Numbered from the stretch's first letter, positions 1-64,000 are shown. The stretch is DNA of 64,000 nt from an uncultured delta proteobacterium (GCA_963724765.1 CAVRVY010000002.1:1-64000); one strand, 5' to 3'. Numbers and translations are program-made. Notes: generated from the sequence alone by a model not told the origin.

Positions 1-268
1 ACCAGCCGACAGGTGTGGTCCGCAGTGTTTTGATGTTTCTCGGTTGGCGGTGGGCCGAAGGTACAGAGAATCTCGTGGACGACTCGCATCGCCTCTTCGT
101 TTTTTACCCTGGCATTCAGGACGACGCCATGCCCACGAGGCGGAATGGTGCAACTCTCAGCGATTTCCGAGTCTGTCATCTCGGAGAAGGTCGCTTCCTT
201 ACAACAGCGTGCTATTAAACTCCTAAGCCCAATCTGATCAGAACCCGTAAGAACTGCCTCGAGATTCT

Positions 269-517
269 TCAATGGCGTTCACCAAGTGTTCTTTCGCTTC
301 GGCGATCGGCATCTGAGCTAAGCAGCGAGCGCAGGTACTCCAGTAACGAAACGAGCAAGGGGCCGTGCTTTTTCGACGCACGGCGACGCTTTGTTGATTC
401 CAGCTTCGATCGATGCGAAGTTACCGTCCGCCTATTCACTCGGACTTGCGTCGCGCTGCCTCGCCGGAATGTCGGAACCGGACTCATATAGGATTCCAGT
501 TCGATCATTTGTCCCAT
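269..517 (-). CDS. Hypothetical basic protein (82 aa), possibly co-transcribed with the CNBD gene
   Basis: ATG at 517 lies 1 nt after the stop of the 519-1004 gene; no recognisable motif. Confidence 0.3.
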   Translation of the reverse strand: MGQMIELESYMSPVPTFRRGSATQVRVNRRTVTSHRSKLESTKRRRASKKHGPLLVSLLEYLRSLLSSDADRRSERTLGERH

Positions 518-518
518 C

Positions 519-1004
519 TCAGTTACCCAGGCGTCGTTCGAGATTGTCCGTCGTGGCTCTCGCGCGGCGTAAATGGGCCGCCAGGCCGCAGGCGATCCTG
601 CGCCAGAGGCGGGGAAGCCTGTCGGCCAGCTTCGAAAACTCGAATTCTGTGATCCGCGCGACCACCGAGTCACACGCCGCAATCACTGACGCCGAGCGCG
701 GAGCCTTAGGATCAACCAGAACCATTTCGCCCAGGTGTTCCCCAGCGGTGCGCCGCTCGACCAATTCGCCGTTAACAAGCACCGAAAACTCTCCGATCAA
801 AATCAGGAAGAGGTCGCTTCCAGAAGCACCCTGCCGGATCAGCGTCCTGCCCGATGATACCTCTTCGAGGCTCATGTGCCGTGAGAATTCGAGCGCCAGA
901 TCCTGTTCGCGGATGAGACTCTGCGCTCTAAGCGCCTCGGTGAGCCGCGGCCTTCCTTCGGGTCCCTGAAATTGAGCCAACAGAGACTTGTCCTTGAGTT
1001 CCAT
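519..1004 (-). CDS. Stand-alone cyclic-nucleotide-binding domain (CNBD) protein
   Basis: cNMP-binding signature: LIRQG..GSDLFLILIGEFSV..GEHLGEM..DPKAPRSASVIA; no HTH or other C-terminal domain. Confidence 0.85.
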   Translation of the reverse strand: MELKDKSLLAQFQGPEGRPRLTEALRAQSLIREQDLALEFSRHMSLEEVSSGRTLIRQGASGSDLFLILIGEFSVLVNGELVERRTAGEHLGEMVLVDPKAPRSASVIAACDSVVARITEFEFSKLADRLPRLWRRIACGLAAHLRRARATTDNLERRLGN

Positions 1005-1016
1005 GTACTCAGCAAC

Positions 1017-1033
1017 AGCGACAACCGTGCCAA
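1017..1033 (-). promoter_or_regulatory. Candidate sigma-54 (-24/-12) promoter of the CNBD gene
   Basis: Minus strand reads TTGGCACGGTTGTCGCT against consensus YTGGCACG-N4-TTGCW; conserved in the second copy at 2442-2458. Confidence 0.65.
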
Positions 1034-1090
1034 CAAGGAATGGCTTAGGACTAAAGAGTTTTCGGTTCGGATAGACGGTGAGATTTCAAC

Positions 1091-1117
1091 TTGAAGCAAT
1101 GTTCTTGCAATTTTCAA
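1091..1117. promoter_or_regulatory. Candidate activator-binding (UAS) dyad
   Basis: TTGAAGCAATGTTCTTGCAATTTTCAA has TTGAA/TTCAA and GCAA/TTGC symmetry and is 26/27 identical to 2517-2543, while the flanks are more diverged. Confidence 0.5.
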
Positions 1118-1280
1118 TGACGAGCGGCAGCCCGATTCTCCGCCTGTCGTTTGAAATCGGGGCGAGGACCTCCTCCGGGCGCTGAAGTTGGAAGGAAGTG
1201 TGACGCCCGATTGGTACCGCAAGCTTGCTCATCAAACCCCTGAGTATGCATCTGACTGCCCGCCAAGGAGGCGGGTAGTC

Positions 1281-1575
1281 ATGGCATTGAAAAATCCGAA
1301 GACCGAAGGCAACCAGTTATCTAAGGAAATCGCTGCTCGAGAGCGCTGGAGGGCTCTCTATGGGGCTGAACCACCGCAGCGGGGGCAGCTGCGATTTGCT
1401 GGTTCGGACGGTCGCGTGTCGCGTCCAGGAGCACGCGCTCGGCGGCCTCAGCGTCTCCACGCAGTCTGCTTTAGGGAATTGCCGATGATGCGGCTGCTCG
1501 CCAGGCTGTGATGGTCACGCCGACTCGCAAGCTCCACGCTGGTGCCATCCTGTTACGCGAATGGCATGGTACTGC
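1281..1575 (+). pseudogene. Degraded DUF2924-family gene
   Basis: Fragments LSKEIAA-RERWRALYGAEPP and RKLHAGAILLREWHG in different frames match LASEIAS..RERWKAMFGKAPS and RIVRPGAVLVREWRG of the intact copy at 56129-56605. Confidence 0.7.
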
Positions 1576-1682
1576 GCGGCTGATCGAGCAGCACAGCCGC
1601 ACGGCGGAACCCTGCCATTCAAAAGATAATTCCAAGCATCGCAAGGCCGGGCAAGGCGATAAGACAGGAGCAGAAGCCGCCA

Positions 1683-1730
1683 CTACTGGGTCACTTGCTC
1701 CCGAGCCTACTGGGTCACTTGCTCCCGAGC
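1683..1730. repeat. Perfect 24-bp tandem duplication
   Basis: CTACTGGGTCACTTGCTCCCGAGC twice; overlaps the stop codon of the USP ORF. Confidence 0.95.
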
Positions 1731-2228
1731 CCAAACGTGTTTGACGGGGTTAACAGTGTGTCTACACTCGTCAATGTGCCGAACAGTTTCTGGTTTCGGG
1801 TCACCGACTGTACGTATCCTGAGGACGGGGCAAGGTGAGCACCGCAGGATCTTTTCAGCCGTACCGTCGATCAAGAGATCCAACAGGTGAGTTTCCCCAC
1901 GCATAGACATCACTATAAGGTCAACCTGGATTTTTCTCACCAGCTGTCCGATCACTTCGTGAACGACGCCAAAGTGGAGTTCGGAACGGCATCTTGGATA
2001 GAGCTCTCTTGCTTGTTTCTCGAAACGCTCAAGCTCGCTCGAAGCCGTCTCGGCATAACGCTCGAGCAGTTTTGTGGGCTCAGACCAACGCGCGATTCCG
2101 TACGGTAACGGCTCAACGACATGCACGAGCACTACTTCGGGTTCGTGATCGCGCATCAATTCTATCGCGTATTTTAGTGCCTCGAACGATTGTTCGGAAA
2201 AGTCAGTGGGCACCATAATCCGTTTCAT
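1707..2228 (-). CDS. Universal stress protein (UspA family)
   Basis: MKRIMVPTDFSEQS..ALKYA..VLVHVVEP..VDLIVMSMRG..GTAEKILRCSPCPVL. Confidence 0.9.
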   Translation of the reverse strand: MKRIMVPTDFSEQSFEALKYAIELMRDHEPEVVLVHVVEPLPYGIARWSEPTKLLERYAETASSELERFEKQARELYPRCRSELHFGVVHEVIGQLVRKIQVDLIVMSMRGETHLLDLLIDGTAEKILRCSPCPVLRIRTVGDPKPETVRHIDECRHTVNPVKHVWAREQVTQ

Positions 2229-2279
2229 TTTTTTCCTCACAAAGAAAAGTGCTCAAGCCTTATGGAAAAAGATCCATCG

Positions 2280-2428
2280 AAGCCTGAGGGTACTGCTTCC
2301 AGGCTCACTGCCGTGCGAATTCGAGCGCAAGGTCTTGGTCGCGGGTGAGGCTCTGCAACTTATAATAAGGGTGTCGGCGACTCGCGGCCCCTGAAATTGA
2401 CCAGCATAGATTCATCCTTCAGCTCCAT
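2280..2428 (-). pseudogene. Frameshifted 5' fragment of a second CNBD gene
   Basis: MELKDESML..QFQG..QSLTRDQDLALEFAR, read across frameshifts, parallels MELKDKSLLAQFQG..QSLIREQDLALEFSR of 519-1004. Confidence 0.75.
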
Positions 2429-2441
2429 GCGTCGGATCAGA

Positions 2442-2458
2442 AGCGACAAACGTGCCAA
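2442..2458 (-). promoter_or_regulatory. Candidate sigma-54 promoter, second copy (now upstream of the CNBD remnant and USP)
   Basis: TTGGCACGTTTGTCGCT on the minus strand. Confidence 0.6.
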
Positions 2459-2745
2459 TAAAAACAGCTTCAGAGGCAAAGAGGTTTCGCTTCCCAATAA
2501 ACAGCAGGATTTCACCTTGAAGCAATGGTCTTGCAATTTTCAATGATGAACAGCTGCGCAGGCGTCCATAGCATTGAAAGGGTAACTATCCCTTCACTGT
2601 AGACTTTCGATCCGCTAAAATTAGACCCGACAGGCCGGTTTCTAGTTCGGGTTCGTCGGACGGGGGCGACGACCCGCCATTAAAATGCCCGCGCCAAGCG
2701 GGATTCATCGCGTGGCCGCTAGCGGCGCTGTTTACAATCTTCGGT

Positions 2746-3441
2746 TCAATCGGCATTGGATCCAGCTTCAATCCATTCATCAATAAGGAGATCGGACACT
2801 GGAACATTTTCGTTCGGCATGATCGCCAATGCGCCCAGATAGCCGGACTTTTCGACATGGAAAATTATCGGCGTTTGATGATGGCCTTCGGCGAATTCAA
2901 ACCCATAATCGATACATCCAACAAATGCACCATCAAAGATGTCGGCGCTATTCTTAGGTTTTACGAAGACATCCTGAATGAACGGTTTTTCTTGGCCGGG
3001 GAAAAGAGTAGTCCCCAGTGTGTGCGGGTTGCGTTTTCTTTTTCTCAATGGATCACAGGTCGCTCTCTGCGCAATCAAATAATCAATTTGCTTGCCCATG
3101 CCCGTAAAGTAAGGGTCTATGTAAATCCAAGTCCCAGCGGCAGGCGAGTGCCCGACATTGGACAATATAAATCTAAAGCTATAACGCGCCCCCCTCTTGT
3201 CATGCGTAAGGTCGTCGTTTGGCAAAATGACCTTGATGTAAACCCAAGGTCTTTGCGACATCTCAAACTGCTTCTGCGATATTGCAACGCTTTGGCTAGT
3301 GAGATAGGCGAGCCACGCGGTGACGCTAGTATAGCCGATTACAACGCAGAGCCCGAACAAACCAAGTATAAAGGTGCCCACTTCAAGGGCGTTGTATTCA
3401 CGACATTGGGATTTGTTCTTGGAGTTATTGGACTCTGGCAA
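2746..3441 (-). CDS. Hypothetical membrane-anchored protein (IS1595 passenger)
   Basis: 231 aa; N-terminal hydrophobic helix (VGTFILGLFGLCVVIGYTSVTAWLAYL) followed by QRPWV and a beta-rich region; AT-richer than the flanks. Confidence 0.6.
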   Translation of the reverse strand: MPESNNSKNKSQCREYNALEVGTFILGLFGLCVVIGYTSVTAWLAYLTSQSVAISQKQFEMSQRPWVYIKVILPNDDLTHDKRGARYSFRFILSNVGHSPAAGTWIYIDPYFTGMGKQIDYLIAQRATCDPLRKRKRNPHTLGTTLFPGQEKPFIQDVFVKPKNSADIFDGAFVGCIDYGFEFAEGHHQTPIIFHVEKSGYLGALAIMPNENVPVSDLLIDEWIEAGSNAD

Positions 3442-3599
3442 GGCATACTCCGTAGAAGAATCGCGATCGGATCTGCGCTAATCGTGGTTAGTACTCTTTT
3501 GTGTTTTGTTGGCCCTTTCGTATTTTTTGGATTGATTTAGTTTGCGGCGTCTAGATGTCAATTGATTGTAAATTTATGATTCACCACGACAGGCCGGAG

Positions 3600-4385
3600 T
3601 TAAAACCAGATGAGCCAGTGGGGGTTTGCAGAGAGAAGTCTCTCGAACTTCCATATCACGCTCTTGACTTCACTGATGATTTGTCGAAGGAGGCCGCGTA
3701 CCGAGCGTGTGCTGATGTCCGTCTCAAAAGTTATGTCGAAGAGCAATTTCCCCTTCACTTTCACTTCGGACTGTGGAGTGTTGGCGGGGAACTCCACCTC
3801 GGCGACTATTGCGCCATCATCAAGGCTGCCGTCATTGAACGTTATGATTCCACGCGTACCCTGAGTCTCGATACTGAACGCACCGCCGCGGTGCATTGTT
3901 TGAGTCACGGTGAGCAACTTATGTTTGTCTCGGGCATCAAGTTCTTGAAGGAGCCAGAGCAAATTCTTTTTAGGGTCCGGTCCCATATACGGTTGCAACT
4001 TTCGGATTTCGACGATTGCGTCTTCATGGATGCGTTTCAAACGCCATCGTGTACTATCGAAGTCGGCGGCCTTCGCATAGATAGGAAAGGCGGTTCCTCG
4101 ATCGGCGAGATCGCTACCGGCAAGCCGCCACGCGAGGTAGTCGAGAGTGGAACGCATATTGTGGACGCAATCACCAATGAGCAAGGCCAACTCAATTTGC
4201 GGAATAGATTTACTGATTTTCAACTTGAACAAATATTTGCTCTGTTCACTGTCGTATTCGTCGACAACGGCGTAGGGTTGCGTTTCGCGGAAGGCCGCTA
4301 TTTTTGCTGTAAGCGTCTCCAGATGTATCTCGGCGCGCCCGATTTTATCCCAACATTCGGTTAAATATGATTTTCCAACAGTCAT
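3600..4385 (-). CDS. Hypothetical helical protein, possibly HEPN-like (IS1595 passenger)
   Basis: 261 aa with motifs KIGRAEIHL, LIGDCVHNMRSTLDYLAW and LQELDARDKH, a pattern I associate with mobile-element proteins. Confidence 0.65.
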   Translation of the reverse strand: MTVGKSYLTECWDKIGRAEIHLETLTAKIAAFRETQPYAVVDEYDSEQSKYLFKLKISKSIPQIELALLIGDCVHNMRSTLDYLAWRLAGSDLADRGTAFPIYAKAADFDSTRWRLKRIHEDAIVEIRKLQPYMGPDPKKNLLWLLQELDARDKHKLLTVTQTMHRGGAFSIETQGTRGIITFNDGSLDDGAIVAEVEFPANTPQSEVKVKGKLLFDITFETDISTRSVRGLLRQIISEVKSVIWKFERLLSANPHWLIWF

Positions 4386-4427
4386 GGGATGGTTAGGCCC
4401 GACATTCTTTTAAGGGCGTTCTTATTT

Positions 4428-4568
4428 ATGGCACAGAAAAAGAAACCGACAGTAAAAGATGGCGAGATAGCGATTCCCGTCCCTAAGCGTAGCGACCTAG
4501 CGCGCGTGTTGAAGACAGCGGCGCAACCACTAAGGCCGCGCCGCCCGAAGAAGAAGCGTCCGGAATGA
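4428..4568 (+). CDS. Small basic protein (46 aa) overlapping the transposase 3' end antisense
   Basis: ATG 4428 to TGA 4568: MAQKKKPTVKDGEIAIPVPKRSDLARVLKTAAQPLRPRRPKKKRPE; below the ORF-track cut-off. Confidence 0.4.
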   Translation: MAQKKKPTVKDGEIAIPVPKRSDLARVLKTAAQPLRPRRPKKKRPE

Positions 4569-5471
4569 CGATTGACGGTCGTTGCGATGATTATAGCGCC
4601 ACGCATACTCGCTCAGGTACGACTGCAAATGCTTGCTGGAAACCGAATGATAGACGCCGCCGATCCCGCGCTTTACCAGCGACCAAAATCCTTCCAGCGA
4701 GTTAACGTGCACGTCGCCCTCAACATAAACTTTCGCCGCGTGATGGACGCGCTTGTGCTGAAAACCCAGCCCCTTGAGCGGATCGTAAATTCCGGCCTCA
4801 TCGGTATAGACAGTCGAACGCGGCAATACCCGCTCGATGACGTGTGGCAGTACCGTTCGCTTGGTAGTATCGGGGACGACACGGGCAACTACCCGTCCGC
4901 CACGTTCCATCGCGCCCCATACTGGCTGCTTCCCTACCGCTCCACGACCGGAACCAAACCGCTTATTGGCGTGCTTGTTCTTTTCCTTTCCGCCCATGAA
5001 AGTTTCATCGGTTTCGACAGTTCCAACCAGATCGCGGATATTTTCCTCGAACATCGTGCGTATCTGCTTGAACATCCGCCACGCGGTTTTGTAGGTGACG
5101 CCAAGCTCTCGCTCAAGCTGTTTTGCGGAGATACCGCATCGGGTGCTCGTCATCAGATACATCGCATAGAACCACAGATGCAGAGATGTGGACGACTTGT
5201 GGAAAATCGTGCCCGCAGTCGGATGCAAGTGATGCCCGCATGTCGTACACGTCCACGATTGCCGTTGCTGCTTGGTCGCGTATCGCTGGAACGGGCGGAT
5301 AGCAATGCACTTCGGGCAGCCCGCGTGGGTTCCGTCCGGCGAATAGCGGTCGCGCCACAATTGCTGCAAGCAGGCCTCGTCGTCGGGATACTCCGCGATA
5401 AACTCCATAAGGGAGCAGCGTGACTCCGAAGACGCACGGCGCGTAGGAGATTTACGGTCTTTCATCTGCAT
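4530..5471 (-). CDS. IS1595-family transposase
   Basis: Zn ribbon CPKC..CTTC, HTH GISAKQLERELGVTYKTAWRM, catalytic motifs VETDETFMGG, VYTDE, HVNSLEGFWSLVKR, YLSEYAWRYN. Confidence 0.95.
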   Translation of the reverse strand: MQMKDRKSPTRRASSESRCSLMEFIAEYPDDEACLQQLWRDRYSPDGTHAGCPKCIAIRPFQRYATKQQRQSWTCTTCGHHLHPTAGTIFHKSSTSLHLWFYAMYLMTSTRCGISAKQLERELGVTYKTAWRMFKQIRTMFEENIRDLVGTVETDETFMGGKEKNKHANKRFGSGRGAVGKQPVWGAMERGGRVVARVVPDTTKRTVLPHVIERVLPRSTVYTDEAGIYDPLKGLGFQHKRVHHAAKVYVEGDVHVNSLEGFWSLVKRGIGGVYHSVSSKHLQSYLSEYAWRYNHRNDRQSSFRTLLLRAARP

Positions 5472-5519
5472 GAATATAGACTATCAAAACCGCGCTCTAC
5501 AGTCAAGGGATAATTACCT

Positions 5520-5948
5520 GATAATATTATAAAGCCGATTCTGGATGCTCTTACTGGCCCACAGGGACTCATGATCGATGACAACCAGCTCCAGGCAGTC
5601 GGCTGTGCATGGCTGGACGTTCCTCACCTTAACGAAACGCTGAACGTCGAACTACGCTGGTCTCCGGGGGACTACGTTGAGAAAGAAGGCCTCTGCTTTG
5701 TTGAGTTGGCTGCAAAACTGTATTTTCCGTTCAACTCAACTCTACCGATCGAAGCCAATCGAATTTTGCTGGCCGCCATCAAAGAACAGCTGACCGCCGC
5801 GAACAAGATCGAAGACATTTGGGGTGCATCTCATCCAAATGCAGCCCTTGGCCGAAGACTGATGCCGATTCAGCGATTTTTCCATGGGGGCCGTCTCGAC
5901 AAGTTCGTCAAGATGACGCTCAAGGAGTTCGAAGAGACCTTGTCATGA
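5520..5948 (+). pseudogene. RusA-like resolvase-family gene, N-terminus removed by IS1595
   Basis: The frame is open from the IS end: DNIIKPILDALTGPQGLMIDDNQ matches the RusA pattern DN..K...DAL......DD.Q. Confidence 0.6.
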
Positions 5949-6356
5949 ACGTGGCTCGCCCCGTCCGGAATGCGCCGGGGATCCCGCCAAAGACTTCGGG
6001 AGAGTGGAGAGAGAATTGAAAGAAAACGGGCAACGATTCTGTGACGTATGTAACGAGGAGATTCCAAAAGGGGCCAAGTACCAACGCAGCCAGATGCCCG
6101 CTCAAGCGGCTGACCTGCTGAGCGGAAGTCGTGATCCTGACCTGATTCCAACCTGGACCACGAATGTAACCTCCTCCGACTCCAGCTCCCTGAAGAAGAG
6201 ATCAAAGGTGTCTACGAGCAGGGCGAAGAATACGACTTTTATCGCGCCCGGAGAACGGCTCTTGCGGCGTCTCGTCGCTGTCACCAAAATCAGCTTTCGC
6301 CCTGCGATCAGCCAATAAATACCCGCTTTGCTCGTTTTCCCACTGTCGCCGCGTTC

Positions 6357-6633
6357 TCATGGGCAATTTCTCGCCGCTCGATAGCCAGCCGCGTCGGCAG
6401 CCTCTCGGCTTGGGAACTCGACGCGGTTTGCGGGTGACATCGTATCGTAGCTCCCACATCCAGGCCATGCGTAGATTTTACTCTTTCGGTTCCCAACGAT
6501 TGAGCCGGACGACGCTTTCGGCTCCTTATGCGACTCCTCCTCCGGCATGGTGCGCGCAGAGGCTCCGAGAGGACGCGATCGCTGAACACGGGCATTCCAA
6601 TTCTGCTCGTACTGCGCAGCGACTGAAGGGTCG
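6357..6633 (-). pseudogene. C-terminal remnant: probable PLD-family nuclease tail plus Ada-type metal-binding domain, truncated by IS21
   Basis: In frame from the IS21 end: DPSVAAQYEQNWNAR..IVGNRKSKIYAWPGCGSYDTMSPANRVEFPSREAADAAGYRAARNCP. Confidence 0.65.
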
Positions 6634-6797
6634 TGTCAACACCGGAGTGAAAGTACATCAGCGCGCCAGAGCAAAAGTCCATCATTTGGATAAGCCGATG
6701 GCAGGTAGGTTGACGTCTGGCAGGGGGAGCGCGAGGGGGATCACCCCCTCGCTACTGTGTCGAAAAGATCTAGCTTTGTGGGTTGGAGTTAGTGGTG

Positions 6798-7574
6798 TTA
6801 GCCGGATTCTCGCGGTTGATCGTCACTGATGCGGCGCTTGCTGTGTTTGAGCCTGAAGCTGTCACCGTTCATCTCGAGGATGTGAACGTGGTGGGTAAGA
6901 CGATCAAGCAGTGCGCCGGTTAAGCGCTCGGAGCCGAACACGCTGGTCCACTCATCGAACGGCAGATTGCTGGTAACGATGATCGAGCCGCGCTCGTAGC
7001 GCTGGCTGAAGACTTCGAACAGTAACTCTGCACCAGTTGGGGAGAGCGGGACGTAGCCGAGTTCATCCACGATCAGAAGCTTGTAGCCGGCGAGTTGACG
7101 TTGGAGGCGCAGCAGACGCTTCTCATCATGCGCTTCATGCAGCTCGTTGACCAAAGCGGCAGCGGTGGTGAAGCCGACCGCGAGACCCTTCTGGCAGGCG
7201 GCCAGACCTAGCCCGAGAGCCACATGAGTCTTGCCGGTGCCACTGTTGCCGACCGCGATGATGTTCTCGCGGCGCGCGATATACTCCGAGCGGGCCAGTT
7301 CCAGCACTAGCGTCTTGTTGAGCGAGGGGAGCGCTGCGAATTCGAAGCTATCGAGACTTTTGACCGCCGGGAACCTGGCTTCCTTGATTCGCCGCTCGAT
7401 GGTCCGGCGTTCCCGTTCGATCATCTCCAGCTCGGCCAGGCGCAACAGGTAGCGAGGATAGTCGACATCCTCGCCGGCGCATTGGCGCGCCAACTTGTCA
7501 TACTCGCGCAAAAAGGTGGGCAATCTGAGTGTTTTCAAGTAATGGGTGAGCAGAACCTGGGGCGTATCGCTCAT
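6798..7574 (-). CDS. istB: IS21 helper AAA+ ATPase IstB
   Basis: Walker A GNSGTGKT, Walker B LLIVDELGY, TSNLPF..ALLDRLTHH..GDSFR. Confidence 0.95.
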   Translation of the reverse strand: MSDTPQVLLTHYLKTLRLPTFLREYDKLARQCAGEDVDYPRYLLRLAELEMIERERRTIERRIKEARFPAVKSLDSFEFAALPSLNKTLVLELARSEYIARRENIIAVGNSGTGKTHVALGLGLAACQKGLAVGFTTAAALVNELHEAHDEKRLLRLQRQLAGYKLLIVDELGYVPLSPTGAELLFEVFSQRYERGSIIVTSNLPFDEWTSVFGSERLTGALLDRLTHHVHILEMNGDSFRLKHSKRRISDDQPRESG

Positions 7575-9070
7575 GAACCTGCTCCCGCCATCAGGCTCAG
7601 GTAGGATCGGGCCGAGGTGGTGCTCACAGTCGCCTGTGGCAGATAGGGATAGATCTTCAGGTCGAGTCGCGGTGGGCGCCGTTCGATGCGGCACAGCACG
7701 AGATGCTTGACCGCGTCGAAGCTAATCACTCCGCGATCGATCGCTTCTCGAACTCCTGCGACCACGTCTTCGAGACCGAACACCTCGAGCAAGCGCAGGA
7801 CCTGAACGAACTCCCGCTTACCGGGCTTGCGCAGGCGCGCTTCGAGCAGCCGGCGCAGCGTTGCGAACTCTTCAGGTAGTTCCCAGCCGACCAGCGGCGC
7901 GGCCTGGTCCAGCGCGCCGATCTTCCGCTCCAGCAGGGCCAGGTAGTGCAGTGGGTTGAACACGAAGTCCTCGCGCTCGTAGGAACGAGCGTGCCGGGCG
8001 ATCTCCTCGGTTGCACAGGCGATCACAACTTCGTGGACGTAACCTCGGACCAGCACCTCGCGGTGACCGTATGCGCTTGGCACTGAGTAGTCGTTGCCGC
8101 GGTAGCGCACCAGCGACAACGAGCTGACCCAGGCGGGCCTCTTTTCGCACGCATCATAGGGTGCGGGCGGCAGCGGCAGGAGAGCCTCACGGTCCTTCAC
8201 CAGCCGCTCGCCGATGGTGTCATCATGACCACGTAGCCGATCCTTCAAACGACGGCGGCAGCACTCCAGCAACTGCTCATTTAGCTCAGCGAAGCTGAGT
8301 GCGCGCGGGATCGGCACCATGAAGTTGCGCCGCGCATAGCCGACCAACCCCTCGACCTTGCCCTTATCGTTACCCTTGCCCGGCCGCCCGAAGCGATCGG
8401 CGAACAGAGAGTGGGACTGCAGCTCACTGAAGACCTTGGTGCGCTTACGGGTGCCATCTCCGAGTATGCGCGCCACCGCCAGCTTGGTGTTGTCGTAGAG
8501 GATCGAACGCGGCACTCCGCCAAAGAACTCGAAGCTGACGTTGTGACCTTCGCAGAAGGCCTCGGTGCTCTCCGCCGGATAGGCCTGCACCAAACAAGCA
8601 TCGCTGTGCGGCAAGTCCATCGCGAAGAAGTGGATCTTGCACTCCTCACCTGCGATTACCGCGAGCGCTTCACCGAAGTCGACTTGCGCGTGTCCAGGAT
8701 CATGGTGCAGTGGCACGAACATCTCGCGCAGCCGCTGGCGATGCTCGTGTACGTAAGCCCTTACGATCGAGATCCCGCCGTCATACCCATGCTCATCGCG
8801 CAGCCGCTCGAAAATCCGTTTCGCCGTGTGCTGCTGCTTGGCTGGGCGTAACTTATCTTCTTCCAAGATCCGGTCGATAATCCCGACAAACGGATCCAGC
8901 TTGGGCCGCGCCGGCGGCCGGCTCCGTCGATAACCAGGCGGCACCGAGAACGCCAGCATCTTCGCCACCGTCCGCGGGTCGATCCCAAAGCGCCGTGCTG
9001 CTTCCCGCCGACTCAGCCCCTCCACGTAAACCGCTCGTCGAACCTGCGCGTATAGTTCCACCCGCTTCAT
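7571..9070 (-). CDS. istA: IS21 transposase IstA
   Basis: N-terminal HTH, AQVDFGE, ILYDN, KGKVEGLVGY DDE motifs. Confidence 0.95.
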   Translation of the reverse strand: MKRVELYAQVRRAVYVEGLSRREAARRFGIDPRTVAKMLAFSVPPGYRRSRPPARPKLDPFVGIIDRILEEDKLRPAKQQHTAKRIFERLRDEHGYDGGISIVRAYVHEHRQRLREMFVPLHHDPGHAQVDFGEALAVIAGEECKIHFFAMDLPHSDACLVQAYPAESTEAFCEGHNVSFEFFGGVPRSILYDNTKLAVARILGDGTRKRTKVFSELQSHSLFADRFGRPGKGNDKGKVEGLVGYARRNFMVPIPRALSFAELNEQLLECCRRRLKDRLRGHDDTIGERLVKDREALLPLPPAPYDACEKRPAWVSSLSLVRYRGNDYSVPSAYGHREVLVRGYVHEVVIACATEEIARHARSYEREDFVFNPLHYLALLERKIGALDQAAPLVGWELPEEFATLRRLLEARLRKPGKREFVQVLRLLEVFGLEDVVAGVREAIDRGVISFDAVKHLVLCRIERRPPRLDLKIYPYLPQATVSTTSARSYLSLMAGAGS

Positions 9071-9186
9071 CCCTCCGCCCACCTCTGCCGTTCCACGGCA
9101 AATGGGCTATTGCTGCCGGATTTTTACTCCGGTGCAACCGGTCTATCCGGCTGCTTCAGTGAGGGATTTTCTCTCTGGCGCTCTCA

Positions 9187-9807
9187 GTCGTCCACGTGGA
9201 TGACAGAGAAATAATTCTTCCCCGTTCCGAAAACCGGGTATGAGCCGCCGCGGGCCGCTTCGATCATGTCAAGGCTGGACTGCGCATAGGCCGCGTAGAA
9301 CCCAGCCAGACGAAGCACTACTGCCTCTCGGCCGGCTGCGGCAAAGCGGGCCGCTTCTCGCTCCGCGTCGAGCGCTGACGCCAGGATTGGCGTGGGATCC
9401 AGCGGCGACTCTTCCGTCAGCCATTGATCGTCTCCATCCGCGTAGAGATAGGTGATCGACTCCTGGAGATAGAGCCGCGCGCCCACCTTGATGGCGGCGT
9501 CGACCAAGGCACGGGACACCTGGCGCCGGATGCGGTGGTTATCCGTCCACACCCCAGAATCGCGCATCTCGCTGCCGCGCGGAATCTTAGTGGCCAGATT
9601 CAACACGGCTTCTGCTCCAGCCACCAGCTCATCGAATCGGTCAGTATCGAAGAGGTCCAGGGCTATCGGTTGCCCACCACATGCATGAATTAGATCTGCC
9701 GCCGCGGCGCTTCGAGCGGACGCGCGCACTTCGTGTCCAGCCGCAACCAGTGCGCGTATCGCGGAGCGGCCAAGCGCACCATTACCCCCAGCGATGAAAA
9801 TCCTCAT
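9187..9807 (-). pseudogene. NAD-dependent epimerase/dehydratase (extended SDR), 3'-truncated by IS21
   Basis: MRIFIAGGNGALG Rossmann motif; the ORF stops at IHVDD exactly at the IS21 end, which supplies the TGA. Confidence 0.85.
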
Positions 9808-10049
9808 TGAGTCACTCTCCGAGGCCTAGCGGTGGCGCTTAAGTGGATAGCCGAGAATCGCGGGGTCGCTGCGGAGCTTGACGCGGCATCCTAACTTTTT
9901 CATATGGATTTGCATACATATCGTATTCATTTTCCCATTACAGCATTACGAGTGCTGCGGAGATAAATCTGCAGCATCTTCTCCAGGTGCGGAAACGCGT
10001 TGAAACCAAACCGAAAAAGCAGCAACCACGCAATATCGCTGGCCGGCAG

Positions 10050-11228
10050 CTATCCCATCAGGCCTTCATCGTACATGCCGCGTATCGGGCGCTTTTCGAC
10101 GAATCGGCTGTAGCGAAAGGCATTGATATCAGACTCCGTCTGCTTGCCGTTGATGACCAGCTCGGCCATCATCTCGCCCACCGCCGGAGCCAGTTTGAAA
10201 CCGTGCCCGCTGTAACCCAACGCCAGGTAAAAACCGCCCACCCCTGGCGCCTCATCCATGATTGGATGCCAGTCCGGCGTCACGTCAAACGGCCCCGAAT
10301 AGCCGCTGTGGAAGTGCCCGGCCTCGAAGCTCGGGAACCGATCGCAGAGCGCGCCCAGTACTTCCGCCGTTTCGTTGAAGTCCACGGCGTCAGCGTAATC
10401 GTCCGGGTTGATACGATCGTTGATCTCGGCTGGGTCGAGAGTCCCGATCAAGGTCAGGTCCTTACCTTCGGGTCGGCTGTAGAATTGATGGATGAAGTCA
10501 TAGAACATCGGATGGGTCGCCACAGCGCTATCCGGACGCTTGATGAAGCGGATCTGATGGCGGCACACGGTGATCGGAATCTCTATCCCCAGCATCGCGC
10601 CGATCCGATCGCTCCACACGCCTGCTGCGTTGATCACCACCGGCGCCGAAAAGCTCCCTCGGCTGGTTACGACCTCGCTGATTTTTCCGCCCGCCGTCTT
10701 GAGCGCTGTGACCTCAGCGTTCTGAAACAGGCGCACGCCCATTTCCCGCGCGCGGCGCATGAATGAATTGGTCGTATCGGAAGGGTCGGCATAGCCCGAA
10801 TCGGGTTCGTAGGCACCCGCCACCAGGTCGTCAACCCGTACCCGCGGCTCTACCTCCCTGATCTCCCGGGGCGAGACCAGCTTGGTCCTGATCCCGACCT
10901 GCTGCTGCATCGCTACCACCTTCTTGAGCGCCGCGTGGTCGCGCTCACCCACCCCCATAAGGTAGCCGGTCTTGACAAAACTAGCGGTCCCGCCCACCTC
11001 GTCCGCAAAATTCTCAAACACTTCGAGGCTCCGGCGCACCATCCGCGCCGTGACTTCGGTCGAGTAATGCTGCCGGATGCAGGCGGAACTCTTGCCGGTA
11101 GCGCCCGAGGCCACGGTGCTCTTATCCAGCACCGCGACGTTGGCCACGCCGCGCTTCGCCAGGTTAAACGCGACACTGGAGCCGGTGACACCGCCTCCGA
11201 TAATCACTACGTCGGCCGTTGTGGCCAT
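10050..11228 (-). CDS. FAD-dependent oxidoreductase, DAO / sarcosine oxidase beta-like
   Basis: DVVIIGGGVTGSS, GATGKSSACIR, VVINAAGVWS, DVTPDWHPIM, GYSGHGFKLAPAVG. Confidence 0.9.
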   Translation of the reverse strand: MATTADVVIIGGGVTGSSVAFNLAKRGVANVAVLDKSTVASGATGKSSACIRQHYSTEVTARMVRRSLEVFENFADEVGGTASFVKTGYLMGVGERDHAALKKVVAMQQQVGIRTKLVSPREIREVEPRVRVDDLVAGAYEPDSGYADPSDTTNSFMRRAREMGVRLFQNAEVTALKTAGGKISEVVTSRGSFSAPVVINAAGVWSDRIGAMLGIEIPITVCRHQIRFIKRPDSAVATHPMFYDFIHQFYSRPEGKDLTLIGTLDPAEINDRINPDDYADAVDFNETAEVLGALCDRFPSFEAGHFHSGYSGPFDVTPDWHPIMDEAPGVGGFYLALGYSGHGFKLAPAVGEMMAELVINGKQTESDINAFRYSRFVEKRPIRGMYDEGLMG

Positions 11229-11239
11229 AGCTGCTGGCC

Positions 11240-11890
11240 TCAGCGCTCTCCGTCGCGCGGTAGCGTCGTCAGGTAATCCAGCACTTCCTTCAGTGGCAGC
11301 ACGTCGGCGTATCGGCGATCGACGTCCTTGAGATTGGCCCAATGCGGCCCCTCTTCGAGGTCACCCACGCACTCTACCGGTACCATCGTCCGGAACCCGT
11401 ACGAGAAAGAATCGATAACGCTAGCCCGGATACATCCGCTGGTGTTGGCACCAGTGACGATCACGGTGTCTGTCCCGTGCCGCACTAGGCCAGTGGAGAG
11501 CGGCGTGTTGAAAAAGATCGACGGCGCGCACTTGGGAAAAAAGATGTAGGACGGGTCCTGGAGCTCCTTGACCACCTGGGCGCCGTGCGTCCCGATCGTT
11601 AACTCGCGACAGATCGCGATCTTCCAATGCGGGAGGTCAAGCTTGGTCTTGTCGTACGCGGTCGCGCACTGGAAAACCGGGATCCCGTATGGCCGTGCCG
11701 CAGCCAGCAGTTTGGCCGTGGCCTTGACCGCATTCACGATCAGCGGTCGCCCGCCAGTAGGATATTGGGGATCCACGAACGCATTCTGGAGATCCACCAC
11801 TATGATCGCCGGCCTCTTGCCGAAGCCGATCCGTGCCGAGGAGTATCCATATCTGGCGTATTCGTCTTTGTCGTCAGTCATCGCGCCCAT
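11240..11890 (-). CDS. Isochorismatase-family cysteine hydrolase (N-carbamoylsarcosine amidase / NicF-like)
   Basis: RIGFGKRPAIIVVDLQNAF, K..PSIFFNT, GANTSGCIRASVIDSFSYG; GGAGAG RBS before ATG 11890. Confidence 0.9.
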   Translation of the reverse strand: MGAMTDDKDEYARYGYSSARIGFGKRPAIIVVDLQNAFVDPQYPTGGRPLIVNAVKATAKLLAAARPYGIPVFQCATAYDKTKLDLPHWKIAICRELTIGTHGAQVVKELQDPSYIFFPKCAPSIFFNTPLSTGLVRHGTDTVIVTGANTSGCIRASVIDSFSYGFRTMVPVECVGDLEEGPHWANLKDVDRRYADVLPLKEVLDYLTTLPRDGER

Positions 11891-11901
11891 TTTGTCTCTC
11901 C

Positions 11902-13971
11902 TTAATTGTCGCCCTGCGGGATTTCGATTCGCAGATCGCCGTAAGAATTTACCGACATCCGATGGTCGGGAAAAACCACGATCGTTGTAGTCGGCAGTTC
12001 GACCACCGCCGGTCCCTCGATCACCATGCCCGGGCCCAGCTTCTCGGCATCGCAAATCGGCGTATCGACGTATTCACCATACTCCGCGAAAAACACCGGC
12101 CGGCGGGCTTTCTCAGCCGACGCCGCTACCCCTGATCGGGTCTGGTCCATCGGCATCACCTTGGAAATGCGGCCGGTTGCCGTCACGCGCCAGCCGTTCA
12201 TATCCACCGGCATGTTCCGGACGCAATAGGTATAAAGCCGCTGATGATGGTCGTGGAACGTGTTCACCATAGCGGGAAGCTGGTCGGCGCTGAGCTTGCC
12301 GCCGGGCACAGGCACCATGATGTCGTGGAGCTGATATGGGTATTTGGCATCGACGACGCGCTCGAGTGTGATGTCCTTGCACTGGAAACCCTCGGCCTTT
12401 AATTCCTCGATCGCTCGTGCCTCCATCTCGGCGAAGATCTCGTTGATCTTGGCGATGTCCATGTTCTCGGTGTTGGCGGGATAGGTCGTGAGGTACGAAT
12501 GCTTCACGTCCGCCACAAGCATGCCAAAGGCGCAGAGTCCGCCTGCCGCGACCGGGCAGATAACTTTCTTGATACCCAACTCTTCGGCAATCTTGGCCGC
12601 ATGCGTGCCACCCGCGGCGCCGCCCGAGATGACCGTGTAGCCGCGCGGATCGATACCGCGCGTCACTGATACCGCCCGCATCGCCCCCACCATGTTGGCA
12701 TTGACAACGCGGTACACCGCCGCGGCTGCTTCAACGATATCGAGTCCCAGTGGCTTGGCGATCGTTTCCATTGCCTTCTCGGATAACGCGCGGTTGAGCT
12801 TCACCCGCCCGCCAAGGAAGAAGTCCGGGTTCAGGTAGCCGAGTATAACGTTGGCGTCGGTCACCGTGGGCGTTTCGCCACCCAGCCCGTAGCAGGCCGG
12901 GCCCGGGTCCGCACCCGCGCTCTGCGGCCCCACCCGCAGCATCCCGCCGCCATCGATCCAGGCGATGCTGCCGCCGCCCGCGCCCACTGAATGGACGTCA
13001 ACTGCGGCGACGCCGATTGGCATCTGCTCGATCTCCGTCTCGCGGCTCATCGTGATCGTGCCGTCGGTGATCAGGCTCACCTCGAAGCTGGTGCCGCCCA
13101 TGTCGATGACCATCAGGTTTTTCTCGCCGTCGGCCGCGCCGTAAAAGAGACCGCCGGCGGGTCCCGCTGCGGGCCCGGAACCGATCGTCAGCACCGGCCG
13201 TTTCTCGATCTCGGGCACGGTTGCCGAGCCACCGGTAAGCTGCATGATTAGCAGGTTGTAGCGGTAGCCGTTCTCGCGCAAAAAGCTTTCGACTTTGGTC
13301 AGATAGCCTCCGAGCACTGGACCCACGTAAGCGCTGAGCGTCGTGGCGCAAGCCCGCGGCCATTCGCGAATCGCAGGCAGAATTTCCGCGCTCAGCGCCA
13401 CATGCGCGCCTGGCATCTCCTCGTTGATGATCTCCCGGATGCGGCGCTCGTGTGCCGGATTCATCATCGACCACAGGAGGCAGACGGCGATCGACTGCAC
13501 GCCCTCGTCTTTGAGCTTGCTCACTGCCCGCCGCACGCTTTCCTCATTAAGCGCCGTCAGCACCTCCCCTGAGTAAAGCACGCGTTCCTCGACCCCCAGG
13601 CGGAGATACCGCGGAATGAAAGGATCGGGCGGTGGCTCGTGCAGGTTATAGCGGTTGCGTTTGAAGCCATCTCGCAAGAACAGGATGTCGCGAAAACCAT
13701 CGGTGTGGATGATGCCGAGCTTTGGCCCGCTGCGCTGGATGACAGTGTTGGTCGCGATCGTCGTGCCGTGGATGAACAGATCGATATTGCGAACGAACTC
13801 GGGCACGGACACACGACGCTCTTTGGCCAAAGCCTCGATTCCGTTGATTATCGCCTGCTCGGGTGCCTTGGGGATGCTCGGCGTCTTGAAAACGCGGGAC
13901 CGCCCGTTCTCGTCGATAATAATGAAGTCGGTAAAGGTACCGCCTGTATCGACACCGATTCGCGTGCCCAT
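11902..13971 (-). CDS. hyuA: Hydantoinase/oxoprolinase subunit A (ATP-binding)
   Basis: GVDTGGTFTD, HGTTIATN, SGPAAG, DMGGTSFEV, GAGGGSIAW, SAGADPGPACY, PTVTDAN. Confidence 0.92.
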   Translation of the reverse strand: MGTRIGVDTGGTFTDFIIIDENGRSRVFKTPSIPKAPEQAIINGIEALAKERRVSVPEFVRNIDLFIHGTTIATNTVIQRSGPKLGIIHTDGFRDILFLRDGFKRNRYNLHEPPPDPFIPRYLRLGVEERVLYSGEVLTALNEESVRRAVSKLKDEGVQSIAVCLLWSMMNPAHERRIREIINEEMPGAHVALSAEILPAIREWPRACATTLSAYVGPVLGGYLTKVESFLRENGYRYNLLIMQLTGGSATVPEIEKRPVLTIGSGPAAGPAGGLFYGAADGEKNLMVIDMGGTSFEVSLITDGTITMSRETEIEQMPIGVAAVDVHSVGAGGGSIAWIDGGGMLRVGPQSAGADPGPACYGLGGETPTVTDANVILGYLNPDFFLGGRVKLNRALSEKAMETIAKPLGLDIVEAAAAVYRVVNANMVGAMRAVSVTRGIDPRGYTVISGGAAGGTHAAKIAEELGIKKVICPVAAGGLCAFGMLVADVKHSYLTTYPANTENMDIAKINEIFAEMEARAIEELKAEGFQCKDITLERVVDAKYPYQLHDIMVPVPGGKLSADQLPAMVNTFHDHHQRLYTYCVRNMPVDMNGWRVTATGRISKVMPMDQTRSGVAASAEKARRPVFFAEYGEYVDTPICDAEKLGPGMVIEGPAVVELPTTTIVVFPDHRMSVNSYGDLRIEIPQGDN

Positions 13972-14012
13972 GCTGCCCGGCCTCTGCGGACTGTCCGTAA
14001 TCGCGGAAGGCT

Positions 14013-15959
14013 CTAGAGTGTCCAGTTCGAATCTGTCGGTGGGCGCGGATTGAGCTCCAGGCTGTCGCTCTTGCGCATGAGGCTCTTATAATAGGTTGCG
14101 TAGTCGGCAGAGCAGGGTGTGATCAGTTGGCGCTTGCTGTTCTCGGCCATCTTCTTGCGGAGCTTCGCGGTGGCCTCCGCGTTAATCTTGAGCGTCGCCT
14201 GATCGATCACGACTCCATATTCAGAACGAGCCGCCTCGATTCCGATAATCTCGTCCCGGACGTCGATTCGCACCAACTCCGGGTCTCGCTCCAGCGGATC
14301 ACCGTAACCGCCGCCACCGGTCGAGAGCGTCGACCACGATTCGCCCTCAGAGACGCGGAAATACGCAATCGCGCTGAAGAATGTGCGGCTGCCATCCTTG
14401 TTGGTGCGATAGATTGCGCCACCGTCACCCGGCTTCCCGCCAAACAGGCCGAAGGGCGGATTGAACATGCCATCGCCATAGGCGTAGTTGTCCACCTGCC
14501 CGGTGCCCCGCGGCGCTACCCCCCAGGTAATTCCCGGACCGCCACGCGTCTTACCCGCGCCCATCGAATCAGTGCGAATCTCCTGGCAGAGCGCCAGCAG
14601 CGGATGGTGGAGTTCCATCAGCTCGACCGGAATGAATTTGAGCCCGCCAAGCGCGCCGGGACAATACTGCAGCGGCCATCCGTCAGATTCTCGTGAGGCA
14701 CCGCCGCCGGCGCTGCCGTTGAACAGGATCAGCGAAAACGGCTTATTCTCGCCCGGCGCTCGCCGATCGTAGCCCGACGTGAAGGCGTTGGGTGCGATAT
14801 GGCCGTAGCCCGCCACAACCTTCTCGGGAATTGCCTGCGCTAAGCACTTCCAAACCGCATCCATGATCGAATCAGAAGGTACAATCGTCGCGTCTGATGC
14901 GCACCCAGGCCATTCAACGTTTGTCACGGTGCCCTTGGGCGCAAAAACCTTGATGTGTTTTAGCGATCCTTCATTGTGCGGCAGATCCGGATCGAGGCAC
15001 GCCAGGATGGGTATGCTGGCGGCGTTCTGGCAGGTGGCCCACGAAGAATTCGTGCTGCCGCGCACCTGCGGGTCGCTGCCGGTGAAATCGATATGCACCT
15101 CGCTGCCCCCGATCGTGACCTTGCACTGGATCTTGATGTTGGTCATGCCGGTGCCGTCGGAATCGATCCACGACTCGGCGCGGTAGATACCGTCCGGCCA
15201 TTGCGCGATCTCTTCGCGGGTGCGCCGATCGGCGTAAGCGATCATCTCCTGCGAGAACTTCTTGAGGGTCTCGACACCCCACTTATCGAGCAACTCGACC
15301 ATTCGCTTCTTGCCGGTCTTGACCGAGCCGACCTGCGACATCAGGTCGCCGTGAAGGAATTCGCGGTAGCGGACGTTCTCGAGGTAAAGCTGCAGGACGT
15401 CCTTGCGGAGCTTGCCCTTCTCTTCGAGCTTGATGGGCGAGATCTGAAAACCTTCGCTCCAGACGTCGGTCGCCTGGATCGCCACACTGGTCGGATTAGG
15501 CGATCCGATGTCCATCTGATGGCCGGTGGCGGCAGCCCAGAACACCTGCTCGCCCTGGTAGAAGATCGGACAGGCGACCACCAAGTCGCCGCAATGCGTG
15601 GTCCCGTAGTAAATGCTGTTCACCATCATCACGTCGCCGTCGAAGATCTCCTCCTGACCGAAAAAGCGCGCGATCTCGGCGATCGTGATCGGCTGTGCGT
15701 TGACATGGATCGGCAGCCCATCCAGCACGCAGAGCGCATTGGGCGGGGTGCTCGAAGTGTAAATCGCGCAGGAAAAGTCGCGCGCCTCGGAGAGAATTGA
15801 AGACCACGCCGAACGCTCGAAGGTCAGTGACATCTCCTGCACGATCGAGTTGATGGCGTTGAAAATGACCGCGAAAGTGGTCGGGTCCAAGGAGCGCTCG
15901 CCGGCGCTTGCCGGACGCGGCTTGAGCCGCCTTGCCGACCGTGCCATTTGAACTGCCAT
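14013..15959 (-). CDS. hyuB: Hydantoinase B/oxoprolinase subunit B
   Basis: EARDFSCAI, GTTHCGD, GHQMDIG, DFTGSDPQ, PVELME, DSMGAGKTRGG, GGGGYGDPLERDP. Confidence 0.92.
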   Translation of the reverse strand: MAVQMARSARRLKPRPASAGERSLDPTTFAVIFNAINSIVQEMSLTFERSAWSSILSEARDFSCAIYTSSTPPNALCVLDGLPIHVNAQPITIAEIARFFGQEEIFDGDVMMVNSIYYGTTHCGDLVVACPIFYQGEQVFWAAATGHQMDIGSPNPTSVAIQATDVWSEGFQISPIKLEEKGKLRKDVLQLYLENVRYREFLHGDLMSQVGSVKTGKKRMVELLDKWGVETLKKFSQEMIAYADRRTREEIAQWPDGIYRAESWIDSDGTGMTNIKIQCKVTIGGSEVHIDFTGSDPQVRGSTNSSWATCQNAASIPILACLDPDLPHNEGSLKHIKVFAPKGTVTNVEWPGCASDATIVPSDSIMDAVWKCLAQAIPEKVVAGYGHIAPNAFTSGYDRRAPGENKPFSLILFNGSAGGGASRESDGWPLQYCPGALGGLKFIPVELMELHHPLLALCQEIRTDSMGAGKTRGGPGITWGVAPRGTGQVDNYAYGDGMFNPPFGLFGGKPGDGGAIYRTNKDGSRTFFSAIAYFRVSEGESWSTLSTGGGGYGDPLERDPELVRIDVRDEIIGIEAARSEYGVVIDQATLKINAEATAKLRKKMAENSKRQLITPCSADYATYYKSLMRKSDSLELNPRPPTDSNWTL

Positions 15960-16220
15960 CCGTGCACCCTCCTTGGCTTTCGCTGATGAGGATGAAGAGC
16001 TTCAATCAGGCTCGGGGCGAAGCCTGACGTAACTGCGCGAAGCATGAGGCATTTTTCTAAAATTGTCAAACGCCGTGAAAGTTTTATTCACAGCAAGAAT
16101 CTTCCCCGCTTGCCAGAGCGTTTGAAAAGCCAAGTCAGCGAGCGTGGCGACCGATTCCGGCCGCCGCGCTTCGCTGGCGTCGTGCGCACTCGCTTGCCTT
16201 CTTCGAGTGATCGTCGTCAC

Positions 16221-16252
16221 CATTACTCGATTACTGCATTACTCGATTACTG
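16221..16252. repeat. Perfect 16-bp tandem duplication
   Basis: CATTACTCGATTACTG twice. Confidence 0.9.
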
Positions 16253-16635
16253 CCGAGGGAACCGCTGGCGCCCGGCAGGCTCTAAACGAGAATGGAGCGT
16301 CCTGTCTTTCCGAGGTGTTATCTATCCAGAGTGGCGCCTGGGCGATGTCCTGAAGGCTGTTGAGATTTGAGTGGCGGCATTCCTCGCCCGATCGGAAGAT
16401 CGGGGTGGGTGAGAGGAGGAGGCGCCATGAGCAAGAGGGCCAAGAGCAAGGATGGAAGGAAAGCCGCGAGGGAACAGCTGTTGCTGCACTCGCCGGGTGG
16501 TCCGCGAAGCATTGTACCACGCGTGATCGGAAGTGCTCCAGAGAACAGGCTTCTCATATCCCTGCCCGCCGATTCGGGCGGAGAATCCGATGGAGCTGCG
16601 CCAAGATGGCATCCGACTCTCTATAAGCTACCCGT

Positions 16636-18380
16636 TGAGTCCTCTGAGAAACTGGCAGGTTGCGGTCCGGCACTTGAGTTACTCATGCCTGCGTTTTTTT
16701 GGAGTCTCAATAATGTCAGGCCTAGTTCACGAAACCTTCTCGCTTGCGCCATTTCACGAGATTCTTTCGAGCAAAGAACGTGGGTATTTTGGCGATGCGT
16801 GCACGGATGGCCCGTGAGAACTTTCTCTGGGGTGCCCCGCGGATCCATGGCGAGCTTCGCATGCTCGGCTTCAGCGTGTCCCAAGCCACCGTGTCGCGCT
16901 ACCTGCCGCCGCCAAGCAGAAGGCCAAGACAGTCATGGCAGACCTTTTTTCGCAATCAATCGATCGCCTTCGGTCGCCACCAGGAACCAGGAGGAGCAAT
17001 CCGACACGGAGTCCCTGAGCCTGCGCATTTGGTCCAACTGGAGCAGGCTCATGCGATCGGCGAGGCAGATTGCGGTGGCGTTTGTTGGACCCTACCGGGG
17101 CCTTGGCCAACCACAGCCCATGTTGAACGCTCGAAAAATTAGTCCGCGATCCGCTCAGCGCCACGGCAGCGTGACGCGCGGAGCGTGTCGAGTCGCCTCA
17201 GCACCTGGCGGTTCAAGGAGAACGCTAGATAACTTTCCTGGTGCCGCTCTTCCGATACGAAGCGCGCCGCATGAAGCTCGGGCATCGCCGTGGCCCCAGC
17301 GGAGAACTCATGCCGACGCGCCGGAGGAGGTTTTGAGGAGCCACAACGGTCGCCAAGTACATGGTGCGAAGGCGAGGAACACCACCTTCTCAGAACTGGC
17401 GGACTTTCCTGCGCAATCAGGCTCAAGGTATCGCGGCCATCGACATGTTCGTCGTGGCGTCTGCATCGTTTCGGCTGCTCTACGTGATGATCATTCTGGC
17501 CCACGATCGCAGGAATATCGTACGCACCGCCGTCACCGAGCATCCGACCGCAGCCTGGCTCTCGCGCCAAGTAACCGAAGCGTTCCCGTGGGACACGGCT
17601 CCGCGCTACCTGCTGCGCGATCGCGACGGGTCGTATGGCGCGTACTTCCGCAACCGAGTCGAAGCGATGGGGATCACGGAGGTCATCACGGCGCCACGCT
17701 CACCCTGGCAGAACGCTTACGTCGAGCGCGTGATCGGTTCGATTCGTCGCGAGTGTTTGGATCACATCGTGATCTTCAACGAGCACCATCTGCGCCGCGT
17801 CCTGTCCTCGTACGTCGACTACTACCAACGCACCCGCACGCATCTTTCGCTCGACAAGGATTGCCCCGACTCCCGCCCGATCATGCCACGCAGGATCGGA
17901 AAGGTGATCGCCATCCCTCAGGTCGGCGGTCTGCATCACCGTTACGAACGTCTCGCCCCCTGATTCGGATCCGATTGCTGCTCATTCATCGTTGCGCCAC
18001 GGCCAGTATGCCGTCGGCTGATATTCACTGTATCGGAGACTTTGGGTCTCGATCAGGGGCCGACCGGTTTGCCGTCCTAATTGCAGGTCGTCTCACGTAA
18101 GCGCATTAATTCGATAGCAATTCTCGCGAGCTGTTCAAATCCCGGTTCCGATGGAGTTTTTGGTAGCGACAAGGGCGATCTTGAGCGGAAGCTCGAGAAT
18201 TACAAAGCCTATTACAACCAACACCGGTGTCACACCGGATTGGCCGGAGCTACGCCGGCTGAACGCTGTGGCGTACTCGCACAGCCAATCGCAAAACTTG
18301 AGTCATATACCTGGCGGCAACATTGCAATGGCTTATTTCAGACCCCAACTGCCGCCTGAATTGGAATTCGACACAGACAC
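16636..18380 (+). mobile_element. Nested remnants of three integrase-core (rve-type, IS481/IS3-like) insertion sequences
   Basis: Fragment MARENFLWGAPRIHGEL..SQATVSRY with right end ..GAGGTTTTGAGGAGCCACA (17345); fragment TVAKYM..AAIDMF..LLRDRD..SPWQNAYVERVIGSIRRECLD (17346-17963) with end GAGTTTTTGGTAGCGACA (18171); third tail DLERKL..YYNQHRCH..GLFQTP (to 18359). Confidence 0.8.
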
Positions 18381-18533
18381 CAAGCCAGGCGGGGGTCGAG
18401 CAGCGCTTTCGTAAGGTCGCCGGTTATCGAGATCTGCCGACGTAAGTTGCCGCACTGCGCGCGCATGATGCTGCAATCGATCGCGCGCGGAGTTGAACAC
18501 CGTGAGAGAGCAGCCTAAATGACTATCGAGTCG

Positions 18534-19298
18534 CTACTGAAGTTCAACAGCGGCTCGGGCATTCCCGTTTTCAAATTGGCCGCGGCTTGCAGGCGAATGT
18601 CCTTGCGCGAGAAAGCTCTCCAGCCGCTCGCGTCTGACGATCAACTGACGGCCATCGCGTACAATCAGGTGCTCGCGTTCGAGCAGCGCGAGATATTCGG
18701 TCACCCGCGGCCGGGAGGCGCCCACCAGTTCGGCCAGGTCCTTGTGCCGCGCCGGCACGGTCAGCCGCACGCCCTGCCGATCGGGAACGCCGAAGTTCTC
18801 GCTCAGCTCCAGCAGGATCAGCGCCACGCGTTCCTCCAGCGTGCAGCTCATGAAATTCGCGCAGCGCAATTGCACCAGGTCCCAGCGTCCCGAATAGCTG
18901 GCGGCCATGCGCTTGAAGTCTGCCGAGGCGATCCCCAAAGCGATTTCGATAAACGCTTCCAGAGCGACAGCTCCGATCTGGCAGTCGGTAACCGCCTCGC
19001 AGCGGAAGCTATACATGATCCCGGAAACCGGCGGAGGGAAGCCCGGAATCATGCCAGGCGCGACCATAATCACCAGCGTGCGATCGCCCTTGCGATTGCG
19101 GCACGTGATGCGCGCAACTCCTGACAGCAAGACAAACGCGGATTCGGGAGAATGCTCCTCATCGAAAATGATGCCGTGCTTCTCAACTCGGCTTATGGTC
19201 AGCGCATCGGCAAGTCTGTTCAGCTGGCGCGACGTGAGCCAGGAAATGTTCTTAAGTCCCCGTAATCTTCGAATTGCTGACACTCGCACGGCGCGCAT
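18534..19298 (-). CDS. Crp/Fnr-family transcriptional regulator (copy 1)
   Basis: CNBD-like N-terminus and TLEERVALILLELSENFG..HKDLAELVGASRPRVTEYL HTH. Confidence 0.9.
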   Translation of the reverse strand: MRAVRVSAIRRLRGLKNISWLTSRQLNRLADALTISRVEKHGIIFDEEHSPESAFVLLSGVARITCRNRKGDRTLVIMVAPGMIPGFPPPVSGIMYSFRCEAVTDCQIGAVALEAFIEIALGIASADFKRMAASYSGRWDLVQLRCANFMSCTLEERVALILLELSENFGVPDRQGVRLTVPARHKDLAELVGASRPRVTEYLALLEREHLIVRDGRQLIVRRERLESFLAQGHSPASRGQFENGNARAAVELQ

Positions 19299-19444
19299 AG
19301 CAACAATCTAACAGACTTCTCCGGACGGCGGAGTTCCGGTTCGACGCGCTTGGTGCCCCGTGTAACCAACTCGCATCGCGGCACGATCGCTCTGGAGCCT
19401 ACATCGATCGATTCTCCGAGAAGTACAAAAACTGATGGACTGGA

Positions 19445-19480
19445 TGGTGGAGAGAGGGAGATTCGAACCCTCGGTGCCAC
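19445..19480 (-). other. 3' fragment of tRNA-Ser (att-site remnant)
   Basis: Minus strand GGCACCGAGGGTTCGAATCTCCCTCTCTCCACCA contains T-arm, acceptor strand and CCA; 31/36 identical to 58516-58551; no 5' half. Confidence 0.8.
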
Positions 19481-19715
19481 GAGAGCTTCGAGCGTTCCAA
19501 AAGATGCCCGGAAATGGCGTCTGTTCTGAAGTAACTAGATTGCCATCAACTCAGCGGAGAAGATTGTCGCCTTCTGTTCAGGACGATTCTCGATCGAACT
19601 GACACGAGACAAGGCGTGTAACGTCGCCTAGCGCCGGCACTAACGCAGAGTCCACGACCCGTCTGAGGAAGCCATGCTCTGACCAAACAAAGTCCCGGGC
19701 TAATTTTGGTTCGTT

Positions 19716-20843
19716 CTACAGCAATGTACCGGGGCGGGTACGGTTCAGATGCGTATAGGCACGCTGCGTGGCAACGCGACCGCGCGCTGTGCGGGCAATG
19801 AACCCCTCCTGCAGGAGGTAGGGCTCGTAGACATCGCCAATCGTGTCGGATTCCTCGCCGACCGCGGCAGCCAGCGTATCGACTCCGACCGGACCGCCGT
19901 CGAACTTGTCGATTATCGCGGTCAGGATCGCGCGGTCCATCTTGTCGAAGCCACACGCATCGATCTCCAGCAGTTCCAGCGCGCCCAAGGCCACTTCGCG
20001 CGTCACTACCGACGCCTCATTGACCTGGGCGAAGTCCCGCACCCGCCGCAACAGACGATTTGCAATCCGTGGCGTGCCGCGCGAGCGCGCGGCCAGTTCG
20101 CCGGCGCCTTCGTCGTCAATACGGACGCCAAGGAGATGCGCCGAACGTTGGATGATTTCTGTCAGGTCGGTGCACGCATAAAAGTCCAGGTGATAGTGCT
20201 GGCCGAAACGGTCGCGCAGCGGAGAACTCAAGAGTCCCGAGCGCGTCGTTGCACCGATCATCGTAAAGGGTTTGACCGAAAGCTTCATCGTGCGCGCTCC
20301 CAGCCCGCTCCCGACAACAATATTGAGCTCGAAGTCCTCCATCGCGGGATAGAGGATCTCTTCGACCACCCGGGCCAGACGATGAATCTCGTCGATGAAG
20401 AGCACATCGCCCTGGTTGAGATCGCTGACGATTGCGGCAAGATCGCCCGCCCGTTCTATCGCCGGTCCCGAGGTTACGCGCAGGTTAACCCCGAGCTCAC
20501 GCGCAATGATATGGGCCAGCGATGTCTTACCGAGGCCCGGTGGAGCTGAGAACAAGACGTGGTCGAGAGCCTCGCCGCGTTGGCGCGCTGCCGCGATCGA
20601 CATCCCGAGAACTTTCTTGATGCGCTCCTGGCCCACGAATTCAGCAAGCGAATGCGGGCGTAACGAGTAGTCGAGTTGGCGATCCTCCTCGCTCGCGAGC
20701 GCGGGAGGAGGTGGCCCGTCGGCCTTGCGCGGGGTGCGGGACTGCCTGTGGGTCGCGCCTTGCGGCTCGGGCCCAGATATACCCGCACCAGCTTCAGCTA
20801 TGCGCGGGCTTTCCTTGTTCGCATTCCTATCTTTCACCGACAA
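19716..20843 (-). CDS. ruvB: Holliday junction branch migration helicase RuvB
   Basis: [69 protein letters not shown]. Confidence 0.97.
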
Positions 20844-21444
20844 TAATGGCGAGGGACTTGCGGATCAGGGTCTCCAGCCCATCGTTTTCATCAAAGCCAT
20901 CAACAGAATCGACCGCGCGCTTCGCCTCGGCAGGTTTGTAGCCGAGGTTGATCAGTGCCGACACCGCATCGTCCACCAACGAAACTTCAATAGCATGCCC
21001 GTTCGATGAAGCGGCAGTCACATGTTCTGGCATCAGGTTGAGCCCGCCAACTTTATCGCGCAATTCACGCACGATCCGTTCTGCGACTTTGGCGCCAACT
21101 CCGGGCACAGCATCGAGCCGTTCGACATCCTCATGCGTGATCGCAGCTACCAGATCCCGTGGTGAGAGTACGGACAGAACAGCGAGCGCGAGCTTGGAGC
21201 CGACGTGCTGCACGCCCATCAACAGATCGAACGCGTGCTTTTCCGCGACGGTCGCGAAGCCATAGAGCAGAATCGCGTCTTCGCGAACAATCTGGCGGAG
21301 CTCCAATTCGATTTCCGCACCGACCGACGGCATTCGGTAGTAGGTGCTCAACGGAACGAAGATTTCGTACCCCACGCCCGCGGTCTCGACGATCAGCCGT
21401 CCCGGCTCGCGCAGCTTTAGTTTGCCGCTCAGGGTGGCGATCAT
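20827..21444 (-). CDS. ruvA: Holliday junction DNA-binding protein RuvA
   Basis: [57 protein letters not shown]. Confidence 0.97.
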
Positions 21445-21601
21445 GCGGACACCTGGATGCTCATGACGTTAAGCATAATTGGGCCGGTGGTATGCCGCGC
21501 GCTCAAGCATGAACTTCTCTCCAGGAATACGGTGGAATCTTGTAAAAACTCTGCGCCGCGCAAGGAACTTCCAGCTTCGACCCCAAACTTAGCGGTGAAA
21601 G

Positions 21602-21760
21602 TGTGGCCCAGGCAAACTCGGCCTCGAAAAATCTCCACAGGTGCGATCGACTGTTGCTGCAGAGATTTTCTCTTCTGGTGTGCCGATTCCGTAGGCGGGC
21701 GGATCTGGGAACTAAAGGTCCTCGCCCTGCGCCATCAGCTAAACGTTCTTCATCGACATG
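21602..21760 (+). mobile_element. 5' remnant of an integrase-core IS
   Basis: End motif TGTGGCCCAGGCAAACTC followed by ELKVLALRHQLNVL. Confidence 0.55.
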
Positions 21761-21907
21761 TTCCCGCAGCTTGTCCTCGGGAGCTCAAGCTGGTGAATCG
21801 CCGGACCGGGACGCACTTATACGTTTTCGACCTGCTCTGGTCGAAGACAACGGTTGTCTCACCGGGTTCCTTTTGGTCGGGCCTGAGAGAACTCGATGAT
21901 TCTGATG

Positions 21908-22312
21908 TCAGATCTTACCGGAGACGAGCGTAAACGCGATCAATATCAGCTTTGCATACGCCTCGTTCCAGGCCATAACCACTTTGAGAACGTCATTGAG
22001 GTCGCCTAGCGCCAGCACCCAGACCAGGAACGCGACGGTGGCGATGATCGCCTGCTTGTAGGCAGGTGGCTGCGCCGCCGTTTCGGTCTGCTTCAATGTC
22101 CACCAAAAGGTCAGCCCGAGGCCGACGACAAAACAGATCAGCAGAACCGTAACGTTTGGAATCCCGACCGCGCCTTTGACGATGGCGACCACCGCTGTCC
22201 AGGCGGCAATGACGTCGGCCGGAACATATTTGACGACGCGGTCGAGATATCCGTCGGCCTCTCCCCCACCTTGTGTTGATTGCAGTGCGAAATCCCGTAC
22301 ACGTCTCGGCAT
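21908..22312 (-). CDS. Small multi-pass membrane protein of unknown function
   Basis: 134 aa; DGYLDRVVKYVPADVIAAW followed by 3-4 hydrophobic segments; AAGGAGG RBS. Confidence 0.8.
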   Translation of the reverse strand: MPRRVRDFALQSTQGGGEADGYLDRVVKYVPADVIAAWTAVVAIVKGAVGIPNVTVLLICFVVGLGLTFWWTLKQTETAAQPPAYKQAIIATVAFLVWVLALGDLNDVLKVVMAWNEAYAKLILIAFTLVSGKI

Positions 22313-22337
22313 GGCACCCTCCTTGTGTTGATGATGA

Positions 22338-23479
22338 TTACGCGTCGAGGTACTTTCGAATTTGCCCGAAGATGGATTTCATCAGGATTCCCTCTCCCTT
22401 CGAACCCGCCCCGGCGTGATGCAGCGCGACGAGGTTCCAGTCTGTGTCGAAGCAGGGTGATCCGCTCGATCCACCTTTGTCGTATATTGAATCGTGACAA
22501 GCCCCGGATCGATCCAGGTGACGCCGCTGGTGTTGAGCGCAAGCTTCATTGGGCCACCTTCCGGATGCTGAAGGACGTAAAGCGGGTTTGTCTTCATCGG
22601 AGTGACGCCGAGGTTGGAAAAGGGCACGACATCCGCGGCAGCGGCGATGGAGTCGTCCGTGCGCAGCAATGCGAAATCGTGGCGTGCGCTACTCGCGACG
22701 ATCGGTTGATCCTTGTGGAGCCGAACTTCCTGGCCGGTGGCGGCGGGTCCTTCCGCAGTGAAGGCGCCAAATCGCAGGACAGTGTTCGACGCGTTTGCTG
22801 AAAGGACCTCGGGCTTCGCGTCCAGGGTCTGTCCCATCACGTGGTAATTAGTCAGCACGAGATCGCGGCCGATTAGCACGCCCGTACCCTTATCGATAAC
22901 GCCGACCTCTACACGGCAGACCGAGCGAGCTCGGTTCGCCGCCTTCATCACCAGTGCGACATCGAGCCATTCCGGCTCCGGCGTGAGCCAGCCCTGCAGC
23001 TCGAGCTGATTGGTCTCCCCGGCCCATTGAACGGGGGGACCGATCACGAGCGGAGCGAGTGCCGCATCGACCGGGGGCAGAGCCGCAATAGTACGCTCAG
23101 GAATCTGGTAGCGGGCCCCGAGATCGTCGAGCACGTCTTTGGATCGCACCAGCCGGTACGTGACGATCATGCTGGCGATAAAGGTCGCGTCCTCCAGCCC
23201 TGCCTCCGGGATCAATGGGAGGATGATAGAGCCAAGCGCCGCGTTCCGGTCTTTGGGATTGGTGCCGACCGCAATGGCAAAGTCCACGAGTCGGCGCGCA
23301 TTGTACTTGGGGTCTCCGACATATCCGGCAAGGCCCTTCATCTTGATGGCATCGCCGAAATTCGCCTGTTTCACGAGATTCTGGAAATATGGCGGCCCGT
23401 TAGGCGCCCCAGCCTCGGACCACCGCGCCAAGACGGAAACCAGCGCCTCCTTGTCATCGTGTGCTATCTCGAGGGGCAT
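22338..23479 (-). pseudogene. EAD-like domain plus trypsin-like serine protease, frameshifted near 22475
   Basis: GTGVLIG..VLTNYHV (His), HDFALL (Asp), LQHPEGGPMK; the catalytic GSSGSPCFDTDWNLVALHHAG lies in another frame ending at TAA 22338. Confidence 0.85.
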
Positions 23480-24319
23480 TCAGCAGCCTCCGGGCAATCT
23501 GGCTTTGGCGCCCTGAAGATCCTTCTCGCCATTGACGAGACTGTACTTGATGACGATGCGCGCAAGGGTCTCATCGGACGGGTTGCCGACGGAATCGAGG
23601 AGACCCAGGAGTAGCCAGCCGAGATACGTGTCACCATGGTGCTTGTGAGTGAAATCGTATCGGTTGCGCGCCACGAGGACATTCAGCAGATGCCACGCGT
23701 CGTCTCTGGCGTTGCCTGTCCACCCGGAACTGAATTGTGCCTTGAGTGGTTCGGGACAATCAGAGAGTTGAACCAGAGCGGGAAAGAAATTCTTGTCTAA
23801 TCCTGCCTCTGTGATGAAAATCTGGACGATTGCTTCAAGGTCAGCACGGTCCACATCCAATCGCAGCGCACGCGCTCCGACGGTAGGCTCGTTGTCCTTG
23901 AGAGGCGGGGGTGTCGGAGGAATGGCGAAAACTGTCTTGACTGGCGTCTGGCCACTAAATGCTTCTTCGATATCGCCCCATGGTACGAACATCCAAAAAT
24001 TTGTTTCCCGCTCTGACACTGACTGCAGAGTCATGCGATAGCCAATGGCCGCTCTATCGAGACCCTCAGAGATTATTCGGCCGTGGCGATCCCTTATGTT
24101 CGTGGTCGCCTGCATCAGGAATGCGATTGCGTCGGCCGTCTGCAGGACCCAACTCGGCAAATGCAACACGACGACTTCGACATCTTTTCCGATTGCGGCC
24201 GTGTAGGATCTCGTTTTTGCTTGGTTATACGGATCTTTCACGGAAGCACTAACAAGCTTGAAACCTATCGCATCGAAAAGTGGCTGTAGCTTGTCCACGA
24301 GCCGCGGCGGGATCGTCAT
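23480..24319 (-). CDS. Hypothetical protein with a C-terminal EAD-like domain homologous to the protease N-terminus
   Basis: The C-terminal ~110 aa after a PPTPPP linker align by eye with the protease N-terminus; stop codon abuts the protease ATG. Start is 24319 (ATG) or 24424 (GTG). Confidence 0.75.
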   Translation of the reverse strand: MTIPPRLVDKLQPLFDAIGFKLVSASVKDPYNQAKTRSYTAAIGKDVEVVVLHLPSWVLQTADAIAFLMQATTNIRDRHGRIISEGLDRAAIGYRMTLQSVSERETNFWMFVPWGDIEEAFSGQTPVKTVFAIPPTPPPLKDNEPTVGARALRLDVDRADLEAIVQIFITEAGLDKNFFPALVQLSDCPEPLKAQFSSGWTGNARDDAWHLLNVLVARNRYDFTHKHHGDTYLGWLLLGLLDSVGNPSDETLARIVIKYSLVNGEKDLQGAKARLPGGC

Positions 24320-24642
24320 ATCGTCAAGCGCGCTTAAGATGTCGTTTGACGTATTCGGCGGCTTGAATACGATCTGAAGGCCTTTGGAGAACAACGAAGC
24401 CAAGACGGGCGAGATGGTCGACACCGCGGTGTGTGTGGGTGGCGCGACTCGACGCCTTCGGCAACCTGTTCAATGTCGGCTTCGGACAGGGGTGCAATGC
24501 CTCCTTCACACGGGCAACCACTTCGCCCCTGTGCCGAATCCGAACGAGCTCTCCTTGAGCAACGATGCGCCGAATTTCCGACCTGTCCAACTGATCGGTA
24601 CAGTCACGCCAGTCCCGGTTCTCGCGGGACTCCACCGCGCTC

Positions 24643-24730
24643 ATGTCTGCTATCGGTTCTTTGCTGTCCTGCCGCTTCCGGAGCCGGGCGGACCCGGAAC
24701 TGGAAGTCGGCGCCCTTCGCCATCAGCTAC
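24643..24730 (+). mobile_element. 5' remnant of an integrase-core IS transposase
   Basis: RFRSRADPELEVGALRHQL, the same motif as at 21.7 kb and 39.4 kb. Confidence 0.55.
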
Positions 24731-24869
24731 TGTTGCCTCCGTTGCGGCAAGCGCCCGCAGCTGCAAATCCGCGTTCGTCGCGAGCCTCGTTCCGTTCGTG
24801 GGCTTTTCGGTGCAGTAGCACGTAGAGAAATAGACGACCGTCGTTGGAGGAGGATGCAGGGATGCGCGG

Positions 24870-25039
24870 CGGAGACCCTTGTGCGCTGGGATCTGGAAGA
24901 GAAAGACGGCGTCACGACGGTTCGCCTGACGCACTCGGGACTCACGAGTGAAAGTTCTCGCGCCCGCAATAGCGGCTGGCCTCTAATCCTGAGCTTGCTG
25001 CAAGCTTACGTCGAGGCTCGACTCAAACCAAGCAAGTGA
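24870..25039 (+). pseudogene. C-terminal fragment of an SRPBCC/AHSA1-family gene
   Basis: ETLVRWDLEEKDGVTTVRLTHSGL....NSGWPLILSLL. Confidence 0.65.
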
Positions 25040-25317
25040 TCGTAGGCACCGCGAAAGAGCCCACTCTGTTCGCTAAAAACAATCTTGTTGATTGGGCACG
25101 GCGAAAAGGGCTCTTGCATGCAATAGACACACGCTGAAAGCGGATCCGCGCATGAGAAGCTATGGCGACCGTGGCGCAGCGCAATATTGCAATGGCATCT
25201 TGGGGACTCGGTCGGCGGTGCGGGGGCGCGTCCCGTTGATGACGGAAGCTGATCCGCAACCGTGTCCTCCGAGCGGCGCTCGTCGCCGGCTCGAACGCCG
25301 ATGCTAATGGGGTAGCA

Positions 25318-26528
25318 ATGCTGATGTTCCGCGGGCAGGGTTCGGCAGCCGACGCGGCATCATGGATAGGCGCAGAGCACGACGGAAGCGGGCAGAAAGC
25401 GTTGCAAGCGGGCAGCGGTAAGCGCGGGCTCGGCTCGATCTTCAGGTCGAGCTACATCGACCGCAAGTCCGGCAAGCGCGTGACCGCCGAGACGTGGTCG
25501 ATCAGCTACTCGAACGCCGGGCTCCAATGCAGGGAATACGGATTCCCGTCGAAAGAGATGGCGCAGGCGATGCTCGAAAAGCGCATCGAGGAAGTGCGAA
25601 GCGGCAGGGCGCTGCCGGTGGAACTCAGGCGCATCACGCTGGCTGACCTGACCGCGTTGATCCTGACCGACTATGAGCAGAGCAATCGGCGGTCGGCGAA
25701 GCGCGTCCGCGAAGCCATTGCGCATCTGCACGCCCACTTCGACGACGGCAAATATCCAGTCACCGATCTCACCGGCAATCGGATCGCCGAATACGTAACC
25801 GACCGGCTCGCCTCGACGACGCGCTACAAACGGCGCCCGGCGAACGCAACCGTCAATCGCGAGTTGGCGGCGCTCAAGCGTGCATTTCATCTGGGCGCGA
25901 ACGCCGATCCGCCGCTGGTCGCGAAGGTGCCGAAGATCAAAATGCTCGGCGAGGCGAACGCGCGCAGCGGGTTCTTCGAGGTCCACGAGTTCAACCGCAT
26001 CGTCGCCGAACTGCCCGGTTTCCTACGCGCGCCGCTCGAAGTCGCCCGGATGACAGGGTGGCGCATCGCGTCGGAAGTGCTGACGCGCCGAGTGAAGCAT
26101 CTCGACCTCGCGAACGGTTGGTTGCGCCTCGATGGGAGTGAGAGCAAGAACGGCGAGGGCCGCGAGTTCCCGCTGACCCCGGCGCTGCGCGCGGTCTTGG
26201 TCGCCCAGCGCGAGCGCACGAAGGCACTCGAAAAGGAACGGGGCGAGATCATCCCGTGGTTGTTCCACGACGACAGCGGCAAGCAAATTGTTAGCTTCAG
26301 AACTGCATGGCTCGGCGCCTGCAAGCGTGCGGCATTCGGAAGCTGCCGCACGATCTCCGACGCACGGCGGTGCGCAACCTTGAACGCGCGGGCATCGCGA
26401 GGTCGGCGGCGATGCGCATGGTCGGGCACAAAACCGAAGCGATCTACCGGCGTTATTCAATCGTCGATGCGAAGGTGCTCGAAGAGGCGGCGGTCAAGTT
26501 GGCGGTGTTGCAAGCGGCTGAAGGATAG
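25318..26528 (+). pseudogene. Phage/island-type tyrosine recombinase with a single-base frameshift at about 26331
   Basis: ATVNRELAALKRAF, TGWR..E and SKNGEGR in one frame; PHDLRRTAVRNLERAG..GHKT..YRRY in the next. One extra G at GG 26331-26332 restores the frame. Start uncertain. Confidence 0.85.
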
Positions 26529-26651
26529 ACGCATCGGGCAGCCGGGCATCATGCCGGGCCGAATGTTGCAGGCGATTCGGATCGCGACAGAGGCACACTT
26601 GTCCTCTCGCAAAGAAACGGCGACCCGGTCATGTCTATGAGGGAATGACGA

Positions 26652-27467
26652 ATGCAGCACGAAGACGCTGTGGAGTTCCTGATTGAAAGACTCAAGGCGC
26701 AACCGAACGCTTTCAATTATGACCGCACGGAAATTGACGTGTACATCCCACGAGCCGTTTCAATCTTTCTCGCGGAGGAAAACGGAGACAGAGCGCTCTA
26801 CGACGTTGAGAGGTCTCGAAACGAAAAGTACTGGGATACGTGGACGGCATTTTACGATGCCGCATCTGAATTGTGTCGCCGAGGAATATTTCGACTGGGC
26901 AAAAAGCGCCCGATGGGGTCTGGCGCAGCAGCTCATGAGCTTGAGGAATGCTATTCGATCACCGTCGCGGGTCGCGACTGGCTGAAAAACTCGACGACGC
27001 GCTACGTCCCCACAGCGCCCGGTCGCTATCTAGAGTGCTTGAAAAACCCCGGCAAGGTTTTGGGTGCTGGGTTCTTGCAACGCGCCGGTGAGGCCGCAGG
27101 CTGCCACACCTATGAAAACCATCTTGCCTGCTGTGCGATGTGCGGTGCCGCAGCAGAATCCGCGCTTTTGGCGATTGCCACTGAAAAGACCGGCAATCGG
27201 GAATTGGTAGAAAAGGAATACAACAAACGCGATGGACGCCGGAACGTCACGAAATTGATCTTCGGCTCATTTCTGACATCGCGCCTCGCAAATGAGTTTG
27301 AAAGCGCCTTCAATCTCCTCACCTACTGGCGAGACGAGGCCGCGCATGGCGGCTCGTCCACGATCACGCAGGCTCAAGCCTACGACGCCTTGGATCGCCT
27401 TCTGCGACTGGCGTTCTTTGCTTGGGACAACTGGACTGAATTGACGGGAAAGGCGCGACCAGAATGA
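26652..27467 (+). CDS. Hypothetical protein with a HEPN-like RxxxxH motif
   Basis: ACCAMCGAAAESAL and LLTYWRDEAAHG (R-x4-H); wHTH-like N-terminus (ELCRRGIF..YSITVAG). Confidence 0.65.
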   Translation: MQHEDAVEFLIERLKAQPNAFNYDRTEIDVYIPRAVSIFLAEENGDRALYDVERSRNEKYWDTWTAFYDAASELCRRGIFRLGKKRPMGSGAAAHELEECYSITVAGRDWLKNSTTRYVPTAPGRYLECLKNPGKVLGAGFLQRAGEAAGCHTYENHLACCAMCGAAAESALLAIATEKTGNRELVEKEYNKRDGRRNVTKLIFGSFLTSRLANEFESAFNLLTYWRDEAAHGGSSTITQAQAYDALDRLLRLAFFAWDNWTELTGKARPE

Positions 27468-27940
27468 GACCTCAGTCTCACTGGAACGAAATCCGAAGGT
27501 TTTGCTGGAAGCACTTCGCATCCGATTGGAAAAGGGCGAACCATTACCTTCGGAAGACCGACCGATTCTATTCACGGCTCATTGCTGAAGTTGAGAAGAA
27601 GCCGGGACATCACGACGAAGCAGCAAACCTTTACAGCGAATGGCATACGGTGCGTGAACCCGAGCAGTACGAGGTTGATCGTCTTCTAACCCTCTATTAC
27701 CTGCGGCGCGCCGCGCGTCATCACCTACCACAGCCCGACGATTACGATTCCCGATACTGGCAGAAAGACGAGTTCAGAGGCGTTTCGCGCCTCACCGATG
27801 CCGGAATCGATTTCATCGACCGCGCCCTTTATGAGAGACGGAAGCGCCGCTTGGAGATTTGGGTACCGTTGATTGCGGCCCTAGCTGGCGTAGTCGCTGC
27901 TGCTGCCGGACTCGCTGCTATCCTGTTAAGTCACCGCTGA
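27464..27940 (+). CDS. Hypothetical protein with a C-terminal transmembrane helix
   Basis: ATGA overlap with the upstream gene; LTDAG..RRKRRLE followed by IWVPLIAALAGVVAAAAGLAAILL. Confidence 0.65.
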   Translation: MRPQSHWNEIRRFCWKHFASDWKRANHYLRKTDRFYSRLIAEVEKKPGHHDEAANLYSEWHTVREPEQYEVDRLLTLYYLRRAARHHLPQPDDYDSRYWQKDEFRGVSRLTDAGIDFIDRALYERRKRRLEIWVPLIAALAGVVAAAAGLAAILLSHR

Positions 27941-28152
27941 GACAGGATGACGAAAGCGCACGGCAGACTGGAGCGTTTGCCTATTTCCGCGCTCGCCGTC
28001 GATGCGATCAATGGGTCCGGCGACTGGCGCCGCGAAGACGACCGGCGAAGCATCCTATTTGGGCATAAATGCGCGCAAGGTTTTCGCAATTTCCAAGAGC
28101 GACCTCGGTCGAAAGGTCGCGCAAAACCGGGGCAAGACCGGCGTCGCCGAGA

Positions 28153-29865
28153 TTAAGCATTCGCAGCCTTTGCTTTTACAGTGTTTGTGAACAATTCGAC
28201 GCGAATGTTGTCTCGATTGAAATTTCCGTCAGCAGCCTCATCGATTATATTGACACTTCGCTCGATTAGATCCAACGTCTTATCGTTGTCCCAAAGTATA
28301 TCCAGCAAGACCGCACAGTAGCGCGCCATCTCATGCGAATTGAAGAAACGCGGCAGCGGCTGCGGATTGCCTAATAGCCGCATCGCCAACAAAAAGTGAT
28401 AACGAGCGACCTTAAGTTGCGGCTCTAACTGCCCAATCCGAAACAACGATTCTAGCGAATAGAACGCAAAGGCCGACACATAATACGGTTCTAGCCGATG
28501 CTCTTCGCCAAATATCTCTGTTCCAACCTTGGCTTTTAAAGCCGCATAGTTTCGCGTTGTTCTATGCGGTTCGCCCAAAAACATAGCCGCAAATGAACGG
28601 ATTACATTACCGGGGGATATGATGCGCGTCTTGTCGATAGACGCAACACTAGCAAATTGGCGTGTTCTTCTTTCATAAAACAGAGTGTTTTCCTTTTCCT
28701 TCGGAAAAGCCTGAAAGAATGCCTCTAGCTTTTTTGAGAAATCGGTAAACGCCAGAAACTGTTCGTCCGTTACCTGTGTCTGTCGATTCGTAGCCCTTAT
28801 AATCGAGTTAATTACATCCTCGTCTTGCGTGCTAATCAAACGGACTGGGATGGCAACAGACTCGTCAACTAGTTGCTGATTATCAAATAGCACGTGACTT
28901 GTTTGACAGCCATTTACTATTTGAAAATCTTCAATGTGGATTCGATTCCCTACTGTGCGCAGTGTGCGAGCGATGATTGTAACGCCATTATTCATCAGCA
29001 CAAAGCGGTCTTTGAAACTGGATTCTAGCGTTGATTTAATCTCATTGTTTACCTCCGCATCGTATTCTAACCAGTCCCGGACGTTATCATAGAAAATGCT
29101 CTTGATAATCTGTCCATCTTCGTCTCGCAAGAGTTTGAGAAATTCCTGCGCTGGCAAGATGCCAAGATGGGCCTCGGCAACTCCTGCTACTGACGGTACT
29201 ACTGCACGACCCACGAACAGAAAATCCTTTTGGACTGCATTTTTCGTTTGATTGTAGAGTTTTTGGACTGCTCCCGCGTCTATAGGCGAGAAGGTTACGT
29301 CCCGAAACAGCCCTCTTATCTTCAAGTCGCCGACAGCGGTTCTTATGCGGCCTTCGAGGTCAGCATCGCCAACCCATCTACCAGTGGTTACATAATAAAG
29401 GCGGCATAGAGGATTGCCGCGGCGAAACTTGCCGCTCTTGTTATAGACTGCATCCATAATCGCGGCTGCATCAGCGATGCCTTGATTGCGACGGAGGGTT
29501 GGTTCTGGATTGAAGAAGTCCTTCACGCCGTATCCGAAGTCGTTCATCTTACCGCCGTCGAATGACGCGCCTCGGTCAGCTTGTACAAAAATGAAAGTTA
29601 CTTCTAGGGTGTCACTCGACGCCGCGATTTCTTCAAAAGCTTCGACGTCTGTGATGAGAGATTCATTTACGATTATGGCGATGGCGTCTATTGCCGTATC
29701 GCCGCCTTTGCCGACAACTACATCAGCTGTGTTGAAGGTTTTGGTATAGTAACGACTGATCGTGATGTAAGCAGCAAAATGTTCAAACTGCTCGTTCTGA
29801 TCAAGTTTACTTAGTCCAAAACTTTGGCAAAACTCTTCCAACAATGATTCTGTAATTCGGTCCAT
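28153..29865 (-). CDS. AIPR (abortive infection phage resistance) family protein
   Basis: GGDTAIDAIAI, SIFYDNVRDWL, FVLMNNGVTII, FQIVNGCQTS, IIRATNRQT, YERR; AAGGAG RBS; AT-rich. Confidence 0.9.
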   Translation of the reverse strand: MDRITESLLEEFCQSFGLSKLDQNEQFEHFAAYITISRYYTKTFNTADVVVGKGGDTAIDAIAIIVNESLITDVEAFEEIAASSDTLEVTFIFVQADRGASFDGGKMNDFGYGVKDFFNPEPTLRRNQGIADAAAIMDAVYNKSGKFRRGNPLCRLYYVTTGRWVGDADLEGRIRTAVGDLKIRGLFRDVTFSPIDAGAVQKLYNQTKNAVQKDFLFVGRAVVPSVAGVAEAHLGILPAQEFLKLLRDEDGQIIKSIFYDNVRDWLEYDAEVNNEIKSTLESSFKDRFVLMNNGVTIIARTLRTVGNRIHIEDFQIVNGCQTSHVLFDNQQLVDESVAIPVRLISTQDEDVINSIIRATNRQTQVTDEQFLAFTDFSKKLEAFFQAFPKEKENTLFYERRTRQFASVASIDKTRIISPGNVIRSFAAMFLGEPHRTTRNYAALKAKVGTEIFGEEHRLEPYYVSAFAFYSLESLFRIGQLEPQLKVARYHFLLAMRLLGNPQPLPRFFNSHEMARYCAVLLDILWDNDKTLDLIERSVNIIDEAADGNFNRDNIRVELFTNTVKAKAANA

Positions 29866-29976
29866 AAACCGCTCCTTGCGAGCGGTTCGACCAGCACTTC
29901 GACCGATCCCGCCGCCAATGGGGTCTAGTCGCATTGTTTACACCCTCCGTATTGGTCCGTCGAGCATATTAATGCC

Positions 29977-30479
29977 CTATTTTGCCAGACGCGGATCGGT
30001 TGTCTCGACACATCGAAGGCGGTCGGCGATTCTTTCGGGAGGGGGGGGGCGAGGCTCCGTCTGGGTGAAACATGTCGGCCTTGGGGTCGAACCAGCCCGC
30101 TCTGCTTTTGTACGTGCCACGAATCGCACCTTCGACGGGAGGCTACGGCGTCGGAAAGCGCTGCCGCGCCAGATCGGCCTCCTTTCGGGTAGACATAACC
30201 ACCCTTAGCCCTGAACCATTTGCCTTCGGATTGATAGTCTTGATCTGGAAGCGTGGTCGCCCGTAACGCTCCAGCCGGAAGGCTTGCGCTCTTGGCAAGA
30301 GCGTCTTGAAGCTCACGAGCGACTTTGGCAGTTTCGCACTTCTCCGCTGAGGCATACGCCCCAAGCTGATCCCACTGCGAAAGCGGCGGACTACCGTGCC
30401 ACCACTCCCAACCTGTTGGTTTCGGCGGCACCATCAGATACCAGCCGACCAAGGCGAGCAGCGGCGTGGCGAGGGGCAT
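29977..30479 (-). pseudogene. Small secreted protein of the ALVGWYL..DPRL family, copy 3 (frameshifted)
   Basis: LALVGWYLMVPP..PPLSQWDQLGAYASAEKC; the terminal RCVETTDPRLAK-stop is in another frame; G9 tract at 30041-30049. Confidence 0.7.
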
Positions 30480-30482
30480 CGC

Positions 30483-30787
30483 CTATTTTTCCTTGAGACG
30501 GGGATCGTCGGTCGCGACACATAGCGCCCAGAATCGCTCAGAACGAAAGCTGATTGATAGTCGCTTTTGGTGTTAGTCGAGCGTGCGGTATCCGCCAGAT
30601 GCTTCCACTTGGCCGCATCACACGCCTGCGCGGAGTCATACGAACCGATCTGTCTCCACTCGGGTAGCGCAGCTTTGTCGTTTGCCCAATAGAAAGTCTT
30701 GCCGCTGCCGTCGCTGCCCTCTTGCACGGGGGGAGCAAGCAGATGCCAGCCGACCAAGGCGAGCGCAGCGGCGTGGCGGGGTTTCAC
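30483..30787 (-). pseudogene. Small secreted protein of the ALVGWYL..DPRL family, copy 2 (frameshifted near the 3' end)
   Basis: MKPRHAAALALVGWHLLAPP..AALPEWRQIGSYDSAQAC; CVATDDP(R)LKEK-stop is recovered across indels. Confidence 0.75.
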
Positions 30788-30790
30788 TGC

Positions 30791-31126
30791 CTATCTCACC
30801 ATCAGGCGCGGATCGTCGGTGGCGATGCACTTTGCTCCATGCTCCGGCGAGCCCGGTTTCGCCGCATCTATGAGTCTTTTCTGCCCTTCTTCACAATCGC
30901 TAAGGGTCTCAAAGGGACTAGCTTCGTGCCACTCGGAGAGAGGCGCATTCATGTCTGCGATTTCCGCCCATCGTGCGCACTCCTTTTCGTTGCCGGTCCC
31001 AAAGAGTTCGTGAGACGCAGTGGCAGGCAAGCTCGTACCGCAGAGCCAATTCGTTTCGCTCATGCTGGGCGGCACCATCAGATACCAGCCGACCAAGGCA
31101 AGCGCAGCGGCGTGATGGAGTTTCAT
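30791..31126 (-). CDS. Small secreted protein of the ALVGWYL..DPRL family, copy 1 (intact, 111 aa)
   Basis: MKLHHAAALALVGWYLMVPP..NAPLSEW...FETLSDCE..KCIATDDPRL. Confidence 0.8.
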   Translation of the reverse strand: MKLHHAAALALVGWYLMVPPSMSETNWLCGTSLPATASHELFGTGNEKECARWAEIADMNAPLSEWHEASPFETLSDCEEGQKRLIDAAKPGSPEHGAKCIATDDPRLMVR

Positions 31127-31339
31127 GCGGCCCACCTGACAGACTCCGCCCTGCGTGCCACTTTGCTCAAGGCGGCGGGGACGCCGGTTGTGTCCTAATT
31201 TCAAGGGCGAGGTAGAAAACGATCCTCGAAGCGCTTACGTGCTGGCGAGTCTGGCTTTCCCAACTCGCCGTAACAGAAATCGCAGACCATCAGATTTATG
31301 GCCTGAACGTTTTGTAGTGGCCGACCTCGATTTAGCACG

Positions 31340-31560
31340 TTATTGCCCAGAAGGATCGGTACCCCCTCATCGACAAAGTATGAGGAAGGATTGACTACAA
31401 CACCGACGGTTATTTCCGGCGAAACATACTTCAGCCGTATCAACTCCCAATGCTCCGGCACGTCTTCCAACCATTCCATGCCTGACGGCTTCATCCGAAC
31501 GTCAGGGTCGACCCCGCGTGTAACGGCGCGGTAATGATTCCCTGCTTCTGCTCATTGACG
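31340..31560 (-). pseudogene. hsdS: Internal fragment of a type I restriction-modification specificity subunit
   Basis: RAVTRGVDPDVRMKPSGMEWLEDVPEHWE, the conserved HsdS spacer / second-TRD start. Confidence 0.75.
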
Positions 31561-31939
31561 AGTGCGATCAATTTTCGCTTATCTTAGCACGATTTGGGAT
31601 CGCGCAAGTGGGCGCTTCCGGCCGCGATTCGTTTTCCCAGGGCCTGCGGCAATCCATGCCCGAGTCCGGCCTTGTTGCGGCAGACCAGGCGAACGGAATT
31701 GTTCGCGTTCGCGCGCATCTGAGCGGGCACTTTGGCGAAGCTCATTAGCGCGCAAAACACGAACAGAGATACCGCGATCGACGTCATGGTCATTGCGGTG
31801 GCCGGGAATTACGCCCGAGGTCTCTGAGGATGATGCGCGCGAAGTCCATGCACCGATCCATTTGACGCGCTAGTTATGACTGCGAAAAGCGCGGGATCAC
31901 TCGAGCGCCATTGGCCAAGTCTTCTGGTCCGTGAAGAAT

Positions 31940-32150
31940 TACGAGGTCCCCAGTTTCGAGCGGGCCAAAGACCTCCTCGACTTCGCCCATAGCTTTCCCC
32001 TGCGAACGGGCACGCGTTCGACTCGACCGGCTTTGACCCTTTCCACTAGGGTGGCTTCGGTTGTATCTACAACCGCCGAAGCGGGCACGAAGAGGGTGGG
32101 TTGTGTCCGTCTTACCGGCCAGAGGACTTCCGCAAACATTCCGGGGTCAA
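31940..32150 (-). pseudogene. C-terminal fragment of an RND efflux periplasmic adaptor
   Basis: LTPG/E-MFAEVLWPV....TLFVPASAVV....RVERVPVRRG. Confidence 0.55.
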
Positions 32151-33245
32151 GCGAGTGCGACGATTCCGGAAATCAGACAGACCATAGACGCGGCGGACGT
32201 TGTCGCCCAGGACGTCGCGCCGGCGCTGTGGGTCGGCTATCCTGGCGCCGAATTTCTCGAGCTCCTCGATATAGTTGCCGGTATGATCGGGATGCGGAAA
32301 GTCGGTCGCCCAGAAAAAGCGATCGCTGCCGCACAGATCGACCATCGCGGGCAGTGACTTTTCGTCCGGATCGGCAGACACCCAGACGTTACGCCTGAAA
32401 TAGAAGCTTGGCTTTTCCTTCAGCGGAACGCCGCGTCCCATGACGCTGTCGTAGACCGCGTCCATCCGGTCGAGCCAGTATTGAATCCATCCGGCACCGA
32501 CTTCAAGAATCACGATCTTGAGCTTCGGGAACTTGTCAAAGGTGCCATATTGCATGAAGCTCGCGAGCGCATGACGGATCGCGTCGGACGCGGTGACGTT
32601 GAGGAACCAATGCTGCTTGCGCACATACTCTTTGTCGTAACGGCCCGGCCAGCACCATTGCGGTTCGAGCGAGACGTGAATGCCGAGCGGAACATCAAGT
32701 TCCTGCGCCTTGGCGAAAAGCACGTCGTGGTCGGTATGCGCGTGGGGCTTGCGATTCATCGTGAACTGCACGACCCATCCGCCCATGTGGCCGTCCTTAA
32801 CGGCGCGTTCGAGTTCGTCGGCGGCGGCCTTCGGATCACCCAATGACAAGTGTGCCACGGGAATCAGACGTCCGCCGCTATCAGCACACCAATCAGTGAT
32901 CCAGCGATTGTACGCCCGACACATCGCCTGCGCATAGTCCGCGTCGTCGCACTCGGTTTCCCACGTCAGCTCGAGGCTCGGGTAAATGATGGCGGCATCG
33001 AGGCCCTCGAGATCCAGGCGTTCGATACGCTCCTTGGCGTCGGCGGCGCCGAGCGGAAGCCGCTCGCCATATTTTATTCGCGGATCGAACTCCCCTTTTT
33101 CACGCGTCACCTGGCCCATCTGCGCAACCACGCCGAAGTTGCCGCCGCGGCTTACGCGCGAAGGCACGCCGTTGATTTCGAGATACTCGAGTCCGTCCTT
33201 GTCCTGCTTCATGCGGACCGCATTAGCCCGGTACTTGGCCTCGGG
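32112..33245 (-). pseudogene. Amidohydrolase_2-family gene, N-terminally truncated
   Basis: RLDLEGLDAAIIYPS, RAYNRWI, PLGIH, GTFDKFPKLKIVILEVGAGW, FWATDFPHPD; the N-terminal DxDxH metal motif is absent, with an in-frame stop just upstream. Confidence 0.75.
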
Positions 33246-34086
33246 CTATGGACGCTGCTCGAGCTTGCGCCATCGCCCAGCGTTGCGCGGCGCTTGCGAC
33301 CGAAGCGTGTCGAGCGCCTGCTGCACGCGGACCGCATTCGGCGCCTCAGCGCGGAAGAAGTCGTTTCCGCACTCCAGGCGCCGGCCCTGACAGTGGCCCC
33401 CGGCGTAGCCGATGCGGCCTCCGAACATATCGCCTTGCTCCTACCACCGCGCCGACTTTTCCGGTCCACCGCGAAAGCGCTCACTCCGTTAAGCTTCACA
33501 ATCTTGTCATGAAACTCGCCCTGACGCCGGCCGCCTCGTGGTCAGATAATGGGTACGGTCTCGTCGAGCAGCGCCAGCATCGCCGTCCTGATCGCGCCGG
33601 GCAGCGCTTCGAATCGGTTCACGGTGTACAGCCGGTAGACGTTCCGGATGGCGCGCTCGCGATCACCGGCAGCCTTCTCGACGGCGTGGCGCAGGCGCCT
33701 GAACTCGTCGGATCCGCCGAGCATCCGAGCCCTGTCACCTTTCTGCTGATAGGTCTTGTTCGCGCCCATTATGTAGACGTTCACCCTCCATCGAAGTTGC
33801 TTCCAATAAAAAGCCGTGTCCCCCACTCACCCCATAGTCCAATCCCGGGCCGGCGACCAAACCCGCGGCTGGGCGTTACTTTCGAAAGTAACCAAGCCGC
33901 CCGCGGTTAGGTTGAACGGTCCGCGTTGTGCTAGTCGTGTTCTATGGTTAGCGGCAACCGCCCCAGCCGACACGACCGCACGCATCTCCGGCTGGGGGCG
34001 GAACGGGCTACCCTAACGGCAGCCGCCCCGCCCGCGCGCCGGATGGTGACCGCGGTGGGGATTGGCTTCGGTGGAAAGGAATTCAG

Positions 34087-34305
34087 ATGAAAAGTGAAGA
34101 TGCCTCCAAAACGTCGCACTATACGGGGCCGATCAACGTCATGACCCTGCGCGAAGTTTCAGTTTACTTGCGAGTGCATCCGACCACGATCTACCGGATG
34201 CTGAAGCGCCATCAGCTTCCAGCGTTTCACGTGGGCAGTGACTGGCGCTTCAACATCGAAGCCATCGACCACTGGCGCTTGCAGCAGGGGAAGCCGGGCG
34301 ATTAG
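34087..34305 (+). CDS. Excisionase-like HTH DNA-binding protein (HTH_17)
   Basis: VMTLREVSVYLRVHPTTIYRMLKRHQLPAFHVGSDWRF; AAAGGA RBS. Confidence 0.85.
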   Translation: MKSEDASKTSHYTGPINVMTLREVSVYLRVHPTTIYRMLKRHQLPAFHVGSDWRFNIEAIDHWRLQQGKPGD

Positions 34306-35279
34306 TCGGCTCCTCGTTTGTGTGAGTCCACGGCGCGACGCCCAATTGCTTCGGACTCGGATACCATGTTGCTCCGAGGGCGTCGTAAGCCATATCGCCG
34401 CAATCGCGGACTCTGCAAGTGGCAGTCGCAGGAACAGTTACCTTTGCAGCGCTCGTGCTCTCCCGTTGAGCAGACAACGGTGTTCGAGCCCGGATACGGC
34501 CAGCTCGTGCTCATCCCTTAAGTGCCTCCGAGTAAAAAGATAGGAACTCGTTTAACCCAAACCGAACGCGTTGTGAGGAAGTTCCCAAGGGGTCGTTTTC
34601 GCGCGGATTCGAGTTAATATGGTCCCGTGAGTGACGAGGCTGCGACAGAAATAGCGCCTGCCCAACCGCGGACCCCATCGCGCGCCGCCCGAAAGCGCGA
34701 CGAGCGCGTGCGTAGAGTCGTGCGGCGCATCAAAAAGCACGCCACCAGACTCGACCAGCCGCATTTCGCAACGCTGCTCTACACTTACGGCACTTTTCCC
34801 TTAGTAACATGAGCCAACGCCGGATTTGTTGGGACCAATGCTGTAGCCTTCGATGTATTTGCTGTTCTTGGGGGCAAAGCGCGCGGGCATCAGGGGTCGG
34901 TGAACACCGAGTAGCACCAAGGACGGCCCGCCGACCGTCGGCGATGTCGAGAAATGGATCGAGCCGGGCGAGTCCTGATAAACCCGCTTCCCGCGTACAT
35001 CACGCGCCAAATTTCACCGGTTGGGTGATCGGAGCGGCGTGAAACGCTTGAGCTTTCGGCGGTGATGTGCGGCCAGTTCCTTGCCGAAGACGCGCCCCTT
35101 TTTCCACTTTGAGCGCATGATCTTGCGCGCTACGCCTTTACCTTTCGATGGCCGTCGGATGATCACTGTCCGATTCCCCCGTTCGAGTGCCGATGGTGAG
35201 CGCGCCGGTAGGACTGCGCATCGGCCTGCGGCGCGATGACGAATACCAATACACCGACGAGCAGTGCGACCGGGGCGCC

Positions 35280-35408
35280 GATCGTCCGCCGTTGGCGCAG
35301 AAACTTGGGCAGGATATCGCGCTCGAAAAAGACCCCCGGATGCACCGGCGCGCGCGTGATCTTATCGCGTTCAACCGCAAATTCTTCGGTCATCGTCTTC
35401 GTCTCCAT
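35280..35408 (-). pseudogene. N-terminal fragment of a HigA-like antitoxin
   Basis: RAPVHPGVFFERDILP (HPG motif), after which similarity is lost. Confidence 0.45.
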
Positions 35409-35945
35409 TGTCTCCGTCTCGCTTGGTGTTGCCCCTGTCCATCACCGCCGCGCGACTTGCGCGTCTGGCTAGTGGTACTGTTCGAGATCGACTCGCCGGG
35501 CGCGTGGAGCATCCCACTCGAACGTGATGCACCACGGGCCGTTGATGTGAATGCTGTGGCGCACCGGCTTGCTACACACGCTCGTGCTGAAAACTCCGAC
35601 AGCGGCGAAAATTCACCCTATTCCGACGACGACAACGATGGCGACGACTTAGCGTTTATCGAGCCAGAGGGCTAAACGGTGGTGGCGTGGGTACTCGCAT
35701 CAATGGCGCGAGCCCTGGCTGATGAGCGTACCCTCGCTGCTGATGAACAGTTCTTCGCGCAGTCCATGACCCTCGCTTCACTAAATCGGGCAAGGATGAA
35801 GTGATCGACCCCGGAGTTGTGGACAAGCGCATTCCGCGTGGGAGTGATTGATCTTTTCTAGCGCCTCGGGTCATGCCCCGGCAATCGCGGGATGCGGCGC
35901 CGTCGTGCGCGCGCGGCCGCGGCCGCACACGCGGGGTATGCCGCT

Positions 35946-36216
35946 TCAGTCGGCGACCATCCTGATACGCCGGATGCCGCAGTGTGGCTCGATCCCCATG
36001 TACTGGTAGTAACGCTGATGGTATTCCTCGGCGCGATAGAATATCGCGGCTGGAACAATCTGGGTGACGATGGGTCTGCCGAGCACACCCGATTCGTCGA
36101 GACGCTTCAGTGAGGTTTCCGCCGCCGCCTTCTGTCTGAAGTCGTGGTAGAAGATCACCGAGCGATATTGAGTGCCGACATCGGGTCCCTGCCGATTCAC
36201 CGTGGTCGGGTCGTGA
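35946..36216 (-). pseudogene. msrA: C-terminal half of peptide methionine sulfoxide reductase A
   Basis: [23 protein letters not shown] and [11 protein letters not shown]; the N-terminal GCFWG half is replaced by IS1380 sequence. Confidence 0.85.
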
Positions 36217-36219
36217 ATT

Positions 36220-36576
36220 TCCCGCCCGGTGGGAAGGGCCAGCTACAGACCGCTGGTCCGATACAAGAGCTTTCTCTATCAGGCGGCCAGTTGGAAGACG
36301 GCGCGGCGGGTGGTGGCGAAGGTAGAGTTCCACTTCGGCGAGTTGTTTCCCCGTGTCGGATTCATCGTGACTAATCTTACAGCTTCAAACCGGGCGGTGG
36401 TGCGGTTCTATAACAAGCGCGGCAGGGCGGAACAGTGGATCAAGGAAGGCAAGCAAGCGGTCGCGATGACGCGGCTTAGCTGTCACCGCTTCCGCTCCAA
36501 TGAAGTGCGGCTGTGGCTGAGCGTGATTGCTTATAACCTCGGGAACTTGTGGCGCCGGCTGGCGCTGCCGACGCAG
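36220..36576 (+). mobile_element. Internal fragment of an IS1380-family transposase
   Basis: YQAASWKTARRVVAKVEFHFGELFPRVGFIVTNL..FYNKRG.AEQWIKEGK..RLSCHRF..NEVRL. Confidence 0.8.
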
Positions 36577-36942
36577 ATGTCGAAGAGTTCACCTACCCAG
36601 CCCAAAGGCTCCCTTGATCGTGGCAAGCCGCAGCCGCAGAAAACGTTTCACACCCCTCTTCGTAGGCCATCATGGCGAGCGCTCTTCGGAGCCCGGATTA
36701 CATTCATCTGGATCCACATGAAACCGAATCGCGGTCGCGGAACTATTCGCTCCCTAGATAATGGGCAGGGCCGACTATCGGTCAGCCTGCTTTCTAAAAT
36801 TGGCTGTAACACAGAAGTGCCATCGCGGGAGGCGCTACGGCGGTACACTTTCGTGTGTCAAACGCGCATTTTCGTTCCAGAAATAACTAACGCATACCGA
36901 ACGTATGACCAGCGATCCACACCAGTATGGTAGATTGGCGCG

Positions 36943-37689
36943 ATGCGCGCCGCGCGAGTGTCAGGATTCCGAAGATTACGGGAACTTAAGAACATATCTT
37001 GGCTGTCGTCCCGCCAGCTGAATAGACTTGGCGATGCGCTGACGATAAGCAGGATTCAAAAGCGCGGCGTCATTTTCGATGAGAAGCACTCTCCTGAATC
37101 CGCTTACGTCTTACTCTCGGGGGTCGCGCGCATTACCTGCCGCAATCGCAAGGGCGATCGCACGCTGATGATGATGGTCGCGCCGGGCATGATTCCAGGT
37201 CTTCCCGAGGTGATTGCGGGAATCAGATATGACTTCCGCTGCGAAGCAGTTACCGACTGCCAAGTGGGAAACGTCACTCTGGCGACATTCATCGAAATCG
37301 CTCTGGGAATCGCATCTGCAGACTTCAAGCGCATGGCCGCCAGCTATTCGGGACCATGGGATCTATTGCAGTTGCGTTGCGCGAATTTCCCGGGCTGCAC
37401 GCTGGAAGAACGAGTCGCATTGACACTGCTGGAGCTAAGCGAGAATTTCGGTATGCGCGATCGACGAGGGGTGCGACTAAAACTGCCAGCTACGCACAAG
37501 GATCTTGCTGAACTGGTCGGCGCGACACGTCCGCGGGTGACCGAGCATCTCATCAGCTTTGAACGCAAGCACCTGATTGTACGCGACGGACGGCAGTTGA
37601 TTCTTAGACGCGACCGGCTGGAGAGCTTTCTTGAGGAGAGAGCTCCATCCTCCAACCTCGGCGACGCTGGAGATTTCCTCGGGCCGTAG
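36943..37689 (+). CDS. Crp/Fnr-family transcriptional regulator (copy 2)
   Basis: Close paralogue of 18534-19298 over its whole length. Confidence 0.9.
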   Translation: MRAARVSGFRRLRELKNISWLSSRQLNRLGDALTISRIQKRGVIFDEKHSPESAYVLLSGVARITCRNRKGDRTLMMMVAPGMIPGLPEVIAGIRYDFRCEAVTDCQVGNVTLATFIEIALGIASADFKRMAASYSGPWDLLQLRCANFPGCTLEERVALTLLELSENFGMRDRRGVRLKLPATHKDLAELVGATRPRVTEHLISFERKHLIVRDGRQLILRRDRLESFLEERAPSSNLGDAGDFLGP

Positions 37690-37881
37690 CCCTTCAGAGG
37701 TCTTAGTCTTTGAGGCTGTGCGGCCACACCGCTCGAAAGCGGCCGAGGAGAAAATTTCGTTGCGAGCCCCTACCAGGCGGCAAATTTCGCAGATTCGGTT
37801 TGCGAGAGGTAGGACGAGAATTGAACGAACGTACGCTCGATGCGAAGGCGGTCATGGGCAAAATGCCCCGGAGGTATAGCC

Positions 37882-38865
37882 ATGCCAAGTGAAGTATTGC
37901 GAGAGCTCATTCTAGAACTTACCGAACCCGATCGGCTTGAAATCATCCGCGAGGCAGGGACACCTGACGATAGGCCGTCGCTCTTGCGCGGGGAGGCGGA
38001 GGAAGGACTGGTGGAAGAGGCCGATGCTTGGGTGACTCAGAATGGAGCCAAGATACTTCCGTACCTCTTGCGAAGAATCGATCCTTCAGACGATGAGATG
38101 GTCCAGCTTGTTCAAAGCGGAATCTTGCCTTTTGACCGTACTCTGCTGGAGCCGCGCGAATTTCTTGTTCGGTTTAGCCACCCGGCGATGCGCGGTGCTC
38201 TCGATGGTGGGCTGCCACTTTCCGAAATCGCAGCCACCTCGTTGGCTCTGACCGAACTCATTACCTCGCTGTTGGCGGCAAATCGCTCCTTTGGCGCGGA
38301 TGCGGTGATGCCGACTGTACGGATTGCTGCGGGCTCGGTTGACTTTCTCACCACGGGTCCTGGTCTCATCGGTGGTGGGTTGAGTTTACTCGCTGTGTGC
38401 GGGGTCGGCGTGATTTCTGCCCCCGTCATACCAGGAACGGCTGTCACGGGTGCGATCGATTTGGCGCTGAATTGGCAGAAGCAAAGTTCCGAAAAGGGAA
38501 GAAGCGACGCTGAGCGCGCGAAAACCGATGCCGAGAGGGCACGAGCGGATGCCGAGAGGGCAAGAGCCAATGCCAAAAAGATCGAAGCAGAAACAATCGG
38601 CCAGGAACTAGAGAATGAAATGAAGCGCATCCGACTGGGCAACTTGCCGGCTCAAGCGGAAGCCCATCGGGCGGTGAAGGCGGAAACGCCTCCGGCGTCA
38701 TTCTTTGTTCCTTTTGCGCTGATTGAGCGAAGCTCCCGGGAAAATGGCTTGGCGGCAGGGCACGGTGTTCATCTAGTCAATCGAGCATTGCCGTCGCTAT
38801 TCGGAATTCTGCGAGTGATGCCCGGACTGCTGATTTCCGTTGAAAATAATGCGGGGAATAGTTAG
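37882..38865 (+). CDS. Hypothetical protein with a Gly-rich hydrophobic segment and heptad-repeat coiled coil
   Basis: GGAGGT RBS before ATG 37882; GPGLIGGGLSLLAVCGVGVISAPVIPG then SDAERAK/TDAERAR/ADAERAR/ANAKK (21-bp repeats at 38503-38580). Confidence 0.65.
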   Translation: MPSEVLRELILELTEPDRLEIIREAGTPDDRPSLLRGEAEEGLVEEADAWVTQNGAKILPYLLRRIDPSDDEMVQLVQSGILPFDRTLLEPREFLVRFSHPAMRGALDGGLPLSEIAATSLALTELITSLLAANRSFGADAVMPTVRIAAGSVDFLTTGPGLIGGGLSLLAVCGVGVISAPVIPGTAVTGAIDLALNWQKQSSEKGRSDAERAKTDAERARADAERARANAKKIEAETIGQELENEMKRIRLGNLPAQAEAHRAVKAETPPASFFVPFALIERSSRENGLAAGHGVHLVNRALPSLFGILRVMPGLLISVENNAGNS

Positions 38866-39226
38866 CAGCGGCCGACGATGGGCTGGCCCCCCTCTCGCGC
38901 GCCGCGAACGACACGCCGCGCAAATCTCACGGCGCCACTAAAACATTCACGCGCCCACCTCACGCCTAAATTTTACCGGCGGCGAAAATTTTTATAGCAA
39001 CTTGAACAAAATAATTTGACATACTCACACGGCTAGCGTTTGCGATCTGTCTAGGTGACTTGCGCACCTTCGCATCCATTGGTAACATAACATTAGTTGA
39101 TCGCGGGGCGAGCGCGAGTATTAAGTTATCGCGACTCGAAGTCGGCCAGGGGCTACAGGGGAACGTTGCGCGGGATAGCCGCGCACCTTTGTGGCCCTGG
39201 TTTTTTTTAGCGGCGAAGAATCGAGG

Positions 39227-39273
39227 TGTAAGCGCCGGAGAGAAAATCCCCCAGTGAAGCAGCCGGATAGACC
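39227..39273 (+). mobile_element. Isolated IS21-family left end
   Basis: TGTAAGCGCCGGAGAGAAAATCCCCCAGTGAAGCAGCCGGATAGACC closely matches the reverse complement of 9140-9186. Confidence 0.8.
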
Positions 39274-39530
39274 TGTCCCTACTGAAAACTCGGAAAGCAT
39301 CGAAAGGTCTGGCGATTTATCTTGCCCTGCCATAGGGTCGCGGGCATGCTTGCATTCATCTCGGAACTTCTGTCATGGCTCGCTGGTCGGTTCCGCAACC
39401 GCGCGTAGTTGGAGCTCGAGATCATTGCGCTTCGGCACCAACTGGCAGTTCTGCGTCGCCAGCGTCCCGGACGGCCCCGGCTCTCCGCGCTCGATCGTCT
39501 ACTTTGGATCTGGCTCTACCGGGTCTGGTC
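39274..39530 (+). mobile_element. 5' remnant of an integrase-core IS inserted into the IS21 end
   Basis: End TGTCCCTACTGAAAACTC; ELEIIALRHQLAVLRRQRPGRPRLSALDRLLWIWLYRVW. Confidence 0.7.
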
Positions 39531-39580
39531 GAGCGACTTGAACAGCTATGCAGATTTCCCGAGAGATAAAGGCGGCCTTC

Positions 39581-39697
39581 TCACTCGATGCCCAGCACTC
39601 TTTTCTGAGCTGCCCAGTCGAGCGGCAACGCGGTGCGTTTGAGCAGTGTCTGCGCGGTAAGCTCCCTCGGCTGGCGACCTTCAACGATGGCCTCGAT
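39581..39697 (-). pseudogene. C-terminal tip of a serine recombinase paralogue
   Basis: IEAIVEGRQPRELTAQTLLKRTALPLDWAAQKRVLG versus VEAIVEGRQPADLSTLAMTQRIELPPLWSAQQQAL in 56592-58280; not in the ORF track. Confidence 0.75.
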
Positions 39698-39722
39698 TTG
39701 TAAACTCCTACGGGTGTCGACA

Positions 39723-39994
39723 CTACTCGCGTCCCATGAAACCCTCGAGGTTACGCGAGCGTCCGGTCTGGCGCAGCTTACGCAGCGCCTTGGCCTCGAT
39801 CTGTCGAATGCGTTCGCGTGTCACCGCGAATTGCTTGCCGACCTCTTCTAGCGTGTAGTCTGTCTTTTGACCGATGCCGAAGCGCATGCGCAGGATCTGC
39901 TCCTCGCGCGGCGTCAGCGTTGCCAGCACTTTGCGGGTCTGTTCGCCCAGGTTGCTCTGGATCGCGGTCTCCATCGGCGAGGGCGCCAGCTCAT
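39723..39994 (-). pseudogene. rpoD: RpoD-type sigma-70 region 4 fragment
   Basis: [53 protein letters not shown]; cut by an IS end at 39995. Confidence 0.85.
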
Positions 39995-41209
39995 TGTCGT
40001 CCGCAAAAACTCGACGACCCTCATGCAGCGCGAGCCAGGAGGCTGTACTCGTGATGAAGTCCGTTCAGGACGGGGTGCGCCACAACTCGGCTTGATCGGT
40101 CGAAACGATGTCTCTGGTGTTGCAAACGCACGCGGAAATTTAGGGGCGGATCGGGCAGGCCGGGCCCCAAAGAAGAGTGCGGTCGGCCTCGATTGTAGTG
40201 CGGTAGCCAAGACCGTAGAGCTTTTCGAAGATGCTCCTCGGTCAAGGGGATAATCCAATCCAGACACTCACGCCGGAGTGTCCCGATTAGTCTTTCGCAG
40301 AGCGAATTCGCCTGCGGGCTGCGTATGGGTGTTTGGATGACCTCAACGCCCGTGCGCGCTACCGAAGCATCGAATCCGGGGGAGAAGATCGCGTCGTGGT
40401 CATGAAGGATAAACCGGTATGTGTGGTCTGACGGAATTGCTTCACGCAGCTGTTGAAGGGTCCAGGCTGCGGTTGGATGGGCAGTCGCGTTGATGTGAAT
40501 AATTCGGCGTGAGGCATGTTCCATGACCACGAGCACGTAGAGAATTCGAAAAGTGGCGCTCGCTACGACGCAGAAGTCACAGGCGATGATGGCCTCGGCG
40601 TGATTCTTAAGAAAGGTTGACCAACGCTGATCGCGGCGAGGGTTGCCGGGCGGTGCGGCCGGCAACTTTGGCAGATACTTCCGGATCGTGCGCGGCGACA
40701 CGCGCAGGCCGAGTTTCAGCGACAACTCGTTCGCAATTCGTTCCTCGCCCCACGAGGGGTTCGCACGAGCCATCTTGCGGATCAGGCGTTGGAGCTCCGG
40801 CGGAATCCGCGGCCGGCCAGATTGGCATTTCCGACGCCAGAAAAGCTGGAAGCCCTTGCGGTGCCAACCGATGAAAGTTTTGGGTCTCACGACGGTCAAT
40901 GCGCTTTGCCAATTGAACCAGCGGCTGAGCCACAGGAGGGTCAAGCGTGTTGGATAAGAGATCCGGCGAGGCCTGATTCTGCGTTCCTTGTAGAACGCGA
41001 GCTGTTTTGCGCAGCAAGAGATTCTCGGCCGCGAGCGAGCTTTTAGATCGTAAAGTGATGATCAAAAAGCGGAACAAGTCGGCAAAGAGGTTCAGCCAAA
41101 GCAGGCAGGATCTCATCATGGACCGATGGTCCCTATTTTCGGTCTTCTCCTTCAAATTGGTAGCAACTTAGCGCATTTCCAGTCAGGCCGGTAGTTTTTG
41201 CGGAGCACA
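39995..41209 (-). mobile_element. Complete integrase-core (IS481/IS3-like) IS, 1215 bp; transposase 40021-41119 with a frameshift at an A4 run (41005-41008)
   Basis: Inverted repeats TGTCGTCCGCAAAAACT and TGTGCTCCGCAAAAACT; DDE motifs IACDF, LHDHD, SPQANSLCERLIGTLRRECLD; no target duplication. Confidence 0.85.
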
Positions 41210-41335
41210 GGTCTCGGTTTGACCAGCATGGAGGAGCGCGTCCGCATGGTGAACGGCAAATTTGCCATCCAGTCTCGGCCTGGAAGCGGGACCCTGGTCG
41301 AAGTTTATGTGCCCCTGGATGGGAACGTCGCATGA
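41210..41335 (+). pseudogene. C-terminal tip of a NarX/UhpB-type sensor histidine kinase
   Basis: GLGLTSMEERVRMVNGKFAIQSRPGSGTLVEVYVPL (G2 box); overlaps the regulator start (ATGA); cut by the IS. Confidence 0.8.
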
Positions 41336-41970
41336 AGCATTCGAGGATACTGCTGGCGGACGATCACGCCGTCGTGGTCGAAGGTTTGCGCAGAATCCTT
41401 GACCGTCCGGAATTCGAAGTGGTGGACGTTGCCGGCGACGGCTGGAGCCTGGTGCAGGCCGCCGCCCGCTTGCACCCCGATGTAATCGTCACCGACATCG
41501 CCATGCCGGGCCTGAACGGAATCGAGGCCGCCCGCAAAATTCACGAACAAGACCAGAAGCCGAAAATCATCTTTCTCACCATGCATCCCGAATCGGTATA
41601 CGCCACGGCGGCCCTTGCGGCCGGGGCCTCCGGCTATGTGCTGAAGAGCGCAGCCGGTGAGGAACTGATCGCTGCCATTCGCGACGCGCTCGAAGGGCGA
41701 ATCTATATTTCGAAACTGGTCGCGCAGTCGAAGGGGCACGTTCGTGAGGTTGCGGGCAAAGCGGGCGGCGCAATCGATGGGCTGACGAGCCGACAACGCG
41801 AAGTGCTCCAATTGCTGGCCAAAGGACTCCAGGCGAAGGAAATCGCCGCCACGCTGAACGTGTCGTCCAAGACCGTGGAGTTTCACAAGTACCGGATCAT
41901 GAACGCGCTCGGTCTGCGCACGGTCGCCGACCTGACCCGCTACGCGATCAAGAACGGAATCGTGGAATAA
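41332..41970 (+). CDS. NarL/FixJ-family response regulator (REC + LuxR HTH)
   Basis: ILLADDH, VTDIAMPGLNG, GYVLK, LTSRQREVLQLLAKG..KEIAATLNVSSKTVEFH. Confidence 0.93.
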   Translation: MKHSRILLADDHAVVVEGLRRILDRPEFEVVDVAGDGWSLVQAAARLHPDVIVTDIAMPGLNGIEAARKIHEQDQKPKIIFLTMHPESVYATAALAAGASGYVLKSAAGEELIAAIRDALEGRIYISKLVAQSKGHVREVAGKAGGAIDGLTSRQREVLQLLAKGLQAKEIAATLNVSSKTVEFHKYRIMNALGLRTVADLTRYAIKNGIVE

Positions 41971-42133
41971 CGGCGCTTGCGCCACTGCCTGGCGCGGTCT
42001 AACCGACGTCTCGCCGGAGTCTGGAATTCGGGCTAGGGATTTTACTAGTCAAATTTCGCATCCGCATCGCCTAAAATTTCTTCAGGTTTCCTATGACGTG
42101 GAACCGAGTCGGGAGGGGTGAGGGGTGGCCACA

Positions 42134-42376
42134 ATGGCGCGGAAAAAAGGCGTCAAACAAGAGCCGGCCGTCGGAGAGAATCCGTCGCCGACGGAGGACG
42201 AGATCCGCAAGCGTGCGTATGAAATTTATTGCGCCCGTAATGGCGGTCCCGGCAGCGAAACGGACGATTGGCTCAAGGCGCAAGCCGAGCTCAAGGAAAA
42301 GCGCGCGATCTTTGCCGAGGGAAAATCCGGACGCGGTAAGGTTCCCGCCAGCCGGGCCTCGCAGCGACCGCGATAA
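42134..42376 (+). CDS. DUF2934-domain protein
   Basis: EDEIRKRAYEIYCARNGGPGSETDDWLKAQAEL. Confidence 0.85.
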   Translation: MARKKGVKQEPAVGENPSPTEDEIRKRAYEIYCARNGGPGSETDDWLKAQAELKEKRAIFAEGKSGRGKVPASRASQRPR

Positions 42377-42401
42377 AAGCGATAAATAAAGAAGACCACC
42401 A

Positions 42402-42845
42402 GTGGCGAAGTTCTTCAGGAAGATATTGTGTCCGATCGATTTTGATCGCAACTCGCTCGCGGCGCTTGATTACGCGCGCGATCTCGCCAAGCAGCAGGAT
42501 GCCACCCTCCACGTCTTGCACGTGGTATTTATCCCGATGGTCAGTCCGGGTTTTCCCGGCGAACCATATCCGGTGGTTTCCGAAGAACCGAGCAAGCTCG
42601 AACTGCAGGAAATCGCGCGCGAGCATCTGGACGGCAAGGTGCGATACCAAATCGAGACCCGCAGCGGCAGACCGGCGGAAATCATCAACCAGGCGGCGGA
42701 AGACCTCGGCGTCGATCTGATTGTCATGGCCACGCACGGCAGAACGGGTGTCACACGTCTGGTTCTCGGAAGCGTGGCCGAGCACCTAGTCCGCGGCGCG
42801 CGCCGGCCGGTGCTCACAATTCGGCCGCAAGAGGGTTCGGCGTAG
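42402..42845 (+). CDS. Universal stress protein
   Basis: KILCPIDFDRNS..LHVV..GRPAEII..VDLIVMATHGRTG..LGSVAEHLVR..PVLTI. Confidence 0.93.
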   Translation: MAKFFRKILCPIDFDRNSLAALDYARDLAKQQDATLHVLHVVFIPMVSPGFPGEPYPVVSEEPSKLELQEIAREHLDGKVRYQIETRSGRPAEIINQAAEDLGVDLIVMATHGRTGVTRLVLGSVAEHLVRGARRPVLTIRPQEGSA

Positions 42846-43001
42846 AAACTCTCCCGGCGGGAATCATTGCTGTCGCGGCGATCCGGACCCTCCCCAACGC
42901 GCGCTCAGTCGACTCTCCAGCAGGCTGCGGAAAAACGGCGGGCATGCTTGACTGTCGTTCGGACGTAGAATAACCCGAAATGAACCGGCGCGAGTCTCGC
43001 A

Positions 43002-43346
43002 ATGCATGAGTTGGCGCTCGCCCGTGACCTGCTGGCCGCGATCGAACGAAAGCTCGATCGCGGCGACGCGCGGGTTGTGCGTGTCAGGGTGAGCGTCGGG
43101 GCGGCGGCCGGAGTCGTGCCGGAATCGTTGCGTTTCGCATTCCGTGCCGTCTGCGAGTGCACGCGCGTGGACGGCGCCGACCTCTCTATCGCCACGATCG
43201 CCGCTCGCAGCCGCTGCGCCGATTGTGGCATAGTTTTCGAGTTCGACGGTTTGATCGGCCGATGTCCCGGATGCGGACGGCTCGGCGGCGAGTTCCTGTC
43301 CGGCGACGACGTGATCCTGCGGGCAATCGAGGTGACCGATGTGTGA
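43002..43346 (+). CDS. hypA: Hydrogenase nickel metallochaperone HypA
   Basis: MHELALA, CADC..CPGC, SGDD. Confidence 0.95.
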   Translation: MHELALARDLLAAIERKLDRGDARVVRVRVSVGAAAGVVPESLRFAFRAVCECTRVDGADLSIATIAARSRCADCGIVFEFDGLIGRCPGCGRLGGEFLSGDDVILRAIEVTDV

Positions 43347-44043
43347 CACTTGCGGCTGTGGCGAGCCTGCCGTGCGGACCATCGATGTCAACGAGCGTCT
43401 GGTCGCATCGAGTGCGGCGCAGGCGGAACACAACCGCGCCCATCTCTCGCAACGCGCGATCCTTGCGGTCAACCTTATGGGCACGCCGGGCGCGGGAAAG
43501 ACCGCGCTGCTCGAGGCGGCGATCGCGAAATGGCGCGGCTCCCGGCGCATCGTGGTGATCGAGGGCGACCAGGCGACCGACCGCGACAGCGCGCGCATCC
43601 GTGCCGCCGGTGCGATCGCCCGCCAGGTGGAGACCGGTCTCGGCTGCCATCTCGATGCGCATCAGATCCACGACGCGCTGCATCATCTCGATCTCCGCGA
43701 CGGCGACCTGCTCTTCATCGAAAACGTGGGTAATCTGGTGTGCCCCGCGCTCTTCGATCTCGGCGAGCGGCTGCGCGTGGTGGTGACCAGTCCCGCCGAA
43801 GGCGCCGACAAGCCGCTCAAATATCCGCCGATGTTTCGCGCCGCGCATCTCGTGGTGCTGAACAAGTGCGATTTGCTTGCGCACGTGCCATTCGACCTCG
43901 ATGAATGGACCGGATACGTCCGTGCGATCAATCCGCACGCGCGGATTCTCAGGACCGCGGCGCTCCACGGAGAGGGTATCGGCGAATTGCTGATCGAAAT
44001 CGACAATGTGCGACAGTCGGTTTCCGCGGGCATTTCCGCATGA
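43339..44043 (+). CDS. hypB: Hydrogenase nickel insertion GTPase HypB
   Basis: MCDTCGC, GTPGAGKT, IEGDQ, GCHLDA, ENVGNLVCPA.FDLGE, DKPLKYP, NKCD. Confidence 0.95.
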   Translation: MCDTCGCGEPAVRTIDVNERLVASSAAQAEHNRAHLSQRAILAVNLMGTPGAGKTALLEAAIAKWRGSRRIVVIEGDQATDRDSARIRAAGAIARQVETGLGCHLDAHQIHDALHHLDLRDGDLLFIENVGNLVCPALFDLGERLRVVVTSPAEGADKPLKYPPMFRAAHLVVLNKCDLLAHVPFDLDEWTGYVRAINPHARILRTAALHGEGIGELLIEIDNVRQSVSAGISA

Positions 44044-45146
44044 GTGAATCGCTGCACCTGCCCAAGTCCGCGCTCGAGGATCTGATCGCGATTCTGTGGC
44101 GCGAAGGCTTCCGGGTCCTCGGTCCGGTCGCGCGCGACGGCGCGGTCGGATTCGACGAGGTGCGCAAAGTGTCGGACCTGGCAGTCGCGATGCGCGAGAC
44201 GCAGGAGCCCGGGCGCTACCGCCTCGACCAGGGCGCGGCCGAAGAAATTTTCGGAGTGGTGAACGGTGCCGGTTCGCTCAAGCCGTTTTTCTTCGCGCCC
44301 GAAGAAACGCTGCTTACCTTGAATCGCGAGCGCCGCGGTTTCAAGGTCAGCGAAGTGACTCCGGCGGCCCCGCGTCTGGCATTCATCGGCGTGCGCGCGT
44401 GCGACCTCGCCGCGCTGGCCATGCAGGATCGCATTTTTCTCCACGACCGCTTTCACGACACGCACTACCAGGCGCGGCGCAAGGACGCCCTTCTGGTCGC
44501 CGTCAACTGCACCCGTTCCGCGGCGACCTGCTTTTGCGCCTCGATGAAGACCGGCCCGGAGGCCAAAAAGGGGTTCGATCTTTCCCTGACCGAGCTGGAA
44601 CAAGGCTTCGTGATGCGAATCGGCTCGGCCGCCGGCGAAACCATCGCCGCGAAGCTCGGCTTAAGTCCCGCGCCGGACGATGAGGTCGCGACGGCAAAAT
44701 CCCGGATCGACGGATGCGCCGCCGGCATGCGTCGCAGCCTGGACACCGCGGACCTGCCCCGCCTGCTCTACGACGAAGCCGAGAACCCGCGCTGGAAGGA
44801 AGTCGCCGCGCGATGCCTTTCGTGCACGAACTGCACGATGGTTTGTCCGACCTGCTTTTGCCACACCGTCGTCGATCAGGAAGAGATAGACGGCAACATG
44901 ACCCAGCGAGTGCGCAAGTGGGACTCGTGCTTTTCGCTCGAGCACGCGCATATCCACGGAATCAATTTCCGTCCGAAGATCGAGAACCGCTACCGCCAAT
45001 GGCTCACCCACAAGCTGGCTTCCTGGATCGATCAGTTCGGCGCCTCGGGATGCGTGGGATGCGGTCGGTGCATCACCTGGTGCCCGGTGGGTATCGATCT
45101 GACCGAGGAAGTCGCGGCCATCCGCGCCCATCCGGTGAAGCGATGA
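44040..45146 (+). CDS. hyhB: Group 3b [NiFe]-hydrogenase Fe-S (beta) subunit
   Basis: GVRACD, NC....[48 protein letters not shown]. Confidence 0.9.
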
Positions 45147-45970
45147 CTCCCTACATGCTATATCCGGCGCGCATTACCGGGCGCCGCACGGAGACCGCGG
45201 GCATCCACACGTTCACCATGCGCTTCGTCGACCGTGAAGTGCGCAGTGCGTACCGCTTCAGGGCGGGGCAGTTCAACATGCTCTATACCTTCGGCGTGGG
45301 CGAGGTCCCGATTTCGATCGTTTCCGATCCCGACGATCCGGAAAACCTCGAACACACGATCCGGATTGCCGGGCGCGTCACCGGCGTGATGGGCGGATGG
45401 AAAGTCGGCGACGTGGTGGGAGTGCGCGGCCCGTACGGCAACGGATGGCCGGTCGAAGAGGCGCGCGGCCGCGATATCGTGATCATCACCGGCGGCCTGG
45501 GCTGTGCCCCGGTCGTCGGGCTCATCAACTACATCTTCCGCCGCCGCGACCAATACGGCGAGTTGCATATTCTGCACGGCGTGAAGACGCCGCACGATCT
45601 TCTGTACCGCGAGCGCTTCGACGAGTGGCGCCGCGCTCCGCGCACCAAGGTCTACCTCACGGCGGACCAGCCCGACAAAAGCTGGCATTACAAAATCGGC
45701 GTGGTGACGGAGCTTTTCGACGAACTCACCGTGCCTCCGTCATCGATGGTGATGATGTGCGGCCCGGAAGTGATGATGCGGTACGCGGCTCATTCGCTGC
45801 GCGACAAGGGCATCGGCGACGAAGCGATCTATCTTTCGATGGAACGGCGGATGGAGTGCGCGGTCGGGCTTTGCGGCCATTGCCAGTACCGCGAGCATTT
45901 CGTGTGCAAGGACGGGCCCATATTTTCCTTTCGCACGGTCCGCGAACTGTTCGGGATATCGAACATATGA
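45143..45970 (+). CDS. hyhG: Group 3b hydrogenase FAD/NAD(P)-binding (gamma) subunit
   Basis: [61 protein letters not shown]. Confidence 0.9.
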
Positions 45971-46743
45971 AAGCTCGCGTCGCAGTATTCAAGTTCGCCT
46001 CGTGCGACGGCTGCCAGTTGCAGTTCCTCAACGCCGAGGACGAGTTGTTGAAGCTCGCGGGCCAGGTGGATTTCGTTTATTTCCCCGAAGCGCGAAGCCG
46101 CATGCTCGAAGGCCCGTACGACATCGCCTTCGTCGAGGGCAGCATCACGACTCCAGACGACGCGCGCCGCATTGTCAGGGTGCGCGAGGAAAGCCGCTAT
46201 CTGGTGACCATCGGCGCCTGTGCGGCGGCGGGCGGAATCCAGGCGCTGCGCAATTGGGCCGATGTCGAGGCCTACAAACGCGTCGTCTACCCGAGCCCCG
46301 AGTTCATCTCGACGCTTTCGACTTCCACTCCTGTTTCCGAGCACGTTCGCGTCGACTTCGAACTGTGGGGCTGTCCCGTCGACAAGCATCAGCTGCTCGG
46401 CGTGGTGCGCTCGCTGTTGTCCGGGGCGCAGCCGACGGTGCCGGGGCACAGCGTGTGCATGGAGTGCAAGCGGCGCGGCAACGTATGTGTGGTGGTGGCG
46501 CGTGGTGAGCCGTGTTTGGGTCCCGTGACGCGCGCCGGATGCGGAGCGCTGTGCCCCGCGTTCAATCGCGGATGCTATGGATGCTTCGGGCCGGCCGACG
46601 ATCAGAACATGGAATCGTTCGCGCGATTGCTGGCCGGCCTGGGGATTACGGGCGACGACGCCGTGCGGCGTCTGCGCGGAATAAACGGTTACGTGCGGCC
46701 CTGGCGGGAGACCGCGGATGCCATCGCGGCGGGCAAAAAGTAG
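45967..46743 (+). CDS. hyhS: Group 3b hydrogenase small (delta) subunit
   Basis: KFASCDGCQL, VEGSITT, IGACA..GGIQALRN, GCP, SVCMECK, CLGPVT..GCGALCP...RGCYGCFG; no Tat signal. Confidence 0.9.
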   Translation: MKARVAVFKFASCDGCQLQFLNAEDELLKLAGQVDFVYFPEARSRMLEGPYDIAFVEGSITTPDDARRIVRVREESRYLVTIGACAAAGGIQALRNWADVEAYKRVVYPSPEFISTLSTSTPVSEHVRVDFELWGCPVDKHQLLGVVRSLLSGAQPTVPGHSVCMECKRRGNVCVVVARGEPCLGPVTRAGCGALCPAFNRGCYGCFGPADDQNMESFARLLAGLGITGDDAVRRLRGINGYVRPWRETADAIAAGKK

Positions 46744-48022
46744 AACCATCCAGATCAACTACCTGGCCCGCGCCGAGGGCGAGGGCGCCCTGCGCATCCA
46801 CCTGCGCGACGGCGAGTTGGTCGATCTGCGTCTCGAAATTTTCGAGGCGCCCCGGTTCTTCGAATCCTTTTTGCGCGGACGCGACTCGCGCGAGGCGCCG
46901 GACCTCACCGCGCGCATCTGCGGCATCTGCCCGGTCGCATATCAGATGAGCACGGTCCACGCTTTCGAGCGCCTGTACGGCATCGCGATCGATCCGGCCG
47001 TCCGCGAACTGCGCCGCCTCTATCTCTGCGGCGAATGGATCGAAAGCCACGCCCTGCACATTCATATGCTGGCGGCGCCGGACTTCCTCGGATGCGACAG
47101 CATCATCACGCTGGCCGACAAGGATCGCGCGGCGGTCGAGCGCGGCCTGAGAATCAAGAAAGCCGGCAACGCAATTATTGCGATGCTCGGCGGCCGATCG
47201 GTGCATCCGGTGGGCGCGTGTATCGGCGGCTTCACCCGAACCCCCGGGCGCGATCGGCTCGCCGATCTGCGCGAGCAGCTTCTCGGCGTTCGCGCCGACG
47301 CGGTCGAATGCGTGCGATGGGTTTCGCACTTCGACTTGCCCGCCGTTACCCGCGATATCGAATTCGTCTCCCTGCGGCATCCGCGTGAATATCCGATGAA
47401 CGAGGGGCGGATAACCTCCAGCAAGGGCATCGACGCGACGCCCGACGACTTCGACGATTTCTTCGAAGAGCATCAGGTGCCGTACTCGAACGCGCTGCAC
47501 TGCAAGGTCAAAGGCCGCGGGCCCTATTTCCTCGGGCCGCTTGCGCGCGTGAACCTGAATTTCGACCGGATGGGCCCGGAAGTAACCTCAGTCGCGCGCG
47601 AGACCGGAATCGCCTGGCCCAATTCAAACCCCTACACGAGCATCGTCGCCCGCGCCCTTGAAGTTTTGTACGCGATCGACGAGGCGGTCAGAGTGATCGA
47701 CGCTTACCAACCGCCGCCGGCGCCGGCCGCGTCGTTCCAACCGCGTTCCGGTGTCGGCCGCGCGATTACCGAGGCGCCGCGCGGCTCGCTGTACCACGCG
47801 TTCGAGACCGACCATCGCGGTCTCATACACTCTGCGCGAATCGTGCCGCCGACGTCGCAAAACCAGGCGCGAATCGAAACCGACCTGCGCGAGATGGTTC
47901 CGGACATCGTTCAGCGCAGCCAGGCCGAGGCCACGCACATGTGCGAAATGGCGATTCGCAACTACGATCCGTGCATTTCGTGTTCGACGCACTTTTTGAA
48001 GCTCGAGATCGAACGGCATTGA
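46718..48022 (+). CDS. hyhL: Group 3b [NiFe]-hydrogenase large (alpha) subunit
   Basis: RAEGEG, L1 RICGICPVAY, EAPRG.L.H, VPPTSQN, L2 YDPCISCSTH plus a cleavable tail FLKLEIERH. Confidence 0.95.
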   Translation: MPSRRAKSRTIQINYLARAEGEGALRIHLRDGELVDLRLEIFEAPRFFESFLRGRDSREAPDLTARICGICPVAYQMSTVHAFERLYGIAIDPAVRELRRLYLCGEWIESHALHIHMLAAPDFLGCDSIITLADKDRAAVERGLRIKKAGNAIIAMLGGRSVHPVGACIGGFTRTPGRDRLADLREQLLGVRADAVECVRWVSHFDLPAVTRDIEFVSLRHPREYPMNEGRITSSKGIDATPDDFDDFFEEHQVPYSNALHCKVKGRGPYFLGPLARVNLNFDRMGPEVTSVARETGIAWPNSNPYTSIVARALEVLYAIDEAVRVIDAYQPPPAPAASFQPRSGVGRAITEAPRGSLYHAFETDHRGLIHSARIVPPTSQNQARIETDLREMVPDIVQRSQAEATHMCEMAIRNYDPCISCSTHFLKLEIERH

Positions 48023-50793
48023 TCCGCATTATCGGAATCGGCAGTCCCTTCGGCGATGACGCCGCGGGGTTGGAGGCCGCGCGAATGTTAGCCGCCGCGC
48101 CTGCGCCGAATTGCGAGGTCCTCGCGGCCGATCGCCCGGGTGCGGAGCTGGTGGATTTGTTGGAAGGCGCCGCCGCCGTGATTCTAATCGACGCGGTGCG
48201 CTCGGGAGCGCCGCCCGGGACGATCCATGAATTCCGGTTCGATGAACTGGACCGCTGCCCGACGGGCTTCGTGTCTTCGCACGATTTGGGCGTCGCCGCG
48301 GCAGTTCAGCTCGCGCGAAAGCTGGGGCGCGCGCCCGCGTCGGGCAGAATAATCGGAATTGAAATCGCATCAGGGAGCACGGCGCAGTTCGGCGGGCTGA
48401 GCGCCGGAACGCGCGAAGCGGTGTGCAGGGCGGTCGAGCGGGTGCGGTCGGCGGCCGTGGAATTCGACGATCGGGGACGCGAGTGCCTGATGATCGCCGG
48501 GACGGTTCAGGGCGTCGGTTTGCGGCCGTTTGTGTGGCGGCTTGCGAAATCACTGCGGCTCACCGGTTTCGTGCGTAACGTCCCCTCCGGAGTCGAGATC
48601 GAAATCGAAGGCGGCCGCGTTCATCTGCGCGAGTTTCGCTGCCGCCTGCAGGCGGAGCTTCCCTGCGCGGCCAGCATCGAAAGCATCGAGGCCGAGCCGC
48701 TGCCGCTGCGCGGCGACACGGAGTTTTCCGCGATGCCGAGTGAGCGCGGACGCGCCGCCACGACTATTCCGCCTGACCTCGCCGCGTGCGCCGAGTGCGT
48801 GCGCGAGATTTTCGATCCCGCCGACCGCCGCTATCGTTATCCATTTACCAACTGCACTGCGTGCGGTCCGCGATTCACCGTGGTTCGCGCGCTGCCCTAC
48901 GATCGCCGGAACACTACGTTGCGCGGCTTTCCGCTGTGCGGCCAGTGCCTGCGCGAGTATGAGGATCCTTCGAATCGGCGCTTCAGGGCCGAACCGATCG
49001 CATGTTCCGAGTGCGGGCCCAAGGCGTGGCTCGAAGTGAGGACGCCGGGATGGAACGACGCGGGGGCCGGCGGCGATTGCGTTGCGCGCGCGGCGGCGAT
49101 TCTGCGGGCGGGCGGTGTGGTCGCCGTTCAGGGCATCGGCGGTGTCCATCTCGCGTGCGACGCCACCAGCGAAGCGGCTGTCGCCCGGCTGCGGGTTATC
49201 AAAAGGCGGGTGGACAAGCCGCTCGCCGTCATGGTCGATTCGATCGGCGCGGCGCGAAGTTTCGCGGAGGTCTCCGCTGAGCAAGGTGACCTCCTCACGG
49301 AGCCGCAAGCGCCGATCGTTTTGCTGCGCAAAGGCAAGGGCGCTCGCCTCGCGCGTGCGATCGCGCCGGGAAACGACCACGTCGGAGTAATGATCGCCTA
49401 CTCGCCGCTGCATCACTTGCTGGTGCGCGACGCGGCTCGCCCGCTCGTAATGACCAGCGCCAACCGGCCGGGCGAGCCGCTGGCTCGCAACGGCGATGAA
49501 GCGCGCGCGATATTCGGGGACCAGGTCGACGCGTTGCTGCTGCACGACCGGCCCATACATCAGCGTTGCGATGACGGCGTCTGGATCGCCGGGCCGCGCG
49601 GTCGGCAACCGATTCGACTAAGCCGCGGCGGCACGCCGCGCGTGCTCAGCGTGCCGGTCGCGGCCCCGGTTCCGATTCTCGGTATGGGCGGCGATATCAA
49701 GAACAGCTTCTGCCTCCTGTCCAACGGCGCCGCCATGATGAGCCAGTACATCGGAACGCTGGAGAGCGTGGCGACGCAGGATCACTTTCGCGATTCGCTG
49801 GAGAAATGGATCGCGATGAGCGGTGTCGCGTTGCGCGTCGCCGCTCACGATCTGCATCCGCAATCGATCGGCCGCGAAATTGCGGAGCGCCTCGAGGTGG
49901 AAACCATCGGCGTGCAGCATCATCACGCGCACGTCGCCGCGTGCATGGCGGAAAACGGCCACCGGCGCCCCGTGATTGGTATCGCCTTCGACGGGACCGG
50001 CTACGGCCCCGACGGTGCAATCTGGGGCGGCGAGGCGATGATCGCCGACTATCGGGACTTTCGCCGGGTCTCGCATCTCCAGTATCTGCCGCTTGCCGGA
50101 GGCGACGCCGCGGTTCGCCACCCCACGCGAATCGCCGCGGCATTCACGCTCGCGCTGTTCGGATCGAAGTTCGGCGATCGAGTATCGGGGCTGGTGGGCG
50201 AAGAAAATGCGCGCATTCTCGCGACGATGGTCGATCAGCGTATCAACACGGTCGAGACTTCCAGTTGTGGCCGGCTGTTCGACGCGGTGGCGGCGCTGCT
50301 CGGTGTGCGGGACGAAATCACCTACGAAGCGCAGGCCGCGATCGAACTGGAAGCGCTGGCCCGCAGCGCGATTTCGTCGAATCATCTCTATCCGTTTTCG
50401 ATGCGCGACGGGGCCGTCCAGACCGGAGATATCCTCGCCGCCGTCATCGACGATCTGGAAAGCAAAACGTCGAAAGTTAAGATAGCGCGGGCGTTTCACG
50501 ACACGATGGCGGAAGTCGCGGCGCGAATGGCGGTGGACGCGCGCGCAAGCAGCGGCATCGGGGTCGTGGCGCTCAGCGGCGGATGTTTTCAAAACCGTCT
50601 GCTGCAAGCGGCGGCGATCCGGCGCATCGAGCGAGAAGGTTTCAGCGTCCTGGTTCATCGCCGGGTGCCGGCCAATGATGGCGGATTGGCCTTAGGGCAA
50701 GCGGTGGTCGCGGCGGCGCGGCTCAACTCTGAATCTCCGGAGGTTCGTCATGTGTCTTGGGGTGCCCGGCAGGATAATCACGATCGTCGATGA
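48019..50793 (+). CDS. hypF: Fusion: hydrogenase maturation endopeptidase (HybD/HycI family) + carbamoyltransferase HypF
   Basis: TTG start overlaps the hyhL stop. IIGIGSPFGDDAAG..LIDAV..SSHDLG (protease) reads without a stop into GTVQGVGLRPFV, CAEC..YPFTNCTACGPR..CGQC..CSECGP, VMTSAN, QHHHAH, DGTGYG, TSSCGRLFD, PANDGG. Confidence 0.9.
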   Translation: MIRIIGIGSPFGDDAAGLEAARMLAAAPAPNCEVLAADRPGAELVDLLEGAAAVILIDAVRSGAPPGTIHEFRFDELDRCPTGFVSSHDLGVAAAVQLARKLGRAPASGRIIGIEIASGSTAQFGGLSAGTREAVCRAVERVRSAAVEFDDRGRECLMIAGTVQGVGLRPFVWRLAKSLRLTGFVRNVPSGVEIEIEGGRVHLREFRCRLQAELPCAASIESIEAEPLPLRGDTEFSAMPSERGRAATTIPPDLAACAECVREIFDPADRRYRYPFTNCTACGPRFTVVRALPYDRRNTTLRGFPLCGQCLREYEDPSNRRFRAEPIACSECGPKAWLEVRTPGWNDAGAGGDCVARAAAILRAGGVVAVQGIGGVHLACDATSEAAVARLRVIKRRVDKPLAVMVDSIGAARSFAEVSAEQGDLLTEPQAPIVLLRKGKGARLARAIAPGNDHVGVMIAYSPLHHLLVRDAARPLVMTSANRPGEPLARNGDEARAIFGDQVDALLLHDRPIHQRCDDGVWIAGPRGRQPIRLSRGGTPRVLSVPVAAPVPILGMGGDIKNSFCLLSNGAAMMSQYIGTLESVATQDHFRDSLEKWIAMSGVALRVAAHDLHPQSIGREIAERLEVETIGVQHHHAHVAACMAENGHRRPVIGIAFDGTGYGPDGAIWGGEAMIADYRDFRRVSHLQYLPLAGGDAAVRHPTRIAAAFTLALFGSKFGDRVSGLVGEENARILATMVDQRINTVETSSCGRLFDAVAALLGVRDEITYEAQAAIELEALARSAISSNHLYPFSMRDGAVQTGDILAAVIDDLESKTSKVKIARAFHDTMAEVAARMAVDARASSGIGVVALSGGCFQNRLLQAAAIRRIEREGFSVLVHRRVPANDGGLALGQAVVAAARLNSESPEVRHVSWGARQDNHDRR

Positions 50794-50998
50794 GCAGGGC
50801 CTGCGGATGGGCGAAATCGATTTCGGCGGCGTCACACGCAAGGTGTGCCTCGCCTATGTGCCGGAGGCAATCGTCGGCGATTACGCGATCGTGCACGCGG
50901 GTTTCGCGATCGGCAAGGTGGATGAAGAAGAAGCGGAGCGAACGCTCGAGCTGGTCGGCGAAATCGAAAGGCATCTCGCAGAGGAAGAGGAGCCATGA
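50750..50998 (+). CDS. hypC: Hydrogenase maturation chaperone HypC
   Basis: [24 protein letters not shown]. Confidence 0.96.
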
Positions 50999-52107
50999 AA
51001 TTCCTCGACGAATTTCGCGACGCGTCCGTAGCCCATGGCCTGATCGAGCGGATTCGCCGAACCGTCACGCGGCCCTGGACTATCATGGAAGTCTGCGGCG
51101 GACAGACCCATACCATCGTTCGCTACGGACTCGATGAATTGCTGCCGCGCGAGGTGACGCTGGTTCACGGTCCCGGATGCCCCGTGTGCGTGACGCCGAT
51201 CGAGATGATCGATCTGGCGATCGAGCTATCGGGACGCCCGGGCCTTACGCTGTGTTCGTTCGGCGACATGCTCCGTGTGCCCGGCTCCTCGTGTGACCTG
51301 TTCGACGCGCGTGCGGCCGGCGCCGATGTGCGGGTGGTCTATTCGCCGCTCGATGCGCTGGATCTGGCCCGCCGCGAACCCGCGCGCGAGGTGGTGTTCT
51401 TTGCGGTGGGATTCGAAACGACCGCGCCGACCACTGCGATGGCCGTTCGTCAGGCCGCGCGTCTCGGAATCGCCAAGTTTTCGGTCATCGCCGCGCACGT
51501 GCGCGTTCCGCCCGCCATCGAGGCGATACTTTCCTCCAGCGACAATCGAGTGCAGGGATTTTTGGCGGCGGGCCACGTATGCACGGTCATGGGTGTCGAC
51601 GAGTACCGGCCGCTGGTCGAGAAGTTCAAAGTGCCGATAGTCGTCACCGGCTTCGAGCCGGTGGACCTGCTGCAAGGCGTGGCGATGTGTGTGGCGCAGC
51701 TCGAAGAGGGCCGCGCCGAGGTTGAAAATCAATACGCGCGAGCGGTGCGCAACGAGGGCAACGTCACCGCGCGCGATCTGATGGCGGAAGTGTTCACCTT
51801 CGTCGATCGGCGATGGCGCGGCTTCGATACCCTGTCGAAAAGCGCGCTGGCCCTGAGCGATCGTTACGCGGCTTACGATGCGATTCGGCGGTTTGGCCTG
51901 ACGCGGGCGCCCGCGAACGAGCCCGTGGAATGTCGCGCCGGCCAGGTGTTGCGCGGTCTGCTCAAACCCACGCAATGCCCGGCCTTTGGAAGCTCATGCA
52001 CGCCGGATCATCCGCTCGGCGCTCCGATGGTTTCCGCGGAAGGCGCCTGCGCCGCATATTTTCGTGCCGGCCGGCTCGCCGCGGCGGCGGAGACGGAGGC
52101 GAAATGA
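50995..52107 (+). CDS. hypD: Hydrogenase formation protein HypD
   Basis: [47 protein letters not shown]. Confidence 0.96.
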
Positions 52108-53171
52108 GCGCTTCGGATCGCAACGGCTCTCCGGCTTCGCTCAGTTGTCCCGTGCCGGCGCGCAAGGGCGAAGTCATCGTACTTGGTCACGGAAGCGGCG
52201 GGCGGCTGACGGCCGAATTGATAGGCAAAGTGTTTCTGCCCGCGCTGGCCAATCCAGTTCTCAGTCGCCTCAACAACAGCGCCGAGATAAAGGTGGGCGC
52301 GAGCCGGGTCGCGTTCACTACCGATTCGTTCGTGGTGAATCCGCTCCGCTTTCCGGGCGGCGATATCGGATCGCTCGCGGTCAACGGCACGGTCAACGAT
52401 CTGGCGGTGGCGGGCGCTCAGCCGATCGGATTGTCGGCCGCGTTTATCCTCGAAGAAGGCTTTCCGATCGCGGAACTCGCGGCGATCGTCCGATCGATGC
52501 GTGCGGCGGCCGACCGCGCCGGCGTCGCGGTGATCGCGGCGGACACGAAAGTCGTCGAACACGGCAACGCGGACGGCCTCTTCATCACGACCAGCGGCGT
52601 GGGCGTGGTGGCAGGCGGGGTCGAGCTCGGGCCCGAGCGAATCCAGGCCGGCGACGCGGTGCTGGTCAGCGGCCCGATTGGCGATCACGGAATCGCCGTG
52701 ATGTCGGCCCGCGAGGGGCTTGAATTCCAAACCACGATCGTCAGCGATAGCGCCCCGCTGAGCGGCCTCGTTCTCCCGATGCTGGAAAGCGGCGGGGCGA
52801 TTCGATGCATGCGCGATCCCACGCGCGGCGGCGTTGCCACGGTGGTCAACGAGCTGGCGAAAAGCTCCGGCGTCGAAATAGTCATCGAGGAGACCGCGGT
52901 GCCGGTGCGCGACGGCGTCCGCGCGGCATGCGAAATCCTCGGCCTCGATCCATTGTACTTCGCATGCGAGGGCAGGCTGGTCGCGATCGTCGACCAGGCG
53001 GATGCGGACCAAATGCTTGAGGCGATGCGCCGCCATCCGCTCGGCAGCGGCTCCTGTCGAATCGGCGCCGTTACCCGAAGCGGCGCGCCGCGCGTGCTGC
53101 TGCGAACGGCCTTCGGAACCATCCGTCTGCTCGACGTGCTCGCCGGCGCGCAACTCCCGCGCATCTGCTGA
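52104..53171 (+). CDS. hypE: Carbamoyl dehydratase HypE
   Basis: [43 protein letters not shown]-terminal LPRIC. Confidence 0.96.
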
Positions 53172-53393
53172 GGTTGCTTTGGCCGCCGCCACCTCGTCCA
53201 ACGGCCTGAGCGCCATCAGCCGCGCGTTTGCGGCGAACCTGTCGAAGCAGTCATCCGTCTGGCACAATTATCATGATTCCTATGCGCGGAAAGGAGACAG
53301 GTCTGGCGCCGGAGGAGTCATCGTCATGCTCCGCAAACGGTCCGCGAGCGAAACGGCCAGCGCTCAAAGGCAAGTCTGAACGGCCCGGCCTCG

Positions 53394-53409
53394 TGGCACG
53401 GGCAATGCT
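53394..53409 (+). promoter_or_regulatory. Candidate sigma-54 promoter of the hemerythrin-USP pair
   Basis: TGGCACGGGCAATGCT, one mismatch to TGGCACG-N4-TTGCW, about 40 bp before the ORF. Confidence 0.55.
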
Positions 53410-53450
53410 CAAAGCTCAGGTAGTTCCAAACATTTGGACGAGGCCGAACG

Positions 53451-53942
53451 ATGGAAACCAAACAAGTGCCGCAAGCGGCGAGCGAAGAATCGCAGATGAA
53501 GTTCACTCTGGCGAAGCTGGCCGACGAAGACGTCAAGCTGAGGCAGCCAATCCTTGAGGCGGCCTGGGTCGCGGCCCGGCTTGTGCTCGACCCAGGCAAC
53601 CGTGAGTTGCGCGAACGCGCCGCCAAAGCATGGGCGCGGGTCGATTCCATCATCGTCAGACACCTCGGCAAGGAGGACCGGACCGTGTTCCCATGGGCCG
53701 AGTCGCTCGCGGAGTTTCCCCGCCATCTGGTCGATCGCGCACGTAAAAAGCACGAGCAGATCATGGCGTTGCACGATCTCATTGCCACGCATTCCTTTAA
53801 AAAGGGCGGCGATGACGAAGTCGCCGCCGATGGGCGCAACCTTTGCGTTTACGCGAACACGCTGGACGATCTCATAGCCGGCGAGGAACGCGAGCTGTTC
53901 CCCGTGATGCGCCGGGTGCTGTTCCGTCACCCGCAAACCTGA
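53451..53942 (+). CDS. Hemerythrin-like (HHE) four-helix protein with degenerate ligands
   Basis: RHLGKEDRTVFP, KKHEQI, LDDLIAGEERELFP; two expected His residues are missing. Confidence 0.65.
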   Translation: METKQVPQAASEESQMKFTLAKLADEDVKLRQPILEAAWVAARLVLDPGNRELRERAAKAWARVDSIIVRHLGKEDRTVFPWAESLAEFPRHLVDRARKKHEQIMALHDLIATHSFKKGGDDEVAADGRNLCVYANTLDDLIAGEERELFPVMRRVLFRHPQT

Positions 53943-53997
53943 GCCCCGGAACTTCCGTTTTGCCAACACCCGGCGTGCGAAGGAGGCCTATCCGAAG

Positions 53998-54207
53998 ATG
54001 ACCATCAAGCGAATCCTGGTGCCCACCGATTTTTCCGAGCCTTCGCTCAAAGCGCTCGACTACGCGATCGACTTCACACGAGCGCACAACGCCGAACTCT
54101 TGTTGCTCCACGTGGTCGAGCCCATCCGGCATACCCGGATGGTGCCCGACGTGGCGGCAATCCTGGAGCACCATCGCGCGGAGGCAGCCGAAAAAATCGC
54201 GGAGCTT
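53998..54207 (+). pseudogene. Universal stress protein, 3'-truncated
   Basis: MTIKRILVPTDFSEPSLKALDYA..LLHVVEP, then an abrupt switch to recombinase sequence. Confidence 0.8.
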
Positions 54208-54560
54208 CATTGCGCTGCGAATGAAGCGCCGGGGCGTGGAGATGCGACTCATAATCGGAGGCGCAGACGCCCCGCCGCGCAAGCCTGATGCTGCTCTGCT
54301 GAAAGCGATCGCGCTGGCCCATCGGTGGTTCGAGGAACTCACCTTGGGCCGAGCGACTTCGCTCGCAGCGATCGCCAGCAGCCAGGGCGTTAGCGATCGC
54401 TACGTCGCCCGCCTGATCCGGCTGGCGTTTCTCGCGCCTAAAATCGTCGAAGCGATCCACCGAGCGTGGAGAACTGGCCGATCTAAAACTCACCCCGCAT
54501 GTCGACCTGCCGCTAAACTGGACGACGCAGAAGCGAGTGGTCGGCCTCGAATAGACCTAT
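54208..54560 (+). pseudogene. C-terminal fragment of a serine recombinase paralogue
   Basis: MKRRGVEMRLII..LLKAIALAHRW..YVARLIRLAFLAPKIVEAI matches the C-terminus of 56592-58280. Confidence 0.8.
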
Positions 54561-54566
54561 TGCTCC

Positions 54567-55394
54567 ATGACTAACGCCTCTAAAAACACAATTGTCAAGC
54601 TGCTGGCGGATGCTGGAAGTGCCTGTTTGGACTATCAGGATCGTTCGCTTCGCAATCTACCATCCAAGCGCGTTCAGGCCGATGAAATCTGGAGCTTCGT
54701 CTACTCGAAACAGAAGAATGTTCCCGAAGAAAAGCGCGGTCAATTTGGCTACGGCGACGTGTGGACGTGGACCGCGCTTGATGCGGACAGCAAACTAATC
54801 GTTTGCTGGCACGTAGGTACGCGCGATGCGGATGCGACCTACGAGTTCATGACCGATGTCGCGAGCCGCCTATCGAATAGGGTCCAGTTAACAACCGACG
54901 GCCATGCGGCCTATCTTAGCGCCGTGGATGCAGCTTTTAGTCGCGGCCCCGGTGTCGATTACGCTCAGTTGGTTAAAATCTATGGGACTTCGCCCGAAGC
55001 GCAGAGGCGTTACAGCCCGCCGATCTGCTTGGGTGCGCAAAAAAGCGAGATTCGCGGCACGCCCGATCCCGAGCACATATCGACCAGCTATGTTGAACGC
55101 CAAAACCTATCGATGCGGATGGGGATGCGCCGCTTTACTCGACTGACCAATGCCTTTTCAAAGAAGCTCGAAAACCATATGCACGCGCTCTCGATCTACT
55201 TCATGCACTACAATTTCGTCCGCATCCATCAGACGCTTAGGGTTACGCCCGCGATGGAAGCGGGCGTCACTGACCGGCTATGGTCGCTTGAGGATATCGT
55301 CGGGATTGCGGCGCTATCGAATAGCGTGCAACCGACTCCCAAAGGCCGCAGCCATTTGGACAACTTGAAAGGTGAAGTGTTACCAGTTTCGTAG
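54567..55394 (+). mobile_element. IS1-family transposase, N-terminally truncated
   Basis: VQADEIWSFV..KQKN, WTWTALDADSKLI, LTTDG, YAQLVKIYG, ISTSYVERQNLSMRMGMRRFTRLTNAFSKK. Confidence 0.8.
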
Positions 55395-55477
55395 AGCCTC
55401 GCTCCTAGACCAAGCCATAAACGAAAGGGGCCGAGCCCTTTCGAGCTTCCGGCCACTCATCCGAAGTCGTGTTCGAA

Positions 55478-55762
55478 CTATTTCTTGACCTTCGCCTTCC
55501 TCGCCCGGGCCGCCGACCCATAGCGTTTACTGAAACACTTGCGGCATCGCCGATCCCGCCGCTTGATGAAACTCGGAGCCAGGTCATCGCTCCCGCAATA
55601 GCGGCAACCCAGTTTCCCTGATTTCGACTTGCTGCCCGCCTCCTTCCGGAGCGGCCGTGGGGACTCAGCCTTTTTCCGGACAGCTTTCTTCCCGGCCGAA
55701 GATGGAGAATGTCCGATCGATAGTTCATGCCCGCTTCCGTTCGCCTGTTTCGCGTGTTCCAT
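55478..55762 (-). CDS. Small basic Zn-ribbon protein divergent from the DUF2924-recombinase pair
   Basis: 94 aa, Lys/Arg-rich, CRYCGSDDL..CRKC; GAGGGA RBS. Confidence 0.6.
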   Translation of the reverse strand: MEHAKQANGSGHELSIGHSPSSAGKKAVRKKAESPRPLRKEAGSKSKSGKLGCRYCGSDDLAPSFIKRRDRRCRKCFSKRYGSAARARKAKVKK

Positions 55763-56128
55763 TCCCTCTAAATCTCCTTGAGCCGTAAGGGCTCGTCGGG
55801 ATGTTTGCTCTGGTCGGCGCGTGAAGCGAGTGGTTTCCCCGGTTTTTCCAACGTCATTCGCGCAGAAAAGGGAGAAGCCGGCTATTGGCCCGAATCGACA
55901 GTCTGATCGAGGCGATTGGAAGGCGAATGAAACCAGCGAAATCGCAGCAGAGAAAACGAGGTCTAATGAGAGCGTAAATGCCCAAGTCGCGCGCCGCGCA
56001 CGACTGGCTGTATGTCGCGAATCGAGCAATGTGTGTGTCATTGGGGCAGCAAATAGCGCGGCTCAAGGAGGAGCACATATGAGTTTTGAAGCCGAGTTGA
56101 AAGCCGAGAAGTGTCGAGAGAAACGACT

Positions 56129-56605
56129 ATGAAGCGACAGGTTCGGGACCGTGAAACCCTCGCGTCGGAAATTGCCAGCCTGTCGAAGCTAGGCATCGAC
56201 GAACTCCGCGAGCGCTGGAAAGCTATGTTCGGAAAGGCGCCGTCGCGCGATATCAGCCGATCGTTCCTGACGCGCGCGATCGCATATCGCCTCCAGGAAA
56301 AGGCTTTTGGCGGTCTTAAGCCCTCAACCCGACGCGTGCTGGCCGAGTTGGCCCATGATGGCGCTAACGAGTCGTCTTTGGCCGCGGAACCGTCTCGCAT
56401 CGTGCGGCCCGGCGCGGTGCTGGTGCGTGAATGGCGCGGTATCAGCCGTCAAGTAAGCGTTCTCGAAAAAGGATTTTGCTTCCGGGGCAAGCGTTATCGT
56501 TCGCTCTCGGGAGTCGCGCGCGAGATCACCGGGACTCGATGGTCGGGGCCGTTGTTCTTCGGCCTCAAGCGATCACAAGAGGAACGCCGCGATGGAACAC
56601 GCTAG
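56129..56605 (+). CDS. DUF2924-domain protein
   Basis: ELRERW..IAYRLQE.AFGGL, PGAVLVREWRG, YRSLSGVAREITGTRWSGPLFFGL. Confidence 0.9.
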   Translation: MKRQVRDRETLASEIASLSKLGIDELRERWKAMFGKAPSRDISRSFLTRAIAYRLQEKAFGGLKPSTRRVLAELAHDGANESSLAAEPSRIVRPGAVLVREWRGISRQVSVLEKGFCFRGKRYRSLSGVAREITGTRWSGPLFFGLKRSQEERRDGTR

Positions 56606-58280
56606 GTCGCGAACACGACGCTGCGCGGTCTACACGCGGAAGTCTTCCGAAGAAGGGCTGGAGCAGGACTTCAACTCCCTGCATGCGCAGCGCGAGGCGT
56701 GTGAGGCATTCATCAAGAGCCAGACGGGCGAGGGCTGGCGGCTCATCAAGACCGCCTACGATGATGGCGGCCTTTCGGGCGGGACGATGGAACGTCCCGC
56801 CCTTCAACACCTGTTGGAAGATATCAGGCGGAGACTCGTCGACGTGGTGGTCGTTTACAAGGTCGATCGCCTCACGCGCTCGCTTGCCGACTTCGCCAAG
56901 ATGGTCGAGGTGTTCGACGCGCGCGGCGTTTCGTTTGTTGCAGTCACGCAGCAATTCAACACGACCACTTCGATGGGCCGACTCACGCTGAATGTCCTGC
57001 TTTCGTTCGCGCAATTCGAGCGGGAAGTAACGGGCGAGCGGATCCGGGACAAGATCGCCGCCTCCAAGCGCAAGGGAATGTGGATGGGCGGGGTATCGCC
57101 ACTGGGCTACGACGTCCGCGATCGCCGGCTGGTAGTCAATCGGCCCGAAGCCGTGACAGTGAAACACATCTACGAGCGATATCTCGAACTCGGTTCCGTC
57201 AGGCTCCTGAGAAACGATTTAAAGCGCCGCGAGATTGTCTCCAAAGTCCGGGTGTCGAAAAACGGCGTGCGATCTGGAGGTCGGCAATTCTCGCGCGGAG
57301 CTCTTTATGAGCTGCTGTCGAACCCGATCTACCTCGGCGAGATCCGCCACAAGAAGGAACGCCATCCAGGGCAGCACCAGCCAATAGTGAGCCGCGAGCT
57401 CTGGGAGAAGGTCCAACTGCGCTTGCGCGATCAAGCCGCCACGCATCGCGAACGCCCAACCAAGGCGCCGCCCAGCCCGCTCGCGGGTAAACTGTTCGAC
57501 GAGTACGGCGAGCCCCTGTATGTGCAGGGCGCGGTAAAGGGGACGCGCCACTATCGTTACTACGTCTCGCGTGGATTGGTCAGAGGGTCGGTACAAGATG
57601 AGCGGCGCGGGTGGCGCGTATCTGCACCGGAGCTTGAACGAGCCGTTCGCGCCGCGACTCAGCAGATTCTCGGTGATCGAGCGGCAATCGCCGGAGCGAT
57701 CGGGGAGCTCAACATAGATGCTAACCGATTGCCTTCCATCTTCAAGGTCGCCGAAGCTTGGATTCAAAGTCTGCGATCCGAAGCGGAAGCTGCATCAGCA
57801 CTGACCCGGCTGATCGAACGTGTCGGACTCAAGAAGGACGGCATCCAGATTTCTATCAAATTGCCGATCTCGTCCGATGAAGGGCGTGATGTCGCGACTC
57901 CGAACGAACCCGCGCTAAGTCGATTCGTTCCGATGCGGATGAAGCGGCGCGGCGTTGAGATGCGGCTGATCATTGATGGTGACGCCGCATCCTTAGCACG
58001 CATCGATCTACCGCTGCTCGACGCGACCGCCCGTGCGTATCGATGGTCCAACGATCTGTTGGCGGGTCGGGCGCGGTCGATCGGCGAGATAGCCAGGCGA
58101 GAACATCTTACGGCCCGTCACGTGCGGCGCGTGATGCGGCTGGCGTTCCTGGCGCCCAGGATTGTCGAGGCGATCGTCGAAGGCCGGCAGCCCGCAGACC
58201 TCAGCACTCTAGCGATGACCCAGAGAATCGAACTCCCCCCGCTCTGGAGTGCGCAGCAACAAGCTCTGGAATCCCGATAG
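56592..58280 (+). CDS. Large serine recombinase (resolvase + recombinase domains)
   Basis: CAVYTRKSS (catalytic Ser), YDDGGLSGGTMERPAL, VYKVDRLTRS, SFAQFERE..GERIRDK, PLGY, LSNPIYLG. Confidence 0.95.
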   Translation: MEHARSRTRRCAVYTRKSSEEGLEQDFNSLHAQREACEAFIKSQTGEGWRLIKTAYDDGGLSGGTMERPALQHLLEDIRRRLVDVVVVYKVDRLTRSLADFAKMVEVFDARGVSFVAVTQQFNTTTSMGRLTLNVLLSFAQFEREVTGERIRDKIAASKRKGMWMGGVSPLGYDVRDRRLVVNRPEAVTVKHIYERYLELGSVRLLRNDLKRREIVSKVRVSKNGVRSGGRQFSRGALYELLSNPIYLGEIRHKKERHPGQHQPIVSRELWEKVQLRLRDQAATHRERPTKAPPSPLAGKLFDEYGEPLYVQGAVKGTRHYRYYVSRGLVRGSVQDERRGWRVSAPELERAVRAATQQILGDRAAIAGAIGELNIDANRLPSIFKVAEAWIQSLRSEAEAASALTRLIERVGLKKDGIQISIKLPISSDEGRDVATPNEPALSRFVPMRMKRRGVEMRLIIDGDAASLARIDLPLLDATARAYRWSNDLLAGRARSIGEIARREHLTARHVRRVMRLAFLAPRIVEAIVEGRQPADLSTLAMTQRIELPPLWSAQQQALESR

Positions 58281-58515
58281 ACTCACGCGGGCGTAATTGC
58301 TTGCGTCAGGTAGCGTTCTTCCCGAGAACGCTTCTCCGCAAAATGTCGGCCGGTGCGCAGATGGACATGCCAAAATCGCGAACAGAGAATTTTAAGCGAT
58401 TTTCACGCTCAGCCCCTGCCGTTGGCATTCTCCGCGTCCACGGCCGCGCGTGAATCGCGCCCCACGCGCCGATTTCATCGCTTCTCCATAATGTAGGGAA
58501 GCATGCCAGACTGTG

Positions 58516-58606
58516 TGGCGGAGAGGGGGGGATTCGAACCCCCGGAGCCACAAGGGCTCACGTGATTTCGAGTCACGCCGGTTAAACCAGACTCCCGAAC
58601 CTCTCC
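58516..58606 (-). tRNA. tRNA-Ser (anticodon CGA)
   Basis: Acceptor stem GGAGAGG/CCTCTCC-GCCA, anticodon arm CGTGA-CTCGAAA-TCACG, long variable arm GAGCC..GGCTC, T-loop GGTTCGAATCC. Confidence 0.96.
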
Positions 58607-58729
58607 GCAGAGGCAGCATTGATGTTTGCTCGGCCGCAGTCAAGCTGACGCTGGCGGCGGGCTCGCGGCGTTGCCCGGCGTCGTGCGGGTCTGATAGCTT
58701 CCGGCCACAGGCACCGGAAGAGGGTATCG

Positions 58730-60061
58730 ATGGCTTCCGCAGTAAAGACGGCTTTTAACTGGCGCGAGCAGTTGGGAGCCAAGCTGGTGACGCCCGAAGA
58801 GGCGGTTGCGCATGTTAAGTCGGGCGATCGGATCACCGCCTCGATTGCGCATGTAACGCCCTTCACTCTGTTCCACGCGCTGGCCGCCCGCCTGATGGAA
58901 ATCGAGCGGGTGGTCATCAGCTATAGCGCGGCGCTGTTCGCTTTCGACCTGCCGGGCGTGGGCGAGCGCTTTCGGCTGGAGTCGTTTTATCTATCGCCGG
59001 TGGATCGCCAGCTTTTCCGCGACGGGATGGGCGAGTTCGTGCCGGTCAGTTACTACCGCGCCGGCCACCTGCCGCCGGGATTCGACGACTTCAACGTCTT
59101 TCTAATGACCGTCTCGCCGCCAGACGCGAGCGGCGAGGTCAATTTCGGCGATTTTCAGATCATGTCGAAGCTGTGCGCGCGCAACGCCGACTTGGTGATA
59201 GCGGAGATCGACCCGCACTCCATTCGCATCTGTGGCGACAACTCGATGCACATCTCGGAGATCGACTACTTCGTCGAGCGCACGGTTGGGATGCCCGAGA
59301 TCACGGCCCCGCCGGCCTCCGAAGAGGAGCGCCAAACTGTCGATACGATCGGCGCGCTGGTCGCGAAGGAGCTGATTCCCGATCGCGCCACGATCCAGAT
59401 CGGCGTTGGCTCGACCTCCGGGATGCTGATGTCGCATCTGCGCCGCCATCACGACCTCGGGATGCAGACCGAGATCATCCCCGTCGGTAGCACTGAGCTG
59501 GTGCGCGAAGGCGTGCTGACCGGGAAGCACAAGAAGATTTTTCCGGGCCTGGTGGTCGGCAGCGGCTTCGCAACCGGCACGCCGCGCGAGCAGTTGGAAT
59601 ACGCCGACGGCAATCCGGTCTTTCAGCTCTACGACTTCAACTTCACCGACGACATCCGCACCATCGCGCGCGAGGACGGCCTGATCTCGGTCAACAACGC
59701 ACTGTGCGTTGACCTCACCGGGCAGGTCGGTTCCGAGTCGGTGGGCCATCAGATGTACACCGGCACGGGCGGGCAGATAGCTTTCGGCGTCGGCGCCTCG
59801 CTGGCCGGCGGCAAATCGATCATCGTACTGCCCGCAAGCGCACTCAGCGCCGGCAAACGCGTCTCGCGGATCACCCCGAGCCTCCCGCCGGCGACGGTCT
59901 TTACCCTGCCGCGCGCCTTTGTCCACTACGTGGTGACCGAGTATGGAGTGGCGAAGCTCGCAGGCAAGTCGCTACGCGAGCGCGCGCGCGAACTTGTGGC
60001 CGTCGCGCATCCCGACTTCCGCGGCGAATTGACCGCCGAGGCGCGCAGGATGTACGCGTGA
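58730..60061 (+). CDS. Acetyl-CoA hydrolase / 4-hydroxybutyrate CoA-transferase family protein
   Basis: TPEEAVAHVKSGD, VSPPD, VIAEI, TIQIGVG, LGMQTE, NNALCVDLTGQVGSES, GTGGQ, VVTEYGVA.L.GKSLRERA..AHPDFR. Confidence 0.9.
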   Translation: MASAVKTAFNWREQLGAKLVTPEEAVAHVKSGDRITASIAHVTPFTLFHALAARLMEIERVVISYSAALFAFDLPGVGERFRLESFYLSPVDRQLFRDGMGEFVPVSYYRAGHLPPGFDDFNVFLMTVSPPDASGEVNFGDFQIMSKLCARNADLVIAEIDPHSIRICGDNSMHISEIDYFVERTVGMPEITAPPASEEERQTVDTIGALVAKELIPDRATIQIGVGSTSGMLMSHLRRHHDLGMQTEIIPVGSTELVREGVLTGKHKKIFPGLVVGSGFATGTPREQLEYADGNPVFQLYDFNFTDDIRTIAREDGLISVNNALCVDLTGQVGSESVGHQMYTGTGGQIAFGVGASLAGGKSIIVLPASALSAGKRVSRITPSLPPATVFTLPRAFVHYVVTEYGVAKLAGKSLRERARELVAVAHPDFRGELTAEARRMYA

Positions 60062-60107
60062 CGCAGGGCTGTGCGGCTCAGAACCCGATGCGCGTGACTC
60101 GAACGCG

Positions 60108-60311
60108 CTAGATCGGACGCGGCGTGTAGATTCCCTCGAATCCCGGCGGACGCCATCCGCCGTTTGCGCACACTAGGCAGACATTGAACTGTTTGTACTT
60201 GCCGTTTTCGCGGCCGAGCAGGCTGACCATGCTCTCGGTCGAGACGGCTTTGTTGCAGGCGACACAGGTCGCCGCCAGGGCTTTGTTGTCTTTGGCTTTT
60301 TCGCTGGGCAT
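60108..60311 (-). CDS. Small CxxC..CxxC protein
   Basis: TCVAC..VCLVC..GWRPPGF, 67 aa. Confidence 0.5.
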   Translation of the reverse strand: MPSEKAKDNKALAATCVACNKAVSTESMVSLLGRENGKYKQFNVCLVCANGGWRPPGFEGIYTPRPI

Positions 60312-60371
60312 CGTGGCTAATCGGAGCGGCCTGCGCATGGTTCAGCCGCGGTGCATGATTTCATAGTCCTT

Positions 60372-61527
60372 CTAGTATTGTGTCCCACAAATAACTTTAC
60401 AGGAGTGAGGCCCATCTGCTATGGTCCGGTGGAGGTTGAATGGGATGGGCAGGCCGAATGCAGCCTTGATGATTACTCAGTCGGAGCGGTCGCAACTGCG
60501 CTCGATCGTGCGTTCGCGCAGCCTGCCGCATTCGTTGGTGCGGCGCGCACAGATCGTGCTGCTGTCGGCCGCTGGCGCCGCCAACAGAGAGGTCGCCAGG
60601 CGCTGCGGGGTTAGTGCTCCGGTGGTCAGTCTGTGGCGCCAGCGTTATCAGCAACGCGGCATCGCCGGGCTGCACGCGGAACTTCGTCCGGGCCGACCGC
60701 GCAGCCATAGCGACGAACAGGTAGCGGGCTTGCTGCGCAAGGTACTGCACAGCAAGCCCGCCGTCGCCACCCACTGGAGCGTGCGCAGCGTGGCGGCGCA
60801 TACTGGCATCTCCAAGAGCACGGTCGCGCGCTACTTCGCGCTGTTCGGCCTGCAACCACATCGGAGCAAGAGCTTTAAGCTGTCCACCGACCCGTTCTTC
60901 GTCGAAAAGGTCCGCGACATCGTTGGGCTTTATCTTAATCCGCCGGACAACGCGCTGGTATTGTGCGTGGATGAGAAGAGCCAGGTGCAGGCCTTGGAGC
61001 GCACCCAACCAGTGCTGCCAATGGGGCTCGGTTATGTCGAGGGAGTGACTCACGATTACTATCGTCACGGCACTACCACGCTCTTCGCGGCACTGGACAT
61101 CGTCGACGGCGGGGTCATCTCCCAGTGCAAGCCGCGCCATCGCCACCAGGAATTCCTGAGCTTTTTGAAACATCTCGATGCTAATATGCCGGCCGATCTT
61201 GAACTGCACCTGATCGCCGACAACTACGCGACTCACAAGCATCCCAAAGTCAGAGCGTGGCTCGCCAGCCATCCGCGCTTTCACCTTCACTTCACGCCCA
61301 CCTACTCAAGCTGGCTCAACCAGATCGAGCGCTGGTTCGCGCTTATCACCCAGCAAGCGATTCGCCGCGGCTCGTTCCGCAACGTCCGGGAACTGGTGGG
61401 GAAGATCGACGCCTACGTGGCTCATTACAATGCCCACAAGCGGCCCTTCGTCTGGACTGCCACCGCCGACTCGATATTCAACAAACTCCAGCGCATCTGT
61501 AAACTTATTAATGGGACACAACACTAG
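60372..61527 (+). mobile_element. IS630-family insertion sequence (transposase 60445-61527)
   Basis: Inverted repeats CTAGTATTGTGTCCCA and CTAGTGTTGTGTCCCA with CTAG at both junctions; CVDEKSQ, LIADNYATHK, TPTYSSWLNQIERWF. Confidence 0.95.
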
Positions 61528-61617
61528 TTGCCTTGCTAATATGCCTTGCCAATATACCTTGCCGATGTACCTTGCCGACGCGGCTCGCGCAATGGCGCGA
61601 GCGTTTGCGCGGCCATC

Positions 61618-61953
61618 TCAGCGGCTGGCGGAGCCGATCGCGATCCCGATGATCAGCGCGAACCCGACGATCACGGCAAGCGCGAGCCATCCGCCGACGC
61701 TGTGCGCGCGTTGCTGTTGCTCGGGGCTGATCGGAGTGTCGACGTGCGCCGAATGGACTCCGCTCCGGTAGCCGCTGTGCGAGGTGTAGTAGATTCCCGT
61801 GCCCGGGATGCCGACGGTGCGGCGCACGCCCCGCGGACCCATCGTGAGATGGGCGCCACGCACCCCGACGGTGAGACTTGGCCCCGACTTGGAGAGGTTG
61901 ACCGAGAGGCCCGGGAAGATTCGCAGCCGGCGGTAGAATCGAAAGTTGCCCAT
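61618..61953 (-). CDS. DUF4236-domain protein with a C-terminal TM helix
   Basis: FRFYRRLRIFPGLSVNLSKSGPSLTVG..TVGIPGTGIYY. Confidence 0.85.
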   Translation of the reverse strand: MGNFRFYRRLRIFPGLSVNLSKSGPSLTVGVRGAHLTMGPRGVRRTVGIPGTGIYYTSHSGYRSGVHSAHVDTPISPEQQQRAHSVGGWLALAVIVGFALIIGIAIGSASR

Positions 61954-61992
61954 CGCGTCAGCGCCCGATTATAGACGAGCGCCGTGACTAAT

Positions 61993-62024
61993 GCGCGAGC
62001 TATTGTGCGCGCGAGCTATTGTGC
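61993..62024. repeat. Perfect 16-bp tandem duplication covering the monooxygenase stop codon
   Basis: GCGCGAGCTATTGTGC twice. Confidence 0.9.
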
Positions 62025-63089
62025 GATCGACGCGAGCATCGCCGCCGTCTCGCGCAGCAGTTGCGCGACCAGGTCGGCAGCCGGTATCTCCCGCGCGAGC
62101 GGCGCCGCTTGCCCGGCCCACAAAGAAAGGCAATCGGCGTTGCCCTGCCTGGCCGCCGTGGTGCGCATCGGACGGGTCAGGTTGTTCTGCGCGGGGTAGG
62201 GCAAAAGATGGTCTTCGTGGCCGCGCATTGCCGCTGCAAACTCATTCGTGATCCCGCGTGCGAGCCGGCCGCTGAACGCGCGCGTCAGCGTCGTGCCGTC
62301 GTCGCGGGCCGCGCGAATAGCCGCCTTATGGGCGGCCGGCGCGCCACTCTCCGGACAGGCCAGAAATGCGGTTCCCAGTTGCACGCCGCTTGCGCCGAGC
62401 GCCGCGGCAGCGACGATTCCGCGGCCGTCCATTATTCCACCCGACGCGATCACCGGAACCGAAACCGCGTCGGCCATCTGGGGCACCAGCGCGATCGTTC
62501 CGACCAGGCTGTCCTCGAGCGAGGTGATGAAGGTGCCGCGATGGGCCCCGGCCTCGCTGCCCTGCGCGACAATCGCGTCGACGCCCGCCTGCTCCAGCGC
62601 TCGCGCCTCGGCGACCGTCGTTGCGGTGCCGATCAGCTTGATTCCGCGATCCTTCATCCGCTGCATGATGTCCGCCGCCGGGATGCCGAAGGTGAAGCTG
62701 AACACCTGAACATTCGAGCGGATGACCGCTTCGACCTGCTGCTCGAACGGCGGCAATGAGGCGGCCGGAGCCGCCGGCGGCGGCAGGCCGAGCCGCTCGT
62801 GCCAGGGGGCGATCAGCTTGAGCATTGCCGCCGTGTCGGAAGAGCCGGTGCCGTCGTAGCCGCCCGCGAACAAGTTCACCGCGAATGGTTTATCGGTCCG
62901 TTCGTGGATCTCCGCGATCGCTTTGGCGATATCTTCGGGTGTCAGGTAGCCCGCGCCGAGCGAGCCGAGGCCTCCCGCGTTGGAGACCGCAGCGACCAGC
63001 GCCGGAGTGCTGGTCCCCCCGGCCATCGGCGCGAGAATGATCGCGTTCTCGACACCCATCATGGACGCCAGTTTTCGAAATCGCCGCAT
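62016..63089 (-). CDS. Nitronate monooxygenase family flavoprotein
   Basis: IILAPMAGG, AAVSNAGGLGSLG, PFAVNLF, VAQGSEAGAHRG, PVIASGGIMDGRG, VQLGTAFL, TRAFSGR.ARG, WAGQ. Confidence 0.92.
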   Translation of the reverse strand: MRRFRKLASMMGVENAIILAPMAGGTSTPALVAAVSNAGGLGSLGAGYLTPEDIAKAIAEIHERTDKPFAVNLFAGGYDGTGSSDTAAMLKLIAPWHERLGLPPPAAPAASLPPFEQQVEAVIRSNVQVFSFTFGIPAADIMQRMKDRGIKLIGTATTVAEARALEQAGVDAIVAQGSEAGAHRGTFITSLEDSLVGTIALVPQMADAVSVPVIASGGIMDGRGIVAAAALGASGVQLGTAFLACPESGAPAAHKAAIRAARDDGTTLTRAFSGRLARGITNEFAAAMRGHEDHLLPYPAQNNLTRPMRTTAARQGNADCLSLWAGQAAPLAREIPAADLVAQLLRETAAMLASIAQ

Positions 63090-63144
63090 GACTGCTCTCT
63101 CGTATTGAAGGTTTTGAAAACGCCGCGAACGTTCGACTAACGTA

Positions 63145-63636
63145 TCAAGTATAGCCAGAGCCTCGGCGAGCGCGGAAGAAGTCGCGCAACAGCGCGGCGC
63201 ACTCGGGCTCCATCAGACCGCCGTAGACCTCGATTCGATGGTTGAGGCGGCCATCGCGTCCGATGTCATACACCGATCCGAGCGCTCCTGCCTTTTCGTC
63301 GCGCGCGCCGAAGTAAAGCTCTGCAATTCGTGCGTGAACCATCGCACCGATGCACATCACGCATGGCTCGAGCGTCACGAACAGTGCCGCGCCCTCCAGC
63401 CGGTAGGCGCCGAGCGCGGCGGCGGCCTGGCGAAGCGCCAGCATCTCGGCGTGGGCCGTAGGATCGCTGAGCGCGATCGGGCGGTTGTGCGCCGCCGCGA
63501 CTATCACCTCTTCGACGCCTTCCGCGCGGCGGCTGACAACGAGCGCGCCGACCGGCACCTCGCCCTCGGCGGCGGCGCGTTGGGCCTCGGCAATCGCCTC
63601 GGCCATCAGTGCGATCTGTCGTTCGCGATCGATCAT
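63145..63636 (-). CDS. tadA: tRNA adenosine(34) deaminase
   Basis: GEVPVGA, DPTAHAEM, VTLEPCVMC.GAM.HARI, FFRARR. Confidence 0.95.
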   Translation of the reverse strand: MIDRERQIALMAEAIAEAQRAAAEGEVPVGALVVSRRAEGVEEVIVAAAHNRPIALSDPTAHAEMLALRQAAAALGAYRLEGAALFVTLEPCVMCIGAMVHARIAELYFGARDEKAGALGSVYDIGRDGRLNHRIEVYGGLMEPECAALLRDFFRARRGSGYT

Positions 63637-63750
63637 CTCTGCGGCCTGCTGACAATGCTACATTGACAAGGCGGCGGCGCCCAACCGAGAATCCGCTTCA
63701 GGACCGGGACGAAACGTCGTGGATGGCGCCGAAATGGTTAAAGACAGAAA

Positions 63751-64000
63751 ATGGAAATCGGCGAAATTCTTCCGGAAGAACTGAGCGAGCGGCTCAAGCG
63801 GGGCGAGCGGCCTTTGATTCTTGACGTGCGCGAGCCCGAGGAGATCGCGATCGCGCCATTTCCCGGCGCCACGCATATTCCGATGGGCGAGATTCCTTCC
63901 CGCGTGACCGAACTCGACCCCGACCAGGAGACGGTCGTGGTATGCCATCATGGAGTCCGCAGCGCACAGGTCGCGATGTACCTGGCGCGGCTCGGTTTCG
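63751..64000 (+). CDS. Rhodanese-like domain protein (runs off the window)
   Basis: MEIGEILPEEL..LILDVREPEE..GATHIPMGEI..VVVCHHGVRSAQVA.YL...GF. Confidence 0.88.
   Translation, partial: MEIGEILPEELSERLKRGERPLILDVREPEEIAIAPFPGATHIPMGEIPSRVTELDPDQETVVVCHHGVRSAQVAMYLARLGF

Follow-up and report, generated by a model that had tools for sequence, protein, structure and literature searches.

A decayed three-gene cassette with paired EAD8-like domains, a trypsin-like protease and a small membrane protein: a candidate conflict module of an uncultured delta proteobacterium

Three co-oriented and tightly linked genes on the minus strand of a 64,000-nt stretch of DNA (the window, that is, the whole stretch analysed) form what we read, with moderate confidence, as a decayed, self-contained conflict module of the abortive-infection type, in which a membrane effector would be gated by an EAD8-coupled protease. 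The genes, here named A (23480-24424), B (22338-23479) and C (21908-22312), join a sensor-like protein and a protease that share an EAD8 domain with a small membrane protein whose relatives usually lie next to a protease, and this combination suggests a protease-triggered cell-suicide defence module. A sequence-only reading of the same DNA had described three tightly linked minus-strand genes and quoted peptides from them; the genes are present, all of the peptides were located in the translations, and the observation as a whole is confirmed. Its interpretation as a whole is partly supported.

All features described below lie on the minus strand. The main open reading frame of A encodes 314 aa from a GTG start and comprises a constant N-terminal domain, a disordered linker and a C-terminal EAD8-like domain. 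The first base of B directly follows the stop codon of A; B encodes an EAD8 domain and a trypsin-like serine protease, is frameshifted and, as encoded, a pseudogene, its uninterrupted open reading frame covering 22382-23479. Gene C is intact, encodes a 134-aa four-helix membrane protein and starts about 25 nt after the true stop of B. Neighbours of the cassette in the window include an integrase and an AbiU-like gene. No NTPase core (MoxR or STAND) with a vWA, VMAP or iSTAND partner was found among the flanking ORFs of the window, nor any other EAD8-bearing core in the 97%-complete genome, and neither a tRNA nor an Rfam family was found at the locus as a marker of an integration site.

Two of the three genes are broken in this copy. 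Relative to three intact homologues (L023, L021 and L092), a DNA alignment places a 7-nt deletion in B at 22472-22476, directly ahead of the GGSSGSP catalytic-serine motif, and this segment is consequently out of frame; three-frame translation recovers the remainder of the protein, GGSSGSPCFDTDWNLVALHHAG..., and the true stop at 22338-22471. In A, the conserved N-terminal piece LSEADIEQVAEGVES (24445-24489, three-frame translation) lies upstream of the GTG in a frame different from that of the main ORF and is preceded by the Shine-Dalgarno-like string AAGGAGG. In the homologues P0002-P0010 the segment 'LSxADIxQVAEGLxSAP' is fused in frame to A, and a loss of 1 nt near 24445 would have broken the N-terminus here. 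Contigs from independent public runs (X1 record 6 and X5 record 26) span the site in A with zero differences, and at the break in B an independent-run contig (X3 record 19, 22256-22494) matches exactly, reaching only about 18-22 nt past the site. No intact allele was found among the independent-run contigs compared, each run covering the stretch only in part. The sequence-only reading had implied such damage in speaking of a repaired operon, and the deletion in B and the frame change in A are the two breaks found. Since the protease cannot be active as encoded, the operon in this genome is a relic and not a working system, and with no in-frame catalytic serine in B the module is presumably non-functional in this organism. 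The window's copy may thereby record a route by which a suicide module is lost, with the catalytic serine going first and the membrane gene still intact.

The feature that ties A to B is a helical domain occurring at the C-terminus of A (23495-23863, aa ~188-310) and again at the N-terminus of B (23105-23479, aa 1-125). By BLASTP alone the two are weakly similar (E 0.004, 22% identity), and comparison of their family profiles with hhalign, the protease N-terminal profile taking in bona fide EAD8 domains of the L013 type, gave a probability of 99.3% and an E value of 8.4e-21 over 117 columns. As controls, the N-domain of A, a reversed version and five versions with shuffled columns were compared; none exceeded a probability of 0.4% or fell below an E value of 0.13. 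Further, when all 5.4 Mb of the genome were searched in six frames (61,157 frames), the HMM of each domain found only itself and the other (E 7.9e-8 and 1.7e-13). The earlier proposal that both domains are homologous is thus upheld by profile comparison with clean controls.

The assignment to EAD8, put forward in the same reading as a guess, is likewise borne out, through relatives and not through the window's own copies. Against Pfam EAD8 (PF19961, gathering score 27 bits), the N-terminus of B aligned over the full length with 13.2 bits (E 0.15) and 16.2 bits, the window's A gave no match, and neither reached the gathering score; among the A family, one of ten members reached E 0.01. Relatives of B exceed the cut-off at the equivalent position (L013 from Chloroflexota with 57.9 bits and L041 with 32.9 bits), and relatives of the A N-domain match Pfam EAD8 with E values down to 4.8e-16. 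Judged by this transitive and profile evidence, the copies in the window are divergent members of EAD8. In the AlphaFold2 model the shared domain, of about 120 aa, forms seven helices between residues 193 and 307 of A (pLDDT mostly 82-94), and as modelled it has the small, alpha-helical and non-enzymatic character of EADs in general. VIA-align matched the EAD8 model of A to the CARD of Apaf-1 with Z 7.0; for helical bundles, values under about Z 13 can reflect nothing more than the way the helices are arranged. The rows for this domain among the top 50 were mostly CARD, DD and PYD (Z 5.5-7.0), and the same caution applies to them.

Under the EAD principle, a core component carries one copy at an end of its chain, and the gene next to it encodes another copy joined to an effector or signalling domain (Kaur 2020, PMC7159879). 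The cassette has this arrangement, as had been noted from the sequence, with a C-terminal copy on the non-effector A and an N-terminal copy ahead of the Trypsin_2 domain of B. Neighbouring EAD copies are often more closely related to one another than to any other, which is a tendency and not a requirement (PMC7159879), and A and B depart from it: the EAD8 of A is 69% identical to its counterpart in L092 and that of B 74%, and A-to-B identity is only 22%. The two copies are best seen as ancient paralogues, not recent duplicates. A complex prediction for A residues 186-314 with B residues 1-130, run without controls, returned a score of 0.00, which counts neither for nor against binding.

The protease part of B is clearly recognisable up to the break. 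Trypsin_2 (PF13365) matches aa 198-350 with E 2.6e-12 and 48.1 bits against a cut-off of 27.6, and the part of the domain upstream of the deletion (22476-22888) retains in-frame His213 and Asp268. Of 26 members of the B family, 25 conserve these two columns and 24-25 have the full catalytic triad; an intact His-Asp-Ser triad in one frame is absent from the window's B. The out-of-frame remainder still matches Trypsin_2 (E 4.3e-4) and is 86% identical to L023 over 44 aa. NCBIfam gave nothing for B, and PADLOC only a 9.7-bit fragment of Avs1b.

The N-terminal alpha/beta domain of A (23918-24361, aa ~22-169) has no match in Pfam, NCBIfam or PADLOC. The AlphaFold2 model of A has a mean pLDDT of 80.8, with values below 50 at residues 1-21 and at residues 170-187, the latter forming an 18-residue disordered linker. 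The best structural match of the N-domain with VIA-align was 1y88 (Z 8.6, rmsd 2.9, 110 aligned), and nucleases of the REase fold followed with middling scores of Z 5.6-7.3 (Cdn1 7.3, VC1899 7.1, Can2 6.5 and 6.3, Bax1, FokI and NucS), a consistent theme according to which the domain (~150-190 aa) models as a restriction-endonuclease-like fold. Foldseek found no match for the A model in the PDB at E 1e-3 or better, and the A profile found nothing meaningful among PDB sequences. The catalytic D...(D/E)xK motif is absent from the family alignments, where D64 is invariant and the strand-3 position E83 varies and has no lysine after it; the conserved residues are D64, R116, S119 and W149.

The family of this N-domain comprises 149 representative clusters and is N-terminal in every protein, with C-terminal fusions to TIR, SEFIR, EAD1, EAD8 and EAD8 plus trypsin. 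By Pfam, the counts among 110 relatives are 23 for TIR_2, 18 for EAD8, 6 for EAD1, 4 for Trypsin_2 and 3 for SEFIR; with an HMM built in this analysis, fusion to EAD8 was detected in 77 of 146 relatives. Two proteins (P0075 and P0107) carry the N-domain, EAD8 and Trypsin_2 in a single chain, a fused form of A and B. A fixed N-terminal position ahead of varied effector fusions is what one expects of a constant sensor module, and these architectures support the view that the domain behaves as a constant core module; the word sensor is here an argument from architecture only, because the domain has no recognisable catalytic or ligand motif. Among 401 genomes sampled from the phylum, one carries it. 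Additionally, a gene of about 400 aa (cluster c18) precedes A in L043, L097 and L092, and a single-query search did not find it in this genome. The c18 protein has no Pfam or NCBIfam family and no profile similarity to A, and gave sub-threshold Atlas structural leads to REase-type families only.

The third gene had been described as a protein of 134 aa with 3-4 transmembrane segments and a flexible leader, and the AlphaFold2 model agrees with this, predicting a disordered tail at residues 1-27 (pLDDT <50) and four long hydrophobic helices (32-47, 53-75, 85-102 and 117-133). The tail starts with M-x-R-R, a D-x-Y-x-D-(K/R)-V-V-K-Y-V-P-A-D motif lies ahead of helix 1, and the residues invariant in 34 database homologues include M1, R3, R4, D20, D24, K28, P31, D33 and W38, among others. 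The dN/dS ratio against homologues is 0.10-0.15. No family in Pfam, NCBIfam or PADLOC matches C, and permissive Pfam scans (E limit 1 for the window's C and 10 for the 34 homologues) gave weak, scattered matches to unrelated membrane families; Trypco, EACC1 and gasdermin were not among the 25 families listed out of the 35 that the homologues matched. Comparison with known pore-formers and toxins gave no detectable similarity, fold searches with the model returned generic helical bundles only (all Z <8), a search against viral structures returned nothing, and the ESM Atlas returned only unnamed clusters (0.90-0.92). C occurs in 4 of 401 sampled genomes of the phylum. We found no description of the C membrane family or of the A N-domain in the literature, where the supplementary tables of Kaur 2020, Kaur 2021 and Evans 2025 may list them.

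The genomic neighbourhood gives C its most informative context. The sequence-only reading had let its proposal hang on the membrane gene co-occurring with such proteases elsewhere, and C indeed lies beside a same-strand serine protease in 80 of 99 loci, the protease being trypsin-like and upstream in 51, and an S8 subtilase lying downstream in 29. In 90 loci the flanks are long enough to judge, and ten of these show no adjacent protease; the flanks of the other nine loci are too short. The genetic link between C and serine proteases, which belong to two unrelated folds, is tight and extends across phyla, and C belongs to a widespread, unannotated family of small helical membrane proteins tied to such proteases. 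The subtilases examined near C have no signal-peptide-like N-terminus, and the D/H/S motifs are present in all four of four. Subtilase-linked copies of C were also observed near cell-wall amidase and AMIN-domain genes. A seeming fusion of the membrane domain to a subtilase in L059 was produced by an overlapping ORF in the wrong frame, and the two are separate adjacent genes. In some Chloroflexota loci the synteny around C is preserved and the protease is absent, and since C is found without an adjacent protease, it may have a protease-independent role. The M-x-R-R start and the D-x-Y-x-D motif are conserved in trypsin-linked and subtilase-linked copies alike, so these motifs are perhaps structural and not the cleavage site.

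The protease and C stay together as a pair across at least six types of partner. These are the A family (L001, L027, L028, L043, L044, L092, L097 and the window), an EAD7+EAD8 adaptor in Chloroflexota, proteins of 570-656 aa with a C-terminal EAD8 (L030 and L047), EAD8-VMAP-C with MoxR and a vWA/endonuclease/FGE protein (L080), an NB-ARC STAND protein with EAD1-TIR and EAD1-EAD8-trypsin (L041), and a context in which CHAT-EAD8-trypsin follows a PAS/GAF protein (L024). The intact operons in L092, L097 and L001 are flanked by metabolic and transport (housekeeping) genes and not by defence islands.

In the reading we prefer, A would be the core, its REase-fold domain probably sensing an invader-derived signal and a flexible linker leading to the EAD8 adaptor; B would carry a matching EAD8 ahead of its trypsin-like serine protease, and C would sit in the inner membrane as a small protein of four helices, its conserved and disordered N-terminal tail lying in the cytosol. 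Once signal-bound, A would cluster, the EAD8 domains of A and B would associate homotypically in the style of CARD and Death domains, and the proximity would activate the protease, which would then clip C, most likely in the cytosolic tail. Once clipped, the formerly latent C would damage the membrane, and the infected cell would die or be arrested. The sensing step, the binding of one EAD8 to the other, the cut in C, the damage to the membrane and the role in defence are all inferred. A broader proposal, which we advance tentatively and with some doubt, is that C founds a new class of protease-gated effectors, pre-inserted, alpha-helical and clipped in the tail by two unrelated serine-protease folds to open or destabilise the membrane, and jointly that the REase-fold domain of A is an unnamed invader-sensing constant component signalling via fused TIR/SEFIR or via a Death-like EAD8 to a protease. 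If this were true, the full cassette would be a minimal NTPase-free bacterial analogue of sensor-CARD-caspase-gasdermin signalling.

The role of C as executioner is open to another interpretation, in which it would serve as a membrane anchor, scaffold or inhibitor of the protease and the lethal or regulatory substrates would be other proteins of the cell or of a phage. In favour of this, C is integral to the membrane from the outset, in contrast to Pepco and EACC1, which are soluble pro-toxins; C persists without a protease in the ten loci mentioned above, and its tail motifs are common to trypsin- and subtilase-linked copies, as expected of a docking element. Such an anchor would, however, have to be needed in the same form by two structurally unrelated protease families, and neither the B proteases nor the subtilases have a need for membrane targeting that is evident in their sequence; moreover, pairs of a protease and a small partner have so far resolved to protease-activated effectors. 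We consider this interpretation unlikely. The effector might also be A itself, as a REase-fold nuclease with an EAD8; either the protease would activate A by cutting its disordered linker, or both would be recruited to a core encoded elsewhere. This seems quite improbable to us: the structural matches to REase folds and the disordered linker at 170-187 are what a nuclease of this kind would show, and REase domains are listed among EAD-linked effectors in Kaur 2021 (PMC8195603), yet the canonical (D/E)xK is absent, with the E83 position unconserved and no lysine after it, and the N-domain, fused as it is to effectors of the TIR, SEFIR and trypsin kinds, behaves like a constant module for sensing or regulation and not like a second effector. 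A core elsewhere is countered by the genome, 97% complete, holding no other that bears EAD8.

The cassette might, finally, not be immune at all, and instead be a module for regulated proteolysis or membrane-protein processing, in signalling or quality control, that uses EAD-type adaptors. The metabolic and transport flanks in L092, L097 and L001, the amidase and AMIN-domain genes near subtilase-linked copies and the lack of any PADLOC model matching A, B or C would suit such a role. On the other side stand the partners, as EAD8, TIR, SEFIR, VMAP/MoxR, NB-ARC and CHAT are hallmarks of conflict systems, together with the sporadic distribution (N-domain in 1 and C in 4 of the 401 sampled genomes of the phylum), the position of the window's cassette beside an integrase and an AbiU-like gene, and its ready decay in this genome. 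A non-immune function is in our judgement very improbable.

Compared with known systems, the cassette resembles EAD8-trypsin effectors (PMC7159879 and PMC8195603) in that a helical adaptor occurs twice in adjacent genes, on a non-effector and at the N-terminus of a trypsin-like peptidase, and the pair of EAD8-trypsin and C is also found inside canonical VMAP/MoxR/vWA (L080) and STAND (L041) systems. It differs from them in having no NTPase, vWA or STAND core, in having an unannotated REase-fold domain as partner, and in its EAD8 copies, which are 22% identical and below the Pfam threshold. Being free of an NTPase, it would be a minimal system for the switching of a protease by EAD (Death-like) adaptors. 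Relatives of the N-domain also recall ThsB-like TIR and bSEFIR proteins, as their C-terminal TIR and SEFIR domains match the PADLOC models ThsB and bSEFIR; these models align only with the TIR/SEFIR part (residues ~195-375) and not with the N-domain, and the window's A carries EAD8 instead of an enzyme. The ~150-aa REase-fold module, which stands at the head of proteins with TIR, SEFIR, EAD or protease parts, may be a new sensor.

Inflammasomes and apoptosomes follow the logic of sensor, CARD, caspase and gasdermin. The cassette shares with them a sensor adaptor, a matching protease adaptor and a downstream protein that would act on the membrane, and the EAD8 model of A aligns with the CARDs of Apaf-1, caspase-1, CARD9 and NLRC4 as well as with Death and Pyrin domains, a similarity at the fold level only, with Z values (5.5-7.0) in the chance range for helical bundles. 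The protease here is a serine protease, and C is unrelated to gasdermin.

In a recent preprint (Evans et al., bioRxiv 10.1101/2025.11.14.688446), Pepco (= Trypco1/Trypco2) and EACC1 are small, protease-linked proteins that stay latent until cleavage releases them to form pores, such pairs of protease and effector are recombined with a range of sensors, and other protease-gated latent effectors include MBL, alpha/beta-hydrolase and bacterial gasdermin. C is like Pepco and EACC1 in adjoining a defence-type protease, in pairing with more than one protease class and in its swapped sensors. They are beta-rich soluble pro-toxins, however, whereas C is an alpha-helical integral membrane protein, its likely regulatory element is an N-terminal tail, and its cleavage is putative. 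The best reading by analogy is that the module may mirror Pepco and EACC1, but with a new alpha-helical membrane protein as its effector. The pairing of a protease with an effector is coming to be seen as a main principle in the design of prokaryotic immunity. To our knowledge, the families of this kind that have been characterised are either soluble enzymes or pro-toxins rich in beta structure. The C family, tied to both trypsin-like and subtilisin-like proteases, may be a new latent effector whose activation would follow a different geometry.

The sequence-only reading had proposed three linked minus-strand genes, and these are present as a co-oriented minus-strand cassette in which every peptide quoted in that reading was located. 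The putative core A (23480-24424, 314 aa from a GTG start) is followed by the open frame of the trypsin-like protease B (22382-23479), whose ATG lies on the base right after A's stop codon, and by the small membrane protein C (21908-22312, 134 aa), with RuvA (20827-21444) and RuvB (19716-20843) downstream. The proposed homology between the C-terminus of A and the N-terminus of B is marginal by direct BLASTP (E 0.004, 22% identity), and the Pfam EAD8 model matches the window's B sub-threshold yet end-to-end (13.2 bits, model positions 2-96 of 96). In family alignments built from database homologues and fetched loci, hhalign joined the A C-terminal profile (15 sequences) to the protease N-terminal profile (20 sequences) with a probability of 99.3% (E 8.4e-21, 117 columns), and all controls (A's N-terminal domain, five column-shuffled profiles and one reversed) stayed at or below 0.4%. 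The protease profile includes a bona fide EAD8, that of the Chloroflexota orthologue L013:6619-7866 (57.9 bits at residues 8-109), which lies behind a gene for an EAD7+EAD8 adaptor, so that both the homology and the guess of EAD8 held. The own genome was also searched in six frames (61,157 frames of at least 50 aa): each domain HMM matched its own gene, that of its partner and nothing else, and B was the sole match of the Pfam EAD8 model. These searches of the 97%-complete assembly found no other EAD8-bearing core, and the A-B EAD8 pair is self-contained. Structurally, VIA-align placed the C-domain of A with CARD, Death and Pyrin domains (Apaf-1 CARD at Z 7.0, many others at 5.5-6.8), which is suggestive of a Death-like fold, the Z scores being middling and the tool itself cautioning on helical bundles.

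The link between the protease and the membrane protein comes from the neighbourhoods of the C family. Its alignment was used to fetch 20 genomic and 78 metagenomic loci, and across these 98 and the window, a trypsin-like gene lies directly upstream of C on the same strand in 51 loci (gaps 8-337 nt) and an S8 subtilase directly downstream on the same strand in 29 (gaps 5-100 nt). A protease hence adjoins C in 80/99 loci, counted as loci and not as independent events because L001/L027, L002/L032 and L043/L044 are duplicates across the two collections; ten further loci with adequate flanks have neither protease (three of them carry an EAD8-trypsin gene 1,044 nt downstream), and in nine the flanks are too short for judgement. 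The pattern spans Alphaproteobacteria, Bradyrhizobium, Chloroflexota (Promineifilum and relatives) and one Rhodothermales MAG. The catalytic triad is kept in 24-25 of 26 B-family proteases, the exceptions including the window's broken copy, and the D/H/S motifs in 4/4 subtilases examined, which have no signal-peptide-like N-terminus. In seven metagenomic loci (L052, L055-L058, L061, L070), the membrane-protein and subtilase pairs repeatedly adjoin genes for a divergently oriented AMIN-like protein and an N-acetylmuramoyl-L-alanine amidase/Golvesin_C protein (Pfam). At the Chloroflexota genome loci L009, L011 and L012, the C-family gene keeps the synteny block of its relatives, and the genes for the EAD7/EAD8 adaptor and the EAD8-protease are missing from it; as in the window, C can therefore persist after the loss of its protease.

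C itself matches nothing above noise in Pfam, NCBIfam or PADLOC, and none of its 58 close homologues from a word-indexed search has a precomputed Pfam family, a few bearing source-given names such as 'FtsH-binding integral membrane protein'. The model (pLDDT 74) agrees with the expected protein of three to four TM segments and a flexible leader, having four long hydrophobic helices behind a disordered tail (1-27) and a short helix (22-28). Residues M1, R3, R4, D20, D24, K28, V30, P31, D33, A37, W38 and T39 are invariant in 34 aligned C proteins, and the subtilase-linked members start with M-x-R-R-(I/V) and keep the motif D-x-Y-F-D-K-V-V-K-Y-I-P-A-D.

Across loci, the sensor changes and the EAD8-protease and C pair is constant. 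Partners of the A family occur in L001/L027, L028, L043/L044, L092, L097 and the window, and a gene of ~390-410 aa precedes A in L043, L097 and L092 (L028 has a partial ORF of it), giving a four-gene form; this gene has no family match, its Atlas structural leads to REase-type (restriction endonuclease-like) families are all below the bar, and it was not found in the window's genome with the query used. Other partners include EAD7+EAD8 adaptors in Chloroflexota, 570-656-aa proteins with a C-terminal EAD8 (L030, L047), an EAD8-VMAP-C protein with a MoxR-type ATPase and an Endonuclease_1/FGE-sulfatase protein (L080), and an NB-ARC STAND protein with EAD1-TIR and EAD1-EAD8-trypsin proteins (L041). 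A CHAT-EAD8-trypsin protein follows a PAS/GAF protein in L024, and an alpha/beta-hydrolase gene follows C in L002/L032 and L030.

The AlphaFold2 model of A (13 sequences, mean pLDDT 80.8) has well-modelled domains at ~22-169 and ~188-310 and a disordered linker (170-187), and Foldseek returned no match for it at E 1e-3 or better. In exhaustive VIA-align searches, the best company of the N-terminal domain was REase-fold proteins, led by AF1548 (1y88; Z 8.6, rmsd 2.9, 110 residues aligned), with the nuclease domains of Cdn1 (Z 7.3), VC1899 (7.1) and Can2 (6.5 and 6.3) and with Bax1, FokI, NucS and several type II enzymes also matched; the predicted fold is probably that of REases. The canonical (D/E)xK motif is not conserved in the family alignments. 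A profile of this domain alone matched 149 of 1.84 billion representatives at E ≤ 1e-3, 55 of them at E ≤ 1e-10; most of the 149 are 320-350 aa long and carry the domain N-terminally. Pfam assigned TIR_2 to 23 of 110 such relatives, EAD8 to 18, EAD1 to six, Trypsin_2 to four, SEFIR to three and DUF4062 to two, with single kinase-type matches, and custom EAD8 HMMs found an EAD8-like C-terminus in 77/146. Ten relatives were mapped, with the domain at ~residues 1-195 and the effector after it, and the PADLOC ThsB and bSEFIR models cover only the TIR or SEFIR part. At the level of sequence, this pattern of fusions is what marks a constant module, for sensing or regulation, that drives interchangeable effectors. 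P0075 (618 aa) and P0107 (595 aa) carry this domain, EAD8 and Trypsin_2 on a single chain, which ties A functionally to the B-type protease.

The operon was also thought to need repair, and A and B indeed have one lesion each. Homologues of B read '...IQYTTKVAGGSSGSPCF...' in a single frame, whereas the window has 'IQYTTKV' in one frame and 'GGSSGSPCFDTDWNLVALHHAG...' in another, and DNA alignment with the intact homologues L023, L021 and L092 shows that 7 nt have been cleanly deleted right ahead of the codons for the catalytic serine, leaving His213 and Asp268 in frame and the serine out of frame. In A, the stretch 'LSxADIxQVAEGLxSAP' that homologues conserve at their N-terminus is split between 'LSEADIEQVAEGVES' in one frame and 'APPTHTAVSTISPVLASLFSK...' in the next, as fits the loss of a single nucleotide near 24445. 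Across the lesion sites, short contigs assembled from public runs of separate studies agree with the window with zero differences or gaps: X1 record 6 (24289-24488) and X5 record 26 (24304-24477) span the A site with at least 31 nt on each side, X2 record 14 covers it too, and X3 record 19 (22256-22494) contains the B deletion, extending only ~18-22 nt past it. Since these independent contigs match the window exactly there, the lesions are not assembly errors, and no intact allele was seen among the public-run contigs compared, each run covering only parts of the stretch. Pairwise dN/dS against homologues is 0.22 for A, 0.14-0.17 for the part of B before the break and 0.10-0.15 for C, which makes the inactivation recent on the scale of the divergence between the compared sequences.

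The other flank of A holds a ~230-bp repeat, a tyrosine-integrase-like gene and an AbiU-like gene. The repeat (24541-24770), directly upstream of A, has an 89% identical copy at C1:270722-270946 and a 57-bp match on C3, both on other contigs of the own genome, and public-run contigs over 24541-24662 part from the window sequence on both sides. A small repeat or the end of a mobile element has probably taken the place here of what once lay upstream of the operon. The integrase-like ORF (25318-26640, plus strand), which we take to be a tyrosine integrase from its motifs, appears frameshifted like A and B, its C-terminal part ('...HDLRRTAVRNLERAGI...GHKTEAIYRRYSI...') running on in another frame (26307-26528, plus strand). 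Between it and the AbiU-like gene are two plus-strand ORFs with a 4-nt overlap (26652-27467, 271 aa; 27464-27940, 158 aa, with a hydrophobic segment at the C-terminus), which have no significant family in PADLOC or NCBIfam and could be another small defence or toxin-antitoxin pair. The AbiU-like protein (28153-29934, minus strand, 593 aa) aligns with PADLOC AbiU over almost the whole length (E 1.2e-120) and has a weak match to the NCBIfam AIPR/MzaE model; its gene lies in a low-GC stretch (0.48 vs ~0.60 around) and thus places a second defence gene close to the cassette. Beyond the Ruv genes, 16367-18414 is crowded with overlapping ORFs, among them transposase/integrase-core-like fragments (e.g. 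17361-17963 and 18081-18359, '...YNQHRCHTGL...'), presumably decayed insertion sequences, next to what we take to be a Crp/Fnr-like regulator (18534-19298, minus strand). Intact operons elsewhere have housekeeping genes as surroundings. Among 400 other genomes sampled evenly across the same phylum, the N-terminal domain of A was not found (1/401 including the own genome), and the C family was found in three (4/401 with the own genome). This picture fits a defence locus that was gained horizontally and is now eroding.

On balance, we lean towards a reading in which A would sense a trigger, the EAD8 domains would recruit B to A, proximity would activate B, and B would cut the cytosolic tail of C and so unleash membrane damage; beyond the domain assignments, all of this is what we infer. 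It is rather unlikely that C serves as an anchor or regulator and not as the executioner. That A is itself a nuclease effector is unlikely, as the fusion pattern of its N-terminal domain speaks against it. A non-immune processing module is very unlikely, since both the company of TIR, SEFIR, VMAP, STAND and CHAT domains and the sporadic distribution speak against it.

EAD8-trypsin coupling and protease-gated effectors are already known. The four-helix membrane family as a protease partner, and a constant domain of probable REase fold at the head of TIR, SEFIR, EAD and trypsin proteins, were found neither in Pfam, NCBIfam or PADLOC nor in the literature searched, whose supplementary tables might list them. 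The layout of A and B agrees with the EAD coupling principle of Kaur et al. (PMC7159879, PMC8195603). In the Pepco, EACC1, MBL and alpha/beta-hydrolase modules, as Evans et al. (bioRxiv 10.1101/2025.11.14.688446) describe them, cleavage frees a latent death effector, and their modular logic is that of the protease and C pair with swapped sensors, in which the cleavage of C would be the corresponding step.
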